Shown in pieces: positions 1-64,000 of a stretch of DNA of 64,000 bases; the first letter of the stretch is position 1; each line of letters starts with the position of its first letter. A program made the position numbers and the translations under genes. Origin of the DNA: Pristiophorus japonicus (lineage: Eukaryota); the NCBI RefSeq assembly GCF_044704955.1, contig NC_092008.1, forward strand, positions 4,216,001 to 4,280,000. The letters run 5' to 3'. The notes below the pieces were generated by a model. That model was given only the letters and a program-made list of their open reading frames with translations. It ran no database searches and was not told the origin of the DNA.

Positions 1-11629: not shown

Positions 11630-13165
11630 GGGGACCTCAGTGACGGGGAGAGACTGGAGAAGCTAGTGTTGTTCTCCTTGGAGCAGAGCAGGTTAAGGGG
11701 AGATTTGATAGAGGCGTTCAAACTAGCGAAGGGTTTTGATCGAGTCGATCGGGAGAAGCTGTTCCCCGGGGGGGGGCAGGAGAGCGGGTAACCAGAGGGA
11801 CACAGATTGACGATAATCGGCGATGGAACCCGAGGGGGAGATGGGGGGAGAACGTGTTTACGCAGCGAGTTGTTGTGATCGGGAACGCGCTGCCTGAAAG
11901 CTCGGTGCGAGCAGATTCAATAGCAACTTTCAAACCGGGAATTGGATAAATACTGGAAGGGGAAATATGCCGGGGCTGTGGGGAAAGGGCAGGGGGGGGG
12001 GGAGTGTGGGACTGATTGGGGTCGCTCGGTCACAGAGTCGGCACAGCACGGGGCTCGACGGGCCCGATGGGATCCTCCTGTGCGGTGAGATTGTGCAAAG
12101 AGTGGGAATAAACGGGTCCTTTTCAGAATGGCAGGCAGTGACTAGTGGGGTACCGCAAGGTTCAGTGCTGGGAACCCAGCTGTTTACAATATACATTAAT
12201 GATTTGGATGAAGGAATTGGGTGTAATATCTCCAAGTTTGCAGATGACACTAAGCTGGGTGGCGGTGTGAGCTGTGAGGAGGACGCTAAGAGGCTGCAGG
12301 GTGACTTGGACAGGTTAGGTGAGTGGGCAAATGCATGGCAGATGCAGTATAATGTGGATAAATGTGAGGTTATCCACTTTGGATAAACAGGAAGGCAGAA
12401 TATTATCTGAATGGTGACAGATTAGGAAAAGGGGAGGTGCAACGAGACCTGGGTGTCATGGTACATCAGTCACTGAAAGTTGGCATGCAGGTACAGCAGG
12501 CGGTGAAGAAGGCAAATGGTATGTTGGCCTTCATAGTTCGGGGATTTGAGTATAGGAGCAGGGAGGTCTTACTGCAGCTGTACAGGGCCTTGGTGAGGCC
12601 ACACCTTGAATATTGTGTTCAGTTTTGGTCTCCTAATCTGAGGAAGGACGTTCTTGCTATTGAGGGAGTGCAGCGAAGGTTCACCAGACTGATTCCCGGG
12701 ATGGCTGGACTGACATATGAAGAAAGACTGGATCGACTAGGCTTATATTCAGTGGAGTTTAGAAAAATAAGAGAGAATCTCATAGAAACATATAAAATTC
12801 TGACGGGATTGGACAGGTTAGATGAGGGTAGAATGTTCCCGATGTTGGGGAAGTCCAGAACCAGGGGACACAGTCTAAGGATAAGGGGTAAGCCATTTAG
12901 GACCGAGATGAGGAGAAACTTCTTCACCCAGAGAGTTGCGAACCTGTGGAATTCTCCACCACAGAAAGTTGTTGAGGCCAGTTCGTTAGATACATTCAAA
13001 AGGGAGTTAGATGTGGCCCTTACTGCTAAAGGGATCAGGGGGTATGGAGAGAAAGCAGGAGTGGGATACTGAAGTTGCATGATCAGCTATGATCATATTG
13101 AATGGTGGTGCAGGCTCGAAGGGCCGAATGGCCGTCTCCTGTAACTTTTTCTATGTTTCGATGTA
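11630..13165 (+). mobile_element. Older CR1 fragment (11630-12080) followed by a younger CR1 RT 3' half with tail (12095-13165)
   Basis: [29 protein letters not shown] motifs. Confidence 0.88.
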
Positions 13166-13754
13166 AGTACTGGGACCCATTGGTTATTGGGTAATCCTAC
13201 TCTGCTCTGAATCACACCCTCAGCTACGCACAAAACACAGGGAGCCGGCTGAAACCTGCGAGGGGGCAGAGTTTCGGTGTTTAATGCCCGTATCGCCTGA
13301 TCAACTCACAACCCACACCGAACGTCCTCTCTACCCGCCCCCTGACAATCGCCCTGTCGGCAACAAAGGCAGTGCTGTTAATTATCAACCCCTCGTTAGT
13401 ATATAACTTGGCTCCCGACTGAACAAAGGCCGGTTCTGGATGCCGTGGAATCATTGAAGGCTTTTTCTTTTAAGGAAACAAAAAAATGTTTCTCTCTGTT
13501 TCTTTGTTCTCCCGCGTTCTCATCGTTCTCCCACCACACAGTTCCCCCCACCCCCTCCTCACCCGAAGGCACCAAACCCTTCCCCCCGGATCATGGTGGC
13601 AGTCCACGGGAGCCTCCCTCACCACACCCGAGCAACTCCCGGCCCCTGGCGTCATCCGCCGTCCGGCTATTCGACTTGGAGAGGCGTCGTGGTAAAGCCC
13701 GATCTTGCCCCCGTGGATCGTTGGGGGAGACGGCGTCCTCCGTCTCCTCGGAAC

Positions 13755-14500
13755 ATAGGAAGAGGAGGGGGCCGTTCAGCCCCTCGAGCCGGTTACATTA
13801 GGGACAGGAGGGGGCCGTTCAGCCCCTCGAGCCTGTTACATTAGGAACAGGAGGAGGCCGTTCAGCCCCTCGAGCCTGTTACATTAGGGACAGGAGGAGG
13901 CCGTTCAGCCCCTCGAGCCTGTTACATTAGGGACAGGAGGAGGCCGTTCAGCCCCTCGAGCCTGTTACATTAGGGAACAGGAGGAGGCCGTTCAGCCCCT
14001 CGAGCCTGTTACATTAGGAACAGGAGGAGGCCGTTCAGCCCCTCGAGCCTGTTACATTAGGAACAGGAGGAGGCCGTTCAGCCCCTCGAGCCTGTTACAT
14101 TAGGAACAGGAGGAGGCCGTTCAGCCCCTCGAGCCTGTTACATTAGGGACAGGAGGAGGCCATTCAGCCCCTCGAGCCTGTTACATTAGGGACAGGAGGA
14201 GGCCGTTCAGCCCCTCGAGCCTGTTACATTAGGAACAGGAGGAGGCCGTTCAGCCCCTCGAGCCTGTTACATTAGGGACAGGAGGAGGCCGTTCAGCCCC
14301 TCGAGCCTGTTAGATTAGGAACAGGAGGAGGCCGTTCAGCCCCTCGAGCCTGTTACATTAGGAACAGGAGGAGGCCATTCAGCCCCTCGAGCCTGTTACA
14401 TTAGGGACAGGAGGAGGCCGTTCAGCCCCTCGAGCCTGTTACATTAGGGACAGGAGGAGGCCGTTCAGCCCCTCGAGCCTGTTACATTAGGGACAGGAGG
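13755..14500 (-). repeat. 43-bp minisatellite derived from the CR1 3' terminus
   Basis: Minus-strand unit aggctcgaggggctgaacggcctcctcctgtccctaatgtaac, about 17 copies. Confidence 0.92.
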
Positions 14501-15510
14501 AGATTCTGAAGGGGCTGGACAGGGTAGATGCAGAGAGGATATTTCCCCCTCGTGGGGGAATCTAGAACTAGGGGGCATAGCCTCAGAGTAAGGGGTCGCC
14601 CATTTAAGACGGAGATGAGGAATTTCTTCTGGTGAATCTGTGGAATTCTCTGCCCCAGAGAGCTGTGGGGGGCTGGGTCATTGAATATATTTAAGGTGGA
14701 GATAGACAGACTTTTGAGCGATAAGGGAGTGAAGGGGCGGGCGGGGAAGTGGAGCTGAGTCCATGATCGGATCAGCTGCGATGGTATTAAATGGCGGAGC
14801 AGGTTCGAGGGGCCGAATGGCCGACTCCTGCTCCTGTTTCTGATGTAACTGAACGCTGTTACTCCAGATACGATCTGACAAGAGCTTTATGTCCCTAGAA
14901 CCGAACTCCCACCCATTTCTGCTCTTTCATGTTTTGTTAAACTCTTTGCTCACGGACGTGATCAGGTGACCTATCAAAGTTCTATCTGAGGAAGGACGTT
15001 CTTGCTATTGAGGGAGTGCAGCGAAGGTTCACCAGACTGATTCCTGGGATGGCAGGACTGACATATGAAGAAAGACTGGATCGACTGGGCTTATATTCAC
15101 TGGAGTTTAGAAGGATGAGAGGAGACCTCATAGAAACATATAAAATGCTGACGGGACTGGACAGATTAGATGCAGGAAGAATGTTCCTGATGTTGGGGAA
15201 GTCCAGAACCAGGGGTCACAGTCTAAGGATAAGGGGTAAGCCATTTAGGACCGAGATGAGGAGAAACTTCTTCACTCAGAGAATTGTGAACCTGTGGAAT
15301 TCTCTACCACAGAAAGTTGTTGAGGCCAATTCGTTAGATATATTCAAGAGGGAGTTAGATGTGGCCCTTACGGCTAAAGGGATCAAGGGGTGTGGAGAGA
15401 AAGCAGGAATGGGGTACTGAGGTGAATGATCAGCCATGATCTTATTGAATGGTGGTGCAGGCTCGAAGGGCCGAATGGCCTACTCCTGCACCTATTTTCT
15501 ATGTTTCTAT
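14500..15510 (+). mobile_element. Two CR1 3' fragments (14500-14845; 14985-15510)
   Basis: RTRGH, LWNSLP motifs, 3' UTRs and tails. Confidence 0.85.
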
Positions 15511-15716
15511 GGAGACCGAGTTTGGCTCTGGGGCTGAGGTTCAGGTGCACAAACATGCCTTGCCATTAGGGGGCGCCCTCGTAGCATAGAATGCCATTCG
15601 GCCCATCGTTCCTGTGCCGGCTCTGTGAAAACAGCGATCCCAGCAGCCCCACGCCCCCCAGCTCTTGCTCCATAGCCCTGCTGGGCCTCCTCACGTACAG
15701 CGCCTCACCCTAGCAG

Positions 15717-16712
15717 TGTCAGCTGTGGCTCAGCGGGTCGCACTCTCGCCCGAGTCAGAAGGTCGTGGGTTCGAGCCCCCGCTCCAGAGATCCGAGCCCC
15801 ATAATCCAGGCCCTCCCCTTCCCCGGTGCCAGTACTGAGGGAGCGCCGCACTGTCGGAGGGGCGGTACTGAGGGAGTGCCGCACTGTCGGAGGGGCAGTA
15901 CTGAGGGAGTGTCGCACTGTCGGAGGGGCGGTACTGAGGGAGTGCCGCACTGTCGGAGGGGCAGTACTGAGGGAGTGTCGCACTGTCGGAGGGGCGATAC
16001 TGAGGGAGTGCCGCACTGTCGGAGGGGCAGTACTGAGGGAGCGCCGCACTGTCGGAGGGGCAGTACTGAGGGAGTGCCGTACTGTCGGAGGGGCAGTACT
16101 GAGGGAGTGTCGCACTGTCGGAGGGGCGGTACTGAGGGAGTGCCGCACTGTCGGAGGGGCAGTACTGAGGGAGCGCCGCGCTGTCGGAGGGGCGGTACTG
16201 AGGGAGTGCCGCACTGTCGGAGGGGCAGTACTGAGGGAGTGCCGCACTGTCGGAGGGGCGGTACTGAGGGAGTGCCGCACTGTCGGAGGGGCGGTACTGA
16301 GGGAGCCCCGCGCTGTCGGAGGGGCGGTACTGAGGGAGCGCCGCACTGTCGGAGGGGCAGTACTGAGGGAGTGCTGCACTGTCGGAGGGACTCTCTTTCG
16401 AACGAGACGTTAAACCGAGGCCCCGTCTGCCCTCTCGGGTGGATGTAAAAGATCCCGGGGCCACTATTGGAAGAAGAGCAGGGGGAGTTCTCCCCGGTGT
16501 CCTGGGGCCAATATTTATCCCTCGACCAACATCACTAAAACAGACGATCCGGGTCATTATCACATCGCTGTGTGTGGGAGCTTGCTGTGCGCAAATTGGC
16601 GTTTCCCACAATGCAACAGTGAGCGCACTTTTTAAAAAGTACTTCATTGGCTGTGAGGCGCTTTGGGATGGACGGAGGTGGTGAAAGGCGCTATATAAAT
16701 GCAAGTCTTTCT
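15717..16712 (+). mobile_element. Full-length Deu-domain SINE with 33-bp tandem expansion (about 15830-16390)
   Basis: A-box-like gtggctcagcggg, B-box gggttcgagccc, Deu core, tail gcgctatataaatgcaagtctttct. Confidence 0.85.
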
Positions 16713-16998
16713 ATCTCTCAATCCCTAAGAAACATACGTAACCCTCTCTTCACTCCACTAACACGAACAGTTTGAAATACTTTCCCAGTAACTTATTTTA
16801 CAACTCAGTTCCTCGTGATGTATCCCCTCAATTTCTCTCCCACCGGATATTGAAAACGTCACTACAGCCACCATTATCATAGATTAATTTGTTTTAGAAT
16901 CTGGAACATATGTGGTCACTTCAAAGTTCTCGAAACGATACAATCTCGAATTATTGACTGGAATTCCCAATACTTATATCTCCCTTGATTGCTCAGTC

Positions 16999-17712
16999 CC
17001 CATCAAACACTCCCAGGGCAGGTACAGGGGGTTAGATACAGAGTAAAGCTCCCTCTACACTGTCCCATCAAACACTCCCAGGGCAGGTACAGGGGGTTAG
17101 ATACAGAGTAAAGCTCCCTCTACACTGTCCCATCAAACACTCCCAGGGCAGGTACAGCACGGGGTTAGATACAGAGTAAAGCTCCCTCTACACTGTCCCA
17201 TCAAACACTCCCAGGGCAGGTACAGCACGGGGTTAGATACAGAGTAAAGCTCCCTCTACACTGTCCCATCAAACACTCCCAGGGCAGGTACAGGGGGTTA
17301 GATACAGAGTTAAGCTCCCTCTACACTGTCCCATCAAACACTCCCAGGGCAGGTACAGGGGGTTAGATACAGAGTAAAGTTCCCTCTACACTGTCCCATC
17401 AAACACTCCCAGGGCAGGTACAGGGGGTTAGATACAGAGTAAAGCTCCCTCTACACTGTCCCATCAAACACTCCCAGGGCAGGTACAGCACGGGGTTAGA
17501 TACAGAGTAAAGTTCCCTCTACACTGTCCCATCAAACACTCCCAGGGCAGGTACAGGGGGTTAGATACAGAGTTAAGCTCCCTCTACACTGTCCCATCAA
17601 ACACTCCCAGGGCAGGTACAGCACGGGGTTAGATACAGAGTAAAGCTCCCTCTACACTGTCCCATCAAACACTCCCAGGGCAGGTACAGCACGGGGTTTA
17701 GATACAGAGTAA
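16999..17712 (-). repeat. 65-bp minisatellite (same family as 7030-7700, inverted)
   Basis: Reverse complement of the 65-bp unit, about 11 copies. Confidence 0.92.
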
Positions 17713-17919
17713 AATTGGAGCCAGGCCGTTGAGGGGTGATATCAGGAAAGGGCCGAGGGAATCTGGAAGTCGCCTTGGCTCAGTGTGGATGTTGGGAGTC
17801 AGTTGGCGACCGAGATTGAGAGATGTTTGTTCGATGAGCGTATCGAGGGAGATGGAGCCATGGTGCACGGCCTTGGAGATACTGATCAGTTGCAATCTGA
17901 TTAAACAGTGCAACGGGAT

Positions 17920-18295
17920 CGAGGGGCTGAACGGCCTCCTCCTGTCCCTAATGTAACAGGCTCGAGGGGCTGAATGGCCTCCTGTTTCTAATGTAACAGA
18001 CTCGAGGGGCTGAACGGCCTCCTCCTGTCCCTAATGTAACAGGCTCGAGGGGCTGAACGGCCTCCTCCTGTCCCTAATGTAACAGGCTCGAGGGGCTGAA
18101 CGGCCTCCTCCTGTTCCTAATGTAACAGGCTCGAGGGGCTGAACGGCCTCCTCCTGTTCCTAATGTAACAGGCTCGAGGGGCTGAACGGCCTCCTCCTGT
18201 CCCTAATGTAACAGGCTCGAGGGGCTGAACGGCCTCCTCCTGTTCCTAATGTAACAGGCTCGAGGGGCTGAACGGCCTCCTCCTGTTCCTATTTC
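17920..18295 (+). repeat. 43-bp CR1-tail minisatellite
   Basis: Same unit as 13755-14500, at the 3' end of a degraded CR1. Confidence 0.9.
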
Positions 18296-18304
18296 TTGTG
18301 TTCT

Positions 18305-18745
18305 TGTCCCTAATTGCCCCTGGAGAAGGAGGTGGTGAGCCCCCTTCTTGAACCGCTGCAGTCCGTGTGGTGAAGGTGCTCCCACAGTGCTGTTAGGGAG
18401 GGAGTTCCAGGATTGGGACCCAGCGACGATGGAGGAACGGCCGATATATTTCCCAAGTCGAGGGATGGTGTGTGACTGGGAGGGGAACGTGGAGGGGGTG
18501 GTGTTCCCATGGACCTGCTGCCCTTGACCTTCTAGGCGGGTAGAGGTCGCGGGTTCGGGAGGTGCTGCCGAAGAAGCCTTGGCCAGTTGCCGCGGTGCAT
18601 CTTGTGGGCACACTGCAGCCACGGTGCGCCGGTGGTGGAGGGAGTGAGTGTTGGAGGTGGTGGAGGGAGTGAGTGTTGGAGGTGGTGGAGGGAGTGAGTG
18701 TTGGAGGTGGTGGAGGGAGTGAGTGTTGCAGGTGGTGGAGGGAAT
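18305..18745 (-). mobile_element. 3' fragment of a second CR1/L2-like LINE family
   Basis: Translation ..SQSWNSLPNSTVGAPSPHGLQRFKKGAHHLLLQGQL; short tandem ggtggtggagggagtgagtgttgga at its other end. Confidence 0.65.
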
Positions 18746-19039
18746 GGTGAAAAGGGCTACAATCAGGCGAAACTCTCTGTGCTGGGTGATGTCGACTTCT
18801 GGGTTTGTTCCTGCTACACCTGCCCAGGTGAGCTCGGGAGTGTGAAATATTACAATTGTGCATGAAATGTCTGTACATCTACCTGTGTGTGGGTGTGTTT
18901 TATATTCCTGTCACGGAGCGCGTGTTAGTGTTCAACGTCCATTCCATTTCTGGAGTTTGAAAGTCAATATATTTTTATAATAAATGATTTTTAAATTACG
19001 CTTGTGTTTTGCGTCTGACCCTCTGTCCCGCTCTCTGCT

Positions 19040-20832
19040 GTGCCAGCAGTGGCTCAATGGTCAACACACTCGCCTCGGAGTCAGAAGGTTGTGGGTTCGA
19101 GTCACACTCCAGGGACTCGAGCACAAAAGTCTATGCCCGACACTTCCAGTACTGAGGGAGCGCCGCACTGCGCTGTCGGAGGGGCGGTACTGAGGGAGCG
19201 CCGCACTGCGCTGTCGGAGGGGCGGTACTGAGGGAGCGCCGCACTGTCGGAGGGGCGGTACTGAGGGAGCACCGCACTGTCGGAGGGGCAGTACTGAGGG
19301 AGCACCGCACTGTCGGAGGGGCGGTACTGAGGGAGCGCCGCACTGCGCTGTCGGAGGGGCGGTACTGAGGGAGCGCCGCACTGCGCTGTCGGAGGGGCGG
19401 TACTGAGGGAGCACCGCACTGTCGGAGGGGCAGTACTGAGGGAGCACCGCACTGCGCTGTCGGAGGGGCGGTACTGAGGGAGCGCCGCACTGTCGGAGGG
19501 GCGGTACTGAGGGAGCACCGCACTGTGCTGTCGGAGGGACAGTACTGAGGGAGCGCCGCACTGTCGGAGGGGCAGTACTGAGGGAGCACCGCACTGTCGG
19601 AGGGGCGGTACTGAGGGAGCGCCGCACTGTGGGAGGGGCGGTACTGAGGGAGCGCCGCACTGTGGGAGGGGCGGTACTGAGGGAGCGCCGCACTGTGGGA
19701 GGGGCGGTACTGAGGGAGCGCCGCACTGTCGGAGGGGCAGTAATGAGGGAGTGCCATACTGTCGGAGGGGCCGTCTTTCTGGATGAGACACACCGAGGCC
19801 TTGTTTGCTCTGTCGGGAGGATGTAAAAGATCCCATGGTATTTCTTGTACATTCCAGAGGGATGATTTCACCGAGTGAGATAACGCTACACAGTAACTGG
19901 CAGCAAACTGGAACGAACAGCAAACATCCGTGGAGTCCTGGGGCAGGAACACGTTCAGCATTAGAGCACTGACCCACATCAGTAACCAGACCAGGCTCTC
20001 TCCAGGTGTCGGCTGTGACTCCGTGCGTAGCACACCTGCCTCCGAGTCAGACGTGATCACAAAATCCAGTCCGACACTCCCCGTGCAGTACTGAGGGAGC
20101 ACCGCACTGTCGGAGGGGCAGTACTGAGGGAGCGCCGCACTGTTGGAGGGGCGGTACTGAGGGAGCCCCGCACTGTCGGAGGGGCAGTACTGAGGGAGAG
20201 CCGCACTGTCGGAGGGGCGGTACTGAGGGAGCCCCGCACTGTCGGAGGGGCAGTACTGAGGAAGAGCCGCACTGTCGGAGGGGCGGTACTGAGGGAGCCC
20301 CGCACTGTCGGAGGGGCAGTACTGAGGAAGAGCCGCACTGTCGGAGGGGCAGTACTGAGGGAGCCCCGCACTGTCGGAGGGGCAGTACTGAGGGAGCGCC
20401 GCACTGTCGGAGGGGCGGTACTGAGGGAGTGCCGCACTGTCGGAGGGGCGGTACTGAGGGAGCGCCGCACTGTCGGAGGGGCGGTACTGAGGGAGCGCCG
20501 CACTGTCGGAGGGGCGGTACTGAGGGAGCGCCGCACTGTCGGAGGGGCGGTACTGAGGGAGCGCCGCACTGTCGGAGGGGCGGTACTGAGGGAGCGCCGC
20601 ACTGTCGGAGGGGCGGTACTGAGGGAGCCCCGCACTGTCGGAGGGGCGGTACTGAGGGAGCGCCGCACTGTCTGCGGGGCGGTACTGAGGGAGTGCCGCA
20701 CTGTCGGAGGGGCGGTACTGAGGTAGAGCTGCACTGTCGGAGGGGCAGTACTGAGGGAGAGCCGCACTGTCGGAGGGGCGGTACTGAGGGAGTGCCGCAC
20801 TGTCGGAGGGGCGGTACTGAGGGAGCGCCGCG
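19040..20832 (+). mobile_element. Two Deu-SINE copies with 33/38-bp expansions (about 19148-19775 and 20087-20830)
   Basis: tRNA-like heads at about 19045 and 20010; unit gtactgagggagcgccgcactgtcggaggggcg. Confidence 0.82.
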
Positions 20833-21249
20833 AGGAACGAAATGAATTTCCGTTTAATTTCGCTATTCTCTTGTTGAAAACAAGTCTGGACAGGAGGCTA
20901 CGAGGGGTACAGGCCTCAGAGAAATCACGTGCCAGCAGCACATTGGAGCGGGACAATATTTCTCTTGTTGTTCCCCTGGTGCCTGTGCAACCCCCAACCC
21001 CTCCGCAAAACTCGTCTGACTAATCTTCCTCGGCCCTCAATATGTATTTCTTTCCCTCGGACTGTCGTCCCCCTGCCCACCGTTCGAAGGAGAGCAGGGG
21101 TGGGTAACGAGGGAGATTATTGCCTGTCTCCCTGGCAACCAGAGGTCCCTGTACTCATTGGAGTTTCGAAGAATGAGAGGTGATCTTATTGAAACGTATC
21201 AGATTCTGAGGGGGGCTGGACAGGGGAGATGCAGAGAGGATGTTTCAAG

Positions 21250-21620
21250 CGAGCCAAAGGTGGGCAGAGGGAACGTTACAAGGGACCACCCTCAAAGCCT
21301 CCCTGATAAAGTGCAACATCCCCCACCGACACCTGGGAGTCCCTGGGCCCAAAGACCAGTCCGCCCTAAGTGGAGGAAGTGCATCCGGGAGGGCGCTGAG
21401 CACCTCGAGTCTCGTCGCCGAGAGCGTGCAGAAACCAAGCGCAGGCAGCGGAAGGAGCGTGCGGCAAACCAGTCCCACCCTCCCCTTCCCTCAACCACTG
21501 TCTGTCCCACCTGCGACAGGGACTGTGGCTCCCGTATTGGACTGTTCAGCCACCCAAGGACTCATGCTAAGAGTGGAAGCAAGTCTTCCTCGATTCCGAG
21601 GGACTGCCTAAGATGAAGGA
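21250..21620 (+). mobile_element. RTE-clade LINE 3' fragment
   Basis: KWRKCIREGAEHLE..CPTCDRDCGSRIGLFSH (C-terminal zinc finger typical of RTE). Confidence 0.85.
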
Positions 21621-21629
21621 ATGGCAGAA

Positions 21630-22390
21630 CAGGAACGGCCTCCTCCTGTCCCTAATGTAACAGGCTCGAGGGGCTGAACAGCCTCCTCCTGTCCCTAATG
21701 TAACAGACTCGAGGGGCTGAACGGCCTCCTCCTGTCCCTAATGTAACAGGCTCGAGGGGCTGAACGGCCTCCTCCTGTCCCTAATGTAACAGGCTCGAGG
21801 GGCTGAACGGCCTCCTCCTGTCCCTAATGTAACAGGCTCGAGGGGCTGAACGGCCTCCTCCTGTCCCTAATGTAACAGACTCGAGGTGCTGAACGGCCTC
21901 CTCCTGCTCCTAATGTAACAGGCTCGAGGGGCTGAACGGCCTCCTCCTGTCCCTAATGTAACAGGCTCGAGGGGCTGAACGGCCTCCTCCTGTCCCTAAT
22001 GTAACAGGCTCGAGGGGCTGAACGGCCTCCTCCTGTCCCTAATGTAACAGGCTCGAGGGGCTGAATGGGCCTCCTCCTGTCCCTAATGTAACAGGCTCGA
22101 GGGGCTGAACGGCCTCCTCCTGTCCCTAATGTAACAGGCTCGAGGGGCTGAACGGCCTCCTCCTGTCCCTAATGTAACAGGCTCGAGGGGCTGAACGGCC
22201 TCCTCCTGTCCCTAATGTAACAGGCTCGAGGGGCTGAACGGCCTCCTCCTGTCCCTAATGTAACAGGCTCGAGGGGCTGAATGGGCCTCCTCCTGTTCCT
22301 AATGTAACAGGCTCGAGGGGCTGAATGGGCCTCCTCCTGTCCCTAATGTAACAGGCTCGAGGGGCTGAATGGGCCTCCTCCTGTTCCTGT
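21630..22390 (+). repeat. 43-bp CR1-tail minisatellite
   Basis: About 17 copies of the same unit. Confidence 0.92.
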
Positions 22391-23029
22391 GGAACAGAGG
22401 AGGCTGAGGGGAGATTTAATTGAGGTGTGAGGGGCCTGGACAGAGTGGATAGGATGGACCTGTTTCCCTTGGCAGAGGGGTCAACAACCAGGGGGCAGAG
22501 ATTGAAAGTAATTGGGGGGGAGGTTTTGAGGGGATTTGAGGGGAAATGTCTTCACCCAGAGGGTGGTGGGGGTCTGGGGGGGAACTCGCTGCCTGAAAGG
22601 GTGGTAGAGGCAGAAACCCTCACCACATTTGGACGTGCGCTCGAAGTGCTGTAACCCACAGGGCTACGGACCCAGAGCGGGAAAGTGGGATTAGGCCGGG
22701 ATGGCTCTTGGTCGGCCGGCACAACGCGGACACGATGGGCCGAATGGCCTCCTTCCCGCGCTGTAAACTTCTCCGATTCATTGTGCGATGGGCGGGAAAT
22801 CAGTTTTGCCTATTTACCGAGCGGGTACAGGAACGGTGATGGGCAGAGGCAAGTTGTTGGCTCCGTGTAAACACAAGACTCTCTCCAACATTCCTCAGGG
22901 CTGACAGCAGATATACAGTAACCAGCACTCAGCAGTCGAGAGCTGGGCGGGAACGTGTACCGTGTCCTTGGGCAGGAACACAATCATCGTTAGCCGACAA
23001 ATGAGCCACATCGGAGAATTCCAGGAGCT

Positions 23030-23480
23030 GGCTGTGGGTCCCACGCTCGCCTCCGAGTCATAAGGTCGTGGGTTCAAGCCCCCGTGATACAAGACGGTAC
23101 TGAGGGAGTGCCGCACTGCGCTGTCGGAGGGGCGGTACTGAGGGAGTGCCGCACTGCGCTGTCGGAGGGGCGGTACTGAGGGAGTGCCGCACTGCGCTGT
23201 CGGAGGGGCGGTACTGAGGGAGCGCAGCACTGCGCTGTCGGAGGGGCGGTACTGAGGGAGCGCCGCACTGCGCTGTCGGAGGGGCGGTACTGAGGGAGCG
23301 CCGCACTGCGCTGTCGGAGGGGCGGTATTTTGGATGAGACGTTAAACCGAGGCCCCGTCTGCCCTCTCGGGCGGATGTAAAAGATCCCGGGGCCACTATT
23401 GGAAGAAGAGCAGGGGGAGTTCTCCCCGGTGTCCTGGGGCCAATATTTATCCCGCGACCAACATCACTAAAACAGAGATG
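23030..23480 (+). mobile_element. Deu-SINE with 38-bp expansion
   Basis: Head gggttcaagccc, repeats 23095-23330, Deu core. Confidence 0.8.
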
Positions 23481-23483
23481 ACG

Positions 23484-24075
23484 GGAGTGTTTGATGGGAC
23501 AGTGTAGAGGGAGCTTTACTCTGTATCTAACCCCCTGTACCTGCCCTGGGAGTGTTTGATGGGGACAGTGTAGAGGGAGCTTTACTCTGTATCTAACCCC
23601 CTGTACCTGCCCTGGGAATGTTTGATGGGGACAGTGTAGAGGGAGCTTTACTCTGTATCTAACTCCCTGTACCTGCCCTGGGAATGTTTGATGGGACAGT
23701 GTAGAGGGAGCTTTACTCTGTATCTAACCCCCTGTACCTGCCCTGGGAGTGTTTGATTGGACAGTGTAGAGGGAGCTTTACTCTGTATCTAACCCCCTGT
23801 ACCTGCCCTGGGAGTGTTTGATGGAGACAGTGTAGAGGGAGCTTTACTCTGTATCTAACCCCGTGTACCTGCCCTGGGATTGTTTGATAGGACAGTGTAG
23901 AGGGAGCTTTACTCTGTATCTAATCCCCTGTACCTGCCCTGGAAGTGTTTGATGGGACAGTGTAGAGGGAGCTTTACTCTGTATCTAACCCCCTGTACCT
24001 GCCCTGGGAGTGTTTGATGGGACAGTGTAGAGGGAGCTTTACTCTGTATCTAACCCCCTTTACCTGCCCTGGGAG
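23484..24075 (+). repeat. 65-bp minisatellite
   Basis: About 9 copies of the same unit as 7030-7700. Confidence 0.92.
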
Positions 24076-24612
24076 GGGGTTCACTCGGGAGGAGGGCAGC
24101 TCCGAAACGGTTAACTACACACAATGGATTGAGATATGAGCCAAATCTTTGGTAATCCGAGATTGCCAGACCTCAGGTACATTGTCCAGCAATCTTAAAC
24201 AACAGAAAAAGCAGCTTTGTGGCAGAGATGAATATCTCTGCCAATTGTGTAAGGAGTGAGACAATGGGGGGATTGTTTGCCAACTGATTTTATTGTGAGG
24301 ACAGACGCAATCTCTCCCCCCACGGCCGCCCACCACGGACCCCCCCACCCCGCGGTGTGAGTGTACTGCTGAATGATTTACGAGTCTCCCATTTTGCACA
24401 ATCCAGCGAGCAAACAGCGTGTCGGCATCTGCGGTTACAGCAACCACCGGACTCCGTCCGGGGCCACCCAGGACATTCTGTCCCTCCGCCCATCTGCTAT
24501 TTTCCTCGGGTTTGGCCCCAGGCTCCCAGGTCAGAGACAAGGAAGGCAGGAAAAGAGAGGAGGGTAGAAAGAGAGAGAGAGAGAGAGAGACAGAGACAGA
24601 GAAAGAATTAAT

Positions 24613-27600
24613 GACAGCGCAGCGCTCCCTCAGTACCGCCCCTCTGACAGTGCGGCGCTCCCTCAGTACTGTCCCTCCGACAGTGTGGCACTCCCTCAGT
24701 ACCGCCCCTCCGACAGTGCGGCGCTCCCTCAGTACCGCCCCTCCGACAGTGCGGCACTCCCTCAGTACCGCCCCTCCGACAGTGCGGCGCTCTCTCAGTA
24801 CCGCCCCTCCGACAGTGCGGCGCTCCCTCAGTACCGCCCCTCCGACAGTGCGGCGCTCCCTCAGTACTGCCCCTCCGACAGTGCAGCGCTCCCTCAGTAC
24901 TGTCCCTCCGACAGTGTGGCACTCCCTCAGTACCGCCCCTCCGACAGTGCGGCGCTCCCTCAGTACCGCCCCTCCGACAGTGTGGCACTCCCTCAGTACC
25001 GCCCCTCCGACAGTGCGGTGCTCCCCCAGTACCGCCCCTCCGGCAGTGTGGCACTCCCTCAGTACCGCCCCTCCGACAGTGCGGTGCTCCCCCAGTACCG
25101 CCCCTCCGACAGTGCGGTGCTCCCCCAGTACCGCCCCTCCGGCAGTGTGGCACTCCCTCAGTACCGCCCCTCCGACAGTGCGGCACTCCCTCAGTACCGC
25201 CCCTCCGACAGTGCGGCGCTCTCTCAGTACCGCCCCTCCGACAGTGCGGGGCTCCCTCAGTACCGCCCCTCCGACAGTGCGGCGCTCCCTCAGTACCGCC
25301 CCTCCGACAGTGCGGCGCTCCCTCAGTACTGCCCCTCCGACAGCGCAATGCGGTGCTCCCTCTGTACTGCACTGGGAGAGTCAGCCTAGATTTTTTGTGC
25401 TCGAGTCCGTGGAGCCTCGAACCCACAACCTTCTGACTCGGAGGCGAGAGTGGGACCCACTGAGCCACAGAGTTGTGTTCCCCCCCCCATCCCCTCCTGA
25501 CCTCCACACACGATCTGGGTCATCGTCACATTGCTGTCTGTGGCAGCTTGCTGTGCTCAAATTCAGCTGCCGCGTTTCCCACAGTGGGCGCACTTGAAAA
25601 AAATGTCCTTGATTGGCCGTGAAAAGCTTTGGGACATGCCGATGTTGTGAAAGGGGCTATCGAAATGCACGTCCGTCATTTTTACTGAATGATTGTGCCG
25701 CCCCCTGTTGTCGAATAGCCCGCTGAGATTCACCGTCTGGCGTGATGATTGGTCACTGGGTCAAGTGGCAGTGGATCAGACCCCTCGCATCAATCAGCAC
25801 GTGGGTGGGTGGGAGGGCTGGTTGAGATTAGACAGAAGCAAGGGATTCGGGGGGAAGTTGCTCTGATAACCTTGTCTGGTTTGGAGCTCTGTACGGCTGC
25901 ATCGGCTGGTGTTGAATTCACATGGGCAGCACAGCCAGGCTCTGTGATCTGTGGTGAGTCGCTGCCCCCTTGCATCAACACACTGCTGTTACAGTTCCAT
26001 ATGTGACATGGCTCATTCTGCACCAGGGTCGTATTCCCACCTGGAACTGTGACAGTGCGGGGCTCCCTCAGTACCGCCCCTCCGACAGTGCGGTGCTCCC
26101 CCAGTACCGCCCCTCCGACAGTGCGGTGCTCCCCCAGTACCGCCCCTCCGGCAGTGTGGCACTCCCTCAGTACCGCCCCTCCGACAGTGCGGCACTCCCT
26201 CAGTACCGCCCCTCCGACAGTGCGGCGCTCTCTCAGTACCGCCCCTCCGACAGTGCGGGGCTCCCTCAGTACCGCCCCTCCGACAGTGCGGCGCTCCCTC
26301 AGTACCGCCCCTCCGACAGTGCGGCGCTCCCTCAGTACTGCCCCTCCGACAGCGCAATGCGGTGCTCCCTCTGTACTGCACTGGGAGAGTCAGCCTAGAT
26401 TTTTTGTGCTCGAGTCCGTGGAGCCTCGAACCCACAACCTTCTGACTCGGAGGCGAGAGTGGGACCCACTGAGCCACAGAGTTGTGTTCCCCCCCCCATC
26501 CCCTCCTGACCTCCACACACGATCTGGGTCATCGTCACATTGCTGTCTGTGGCAGCTTGCTGTGCTCAAATTCAGCTGCCGCGTTTCCCACAGTGGGCGC
26601 ACTTGAAAAAAATGTCCTTGATTGGCCGTGAAAAGCTTTGGGACATGCCGATGTTGTGAAAGGGGCTATCGAAATGCACGTCCGTCATTTTTACTGAATG
26701 ATTGTGCCGCCCCCTGTTGTCGAATAGCCCGCTGAGATTCACCGTCTGGCGTGATGATTGGTCACTGGGTCAAGTGGCAGTGGATCAGACCCCTCGCATC
26801 AATCAGCACGTGGGTGGGTGGGAGGGCTGGTTGAGATTAGACAGAAGCAAGGGATTCGGGGGGAAGTTGCTCTGATAACCTTGTCTGGTTTGGAGCTCTG
26901 TACGGCTGCATCGGCTGGTGTTGAATTCACATGGGCAGCACAGCCAGGCTCTGTGATCTGTGGTGAGTCGCTGCCCCCTTGCATCAACACACTGCTGTTA
27001 CAGTTCCATATGTGACATGGCTCATTCTGCACCAGGGTCGTATTCCCACCTGGAACTGTGACAGTGCGGGGCTCCCTCAGTACCGCCCCTCCGACAGTGC
27101 GGTGCTCCCCCAGTACCGCCCCTCCGGCGGTGCGGCACTCCCTCAGTACCGCCCCTCCGGCAGTGCGGCGCTCCCCCAGTACCGCCCCTCCGGCAGTGCG
27201 GTGCTCCCCCAGTACCGCCCCTCCGGCAGTGCGGCGCTCCCTCAGTACCGCCCCTCCGGCAGTGCGGCGCTCCCTCAGTACCGCCCCTCCGACAGTGCGG
27301 CGCTCCCTCAGTACCGCCCCTCCGGCAGTGCGGCGCTCCCTCAGTACCGCCCCTCCGGCAGCGCGGCGCTCCCTCAGTACCGCCCCTCCGACAGTGCGGC
27401 ACTCCCTCAGTACCGCCCCTCCGACAGTGTGGCTCTCCCTCAGTACCGCCCCTCCGGCAGTGCGGCGCTCCCTCAGCACCGCCCCTCTGACAGCGCAGTA
27501 CGCGCTCCCTCAGTACCGCCCCTCCGACAGCGCAGTACGCGCTCCCTCAGTACCGCCCCTCCGACAGCGCAGTGCGGCGCTCCCTCAGTACCGCCCGTCC

Positions 27601-27858
27601 GACAGCGCAGTGCGGCGCTCCCTCAGTACCGCCCCTCCGACAGCGCAGTGCGGCGCTCCCTCAGTACCGCCGCTCCGACAGCGCAGTGCGGCGCTCCCTC
27701 AGTACCGCCCCTCCGACAGCGCAGTGCGGCGCTCCCTCAGTACTGCCCCTCCGACAGCACAGTGCGGCGCTCCCTCAGTACCGCCCCTCCGACAGCGCAG
27801 TGCGGCGCTCCCTCAGTACCGCCCCTCCGACAGCGCAGTGCGGCGCTCCCTCAGCACC
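24613..27858 (-). repeat. Three 33/38-bp SINE-derived arrays separated by two copies of a ~700-bp block (1009-bp tandem duplication)
   Basis: Identical ORF translations at 25381/26390 and 25749/26758, offset 1009. Confidence 0.9.
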
Positions 27859-28149
27859 GGGAACAGAATTTTAACTTAATTCTGCAAAGTTCCCAGTTGA
27901 TTTGGAAATTTGTGGGTTCTAGTGCAATTACAAAAAGGGGGGCACTTGATTTTAAAGTTCTATCTAAAATAGTTGTAGAGCTGTTGAGTTGGGAGGGGCT
28001 TTGCCAGTTACGTGGTGTTCGCAAGACTCAATAAAACCCCGGCCATTTGGGTTCGGGGGATGAGGCAGGTGGTTGTGAGCTTGCTGGATGAACCGGTAAT
28101 GTGTTCTGTGATTGTTAAACCTTTTGCTGATAAACCAGCTAGCTCTTAA

Positions 28150-28365
28150 TACCGTTTCCTAACTCCGCTCATTACCATTTCAATTCGGTCCACCATCCCC
28201 TTTGTTTCTCTAATCTCTCCTGCCTTCCACCCTGTCACAGACCTTCCCCTTTGTTCATTCCTTCCCTCCTCCGCTTTCCGCACTGCTCAAGAATCCGTAC
28301 TTTCCCGAACATTTGCCAGTCCTGACGGAAGGGTCGTCAACCCGAAACGTGAACTCTGTGTCTGT
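28150..28365 (+). mobile_element. Penelope-like element terminal (pLTR) fragment
   Basis: ctgacggaagggtcgtcaacccgaaacgtgaactctg resembles the PLE end carrying a hammerhead core. Confidence 0.55.
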
Positions 28366-28589
28366 CTCTCTCTCTCTCCCCCCGCCGGCGCCGCCCTGTA
28401 CGACGGGCTCTACGAACCCGGGAGCGCGCTCACAGGCGCTCAACGTCGCCTGCTGGCGATGGGGCGGGGGCGCGATTCTCCGCTAACGCTCCCCGCTTAC
28501 ACAGACCCTGGACTGGTTCCCCCTCGCTCCCCACTTTCAGCAACAAAAAATTCCTTCACCTTCTCACTTTGATTTTCTCCACTCCGACA

Positions 28590-29125
28590 AAATAAATGTA
28601 TATGTTATATGTCTATATAATCTATATACATAAATATATTATAGAAAATAAATCTATATGTTATATGCCTATATAATCTATATACATAAATATATTATAG
28701 AAAATAAATCTATATGTTATATGCCTATATAATCTATATACATAAATATATTATAGAAAATAAATGTATATGTTATATGCCTATATAATCTATATACATA
28801 AATATATTATAGAAAATAAATCTATATGTTATATGCCTATATAATCTATATACATAAATATATTATAGAAAATAAATGTATATGTTATATGTCTATATAA
28901 TCTATATACATAAATATATTATAGAAAATAAATCTATATGTTATATGTCTATATAATCTATATACATAAATATATTATAGAAAATAAATCTATATGTTAT
29001 ATGCCTATATAATCTATATACATAAATATATTATTGAAAATAAATGTATATGTTATATGCCTATATAATCTATATACATAAATATATTATAGAAAATAAA
29101 TCTATATGTTATATGCCTATATAAT
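28590..29125. repeat. AT-rich 56-bp minisatellite
   Basis: Unit aaaataaatctatatgttatatgcctatataatctatatacataaatatattatag, about 9.5 copies; related degenerate sequence at 31081-31250. Confidence 0.92.
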
Positions 29126-31080
29126 AGAAACATAGAAACATAGAAAATAGGTGCAGGAGTAGGCCATTCAGCCCTTCTAGCCTGCACCGCCATTCAATGA
29201 GTTCATGGCTGAACATTCAACTTCAGTACCCCATTCCTGCTTTCTCGCCATACCCCTTGATCCCCCTAGCAGTAAGGACCTCATCTAACTCCTTTTTGAA
29301 TATATTTAGTGAATTGGCCTCAACAACTTTCTGTGGTAGAGAATTCCACAGGTTCACCACTCTCTGGGTGAAGAAGTTCCTCCGCATCTCGGTCCTAAAT
29401 GGCTTACCCCTTATCCTTAGACTGTGACCCCTGGTTCTGGACTTCCCCAACATTGGGAACATTCTTCCTGCATCTAGCCTGTCTAACCCCGTCAGAATTT
29501 TATATGTTTCTATGAGATCCCCTCTCATTCTTCTGAACTCCAGTGAATACAAGCCCAGTTGATCCAGTCTTTCTTGATAGGTCAGTCCCGCCATCCCGGG
29601 AATCAGTCTGGTGAACCTTCGCTGCACTCCCTCAATAGCAAGAATGTCCTTCCTCAGGTTAGGAGACCAAAACTGTACACAATACTCCAAGTGTGGCCTC
29701 ACCAATGCCCTGTACAACTGTAGCAACACCTCCCTGCCCCTGTACTCAAATCCCCTTGCTATGAAGGCCAACATGCCATTTGCTTTCTTAACCGCCTGCT
29801 GCACCTGCATGCCAACCTTCAATGACTGATGTACCATGACACCCAGGTCTCTTTGCACCTCCCCTTTTCCTAATCTGTCACCATTCAGATAATAGTCTGT
29901 CTCTCTGTTTTTACCACCAAAGTGGATAACCTCACATTTATCCACATCATACTTCATCTGCCATGCATTTGCCCACTCACCTAACCTATCCAAGTCGCTC
30001 TGCAGCCTCACAGCATCCTCCTCGCAGCTCACACTGCCACCCAACTTAGTGTCATCCGCAAATTTGGAGATACTACATTTAATCCCCTCATCTAAATCAT
30101 TAATGTACAGTGTAAACAGCTGGGGCCCCAGCACAGAACCTTGCGGTACCCCACTAGTCACTGCCTGCCATTCTGAAAAGTACCCATTTACTCCTACTCT
30201 TTGCTTCCTGTCTGACAACCAGTTCTCAATCCATGTCAGTACACTACCCCCAATCCCATGTGCTCTAACTTTGCACATTAATCTCTTGTGTGGGACCTTG
30301 TCGAACGCCTTCTGAAAGTCCAAATATACCACATCAACTGGTTCTCCCTTGTCCACTCTACTGGAAACATCCTCAAAAAATTCCAGAAGATTTGTCAAGC
30401 ATGATTTCCCTTTCACAAATCCATGCTGACTTGGACCTATCATGTCACCTCTTTCCAAATGCGCTGCTATGACATCCTTAATAATTGATTCCATCATTTT
30501 ACCCACTACTGAGGTCAGGCTGACCGGTCTATAATTCCTGTTTTCTCTCTCCCTCCTTTTTTAAAAAGTGGGGTTACATTGGCTACCCTCCACTCCATAG
30601 GAACTGATCCAGAGTCAATGGAATGTTGGAAAATGACTGTCAACGCATCCGCTATTTCCAAGGCCACCTCCTTAAGTACTCTGGGATGCAGTCCATCAGG
30701 CCCTGGGGATTTATCGGCCTTCAATCCCATCAATTTCCCCAACACAATTTCCCGGCTAATAAGGATTTCCCTCAGTTCCTCCTCCTTACTCGACCCTCTG
30801 ACCCCTTTTATATCCGGAAGGTTGTTTGTGTCCTCCTCAGTGAATACCGAACCAAAGTACTTGTTCAATTGGTCCGCCATTTCTTTGTTCCCCGTTATGA
30901 CTTTCCCTGATTCTGACTGCAGGGGACCTACGTTTGTCTTTACTAACCTCTTTCTCTTTACATACCTATAGAAACTTTTGCAATCCGCCTTAATGTTCCC
31001 TGCAAGCTTCTTCTCGTACTCCATTTTCCCTACCCTAATCAAACCCTTTGTCCTCCTCTGCTGAGTTCTAAATTTCTCCA
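29125..31080 (-). mobile_element. Young 5'-truncated CR1 LINE (RT domain, one frameshift) inserted in the AT-rich satellite
   Basis: 427-aa ORF 29223-30506 with the RT motifs (QHGF, YLDFQKAFD, GVPQGS, FADD); (gaaacata)n tail. Confidence 0.93.
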
Positions 31081-31279
31081 TAAGTAAAAATATGGAAAAT
31101 AAATGTAAATATGATATATATAATGTATATAAATAAATATATTATATAAATTACATCTATATATCTCAGGTCTATATAATCTATATAAATAAATAGCTGA
31201 TGTAACACAAATATATCATTTATATAAATCTATAGATTGTGGAAAATAAATCTCCCCTTTCCCCTTGAACAATCCCCCC

Positions 31280-31745
31280 TGCGCTCTGATTGGTGGAAGC
31301 CAGGGGGAGGGAGCGCCGCACTGTGATTGGTGGAGAGCTGGTGAGCGGCGCTCTGATTGGTGGAAGCCAGGGGGGAGGGAGCGCCGCACTGTGATTGGTG
31401 GAGAGCTGGTGAGCGGAGCGTTGATTGGTGGAAGCCAGGGGGGGAGGGAGCGCCGCACTGTGATTGGTGGAGAGCTGGTGAGCGGCGCGTTGATTGGTGG
31501 AAGCCAGGGGGGAGGGAGCGCCGCGCTGTGATTGGTCCTGCTGCAGGCGGCTGCCGTCTGATTGGTGCGTGGGGTGGGGGGGTGGTGGCCGCGTCGTGCC
31601 ATTGGCTGGCCGGGGGTCCACGTGGGTCTGGGAGTGCGGGGGGGGGGGGCTGGTCGATTGGTGGACGGTCCTGATTGGCTGTAATGGGGAAAGGGGGCGA
31701 AGGAGGGGAGCGCTGTGATTGGCGGAGAGCGGGAGGCGGGGCAGA
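31280..31745 (+). promoter_or_regulatory. HSD17B10 promoter with 13 inverted CCAAT (ATTGG) boxes, an E-box and GC-rich sequence
   Basis: ATTGG at 31289, 31326, 31356, 31394, 31424, 31463, 31493, 31531, 31561, 31601, 31657, 31674, 31718; CACGTG 31619-31624; directly upstream of ATG 31753. Confidence 0.7.
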
Positions 31746-31752
31746 GAGGGAG

Positions 31753-31776
31753 ATGGCGGCGGTGCGCTCGGTGTCG
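31753..31776 (+). CDS. HSD17B10: 3-hydroxyacyl-CoA dehydrogenase type-2 (HSD10/MRPP2), exon 1
   Basis: MAAVRSVS followed by donor gtgaga; resembles human exon 1 MAAACRSVK, phase 0. Confidence 0.8.
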
Positions 31777-31934
31777 GTGAGAAGCGAACCCCCGGGGGGG
31801 GGGGACCCTAAATCCCGGGGTCACAGGGTCAGGGGGCAAAGGGCAGCTCACCCACCCACCCGGGGAACCTTCCAGAAGGAATTCCTTCCTTTCTCGGTTT
31901 AACTTCTCCCCTTCCCCTTAAATACAGTGAGTTG

Positions 31935-33225
31935 GTACAGTCCAACCCCCCTCCCCCTCCCCCGGGGGTCCGTGGTGGGTCACCCCCAATCCCCCCCTCC
32001 CTTGGTCCCCGTGGTGTTGGTACGGTCCAATCCCCCCCTCCCCCGGGGGTCCGTGGTGTTGGTAAGGTCCAATCCCCCCCTCCCTTGGTCCCCGTGGTGT
32101 TGGTACGGTCCAATCCCCCCCTCCCTCGGTCCCCGTGGTGTTGGTACGGTCCAATCCCCCCCCTCCCCCGGGGGTCCGTGGTGGGTCACCCCCAATCCCC
32201 CCCCTCCCTCGGCCCCCGTGGTGTTGGTATGGTCCAATCCCCCCCCTCCCTCGGTCCCCGTGGTGGGTCACCCCCAATCCCCCCCTCCCTCGGCCCCCGT
32301 GGTGTTGGAGCGGTCCAATCCCCCCCTCCCTCAGTCCCCGTGGTGTTGGTACGGTCCAATCCCCCCCTCCCTCGGTCCCCGTGGTGTTGGTACGGTCCAA
32401 TCCCCCCCTCCCTCGATCCCCGTGTTGTTGGTACACCCCCAATCCCCCACTCCCTCGGTCCCCGTGGTGTTGGTACACCCCCAATCCCCCCCTCCCTCGG
32501 TCCCCGTAGTGGGTCGCCCCCAATCAATCCCCCCCTCCCTCGGTCCCCGTGGTGTTGGTACACCCCCAATCCCCCCCTCCCTCGGTCCCCGTGGTGTTGG
32601 TACACCCCCAATCCCCCCCTCCCTCGGTCCCCGTGGTGTTGGTACACCCCCAATCCCCCCCCTCCCTCGGTCCCCGTGGTGTTGGTGCGGTCCAATCCCC
32701 CCCCCCCTCGGTCCCCGTGGTGTTGGTACACCCCCAATCCCCCCCTCCCTCGGTCCCCGTAGTGGGTCGCCCCCAATTCCCCCCTCCCTTGGTCCCCGTG
32801 GTGTTGGTACACCCCCAATCCCCCCCTCCCTCGGTCCCCGTGGTGTTGGTACACCCCCAATCCCCCCCTCCCTCGGTCCCCGTAGTGGGTTGCCCCCAAT
32901 CCCCCCCTCCCTCGGTCCCCGTGGTGTTGGTACACCCCCAATCCCCCCCCCTCCCTCGGTCCCCGTGGTGTTGGTACACCCCCAATCCCCCCCTCCCTCG
33001 GTCCCCGTGGTGTTGGTACACCCCCAATCCCCCCCTCCCTCGGTCCCCGTGGTGTTGGTACACCCCCAATCCCCCCCCCTCCCTCGGTCCCCGTGGTGTT
33101 GGTACACCCCCAATCCCCCCCCTCCCTCGGTCCCCGTGGTGTTGGTACACCCCCAATCCCCCCCCTCCCTCGGTCCCCGTGGTGTTGGTACACCCCCAAT
33201 CCCCCCCCCCTCCCTCCCTCCCTCG
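31935..33225. repeat. ~42-bp C-rich minisatellite filling HSD17B10 intron 1
   Basis: Unit ccctcggtccccgtggtgttggtacacccccaatccccccct. Confidence 0.9.
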
Positions 33226-33319
33226 GTCGATCGCCCCGCTGCGGTTTTGTGAATGAAACGTTAACACTCGGTGCCTGATGTGTGTTGTGTGTTTTTTTCC
33301 CCCCCCCTCCCCCCGGCAG

Positions 33320-33483
33320 GGTTTGGTGGGCCTGGTAACCGGCGGGGCCTCGGGGCTGGGCCGGGCCACAGCCGAGCGACTGGTGCAGCAAGGAGCCAGC
33401 GCCGTGATCCTCGACCTGCCCACGTCCGACGGGGCCAGTGTGGCCAAGGCACTGGGCGAGCGATGTGCCTTCGCACCAGCGAC
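33320..33483 (+). CDS. HSD17B10: HSD17B10 exon 2 (164 nt; 1 nt short of frame)
   Basis: cag|[40 protein letters not shown]-ac|gtaagg; Rossmann TGGASGLG motif. Confidence 0.92.
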
Positions 33484-33554
33484 GTAAGGACACGGAGTGT
33501 GGGGGAGCGCAGAACAGCGCTACTTGGTCGTACAGACTGAAAGTCGGAGCAGGA

Positions 33555-34895
33555 GGAGGCCTTTCAGCATGGTTATCTGAAAGGGAAATCACATTTGACA
33601 AATTTGCTGGAGTTCTTTGAGGATGTAACGGACAGGGTGGATAAGGGGGAACCAGTGGATGTGGTGTATTTGGATTTCCAGAAGGCATTTGACAAGGTGC
33701 CACATGAAAGGTTACCGCACAAGATAAAAGTTCACGGGGTTGGGGGGTAATATATTAGCATGGGTAGAGGATTGGCTAACGAACAGAAAGTCGGGATAAA
33801 TGGTTCATTTTCCAATTGGCAAATGACAATAGTGGGGTGCCACAGGGATCGGTGCTGGGGCCCCAACTATTTACAATCTATAGTAATAAGTTGGATGAAG
33901 GGACGGAGTGTAATGCAGCCAAGTTTGCTGACTATACAAAGATAGGTGGGAGAGCAACGTGTGAGGCGGACACACAAAATCTGCAAAAGGATAGAGACAG
34001 GCTCAGTGAGTGGGCAAACATTTGGCAGATGGAGTATAATGTTGGAAAGTGTGAGATTTGGTTGGAAAAATCAAAGAGCAAGTTATTATTTAAATGGAGA
34101 AAGATTGCAAAGTGCCGCAGTACAGCGGGACCTGGGGGTTACTTGTGCATGAAACACAAAAGGTTAGTGTGCAGGTACAGCAAGTGATCAGGAAGGCCAG
34201 TGGTATCTTGGCCTTTGTTGCAAAGGGGATGGAGTATAAAAGCAGGGAAGTCTTGCTCCAGTTATACAGGGTATTGGTGAGGCCACACCTGGAGTACTGC
34301 GTGCAGTTTTGGTCCCTCAGTACCGCCCCTCCGACAGTGCGGGGCTCCCTCAGTACCGCCCCTCCGACAGTGCGGCGCTCCCTCAGTACCGCCCCTCCGA
34401 CAGTGCGGCACTCCCTCAGTACCGCCCCTCCGACAGTGCGGCGCTCCCTCAGTACCGCCCCTCCGACAGTGCGGCGCTCCCTCAGTACCACCCCTCCTAC
34501 AGTGCGGCGCTTCCTCAGTTCCGACAGTGCGGCGCTCCTCAGTACCGCCCCTCGGACAGTGCGGCGCTCCCTCCGTACCGCCCCTCGGACAGTGCGGCGC
34601 TCCCTCAGTACCGCCCCTCCGACAGTGCGGTGCTCCCTCAGTACTGCCCCTCCGACAGTGAGGCGCTCCCTCAGTACTGCCCCTCCGACAGTGCGGGGCT
34701 CCCTCAGTACTGCCCCTCCGACAGTGCGGCGCTCCCTCCGTACCGCCCCTCCGACAGTGCGGGGCTCCCTCAGTACCGCCCCTCCGACAGTGAGGCGCTC
34801 CCTCAGTACTGCCCCTCCGACAGTGAGGCGCTCCCTCAGTACTGCCCCTCCGACAGTGCGGCGCTCCCTCAGTACCGCCCCTCCAACAGTGCATC
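33555..34895. mobile_element. CR1 RT fragment (+, 33555-34315) joined directly to a 33-bp SINE-derived array (34313-34895)
   Basis: [20 protein letters not shown] followed by repeat units. Confidence 0.85.
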
Positions 34896-34928
34896 TCGAC
34901 CTCATTCTCCTGCTTCTCTCCCCCTCAG

Positions 34929-35093
34929 GTCACCTCGGAGTCGGACGTTAAGAGCGCTGTAGCCCTGGCGAGGGAGAAGTTTGGACGCCTGGACATCGCG
35001 GTGAACTGCGCTGGGATCGCAGTGGCCGCCAAGACCTACAACTTCAAGAAGGAGATCATGCACAATCTCGAAGACTTTCAGAGAGTGATCCTC
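34929..35093 (+). CDS. HSD17B10: HSD17B10 exon 3
   Basis: cag|[55 protein letters not shown]|gtaagc, 165 nt; this frame is absent from the ORF track. Confidence 0.94.
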
Positions 35094-35109
35094 GTAAGCA
35101 CTGACCAAT

Positions 35110-36200
35110 CGGCAGGGTGGGATTAGACTGGGTGGGATATTAAAGGGGGGAGAGTGGGATTAGACTGGGTGGGATATTAAAGGGGGAGTGAGGGGGAGAG
35201 GGGGATTAGACTGGGTGGGATATTAAAGGGGGAGAGGGGGATTAGACTGGGTGGGATATTAAAGGGGAGAGTGGGATTAGACTGTGTGGGATATTAAAGG
35301 GGAAGTGAGGGGGAGAGGGGGATTAGACTGGGTGGGATATTAAAGGGGGAGTGAGGGGGAGAGGGGGATTAGACTGGGTGGGATATTAAAGGGGGAGAGG
35401 GGGATTAGACTGGGTGGGATATTAAAGGGGAGAGTGGGATTAGACTGTGTGGGATATTAAAGGGGGGAGTGAGGGGGAGAGTGAGATTAGACTGGGTGGG
35501 ATATTAAAGGGGGAGAGTGGGATTAGACTTGGTGGGATATTAAAGGGTGCAGGGAGTGAGAGGGAGAGTGGGATTAGACTGGGTGGGTTATTAAAGGGGG
35601 AAGTGAGGGGGAGAGTGGGATTAGACTGGGTGGGATATTAAAGGGGAGAGTGAGGGGGAGAGGGGGATTAGACTGGGTGGGATATTAAAGGGGGGAGTGA
35701 GGGGGAGAGTGGGATTAGACTGGGTGGGATATTAAAGGGGAGAGTGGGATTAGACTGGGTGGGATATTAAAGGGGAGAGTGGGATTAGACTGGGTGGGAT
35801 ATTAAAGGGGGAGAGTGGGATTAGACTGGGTGGGATATTAAAGGGGAGAGTGGGATTAGACTGGGTGGGATATTAAAGGGGAGAGTGGGATTAGACTGGG
35901 TGGGATATTAAAGGGGGAGAGTGGGATTAGACTTGGTGGGATATTAAAGGGTGCAGGGAGTGAGAGGGAGAGTGGGATTAGACTGGGTGGGTTATTAAAG
36001 GGGGGAGAGTGGGATTAGACTGGGTGGGATATTAAAGGGGAGAGTGAGGGGGAGAGGGGGATTAGACTGGGTGGGATATTAAAGGGGGGAGTGAGGGGGA
36101 GAGTGGGATTAGACTGGGTGGGATATTAAAGGGGGGAGTGGGATTAGACTGGGTGGGATATTAAAGGGGGGGGAGTGAGGGGAGAATGGGATTAGATTGG
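35110..36200. repeat. G-rich 35-46-bp minisatellite filling HSD17B10 intron 3
   Basis: Unit gggattagactgggtgggatattaaaggggagagt with or without gagggggaga. Confidence 0.9.
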
Positions 36201-36212
36201 TTTCACTGACTG

Positions 36213-36251
<39 letters not shown>

Positions 36252-36271
36252 CCCCCCCCCCATCCCGGCAG

Positions 36272-36400
36272 GTGAACATCGCGGGAACCTTCAACGTGAT
36301 CCGAATTGCGGCGGGCGAGATGGGAAAGAATGAGCCTAACGCGGACGGTCAGAGGGGCGTTGTGATCAACACCGCGAGCATTGCGGCCTACGACGGACAG
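36272..36400 (+). CDS. HSD17B10: HSD17B10 exon 4
   Basis: cag|[43 protein letters not shown]|gtagtt, 129 nt. Confidence 0.95.
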
Positions 36401-36949
36401 GTAGTTACCCGAACAGCCAGAACAGAAGTACATCAGGAATAGGAGCAGGAGTCGGCCATTCAGCCCCTCGAGCCTGCTCCCCCATTTAATACGACCATGG
36501 CTGATCCGATCATGGACTCGGCTCCACTTCCCTGCCCGCCCCCTTATCCCCTTATCGGTTAAGAAACTGTCTATCTCTGTCTTAAATATATTCAATGTCC
36601 CGGCTTCCACAGCTCTCTGAGGCAGCGAATTCCACAGATTTACAACCCGCTGAGAGAAAAAATTCCTCCTCATCTCAGTTTTAAATGGGCGGCACCTTAT
36701 TCTAAGACCATGTCCCCTAGTTCTAGTCTCCCCCATCAGGGGAAACATCCTCTCTACATCCACCTTGTCAAGCCCCCCTCATAATCTTATACGTTCCGAT
36801 AAGATCACCTCTCATTCTTCTGAACTCCAATGAGTAGAGGCCCAACCTACTCAACCTTTCCTCATAAGTCAACCCCTCATCCCCGGAATCAACCGAGTGA
36901 ACCTTCTGTGAACTGCCTCCAAAGCAAGTATATCCTTTCGTAAATATGG

Positions 36950-39545
36950 AAAGTTGGTGGGAGTTGTGTACAGACCTCCAAACAGTAGTAGTGATGTTGG
37001 GGAGGGCATCAAACAGGAAATTAGGAGTGCATGCAATAAAGGTGCAGCAGTTATAATGGGTGACTTTAATGTGCACATAGATTGGGCTAGCCAAACTGGA
37101 AGCAATACGGTGGAGGAGGATTTCCTGGAGTGCATAAGGGATGGTTTTCTAGACCAATATGTCGAGGAACCAACTAGGGGGGAGGCCATCTTAGACTGGG
37201 TGTTGTGTAATGAGAGAGGATTAATTAGCAATCTCATTGTGCGAGGCCCCTTGGGGAAGAGTGACCATAATATGGTGGAATTCTGCATTAGGATGGAGAA
37301 TGAAACAGTTAATTCAGAGACCATGCTCCAGAACTTAAAGAAGGGTAACTTTGAAGTTATGAGGCGTGAATTGGCTAAGATAGATTGGCGAATGATACTT
37401 AAGGGGTTGACTGTGGATGGGCAATGGCAGACATTTAGAGACCGCATGGATGAATTACAACAATTGTACATTCCTGTCTGGCGTAAAAATAAAAAAGGGA
37501 AGGTGGCTCAACCGTGGCTATCAAGGGAAATCAGGGATAGTATTAAAGCAAAGGAAGTGGCATACAAATTGGCCAGAAATAGCAGCGAACCTGGGGACTG
37601 GGAGAAATTTAGAACTCAGCAGAGGAGGACAAAGGGTTTGATTAGGGCAGGGCAAATGGAGTACGAGAAGAAGCTTGCAGGGAACATTAAGGCGGATTGC
37701 AAAAGTTTCTATAGGTATGTAAAGAGAAAAAGGTTAGTAAAGACAAACGTAGGTCCCCTGCAGTCAGAATCAGGGGAAGTCATAACGGGGAACAAAGAAA
37801 TGGCAGACCAATTGAACAAGTACTTTGGTTCAGTATTCACTAAGGAGGACACAAACAACCTTCCGATATAAAAGGGGTCAGAGGGTCGAGTAAGGAGGAG
37901 GAACTGAGGGAAATCCTTATTAGTCGGGAAATTGTGTTGGGGAAATTGATGGGATTGAAGGCCGATAAATCCCCAGGGCCTGATGGACTGCATCCCAGAG
38001 TACTTAAGGAGGTGGCCTTGGAAATAGCGGATGCATTGACAGTCATTTTCCAACATTCCATTGACTCTGGATCAGTTCCTATCGAGTGGAGGGTAGCCAA
38101 TGTAACCCCACTTTTTAAAAAAGGAGGGAGAGAGAAAGCAGGGAATTATAGACCGGTCAGCCTGACCTCAGTAGTGGGTAAAATGATGGAATCAATTATT
38201 AAGGATGTCATAGCAGCGCATTTGGAAAATGGTGACATGATAGGTCCAAGTCAGCATGGATTTGTGAAAGGGAAATCATGCTTGACAAATCTTCTGGAAT
38301 TTTTTGAGGATGTTTCCAGTAGAGTGGACAAGGGAGAACCAGTTGATGTGGTATATTTGGACTTTCAGAAGGCTTTCGACAAGGTCCCACACAAGAGATT
38401 AATGTGCAAAGTTAAAGCACATGGGATTGGGGGTAGTGTGCTGACGTGGATTGAGAACTGGTTGTCAGACAGGAAGCAAAGAGTAGGAGTAAATGGGGAC
38501 TTTTCAGAATGGCAGGCAGTGACTAGTGGGGTACCGCAAGGTTCTGTGCTGGAGCCCCAGCTGTTTACATTGTACATTAATGATTTAGACGAGGGGATTA
38601 AATGTAGTATCTCCAAATTTGCGGATGACACTAAGTTAGGTGGCAGTGTGAGCTGCGAGGAGGATGCTATGAGGCTGCAGAGTGACTTGGATAGGTTAGG
38701 TGAGTGGGAAAATGCATGGCAGATGAAGTATAATGTGGATAAATGTGAGGTTATCCACTTTGGTGGTAAAAACAGAGACACAGAATATTATCTGAATGGT
38801 GACAGATTAGGAAAAGGGAAGGTGCAACGAGACCTGGGTGTCATGGTACATCAGTCATTGAAGGTTGGCATGCAGGTACAGCAGGCGGTTAAGAAAGCAA
38901 ATGGCATGTTGGCCTTCATAGCGAGGGGATTTGAGTATAGGGGCAGGGAGGTGTTACTACAGTTGTACAGGGCCTTGGTGAGGCCACACCTGGAGTATTG
39001 TGTACAGTTTTGGTCTCCTAACTTGAGGAAGGACATTCTTGCTATTGACGGAGTGCAGCGAAGATTCACCAGACTGATTCCCGGGATGGTGGGACTGACC
39101 TATCAAGAAAGACTGGATCAACTGGGCTTGTATTCACTGGAGTTCAGAAGAGTGAGAGGGGACCTCATAGAAACGTTTAAAATTCTGACGGGTTTGGACA
39201 GGTTAGATGCAGGAAGAATGTTCTCAATGTTGGGGAAGTCCAGAACCAGGGGTCACAGTCTAAGGATAAGGGGTAAACCATTTAGGACCGAGATGAGGAG
39301 AAACTTCTTCACCCAGAGAGTGGTGAACCTGTGGAATTCTCTACCACAGAAAGTAGTTGAGGCCAATTCACTAAATATATTCAAAAGGGAGTTAGATGAA
39401 GTCCTTACTACTCGGGGGATCAATGGCGAGAAAGCAGGAATGGGGTACTGAAGTTTCATGTTCAGCCATGAACACATTGAATGGCGGTGCAGGCTCGAAG
39501 GGCCGAATAGCCTACTCCTGCACCTATTTTCTATGTTTCTATGAA
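36950..39545 (+). mobile_element. Young CR1 LINE ORF2 (partial endonuclease plus RT, one frameshift near 37865) nested in an older minus-strand CR1 (36425-36950 and 39545-39985)
   Basis: ORFs of 305 and 505 aa; the flanks rejoin as taaatatggaaaccaaaactgcacg. Confidence 0.93.
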
Positions 39546-40650
39546 ACCAAAACTGCACGCAGTACTCCAGGTGTGGCCTCACCAATACCCTGTATAACTG
39601 GAGCAAGACTTCCCTGCTTTTATACTCCGTCCCCTTTGCAATAAAGGCCAAGATACCATTGGCCTTCCTGATCACTTGCTGTACCTGCATACTAACCTTT
39701 TGTGTTTCATGCACAAGTAACCCCCAGGTCCCGCTGTACTGCGGCACTTTGCAATCTTTCTCCATTTAAATAATAACTTGTTCTTTGATTTTTTTCTGCC
39801 AAAGTGCATGACCTCACACTTTCCAACATTATACTCCATCTGACAAATTTTTGCCCACTCACTGAGCCTGTCTGTGTCCTTTTGCAGATTCTTTGTGTCC
39901 TCCTCACACATTGCTTTTCCTCCCATCTTTGTATCGTCAGCAACTTGACAACATTACACTCGGTCCCTTCTTCCAAGTCGTTAACATTATGAGGGGCCTG
40001 GATAGAGTGGATAGGATGGACCTGTTTCCCTTGGCAGAGGGGTCAACAACCAGGGGGCAGAGATTGAAAGTAATTGGGGGGGAGGTTTAGAGGGGGCTTG
40101 AGGGGAAATGTCTTCACCCAGAGGGTGGTGGGGGTCTGGGGTGGAACTCACGGCCTGAAAGGGCGGTAGAGGCAGAAACCCTCACCACATTTGGACGTGC
40201 GCTCACAGCGCCGTAACCCACAGGGCTACGGACCCAGAGCGGGAAAGTGGGATTAGGCCGGGGATGGCTCTTGGTCGGCCGGCACAACGCGGACACGATG
40301 GGCCGCAATGGCCTCCTTCCCGCCCGGTAAATTCCTCTGATTGTATAAGGCCTTGGAGAGGGTGCGGAGGAGATTGACCAGAATGGTCCCAGGGCTGAGG
40401 GCCTTCAGTGACGTGGAAAGGCTGAAGGAGTGTTCTGCGAGGCGCACGAGAAGGTTAAGGGGGAGATGTGATAGAGGAGTTCACAATTATGAGGGGCTTT
40501 TGCTGGAGTCGGTTGGGAGACGCTGGTCCCAGGGGCAGGAGGGTTGGTAACCAGAGGGACACAGATTGACGATAATTGATCGACTGAACCATTTACGTTG
40601 TTTCTCTCTCTCTCTCTCTCTCCCTCTCCCTCCCCACAACCGAACGCAAG

Positions 40651-40759
40651 GTGGGTCAGGCAGCTTATGCAGCTTCCAAAGGTGGTATCGTGTCCATGAC
40701 TCTGCCCATCGCTCGCGACCTGGCACCACAGGGCATCCGGGTGGTCACCATCGCCCCAG
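40651..40759 (+). CDS. HSD17B10: HSD17B10 exon 5
   Basis: aag|[36 protein letters not shown]-g|gtacgt, 109 nt; catalytic YxxxK motif. Confidence 0.95.
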
Positions 40760-40892
40760 GTACGTTCCGCGCGAAGGGGGAAGCTGGGGCGAGGGAGGGC
40801 AGGGGCTGGGAGAATGGGGGAGGGGGACAGAGGAAACGGAGAGCGGGTGGGTGGGATATTAAAGGGTACGGGGAGCGAGCAGGAGAGTGGGA

Positions 40893-41295
40893 TTAACGTC
40901 ACATCCGAAATACTGCCCCTCCGACAGTGCGGCACTCCCTCGGTACTGCCCCTCCGACAGTGCGGCACTCCCTCGGTACTGCCCCTCCGACAGTGCGGCA
41001 CTCCCTCGGTACTGCCCCTCCGACAGTGCGCCGCTCCCTCAGTACCGCCCCTCCGACAGTGCGCCGCTCCCTCAGTACCGCCCCTCCGACAGTGCGGCAC
41101 TCCCTCAGTACTGCCCCTCCGACAGTGCGGGGCTCCCTCAGTACTGCCCCTCCGACAGTGCGGCGCTCCCTCAGTACTGCCCCTCCGACAGTGCGGCGCT
41201 CCCTCAGTACTGCCCCTCCGACAGTGCGGCGCTCCCTCAGTTGGGGGCTTTAACCCACGACCTCCTGACTCCGAGGCGAGTGCAAGACCCACTGA
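40893..41295 (-). mobile_element. Deu-SINE fragment with 33-bp expansion
   Basis: Repeat units plus degenerate tRNA-like head. Confidence 0.78.
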
Positions 41296-41635
41296 GACAG
41301 GCCTGGCACCGGAGACTGGGAGGGAGGGGAATCACTGGGAAAGAATGATTTACTGTGGGAGGGGTTGGGAGGAAGGGCAGTGTGCCGGACAGTGAAGGGG
41401 CCTGAGGAGTGACCATCGATGGAAGGTCTCGCCACAGTAGGTGCAGGTCAGCGAGAGGGTGTGTGTTCAGTGGGAGGGGTGGAATGTGGTTAAATACTTT
41501 TTAATTCTGATCATTTATTTTCCTTTCTGTTCTCTCTCTCCCTCCCCCCCTCTCTCTCTATCTCTCCCCCCTCCCCCCTCTCTCTCCCGCCTCTCCCTCC
41601 CCCTCCCTCTCCCTCCCCCTCCCTCTCCCTCCCCC

Positions 41636-41835
41636 NNNNNNNNNNNNNNNNNNNNNNNNNNNNNNNNNNNNNNNNNNNNNNNNNNNNNNNNNNNNNNNNN
41701 NNNNNNNNNNNNNNNNNNNNNNNNNNNNNNNNNNNNNNNNNNNNNNNNNNNNNNNNNNNNNNNNNNNNNNNNNNNNNNNNNNNNNNNNNNNNNNNNNNNN
41801 NNNNNNNNNNNNNNNNNNNNNNNNNNNNNNNNNNN
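41636..41835. other. 200-N scaffold gap
   Basis: Directly visible; preceded by a long polypyrimidine tract. Confidence 0.99.
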
Positions 41836-42234
41836 CATTAACCAATTCCTTGGCCGGCAAGAACCGAAACAGAGCCCGGCCAATTCCACCCTCTCCACTA
41901 CCACCCCTCATCTCCCGAGGAATCCCCCCCCCCACCCACCCCACTACTCTCCCCGGGGTACGGTACCACTGCTCACTGACCCCCACCCTCGCGTCCAGGC
42001 CGGGTCATTGGGGGGGGGGGGGGGGGGGGGGGCCATAGAGCCCCCCGGGTGAGCCCCCGCCCACCGCCACTTTGGCTCGGGGAACAGGCCGAAGATGGAG
42101 CCTGGACCTTTCCTGCTCGCTGTGCCTGTCCGGGGCTCACACTGCCCACGCCCCTCCCACCTCACCGCTCACAAGCGGTGATCCCCGGGGAACAGTACAG
42201 CGAACGGCGGCGGAACAGAGCGACAAACGGCAAG

Positions 42235-43040
42235 AAAGACAGACTTACATTTCTATAGCACCTTTCACAGCCCCACCGCACGCCTCAAGGCGCCTCACAG
42301 CCAATGAAGTACTTGTGGAGTGCGCTCGCTGTTGCATTGTGGGAAACGGCAACCTGCGCACAGCAAGCTCCCACACACACAGCGATGTGATAATGACCCG
42401 GATCGTCTGTTGGTCGAGGGATAAATATTGGCCCCAGGACACCGGGGAGAACTCCCCCCTGCTCTTCTTCCAATAGTGGCCCCGGGATCTTTTACATCCA
42501 CCCGAGAGGGCAGACGGGGCCTCGGTTTAACGTCTCATCCCGAAATACAGCCCCTCCGACAGTGCGGCACTCCCTCAGTACCGCCCCTCCGACAGTGCGG
42601 CATTCCCTCAGTACCGCCCCTCCAACAGTGCGGCTCTCCCTCAGTACTGCCCCTCCGACAGTGCGGCGCTCCCTCAGTACCGCCCCTCCAACAGTGCGGC
42701 GCTCCCTCAGTACCGCCCCTCCGACAGTGCGGCATTCCCTCAGTACCGCCCCTCCAACAGTGCGGCGCTCCCTCAGTACCGCCCCTCCGACAGTGCGGCA
42801 TTCCCTCAGTACCGCCCTTCCGACAGCGCAGTGCGGCGCTCCCTCAGTACCGTCCCTCCCTCAGTGCGGGGCTCCCTCAGCACTGCCCCTCCGACAGCGC
42901 AGTGCGGCGCTCCCTCAGTACCGTCCCTCCCTCAGTGCGGGGCTCCCTCAGCACTGCCCCTCCGACAGCGCAGTGCGGCGCTCCCTCAGTACCGCCCCTC
43001 CCTCAGTGCGGGGCTCCCTCAGCCCCGCACTGGAGTGTCA
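42235..43040 (-). mobile_element. Deu-SINE with 33/38-bp expansion
   Basis: Tail, Deu core and repeats 42545-43030. Confidence 0.8.
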
Positions 43041-43379
43041 CAGACAGGCTGGTGGAATGGGCGGACATGCGGCAGATAAAGTTTAGCGCAGAAAAGTGCG
43101 AAGTGATACATTTTGGTAGGAAGAATGAGGCGTAGAATACTAAGGGGGGGGGGGGTGGGGGCATGCACAGGTCATTGAAGGGGGCAGGGCAGGTTGAGAA
43201 AGTGGTTAAAAAAGCATGTGGGATCATGGGCTTCATAAATAGAGGTATAGAGTACAGAGGCAAGGAAGTTATACTAAACCTTAATAAAATAAGGCGGGGG
43301 GGGGCAGGAAGACTGAAGAAAGACAACAACAAAAAAAAAGAAATCGGGAAATTCGGCAATGGGAGGCTTCACTTCTCAC

Positions 43380-43598
43380 CTCCCGGTCCCTCAGGTCGGT
43401 CTTGTTGCCCACGACGACGAAGGGGAAGGCGTCGGGGTCTCGGGGAGCGGCCTGCAGCACAAACTCCTGCCGCCAGCCCTCCAGGGCCCGGAAGGAGGGG
43501 GCCGAGGTCACGTCAAAGACCAGGATGCAGCAGTCGGTGCCCCGGTACAGCACCGAGCCCAGCGACTGGAACCGCTCCGTCCCCGCCGTGTCCCACAC
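43380..43598 (-). CDS. Ras-related protein Rab-7a-like, coding exon 3
   Basis: ttgcag|[47 protein letters not shown]|gtgaga, 219 nt, G3 and G4 motifs. Confidence 0.93.
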
Positions 43599-43741
43599 CT
43601 GCAAGGGGGAAGGGGAGAGGAGGGAGGGGAGGGAGGGGGGGAAAAGAGAGAGAGCAGACGTCAAGCCCCAAGCCACACTGAACCTCCCCTCAACCACCCC
43701 GACCTACGCTGCCTCCTCTGGTCTAGCTGAGAATTACAGAG

Positions 43742-44145
43742 TGTAACAGGCTCGAGGGGCTGAACGGCCTCCTCCTGTCCCTAATGTAACAGGCTCGAGG
43801 GGCTGAACGGCCTCCTCCTGTCCCTAATGTAACAGGCTCGAGGGGCTGAACGGCCTCCTCCTGTCCCTAATGTAACAGGCTCGAGGGGCTGAACGGCCTC
43901 CTCCTGTCCCTAATGTAACAGGCTCGAGGGGCTGAACGGCCTCCTCCTGTTCCTAATGTAACAGGCTCGAGGGGCTGAACGGTCTCCTCCTGTTCCTAAT
44001 GTAACAGGCTCGAGGGGCTGAACGGCCTCCTCCTGTTCCTAATGTAACAGGCTCGAGGGGCTGAACGGCCTCCTCCTGTTCCTAATGCAACAGACTCGAG
44101 GGGCTGAACAGCCTCCTCCTGTTCCTAATGCAACAGGCTCGACGG
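43742..44145 (+). repeat. 43-bp CR1-tail minisatellite
   Basis: About 9 copies of the same unit. Confidence 0.9.
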
Positions 44146-44644
44146 GCTGGCCCCTGGTTGTTGACCTCTCTGCTGGGGGAAACTAGTCTGTCCTATCCAC
44201 TCTATCCAGGCCCTCCAATTTTATACACCTCAATAAAGTCTCCCCTCAGCCTCCTCTGTTCTAAAGAAAACCCAAGCCTCTCCAATCTTTCCTCATCACT
44301 AAAATTCTCCAGTCCAGGCAACATCCTGGTAAATCTCCTCTGTACCCTCTCTAGTGCAAACACATTTTTCCTGTAATGCGGTGACCAGAACTGCACGCAG
44401 TACTCCAGCTGTGGCCTAACCAGTGTTTTATACAGTTCAAGTATAACCCTCCCTATAGTATATTGAAGTGGAGAGCGATAGATTTGTGGACTCTCGGGGA
44501 ATCGGGCGGGAAAGTGGTGTTGAGGTCGATCAGCCGCGATCTCACTGAATGGCAGAGCAGGCTCGAGGGGCCGAATGGCCAGCTCTTGTGTTGACCCAGG
44601 AGGCAGTGAGAGAAGGCGGGGAGGCAGCGGTTCGGGACACATAC

Positions 44645-44771
44645 CTGCAAGGCAATGTTCTTGCCGTCAACGGTAATCTCCCGGGTGAGAAAGTCTGCTC
44701 CGATCGTGGCCTTGTACAGATTGGTGTAATGCTTGTTGACGTACTGGTTCATGAGGGCCGACTTCCCCACT
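44645..44771 (-). CDS. Rab-7a-like, coding exon 2
   Basis: tttcag|a [42 protein letters not shown]|gtatgt, 127 nt; Rab7 effector loop YKATIGADF. Confidence 0.93.
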
Positions 44772-44829
44772 CTGAAACACAGCGACAACACAGGGGGTGT
44801 TACCGTGCTCGTCCGACCTCCCACCAACA

Positions 44830-46135
44830 CCTCTCCCCCTCCCCCAGACCCTCTTCCCTTCCCCCCACCCCAAAACCCCTCTTCCCCCCACCCCAAAACC
44901 CCTCTTCTCCCCACCCCAAAACCCCTCTTCTCCCCACCCCAAAACCCCTCTTCTCCCCACCCCAAAACCCCTCTTCTCCCCACCCCAAAACCCCTCTTCT
45001 CCCCACCCCAAAACCCCTCTTCTCCCCACCCCAAAACCCCTCTTCTCCCCACCCCAAAACCCCTCTTCTCCCCACCCCAACAACCCCTCTTCTCCCCACC
45101 CCAACAACCCCTCTTCCCCACCCCAACAACCCCTCTTCCCCACCCCAACAACCCCTCTTCCCTTCCCATCCCCCCACCCAACAACCCCTCTTCCCTTCCC
45201 ATCCCCCCACCCAACAACCCCTCTTCCCTTCCCATCCCCCCACCCCAACAACCCCTCTTCCCTTCCCAACAACCCCTCTTCCCCTCCCAACAACCCCTCT
45301 TCCCTTCCCAACAACTCCTCTTCCCCTCCCAACAACCCCTCTTCCCTTCCCAACAACCCCTCTTCCCTTCCCAACAACCCCTCTTCCCTTCCCAACAACC
45401 CCTCTTCCCTTCCCAACAACCCCTCTTCCCCTCCCAACAACCCCTCTTCCCTTCCCATCCCCCCTCCCAACAACCCCTCTTCCCTTCCCATCCCCCCACC
45501 CAACAACCCCTCTTCCCTTCCCATCCCCCCACCCAACAACCCCTCTTCCCTTCCCATCCCCCCACCCAACAACCCCTCTTCCCTTCCCATCCCCCCACCC
45601 AACAACCCCTCTTCCCTTCCCATCCCCCCACCCAACAACCCCTCTTCCCTTCCCATCCCCCCACCCAACAACCCCTCTTCCCTTCCCATCCCCCCACCCA
45701 ACAACCCCTCTTCCCTTCCCATCCCCCCACCCAACAACCCCTCTTCCCTTCCCATCCCCCCACCCAACAACCCCTCTTCCCTTCCCATCCCCCCACCCAA
45801 CAACCCCTCTTCCCTTCCCATCCCCCCACCCAACAACCCCTCTTCCCTTCCCATCCCCCCACCCAACAACCCCTCTTCCCTTCCCATCCCCCCACCCAAC
45901 AACCCCTCTTCCCTTCCCATCCCCCCACCCAACAACCCCTCTTCCCTTCCCATCCCCCCACCCAACAACCCCTCTTCCCTTCCCATCCCCCCACCCAACA
46001 ACCCCTCTTCCCTTCCCATCCCCCCACCCAACAACCCCTCTTCCCTTCCCATCCCCCCACCCAACAACCCCTCTTCCCTTCCCATCCCAACAACAACCCC
46101 TCGTCCCTCCTTCCCCCCCCCAAAACCCCTCTTCC
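44830..46135. repeat. C-rich 21-33-bp minisatellite in the Rab7-like intron
   Basis: Units ccaacaacccctcttcccttcccatccccccac and ccccaaaacccctcttctcccca. Confidence 0.9.
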
Positions 46136-46288
46136 CTTTCTCTCCCCCCCCCCCCCCAAAACCCCTCCCCATAGACCCCTCCAACCCCACCCCCTCCCAG
46201 GCCCGGTCCCCTCGGCGTTTAATGGCGGAGCAGGCTCGAGGGGCCGAATGGCCGGATCCTGCTCCCCTTCCCGTGGAGCGGTCCATAC

Positions 46289-46341
46289 CCGGAGTTTCCC
46301 AGGAGGACCACCTTCATGTTGATTCGCTTCCTCATCGACAT
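46289..46341 (-). CDS. Rab-7a-like, coding exon 1 (exon 46373-46289 including 5' UTR)
   Basis: [17 protein letters not shown]-gg|gtatgg, 53 nt, phase 2 matches exon 2 and gives P-loop GNSGVGKS; upstream acceptor tttcag ending at 46374. Confidence 0.88.
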
Positions 46342-46659
46342 CCTTCCGTCGGAGACAGCGGCGATCGGATTGTCTGAAACAAGACACAGGCCGGGTTGTT
46401 ACAGGTCTGTCTCTGCCGCAGAGGGCGATGGAGTCTGGCCCACCGAATACATTGAAAGCGGAGATAGACCGATATCTACACGATAAGTCAATCAAGGGTT
46501 TATGGAGAGCGGGTCGGCTGTTGGTGGTCTCATGCTATTCGCAAATTGGCTGCCGTATTTACCCGCCCAACGCGGTTATTGGAAACCGAATGGGATGTTC
46601 TGAGAACATGGCAAGACTTGTATCTCGCCTTTCACCAGTGCAGGTTGTCCCAAAATACT

Positions 46660-47412
46660 TCCTCAGCCAATCAGGCACATTTTTTGAAATGTGGTCATTG
46701 TTGTACTGTCAGAAACGCGGCAGCCGATTTGCGCATAGCAAGCTCCCACACACAGCGATGTGATAATGACCCGGATCGTCTGTTTTAGTGATGTTGGTTG
46801 AGGGATAAATATTGGCCCCAGGACACCGGGGAGAACGCCCCCTGCTTTTCTTCCAATAGTGGTCCCGGGATCTTTTACATCCACCAGAGAGGGCAAACGG
46901 GGCCTCGGTTTAACGTCTCATCCGAAATACAGCCCCTCCAACAGTGCGGGGCTCCCTCAGTACTGCCCCTCCGACAGTGCGGCACTCCCTCAGTACCGCC
47001 CCTCCGACAGTGCGGCGCTCCCTCAGTACTGCCCCTCCGACAGTGCGGCGCTCCCTCAGTACTGCCCCTCCGACAGTGCGGCACTCCCTCAGTACTGCCG
47101 CTCCGACAGTGCGGCGCTCCTTCAGTACCGCCCCTCCGACAGTGCGGCGCTCCCTCAGTACTGCCCCTCTGACAGCGCAGTGCGGCGCTCCCTCAGTACT
47201 GCCCCTCCGACAGTGCGGCACTCCCTCAGTACCGCCCCCTCCGACAGTGCGGCGCTCCCTCAGTACTGCCCCTCCGACAGTGCGGGGCTCCCTCAGTACC
47301 GCCCCTCCGACAGTGCGGCGCTCCCTCAGTACCGCCCCTCCAACAGTGCGGCGCTCCCTCAGTACTGCCCCTCCGACAGTGCGGTGCTCCCTCAGTACTG
47401 CCCCTCCGACTG
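46660..47412 (-). mobile_element. Deu-SINE with 33-bp expansion
   Basis: Deu core plus repeats 46925-47410. Confidence 0.8.
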
Positions 47413-47486
47413 TTTGAGCGGGGAAGGGGGTGGTTTTGGGCGAACGAGAGGGGAGTCTCTCGAGTAACATGTTAAATCTCTGGGCA

Positions 47487-49285
47487 CAACGGGCATGATC
47501 TTTGCAGCGCGACAGCTGCAGGAAGAATGCAGGGAGCAGCACCGGCCCTTATACATGGCCGCCTTCGACCTTACGAAGGCCTTTGACATTGTCAACCGCG
47601 AGGGTCTATGGAGCGTCCTCCTCCGTTTCTGATGCCCCCAAAAGTTCGTCACCATCCACCGCCTGCTCCACGATGATAGGCAGGCCGTGATCCTGACCAA
47701 GGGATCCATTACAGACCCAATCCACGTCCAGACCGGGGTCAAGCAGGGCAGCATCATCGCCCCCCAACCCTCTTCTCAATCTTCCTCGCTGCCATGCTCC
47801 ACCTCACAGTCAACAAGCTCCCCGCTGGAGTGGAACTAAACCACAGAACCAGTGGGAACCTGTTCAACCTTCGCCATCTCCAGGCCAGGTCCAAGACCGT
47901 CCCAACCTCTGTCGTCGAGCTACAGTACGCGGACAACGCCTGCACACAGAGGCTGAACTCCAGGACATAGTCGACGTATTTACCGAGGTGTATGAAAGTA
48001 TGGGTCTTACGCTAAACATCTGTAAGACAAAGGTCCTCCACCAGCCTGTCCTCGCCGCACAGCACTGCCCCCCAGTCATCAAGATCCACGGCGCGGCCCT
48101 GGACAACGTGGACCATTTCCCATACCTCGGGAGCCTCCTATCAACAAGGGCAGACATTGGCGACGAGGTCCAACACCGCCTCCAGTGCGCCAGTGCAGCC
48201 TTCGGCCGCCTGAGGAAAAGAGTGTTTGAAGACCAGGCCCTCAAATCTACCACCAAAGCTCATGGTCTACAGGGCTGTAGTGATACCCGCCCTCCTGTAT
48301 GGCTCAGAGACATGGACCGTGTACAGTAGACACCTCAAGTCGCTGGAGAAATACCACCAACGATGTCTCCGCAAGATCCTGCAAATCCCCCGGGAGGACA
48401 GACGCACCAACGTTAGCGTCCTCGACCAGGCCCAACATCCCCAGCATCGAAGCACTGACCACACTCGACCAGCTCCGCTGGGCAGGGCCACATTGTCCGC
48501 ATGTCCCCAGACACGAGACTCCCAAAGCAAGCGCTCTACTCGGAACTCCTTCACGGGCAAACGAGCCAAAGGTGGGCAGAGGAAACGTTACAGGGGACCA
48601 CCCTCAAAGCCTCCCTGATAAAGTGCAACATCCCCCACCGACACCTGGGAGTCCCTGGGCCCAAAGACCAGTCCGCCCTAAGTGGAGGAAGTGCATCCGG
48701 GAGGGCGCTGAGCACCTCGAGTCTCGTCGCCGAGAGCGTGCAGAAACCAAGCGCAGGCAGCGGAAGGAGCGTGCGGCAAACCTGTCCCACCCTCCCCTTC
48801 CCTCAACCACTGTCTGTCCCACCTGTGACAGGGACTGTGGCTCCCGTATTGGACTGTTTTTTTTTTTAAATTCGTAGCTGATCGTTCCAATTCTTTGTCA
48901 AATCACAAACGCCAGAGGTCACCTTGCACATGCCAAGGATCACTCTGCGCCAATGCTCTTAGCCAAAAGGCCTAGAGCCACTGCACCGTTCCTGGAAGTA
49001 CTGCAATACCAGGTTCGTGCCATGGAGGTGGATGGGTCAGGTCCCCCACACACCTCCGTGGAGGTGGATGGGTCAAACCTCCCCACCCACCTCCTGTTTC
49101 CAAAAATGCAAGCATATACCTTCCTGACCAGGGAGAAACCACCCGGAGGTCATGGTGGCTGGTCAGAAACGGTACTACACTTGATCTTAGCCAAAAGGAT
49201 TGGACTGTTCAGCCACCGAAGGACTCACTTCAGGAGTGGAAGCAAGTCTTCCTCGATCCCGAGGGACTGCCTATGATGGTGATGA
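47487..49285 (+). mobile_element. RTE-clade LINE (RT to 3' end, decayed), interrupted at 48859-49198
   Basis: FDLTKAFD, TGVKQG, LQYAD, FPYLGS, ALLYGSETW, CPTCDRDC motifs; (gat)n-like tail. Confidence 0.9.
48859..49198 (-). mobile_element. U2 snRNA-derived retroposon (SINEU-like or chimeric U2 retrocopy) with poly(A) and 11-bp TSD
   Basis: Minus strand begins ccttttggctaagatcaagtgtagta (U2 5' region), has Sm site atttttgg and stem-loop IV acctggtattgcagtacttccaggaacggtgca; TSD attggactgtt at 48848-48858 and 49199-49209; T11 run 48857-48867. Confidence 0.88.
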
Positions 49286-49949
49286 AATCTCTTCAATAAT
49301 GGGGTGTTCGCCCACACCCCACATGCCTAAGAGACTGGGCTGATCCGCAGTCTTGACACAACTTTGATTTGCACACAATAACCGCACCAGCCATTAACAT
49401 TCCCATTAGATTTATAATTGGATGCCAATTCCGTGAGGTGCACTATTTAAGCTTTGCGAATTGCGATAATATTGGCAGACTGAATCACCTTGCATGCTAA
49501 TATTGACAGATCCACCTATGCAAATGCCTACACTCGGAGTCCTGGCTCTCAGAATTTATTGAAAGTACCTTACTTTGTTGGGTCACACGCAACCTTGCAA
49601 TATTGAATTAACGCCGCGTCCAGACCGCCTCGCAGACGCACCTTGTGATCTCAACCACCACCAAACCGTGGCTTACACGGCCACTGGATTTCCTAGTTGT
49701 TGATCGAAACACGTTTTCCAAACAACCAGGAAACATCAACCCCAAACAAAAACAGCCAGACTGAGACAGGGAGAATAATAAAGCAGGAAACTGCCTGGGG
49801 GAGAAAAAAAAAGTTCGAAACTTTTTCCTCTCGAAAAGTTTGGAAACTTTTTAAAAACTCCACAAACTTTTTCCAAAGAAGTTTTTTTAAAAATTAAAAT
49901 ACTGCAACTTAATTATAGAAGTCGAATCGTTTTCATCGCGTCCTACCCC

Positions 49950-50160
49950 TGTCCTCCCCGACGTTTGTTGAAACTGTTCCTCCAACTATTTCAGTCTGCT
50001 CAAAGTTTCCGACAAGTTTGGCCACTTCCGGGTCTTGTAAGTTTCAGCTGGAGGGGGCGGGCCATTCACTTGGCACTTGTGCCTCATTGGTCTGCAAACC
50101 TGGGATTGGTTAATGATGCTCTCGTCCTCTCCAGACAACGGCAACATTCTGCGTTCATGT
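49950..50160 (-). promoter_or_regulatory. Candidate promoter of the Rab7-like gene
   Basis: Unique island upstream of the gene with ETS-like cacttccgg (about 50022), GC box ggggcggg (about 50054) and two ATTGG; candidate donor gtaagc near 49675. Confidence 0.35.
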
Positions 50161-50299
50161 AGCGCCTCGTAACCCCTTATTCCCTTATCGTTTAAGAAAC
50201 TGTCTATCTCTGTCTTAAATGTATTCAATGTCCCAGCTTCCACAGCTCTCTGGGGCAGCGAATTCCACAGATTTACAACCCCCTGAGAGAAGACCAGAG

Positions 50300-50460
50300 C
50301 CCCCTTCTCATCGATTCCTGACTCAAGGTTCCCAATCTCATCCCATTGGCCCCGACTCAAGCTTTCCAATCTTGTCCCATCGACTCCCGACTCAAGGTTC
50401 CCAATCTTGTCCCATCGATTCCCGACTCAAGGTTCCCAATCTCGTCCCATTGACTGTGTC
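50300..50460. repeat. 35-bp minisatellite
   Basis: Unit cccatcgactcccgactcaaggttcccaatcttgt, about 4.5 copies. Confidence 0.8.
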
Positions 50461-50609
50461 TCAAGAATCCCAACCCACCCAGTATTAGTGACTATCTAAT
50501 ATGTTGATGGCCCCCTAGTTCTAATCTCCTCCCCACAAGTGGAAACGTCCCAAGGTAGTCCCAACAGAAATATAAAGAGACAGAAGATTTGACACCGAGC
50601 CACATAATA

Positions 50610-53185
50610 AAGTTATTATTTAAATAGAGAAAGATTGCAAAGTGCCGCAGTACAGCGGGACCTGGTGCATGAAACACAAAAGGATAGTATGCAGGTACAG
50701 CAAGTTATCAGGAAGGCCAATGGTATCTTGGCCTTTATTGCAAAGGGGATGGAGTATAAAAGCAGGGAAGTCTTGCTACAGCTATATAGGGTATTGGTGA
50801 GGCCACACCTGGAGTACTGCGTGCAGTTTTGGTTTCTATATTTACAAAAGGATATATTTGCTTTGGAGGCAGTTCAGAGAAGGTTGATTCCGGCAATAAG
50901 GGGGTTGACTTATGAGGAAAGGTTGAGTAGGTTGGGCCTCTACTCATTGGAATTCAGAAGAATGAGAGGTGATCTTATCGAAACGTATAAGATTATGAGG
51001 GGGCTTGACAAGGTGAATGAAGAGAGGATGTTTCCACTGATGGGGGAGACTAGAACTAGGGGGCATGATCTTAGAATGAGGGGCCACCCATTTAAAATTG
51101 AGATTAGGAGAAATTTCTTCTCTCAGAGGGTTGTAAATCTGTGGAATTCGCTGCCTCAGAGAGCTGTGGAAGCCGGGACATTGAATATATTTAAGACAGA
51201 GATAGACAGTTTCTTAACTGATAATGGAATAAGGGGGCGGGCAGGGAAGTGGAGCTGAGTCCATGATCGGATCTGCCTTGGTCATATTAAATGGCGGAGC
51301 AGGCTCGAGGGGCCGAATGGCTGACTCCTGCTCCTATTTCTTGTGTTCTTATCACAGGCAGTCCCTCGAAATTGAGGAAGAATTGCTTCCACTCTCAAAA
51401 TGAGTTCTCAGGTAACTGAACAGTCCAATACGAGAGCCACAGTCCCTGTCACAGGTGGGACAGACAGTGGTTGAGGGACGGGGAGGGTGGGACTGGTTTG
51501 CCGCATGCTCCTTCCGCTGCCTGCGCCTGGTTTCTGCACGCTCTCGGCGACGAGACTCGAGGTGCTCAGCGCCCTCCCGGATTCACTTACTCCACTTGGT
51601 GCGGACTGGTCTTTGGCCAGGGACTCCCAGGTGTCGGTGGGGATGTTGCACTTTATCAGGGAGACTTTGAGGATGGCCCCTGTAACGTTTCCTCTGCCCA
51701 CCTTTGGCTCGTTTGCCATGAAGGAGTTCCGAGTAGAGCGCTTGCTTTGGGAGTCTCATGTCCGGCCATGTGGACAATGTGGCCCTGCCCAGCGGAGCTG
51801 GTCGAGTGTGGTCAGTGCTTCGATGCTGGGGATGTTGGCCTGGTCGAGGACGCTAACGTTGGTGCGTCTGTCCTCCCAGGGGATTTGCAGGATCTTGTGG
51901 AGACAGCGTTGGTGGTATTTCTCCAGTGACTTGAGGTGTCCACTGTACATGGTCCATGTCTCTGAGCCATACAGGAGGGCGGGTATTATTACAGCCCTGT
52001 AGACCATGAGCTTGGTGCCAGATTTTGAGGGCCTGATCCTCCAAAATTTGAAAGATGGAGTATAATGTGGGAAAATGTGAGGTTATCCACTTTGGTAGGA
52101 TAAATAAAAAAAGCAAATTATTATTTAAATAGGGAGCGATTACAAAGTGATCTGTACGGAGTGATCTGGGGGTTCTTGTACATGAAACGCAGTACTCCAG
52201 GTGTGGCCTCACCAATACCCTGTATAACTGTAGCAAGACTTCCCTGCTTTTATACTCCATCCCCTTTGCAATAAAGGCCAAGATACCATTGGCCTTCCTG
52301 ATCACTTGCTGTACCTGTATACTAACCTTTTGTGTTTCATGCACAAGGATTCCAGGTCCCTCTGTACTGCAGCACTTTGAAATTTTTTACTCCATTTAAA
52401 TTATAATTTTCCTTTCTGTTATTTCTGCCAAAGTGGATAACCTGACATTTTCCCACATTATACTCCATCTGACAATTTTTTGCCCACTCACTTAGCCTGT
52501 ATATATCCCTTTGCAGACTTTCTGTGTCCTCCTCACAATTTGCTTTCCCATCCATCTTTGTATCATCAGCAAACTTGGCTACGTTACACTCGGTCCCTTC
52601 TTCCAAGTCATTAATATAGATTGTAAATAGTTGGGGTCCCAGCACTGATCCCTGCGGCACCCCACTAGTTACTGATTGCCAACTGGAAAAAGACCCATTT
52701 ATCCCGACTCTCTGTTTTCTGTTTGTTAACCGATCCTCTATCTATGCTAATATATTACCCCCAACCCCGTGAACTTTTATCTTGTGCAGTAACCTTTTAT
52801 GTGGCACCTTGTCAAATGCCTTCTGGAAATCCAAATACACCACATCCACTGATTCCCCTTTATCCACCCTGTCCGTTACATCCTCAAAGAATTCCAGCAA
52901 ATTTGTCAAACACAATTTCCCTTTCATAAAACCATGCTGACTCTGCTTGATTGAAACATGCTTTTCCAAATGTCCCGCTACTGCTTCCTTAATAATGATC
53001 TGATTGAAATGTATACGATTCCCCCCACGAGGGGAAAATCCTCTCTGCATCTACCCTGTCCAGCCCCCCTCAGAATCTGATATGTTTCGATAAGATCACC
53101 TCTCATTCTTCTAAACCCCAATGTGTACAGGCCCAACCTGCTCAACCTTTCCTCATAAGACAATCCCCTCATCTCTGGAATCAAC
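50610..53185. mobile_element. LINE mosaic: CR1 3' (+, 50610-51352), RTE 3' (-, 51352-52040), CR1 fragments (mostly -, 52040-53185)
   Basis: Same motifs as the other CR1 and RTE copies. Confidence 0.85.
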
Positions 53186-53186
53186 C

Positions 53187-53730
53187 GATGACATCATCCT
53201 GAACAGATGGTGCGATGACATCATTCCGAACAGATTGTGTGATGACATCATTCCAAACATTGTGCAATGACATCATCCAGAACAGATTGAGCGATGACAT
53301 CATCCAGAACATTGAGCGATGACATCACCCGGAACATTGAGCGATGACATCACCCGGAATCGATTGCGCGATGACATCATCCAGAACAGATTGAGCGATG
53401 ACATCATCCAGAACATTGAGCGATGACATCACCCGGAATAGATTGCGCGATGACATCATCCAGAACAGATTGAGAGATGACATCATCCAGAACATTGAGC
53501 GATGACATCATCCAGAACAATGAGCGATGACATCATTCCGAACAGATTGTACGATGACATCACCCCAAACATTGCGCGATGACATCATCCAGAACATTGC
53601 GCGATTACATCATCCCGAACAGATGGCCTGATCACGTTCGCGGGACCCGGTTGCGCGATGACGTCTGCCAGGCCACCTTGCGTGATGACGCAGGCCCGCC
53701 CCTGCGGCCGCCTGTTGCCATGGAGCCGGC
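53187..53730 (+). promoter_or_regulatory. CDK20 promoter: 25/27-bp tandem array with 16 TGACATCA sites, two TGACG CRE half-sites and an X-box-like motif
   Basis: TGACATCA from 53189 to 53580; gttgccatggagcc 53714-53727; ATG at 53798. Confidence 0.65.
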
Positions 53731-53797
53731 AGCCGCGGCCTAGGAGCTCAGGCTCAGGCTCAGACCGGAGGGAGCGGCCTGTCCCCGGGAGAGGGGG

Positions 53798-53872
53798 ATG
53801 GAGCAATACAGCATCCTGGGGCGGATCGGGGAGGGGGCGCACGGCATCGTCTTCAAGGCCAAACACATCGAG
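53798..53872 (+). CDS. CDK20: Cyclin-dependent kinase 20, exon 1
   Basis: MEQYSILGRIGEGAHGIVFKAKHIE|gtgggc; CDK20-typical GEGAHG loop. Confidence 0.93.
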
Positions 53873-53884
53873 GTGGGCGGGAGG

Positions 53885-56800
53885 CGCCGGGCCCTCACTA
53901 CCCACTCCGACACTCCCTCACTACCGCCCTCCGACACTCCCTCGGCACCGCCCCTCCGACTCTCCCTCACTACCGCCCCTCTGACACTCCCTCACTACCG
54001 CGCTCCGACACTCCCTCACTACCCGCTCCGACACTCCCTCACTACCGCCCCTCCGACACTCCCTCACTACCCACTCCGACACTCCCTCACTACCGCCCCT
54101 CCGACTCTCCCTCACTACCGCCCTCCGACACTCCCTCACTACCGCCCCTCCGACACTCCCTCACTACCCACTCCGACACTCCCTCACTACCGCCCTCCGA
54201 CACTCCCTCACTACCGCCCCTCCGACTCTCCCTCACTACCGCCCCTCCGACTCTCCCTCACTACCGCCCCTCCGACTCTCCCTCACTACCGCCCCTCCGA
54301 CACTCCCTCACTACCGCCCTCCGACACTCCCTCACTACCGCCCCTCCGACTCTCCCTCACTACCGCCCCTCCGACACTCCCTCACTACCGCCCTCCGACA
54401 CTCCCTCACTACCGCCCCTCCGACTCTCCCTCACTACCGCCCCTCCGACTCTCCCTCACTACCGCCCCTCCGACACTCCCTCACTACCGCCCTCCGACAC
54501 TCCCTCACTACCGCCCCTCCGACTCTCCCTCACTACCCACTCCGACACTCCCTCACTACCGCCCTCCGACACTCCCTCACTACCGCCCCTCCGACTCTCC
54601 CTCACTACCGCCCCTCCGACACTCCCTCACTACCGCCCTCCGACACTCCCTCACTACCGCCCTCCGACACTCCCTCACTACCGCCCCTCCGACACTCCCT
54701 CACTACCGCCCCTCTGACACTCCCTCACTACCCACTCCGACACTCCCTCACTACCGCCCTCCGACACTCCCTCACTACCCACTCCGACACTCCCTCACTA
54801 CCGCCCCTCCGACACTCCCTCACTACCGCCCTCCGACACTCCCTCAGCACCGCCCTCCGACACTCCCTCACTACCGCCCCTCCGACACTCCCTCACTACC
54901 CACTCCGACACTCCCTCACTACCGCCCTCCGACACTCCCTCACTACCGCCCCTCCGACACTCCCTCACTACCGCCCTCGTACACTCCCTCACTACCGCGC
55001 TCCGACACTCCCTCACTACCGCGCTCCGACACTCCCTCACTACCGCGCTCCGACACTCCCTCACTACCGCCCTGCGACACTCCCTCACTACCGCCCTCCG
55101 ACACTCCCTCACTACCGCCCTCGTACACTCCCTCACTACCGCCCTCGTACACTCCCTCACTACCGCCCCTCCGACACTCCCTCACTACCGCCCCTCCGAC
55201 ACTCCCTCACTACCGCCCTCGTACACTCCCTCACTACCGCCCTCGTACACTCCCTCACTACCGCGCTCCGACACTCCCTCACTACCGCGCTCCGACACTC
55301 CCTCACTACCGCGCTCCGACACTCCCTCACTACCGCGCTCCGACACTCCCTCACTACCGCGCTCCGACACTCCCTCACTACCGCCCCTCCGACTCTCCCT
55401 CACTACCGCCCCTCCGACTCTCCCTCACTACCGCCCCTCCGACACTCCCTCACTACCGCCCTCCGACACTCCCTCACTACCGCCCCTCCGACTCTCCCTC
55501 ACTACCGCCCCTCCGACACTCCCTCACTACCGCCCTCGTACACTCCCTCACTACCGCCCTCGTACACTCCCTCACTACCGCGCTCCGACACTCCCTCACT
55601 ACCGCGCTCCGACACTCCCTCACTACCGCGCTCCGACACTCCCTCACTACCGCGCTCCGACACTCCCTCACTACCGCCCCTCCGACTCTCCCTCACTACC
55701 GCCCCTCCGACTCTCCCTCACTACCGCCCCTCCGACTCTCCCTCACTACCGCCCCTCCGACACTCCCTCACTACCGCCCTCCGACACTCCCTCACTACCG
55801 CCCCTCCGACTCTCCCTCACTACCGCCCCTCCGACACTCCCTCACTACCGCCCTCCGACACTCCCTCACTACCGCCCCTCCGACTCTCCCTCACTACCGC
55901 CCCTCCGACTCTCCCTCACTACCGCCCCTCCGACACTCCCTCACTACCGCCCTCCGACACTCCCTCACTACCGCCCCTCCGACTCTCCCTCACTACCCAC
56001 TCCGACACTCCCTCACTACCGCCCTCCGACACTCCCTCACTACCGCCCCTCCGACTCTCCCTCACTACCCACTCAGACACTCCCTCACTACCGCCCCTCC
56101 GACACTCCCTCACTACCGCCCTCCGACACTCCCTCACTACCGCCCTCCGACACTCCCTCACTACCGCCCCTCCGACACTCCCTCACTACCGCCCCTCTGA
56201 CACTCCCTCACTACCCACTCCGACACTCCCTCACTACCGCCCTCCGACACTCCCTCACTACCCACTCCGACACTCCCTCACTACCGCCCCTCCGACACTC
56301 CCTCACTACCGCCCTCCGACACTCCCTCAGCACCGCCCTCCGACACTCCCTCACTACCGCCCCTCCGACACTCCCTCACTACCCACTCCGACACTCCCTC
56401 ACTACCGCCCTCCGACACTCCCTCACTACCGCCCCTCCGACACTCCCTCACTACCGCCCTCGTACACTCCCTCACTACCGCGCTCCGACACTCCCTCACT
56501 ACCGCGCTCCGACACTCCCTCACTACCGCGCTCCGACACTCCCTCACTACCGCCCTGCGACACTCCCTCACTACCGCCCTCCGACACTCCCTCACTACCG
56601 CCCTCGTACACTCCCTCACTACCGCCCTCGTACACTCCCTCACTACCGCCCCTCCGACACTCCCTCACTACCGCCCCTCCGACACTCCCTCACTACCGCC
56701 CTCGTACACTCCCTCACTACCGCCCTCGTACACTCCCTCACTACCGCGCTCCGACACTCCCTCACTACCGCGCTCCGACACTCCCTCACTACCGCGCTCC

Positions 56801-58880
56801 GACACTCCCTCACTACCGCGCTCCGACACTCCCTCACTACCGCGCTCCGACACTCCCTCACTACCCACTCCGACACTCCCTCACTACCCACTCCGACACT
56901 CCCTCACTACCGCCCTCCGACACTCCCTCGGTACCGCCCCTCCGACACTCCCTCACTACCCACTCCGACACTCCCTCACTACCGCGCTCCGACACTCCCT
57001 CACTACCGCCCTCCGACACTCCCTCACTACCGCCCTCCGACTCTCCCTCACTACCGCCCCTCCGACACTCCCTCGGCACCGCCCCTCCGACACTCCCTCG
57101 GCACCGCCCCTCCGACACTCCCTCGGCACCGCCCCTCCGACGCTCCCTCGGCACCGCCCCTCCGACACTCCCTCACTACCGCCCTCCGACACTCCCTCAC
57201 TACCGCCCCTCCGACACTCCCTCAGCACCGCCCTCCGACACTCCCTCACTACCGCCCCTCTGACACTCCCTCACTACCCACTCCGACACTCCCTCACTAC
57301 CGCCCTCCGACACTCCCTCACTACCCACTCCGACACTCCCTCACTACCGCCCCTCCGACACTCCCTCACTACCGCCCTCCGACACTCCCTCAGCACCGCC
57401 CTCCGACACTCCCTCACTACCGCCCCTCCGACACTCCCTCACTACCCACTCCGACACTCCCTCACTACCGCCCTCCGACACTCCCTCACTACCGCCCCTC
57501 CGACACTCCCTCACTACCGCCCTCGTACACTCCCTCACTACCGCGCTCCGACACTCCCTCACTACCGCGCTCCGACACTCCCTCACTACCGCGCTCCGAC
57601 ACTCCCTCACTACCGCCCTCCGACACTCCCTCACTACCGCCCTCCGACACTCCCTCACTACCGCCCTCGTACACTCCCTCACTACCCACTCCGACACTCC
57701 CTCACTACCGCCCTCGTACACTCCCTCACTACCCACTCCGACACTCCCTCACTACCCACTCCGACACTCCCTCACTACCGCCCTCCGACACTCCCTCACT
57801 ACCGCCCTCGTACACTCCCTCACTACCGCCCTCGTACACTCCCTCACTACCGCCCCTCCGACACTCCCTCACTACCGCCCCTCCGACACTCCCTCACTAC
57901 CGCCCTCGTACACTCCCTCACTACCGCCCTCGTACACTCCCTCACTACCGCGCTCCGACACTCCCTCACTACCGCGCTCCGACACTCCCTCACTACCGCG
58001 CTCCGACACTCCCTCACTACCGCGCTCCGACACTCCCTCACTACCCACTCCGACACTCCCTCACTACCCACTCCGACACTCCCTCACTACCGCCCTCCGA
58101 CACTCCCTCGGTACCGCCCCTCCGACACTCCCTCACTACCCACTCCGACACTCCCTCACTACCGCGCTCCGACACTCCCTCACTACCGCCCTCCGACACT
58201 CCCTCACTACCGCCCTCCGACTCTCCCTCACTACCGCCCCTCCGACACTCCCTCGGCACCGCCCCTCCGACACTCCCTCGGCACCGCCCCTCCGACGCTC
58301 CCTCGGCACCGCCCCTCCGACACTCCCTTAGCACCGCCCTCCGACACTCCCTCACTACCGCCCCTCCGACACTCCCTCGGCACCGCCCCTCCGACGCTCC
58401 CTCGGCACCGCCCCTCCGACACTCCCTTAGCACCGCCCTCCGACTCTCCCTCACTACCGCCCCTCCGACACTCCCTCGGCACCGCCCCTCCGACACTCCC
58501 TCGGCACCGCCCCTCCGACACTCCCTCGGCACCGCCCCTCCGACGCTCCCTCGGCACCGCCCCTCCGACGCTCCCTCGGCACCGCCCCTCCGACACTCCC
58601 TCGGCACCGCCCCTCGGCACCGCCCCTCCGACACTCCCTCGGCACCGCCCCTCCGACGCTCCCTCGGCACCGCCCCTCCGACGCTCCCTCGGCACCGCCC
58701 CTCCGACACTCCCTCGGCACCGCCCCTCGGCACCGCCCCTCCGACACTCCCTCGGCACCGCCCTCCGACACTCCCTCGGCACCGCCCTCCGACACTCCCT
58801 CACTACCGCCCCTCCGACACTCCCTCGGTACCGCCCCTCCGACACTCCCTCGGCACCGCCCCTCCGACGCTCCCTCTGCA
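53885..58880. repeat. ~5-kb 24/25-bp minisatellite making up almost all of CDK20 intron 1
   Basis: Unit ccgacactccctcactaccgcc(c)ct, about 200 copies. Confidence 0.95.
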
Positions 58881-58951
58881 CCGCCTCGCGCGCTCCGCGC
58901 CGCTCTCCCTCTCCGCCGCCCTCGCTCACTGTGCTTCCTCTCGCTCCGCAG

Positions 58952-59065
58952 ACGGGGGAGACGGTCGCCCTGAAGAAGGTGGCACTCCGCAAGCTGGAGG
59001 ACGGAATTCCCAACCAGGCGCTGCGAGAGATCAAAGCCCTGCAGGAGATCGAGGACAACCAGTAT
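58952..59065 (+). CDS. CDK20: CDK20 exon 2
   Basis: cag|TGETVALKKVALRKLEDGIPNQALREIKALQEIEDNQY|gtgagt; diagnostic PNQALRE helix. Confidence 0.96.
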
Positions 59066-59225
59066 GTGAGTCCGCCCGCCCTCCGCGACAACAGGCGGGC
59101 ACAGACCCGCCGCCGTGTGTCACCCTCCACACCTCAATAACAACAGAAGAATTCGCAGCGGGAGTCGGCCAGTCAGCCCCGCGACCCTGCTCCGCCATTC
59201 AATACGATCGCGGCTGATCTGAGTG

Positions 59226-59680
59226 TTGGCCATGACTCAGTGAGCAGCACTCTCGGCCTCTGAGCCAGAAGGTTCAGGCTTTAAATCCCACTTCAGGGAC
59301 TTGAGCACATAACTCTAAGCTGACGCTCCCAGTGCAGTGCCGAGGGAGCTCCGCACTGTCGGAGGTGCCGTCTTTCGGATGAGACGTTAAACCGAGGCCC
59401 TGTCTGCCCTCTCGGATGGACGTAACAATTCCCACGGCACTATTTTAAAGAGCAGGGGAGTTATTCCCGGCGCCCTGGGGCCAATATTTATCCCTCAATC
59501 AATATATCAAAAACACACATGATCTGGGTCATTATCACATCGCTGTGTGTGGGAGCTTGCTGTGCGCAAATTGGCGTTTCCCACATTACAACAGTGAGCG
59601 CACTCCAAAAGTACTTCATTGGCTGTAAAGCGCTTTGAGATGTCCGGTGGTCGTGAAAGATGTTATATAAATGCAAGCTC
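59226..59680 (+). mobile_element. Full-length Deu-SINE with a single, unexpanded 33-bp segment
   Basis: tRNA-like head, one agtgccgagggagctccgcactgtcggaggtgcc unit, Deu core, tataaatgcaag tail. Confidence 0.85.
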
Positions 59681-59699
59681 AGCTCCACTTTCCTGCCCA

Positions 59700-61135
59700 A
59701 TTTGGGCAAATACATGGCAGGTGCAGTATAATGTGGATAAATGTGAGGTTATCCACTTTGGTGGCAAAAACAGGAAGGCAGAATATTATCTGAATGGTGG
59801 CAGATTAGTAAAAAGGGAGGTGCAACGAGACCTGGGTTTCATGGTACATCGGTCATTGAAAGTTGGCATGCAGGTACAGCAGGCGGTGAAGAAGGCAAAT
59901 GGTATGTTGGCCTTCATAGCGAGAGGATTTGAGTATAGGAGCAGGGAGGTCTTACTGGAGTTGTACAGGGCCTTGGTGAGGCCTCACCTGGAATATTGTG
60001 TTCAGTTTTGGTCTCCTAATCTGAGGAAGGACGTTCTTGCTATTGAGGGAGTGCAGCGAAGGTTCACCAGACTGATTCCCGGGATGGCAGGACTGACATA
60101 TGAGGAAAGACTGGATCGACTGGGCTTATACTCACTGGAATTTAGAAGGATGAGAGGGGATCTCATAGAAACATATAAAACTCTGACGGGACTGGACAGG
60201 TTAGATGCAGGAAGAATGTTCCCGATGTTGGGGAAGTCCAGAACCAGGGGTCACAGTCTAAGGATAAGGGGTAAGCCATTTAGGACCGAGTTGAGGAGAA
60301 ACTTCTTCACTCAGAGAATTGTGAACCTGTGGAATTCTCTACCACAGAAAGTTGTCGAGGCCAGTTCGTTAGATATATTCAAAAGGGAGTTAGATGTGGC
60401 CCTTACAGCTAAAGGGATCAGGGGTATGGAGAGAAAGCAGGAATGGGATACTGAGGGAATGATCAGCCATGATCATATTGAATGGTGGTGCAGACTCAAA
60501 GGGCCGAATAGCCTGCTCCTGCACCTATTTTCTATGTTTCTATGATCCCTAGAGAACAAAAATCTACCGACCTCAGCCTTGAATATACTGAACGACTGAG
60601 CCTCCACAGCCCTCTGGGGCAGAGAATTCCAAAGATTCACCCCCCTCTGAGTGAAGAAATTCCTCCTCATCTCAGCCCTAAATGGCCGACCCCTTATGCT
60701 GAGACTGTGACCCCTGGTTCTAGACTCCCCAGCCCGGGGGAAACATCCTCTCAGCATCTACCCTGTCAATCCCCCTCAGAGTCTTACATATTTCAATGAC
60801 ATTGTCACAATTCTATGGTTCTATTAAATCACCTTTCATTCTTCTGAACTCATGCAATCATAGAACGGTGACTGCACAGGAGGAGGCCATTCAGCCCTTC
60901 GAGCCCGTGCCGGCTCTCTGCAAGAGCACCTCAGCCAGTCCCACTCCCCCACCCTTTCCCCGTAGCCTTGCAAATTTTTTCCTTCAGGTACTTAAGGGAA
61001 TAAGGGGTTATGGGGAGCGGACAGGGATGTGGAGTTGAGCCCATGATCGGATCAGCCACGATCTTATTAAATGGCGGAGCAGGCTCGAGGGGCCGAATGG
61101 CCGACTCCTGCTCCTAATTCTTATGTTCTTATGAG
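59700..61135. mobile_element. CR1 3' fragments (+ 59700-60545; - 60550-60800; short + end about 60990-61135)
   Basis: 308-aa ORF 59619-60545 with the CR1 C-terminus. Confidence 0.87.
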
Positions 61136-61220
61136 ATGCTGCTTAAAACCAAGCTTTTCGTCATCTGCCATCATTTCTTCGCAAGTGGCTCAGAGTGAAA
61201 TTTATCTGCTTTGTCTTATC

Positions 61221-62490
61221 AACATCATCATCATCGGCAGTCCCTTGGAATCGAGGAAGACTTGCTTCCTCTCTAAAAATGAGTCCTTAGGTGGCTGAAC
61301 AGGTGGATCTGTCAATATTAGCATGCAAGGTGATTCAGTCTGCCAATATTATCGCAATTCGCAAAGCTTAAATAGTGCACCTCACGGAATTGGCATCCAA
61401 TTATAAATCTAATGGGAATGTTAATGGTGCGGTTATTGTGTGCAAATCAAAGTTGTGTCAAGACTGCGGATCAGCCCAGTCTCTTAGGCATGTGGGGTGT
61501 GGGCGAACACCCCATTATTGAAGAGATTTCATCACCATCATCGGCAGTCCCTCGGGATCGAGGAAGACTTGCTTCCACTCCTGAAGTGAGTCCTTAGGTG
61601 GCTGAACAGTCCAATACGGGAGCCACAGTCCCTGTCACAGGTGGGACAGACAGTGGTTGAGGGAAGGGGAGGGTGGGACTGGTTTGCCGCACGCTCCTTC
61701 CGCTGCCTGCGCTTGGTTCCTGCACGCTCTCGGCGACGAGACTCGAGGTGCTCAGCGCCCTCCCGGATGCACTTCCTCCATTTAGGGCGGACTGGTCTTT
61801 GGCCAGGGACTCCCAGGTGTCGGTGGGGATGTTGCACTTTATCAGGGAGGCTTTGAGGGTGGTCCCTTGTAACGTTTCCTCTGCCCACCTGGGGCTCGTT
61901 TGCCCGTGAAGGAGTTCCGAGTAGAGAGCTTGCTTTGGGAGTCTCGTGTCTGGAGGGCATGCGGACAATGTGGCCCTGCCCAGCGGAGCTGGTCGAGTGT
62001 GGTCAGTGCTTCGATGCTGGGGATGTTGGCCTGGTCGAGGACGCTAACGTTGGTGCGTCTGTCCTCCCGGGAGATTTGCAGGATCTTGCGGAGACATCGC
62101 TGGTGGTATTTCTCCAGCGACTTGAGGTGTCTACTGTACATGGTCCGTGTCTCTCAGCCATACAGGAGGGCAGGTATCACTACAGCCCTGTAGACCATGA
62201 GCTTGGTGGTGGATTTAAGGGCCTGGTCTTCAAACACTCTTTTCCTCAGGCGGCCGAAGGCTGCACTGGCGCACTGGAGGCGGTGTTGGATCTCGTCGTT
62301 AATGTCTGCCCTTGTTGATAGGAGGCTCCCGAGGTATGGGAAATGGTCCACGTTGTCCAGGGCCGCGCCGTGGATCTTGATGACTGGGGGGTAGTGCTGT
62401 GCAGCGAGGACAGGCTGGTGGAGGACCTTTGTCTTACGGATGTATAGCGTAAGGCCCTTGCTTTCGTACGCCTCAGTAAATCTATATCAA
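61221..62490 (-). mobile_element. RTE LINE (62490-61530) with a ~230-bp flank shared with the 47.5-kb copy, followed by a second short RTE 3' end (61300-61221)
   Basis: RTE motifs; 61301-61615 is the reverse complement of 49199-49517. Confidence 0.88.
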
Positions 62491-62494
62491 TACA

Positions 62495-63605
62495 TTGTTG
62501 GGGGTAATATATTAGCATGGATAGAAGATTGGCTGACAAACAGAAAACAGAGAGTCGGGATAAATGGTTCATTCTCTTGGGTTGGCAATCAGTAACTAGT
62601 GGGGTGCCGCAGGGATCAGTGCTGGGACCCCAACTATTTACAATCTATATTAACGACTTGGAAGAAGGGACCGAGTGTAACGTGGACAAGTTTGCTGACG
62701 ATACAAAGATGGGAGGAAAAGCAATGTGTGAGGAGGACACAAAAAATCTGCAAAAGGTCATAGACAGGCTCAGTGAGTGGGCAAAAATTTGGCAGATGGG
62801 GTATAATGTTGGAAAGTGTGAGGTCATGCACTTTGGCAGAAAAAAAATCAAAGAGCAAGTTATTATTTAAATGGAGAAAGATTGCAAAGTGCTGCAGTAC
62901 AGCGGGACATGGGGGTTACTTGTGCATGAAACACAAAAGGATAGTCTGCAGGTACAGCAAGTGATCAGGAAGGCCAATAGTATCTTGGCCTTTATTGCAA
63001 AGGGGATGGAGTATAAAAGCAGGGAAGTCTTGCTACAGTTATACAGGGTATTGGTGAGGCCACACCTGGAGTACTGCGTGCAGTTTTGGTTTCCATATTT
63101 ACAAAAGGATATACTTGCTTTGGAGGCAGTTCAGAGAAGGTTCACTCGGTTGATTTCCGGAGATGAGGGAGTTGACTTATGAGGAAAGGTTGAGGAGGTT
63201 GGGCCTCTACTCATTGGAATTCAGAAGAATGAGAGGTGATCTTATCGAAACGTATAAGATTATGAGGGGGCTGGACAAGGTGGATGCAGAGAGGATGTTT
63301 CCACTGTTGGGGGAGACTAGAACTAGGGGGCATGGTCTTAGAATAAGCGGCCGCCCATTTAAAACTGAGATGAGGAGGAATTTCTTCTCTCAGAGGGTCG
63401 TAAATCTGTGGAATTCGCTGCCCCAGAGAGCTGTGGAAGCCGGGACATTGAATAAATTTAAGACAGAGATAGACAGTTTCTTAACCGATAAGGGGGCGGG
63501 CAGGGAAGTGGAGCTGAGTCCATGATCGGATCAGCCATGATGGTATTAAATGGCGGAGCAGGCTCGAGGGGCCGAGTGGCCGACTCCTGTTCCGATTTCT
63601 GATGT
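62495..63605 (+). mobile_element. CR1 RT 3' half
   Basis: [34 protein letters not shown]. Confidence 0.9.
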
Positions 63606-63644
63606 TATGAATGATGATGTGCCGTCTCCTCTCTCCCGCTCCAG

Positions 63645-63833
63645 GTGGTGAAGCTGAAGGATGTCTTCCCCCACGGGACGGGCTTTGTGCTGGTCTTCGA
63701 GTACATGCTCTCCGACCTTTCCGAGGTCATCCGCAACTCCGACCGACCCCTGACCGAGTCGCAGGTCAAAGGCTACATGGTGATGCTGCTGAAAGGGGTG
63801 ACCTTTTGCCACGAGAACTCCATCATGCACCGG
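63645..63833 (+). CDS. CDK20: CDK20 exon 3
   Basis: cag|VVKLKDVFPHGTGFVLVFEYMLSDLSEVIRNSDRPLTESQVKGYMVMLLKGVTFCHENSIMHR|gtgaga, 189 nt; the gene continues beyond the window. Confidence 0.95.
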
Positions 63834-64000
63834 GTGAGAACCCATTCCCCCGTGTCCAGGCCCCATAAGAACAGGAGCAGGAGTCGGCCATTCGGCCCCT
63901 CGAGCCTGCTCCGCCATTTAATACCATCATGACTGATCCGATCGTGGACTCAGCTCCACTTCCCCGCCCGCCCCTTCACTCCCTTATCGTTCAAAAAATC

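Follow-up and report, generated by a model that had tools for sequence, protein, structure and literature searches.

The window analyzed here, a 64,000-nt stretch of the genome of the shark Pristiophorus japonicus, contains a 340-nt insert on its minus strand (49198-48859) that splits, in antisense orientation, a broken RTE-like LINE fragment and its flank. An exact 11-bp target site duplication (TSD), attggactgtt, lies on both sides of the insert (48848-48858 and 49199-49209), as had been claimed from the letters alone in a first-pass annotation of this DNA. The parts of the insert, in the order of its own strand, and the stretches that frame it are as follows.

49199..49209 (-), 5' copy of the 11-bp TSD; the same sequence is a single copy at the empty paralogous site (~61,605-61,615)
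49173..49198 (-), U2 head, U2 nt 13-38, 26/26 identical to host U2
49118..49172 (-), subfamily-A junction and a worn U1 stem-loop I fragment (~49156-49118), by alignment to subfamily D
49100..49107 (-), Sm-type site, 10/10 to host U2 nt 99-108
49015..49099 (-), remodeled U2 stem-loop III, by U2 alignment, with a predicted long hairpin
49074-49059 and 49038-49023 (-), internal 16-nt duplication inside stem-loop III
48981..49014 (-), U2 stem-loop IV, U2 nt 153-186, 32/34 to host U2
48957..48972 (-), second U2 5' fragment, U2 nt 11-26, 16/16 to host U2
48868..48956 (-), family tail of 89 nt, aligning to the ancestral tail
48859..48867 (-), poly(A) of 9 A (11 counting the first two TSD bases)
48848..48858 (-), 3' copy of the 11-bp TSD
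47978..49517 (+), host stretch, a broken RTE-like LINE fragment plus flank, split antisense by the element
61301..62481 (-), paralogue of the host stretch in inverted orientation, lacking the insert

The sister copy that had been placed near 61.6 kb is indeed empty at the site: this paralogue (61.3-62.5 kb) is without the insert, and it agrees with the host stretch at 299/301 positions on one side of the insert and at 828/853 on the other. Since the match extends beyond the 3' end of the host repeat, which we presume to be an RTE from motifs in its broken translation, the empty paralogue appears to have arisen by local inverted duplication and not as an insertion of its own. Elsewhere in the window, the exons of a kinase, presumably CDK20-like by its peptide, occupy 53,798-59,070; its first intron holds a long tandem repeat, and the insert lies ~4.6 kb upstream.

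Every feature of the proposed anatomy of the insert was recovered where it had been placed, with small corrections. The 26-nt U2 5' region (49198-49173), the Sm site atttttgg, the duplicated segment and the second U2 5' fragment (48972-48957) were all located with the identities listed above, stem-loop IV runs from 49014 to 48981, and the non-U2 tail, put at about 90 nt, measures 89 nt. The poly(A) that had been described as A11 is present with a length of 9 A, the other two being the start of the TSD. The 'diverged middle' of the element is likewise present, but it is a worn U1 fragment, an assignment made by alignment to older copies that match U1, the U1 match in the window copy alone not being significant (score 31 versus 26.8 +/- 4.9 for shuffles). 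The Rfam check that had been suggested for U2 gave 58.6 bits, above the gathering score of 46, compared with 191-192 bits for the real host U2 genes. Only U2 passes an Rfam threshold within the window; the matches to Prion_pknot, MIR5565 and CcsR1 were weak, below threshold, and were dismissed. The window copy is 5'-truncated by 12 nt, full family copies beginning at U2 nt 1, and it differs from another subfamily-A copy at 2/330 bases. The end of its U2 head falls exactly on the insertion point given for Keno and Utopia in PMC4640811 (nt 38/39). A classical polymerase III SINE, which would have a tRNA, 7SL or 5S head with an internal promoter and be free of internal T-runs, was rejected, since U2 alone passes Rfam in the window and the element has internal T4 and T5 runs; the T-run of the Sm-type site would also be expected to stop RNA polymerase III.

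A search of the 5.9-Gb genome with the window copy as the query returned 1,871 candidates, and all 40 of those scored were 99-100% identical at full length, on many contigs. A diagnostic 15-mer at the junction of the second U2 piece and the tail had 5,531 exact matches, which is a lower bound on the copy number, and its reversed control had none. The composite is thus not single-copy, and both counts agree with the first-pass proposal that the insert is a recent copy of an established U2-derived master element. The variant U2 gene that had been named as the contrary case is not what lies here either, since the tail is without match to the natural U2 downstream flank; likewise, a simple U2 pseudogene was rejected for want of a colinear U2 body followed by a natural 3' flank. 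For a sample not picked by likeness, we took 96 of the first 100 15-mer matches on one contig (C1), of which 94 have poly(A); the two copies without clear poly(A) were removed and the 94 kept, and the sample comprises 85 loci after removal of five overlapping ones. These 94 copies are 92-100% identical to natural reference copies, 54 of them begin inside the first 30 nt, and 4 of them belong to subfamily A, that of the window's copy, 14 to B, 3 to C and 32 to D, with 41 truncated or unassigned. A TSD of 8-24 bp was found at 49/83 loci and none by the applied rule at 34/83, and tandem runs of different subfamilies have one TSD in common. The snRNA head, the length of ~340 nt, the absence of coding sequence, the poly(A), the TSDs and the shared junctions are those of the SINEU class, and this is a real amplified retroposon family. 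One subfamily-A copy, 99.4% identical to the window's (L002, G000:C3992:89994-90333), splits a histone H2B frame a few codons past its start; the nearest full-length relatives of this H2B gene, 94-98% identical, are shark proteins. Young copies also strike genes, and they would be usable as markers of shark populations.

In its architecture, the element is a U2-U1-U2-U2-tail chimera. Full copies begin with a head, U2 nt 1-28 or 1-38, that does not differ from host U2. In subfamily D, host U1 nt 3-57 is placed after U2 nt 1-29, with 90.5% identity to host U1 nt 7-48 (E 6e-9), and subfamilies A, B and C retain a worn part of this segment. The genome also holds an older, U1-less U2 retroposon (592 motif matches, control 0) with a near-complete U2, a second U2 5' piece corresponding to U2 nt 2/7-35, a shorter related tail, poly(A) and TSDs; the 89-nt tail of the window copy is expanded from the ~50-nt tail of this ancestral family. 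Judging from structure rather than from a tree, the order likely ran from the U1-less ancestor to D, and from D to C, B and A. In D, U1 replaces U2 nt 30-97, so that the element also lost the target site that it had carried itself, and subfamily A regained U2 nt 29-38. The tail gave no significant match to the 3' UTR of the LINE described below (8.8% of shuffles score as high), to the whole LINE, to U2 or to the U2 downstream flank. At one locus (L077), a truncated SINE and an ancestral copy lie within one TSD, as if copied jointly from one source locus. Ancestor, intermediates and young copies all persist in one genome. Compared with the first observation of the insert, the U1 part, the ancestor without U1 and the occupation of U2 genes are new.

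Eighteen subfamily-B copies interrupt genuine U2 genes at nt 38/39, which is the Keno site. In each of them, U2 nt 1 of the element stands directly behind the unaltered U2 upstream flank, in register; in the tandem array, the copies end in 20 to >80 A followed by U2 nt 38-191, with no TSD. The insertion replaces the first 37-38 nt of the gene without a TSD because the element begins with U2 nt 1-28. A census of five stretches of one U2 array type covered 271 units, of which 239 are intact, 17 carry a fused B copy and 15 are occupied by a LINE (12 fused, 3 behind other junctions), and one further B copy sits in a second U2 gene type that has another upstream flank. Since B occurs in two U2 gene types with different flanks, targeted insertion must have happened independently two or more times. 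The 17 array copies do not stand for 17 events, given that there may be redundancy among the unplaced array contigs, and they probably derive from few. Genome-wide, poly(A) is joined to U2 nt 38 at 54 junctions (control 0), some of them assigned by coordinates: 21 belong to the SINE (20 B and 1 D), one to the ancestral SINE and 31 to the LINE, with one left out. Another 16 SINE ends at the same U2 site lie in dispersed ancestral copies or U2 fragments (control 0), and none of these is promoter-flanked.

Several features of the U2 loci were recorded alongside. The large U2 array (L043-L054), whose U2 is the top Rfam scorer, has a unit of ~770 bp with (GTT)n(GAT)n spacers; a look for short motifs found no octamer or clear PSE in its upstream flank, and both U1 flanks have an octamer. 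On four unplaced U2 array contigs 16/254 units are occupied, and at one array edge (G000:C19:69.62-69.73 Mb; L401-L411, L060) a LINE or SINE occupies 16 of the 17 detected units. At G000:C9:113.4-113.8 Mb (L273-L286), every second-type U2 gene has behind it an old, fixed LINE 3' fragment and a further U2 3' part, both copied along with a repeat unit of 18-21 kb.

Only subfamily B was found promoter-fused. The lone D copy in front of a U2 3' part has lost the proximal upstream flank, and the U2 upstream flank is present at 0/41 of the 5'-complete A copies. A source gene for A, the window's subfamily, was likewise not found by two promoter-plus-element searches (among the 40 scored of 1,360 and the 40 scored of 1,154 candidates), in the junction census or among the 271 array units, and no U2 gene was seen to hold the B variant that is commonest among dispersed copies. 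Three U2-resident B variants each have letter-identical dispersed copies (2, 3 and 14, at loci enriched by the searches and with duplicates removed by hand), and two of the four C1-sample copies bearing both a B head and a B tail match U2-resident variants.

The LINE in the U2 arrays is 5.7 kb long, has a U2 nt 1-38 head of its own and ends in poly(A). Its ORFs encode 581 and 1,147 aa; ORF1 matches PF23057, PF23058 and PF00098 (zinc knuckle), and the LINE further carries PF03372 (APE-type endonuclease), PF00078 (reverse transcriptase, RT) and PF13966 (zf-RVT). Both ORFs are open in 14 array copies, and the three copies compared are 99-100% alike. The RT matches a protein named 'transposon TX1' at 48% and Takifugu BAD04856.1, which may be a Keno protein, at 51%. 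Like Keno, the LINE sits in U2 genes, its 3' flank beginning at nt 38/39, and joins an APE-type endonuclease to an RT; Utopia has a restriction-like nuclease. By its target and domains, this LINE would work like Keno, and it is very probably the mobilizing partner of the SINE, a Tx1/Keno partner having already been guessed at and the intact LINE at the same U2 site now lending that guess support. LINE and SINE copies are stacked at common off-target TSDs on contigs C4 and C2. A LINE tail stands directly ahead of the SINE at 2/41 A loci, adjacency was seen at 2/30 LINE loci, and an adjacent LINE tail was found at 0/85 of the unbiased C1-sample loci.

Older relatives of the LINE, at 76-94% identity, are also present. 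The U1 gene repeat units (L031, L033, L037-L042) contain a 1-kb LINE 3' fragment (91-93%) that ends ~500 nt upstream of the gene, and at L307 U1 nt 42-164 and flank come after the tail of an older Keno-type LINE, which suggests an insertion into a U1 gene. At L287, a promoter-fused LINE bears a 5'-truncated old SINE copy at the U2-like site of its head, and the head junction of subfamily A resembles this LINE head.

The dispersed insertion sites are a relaxed U2 target. At 43 such sites (49 minus six with no leading A or with an upstream tail), 5.28/12 bases match the U2 target versus 3.75 at background A-run starts (z 7.0), an excess that 0/20,000 resamples reach, and a G-pyrimidine precedes the cut at 22/49 sites versus 15.6% of the background (p 1e-6). 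The 41 5'-complete A copies have no common upstream extension besides tandem neighbors and host repeats. Among the truncated copies, 27/40 end -6 to +14 nt from the Sm T-run (p 7e-16 versus a uniform spread; ends taken from local alignments). This 5'-truncation cluster falls just 3' of the Sm site, where it coincides with the base of the long hairpin, and 5/30 copies examined of the ancestral family start at the same Sm-proximal place. An Sm ring that blocks the RT would explain the frequent truncation just 3' of the Sm site.

The element is without an internal promoter and carries T-runs that would stop polymerase III. Since the promoters of snRNA genes are external, the transcription of an snRNA-headed SINE has been posed as an open question, to which a targeted insertion at the start of a U2 gene, with an intact young LINE beside it, offers a concrete and testable answer. 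We are fairly confident in reading the window element as a young copy of a U2/U1 retroposon of several thousand copies that is likely transcribed from the U2 promoter and likely copied by the Keno-type LINE. The U2-resident copies are probably the source genes. What weighs against this reading is that the A copies show no U2 upstream flank, that the commonest dispersed B variant was not seen in a U2 gene and that the large array lacks an octamer or clear PSE by the short-motif look, together with a tail unlike the LINE 3' UTR, the absence of LINE tails beside the C1-sample loci and the loci at which no TSD was found. Poly(A), TSDs, common junctions and subfamilies are all present in the family, and the intact two-ORF APE-type LINE and subfamily B occupy the same U2 nt 38/39 site. 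Since the head consists of the initial 28-38 nt of U2, an element that inserts at nt 38 and is joined by homology sits at the U2 transcript start, with its nt 1 at the former U2 nt 1 and with U2 nt 38-191 behind it. From the U2 promoter would come an RNA composed of the element, a templated poly(A) and the U2 3' part, and the downstream U2 sequence in this RNA could pair with the cut target, as PMC4494074 argues for co-transcribed elements. The LINE protein would prime at the poly(A), at U2 genes and far more often at U2-like sites elsewhere, and such off-target priming would give dispersed copies like that in the window. Occupied units, in turn, would spread through the tandem array by its own homogenization. 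With less weight, the element RNA may also bind an Sm ring. A more far-reaching version, which we put forward tentatively and do not rate as the likelier case, is that the element parasitizes the snRNA gene system, taking the U2 promoter and 3' end signal and passing its RNA through snRNP biogenesis (cap, Sm ring) before it is copied by the LINE. If this were true, hybrid decoy snRNAs would be produced by ~6% of the units in a U2 array; the branch-point-pairing motif has been regained in the subfamily of the window's copy.

A rather unlikely alternative is that the U2-resident copies are dead ends, and that the family is transcribed by read-through or from upstream LINEs while its U2 head is maintained, or added anew through template switching. 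This would fit with the lack of a promoter-fused copy of A, C, D or the commonest B variant, with the 2/41 A copies directly behind a LINE tail and with the short U2 5' piece added to some truncated copies, and repeated 5' additions are documented in PMC4494074. However, the head junctions are fixed per subfamily instead of being variable, the 41 A copies are without a common upstream extension other than tandem neighbors and host repeats, and three B variants are both U2-resident and identical among the dispersed copies; as for the missing sources of older subfamilies, a homogenizing array can lose them.

The partner could also be misassigned for the bulk of the copies, if another poly(A) LINE (L1 or a different Tx1) made most of the dispersed ones and the Keno-type LINE only those in U2 genes. 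The SINE and LINE do not have their tails in common, the older LINE relatives at 76-94% identity exist, and most dispersed sites fit the U2 target only loosely; yet the dispersed-site profile tracks this target over ~12 positions, stacked LINE and SINE copies have off-target TSDs in common, and the Keno-type LINE is young and intact, which makes a second LINE of this kind quite improbable. As for U2 retropseudogenes or chimeras that arose independently, or a flanked variant U2 gene, the Rfam U2 score above the gathering threshold is what such copies would give, but real U2 genes score three times higher, the tail differs from the U2 flank, and thousands of copies have the same U2/U1/U2/tail junctions. 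These shared junctions refute an independent origin of the copies, and the chance that we attach to it is negligible.

The literature that we searched, with subscription papers, Repbase Reports and Dfam outside its scope, described neither a shark SINE with an snRNA head nor a SINEU inside U2 genes. PMC5381603 gives SINEU as crocodilian, and the words 'snRNA' and 'SINEU' do not occur in the main text of PMC5499810. It is unlikely, though by no means negligibly so, that the family already has a Repbase or Dfam entry. The crocodilian SINEU-1, -2 and -3 are <500 bp long, with U1/U2-derived segments, poly(A) and internal oligo-T (Kojima 2015, PMC4494074). According to the same account, they target Mariner-N4, their mobilization by a Keno-related Tx1 element was inferred from shared targets, template switching to U2 RNA was proposed for keeping or re-adding the U2 head, and transcription was left open. 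The shark element resembles them in its length class, U1/U2 segments, poly(A), oligo-T, repeated head remodeling and lack of a tail in common with the LINE, and its tandem copies sandwiching one TSD recall SINEU-3 (PMC4494074). In contrast, its host is a shark, its U2-U1-U2-U2-tail layout is none of the three described, and its target is the U2 gene itself rather than Mariner-N4; copies in register inside U2 genes are absent from the account in PMC4494074, as far as its accessible part goes. By these descriptions, the element belongs to the SINEU class but is not SINEU-1, -2 or -3, and it is a likely independent origin of SINEU outside crocodilians.

Keno and Utopia are inserted in U2 genes with a 3' flank that begins at nt 39, and for Utopia U2 nt 1-38 is lost or replaced at the 5' junction (PMC4640811). 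The resident LINE is like Keno in its 3' flank at U2 nt 38/39 and its APE-type endonuclease, whereas the SINE, unlike Keno and Utopia, is non-coding and non-autonomous, and the available part of PMC4640811 mentions no passenger SINE. The finding supplies a likely partner LINE and a likely promoter for an snRNA-headed SINE, which had been left open for the crocodilian SINEU (PMC4494074). The closest working analogue is the R2 SIDE, a non-autonomous element found at its partner's site in the multicopy 28S rRNA genes and dependent on host-gene transcription (PMC3414825). A SIDE-type deleted LINE was rejected for the shark element, since the 3' end of the partner LINE is not retained: SIDEs are described as R2/R1 deletion products with a ribozyme and the LINE 3' end, whereas the shark element is built from snRNA pieces without a LINE tail, and, unlike in a SIDE, its 5' end coincides with the start of the host gene itself.
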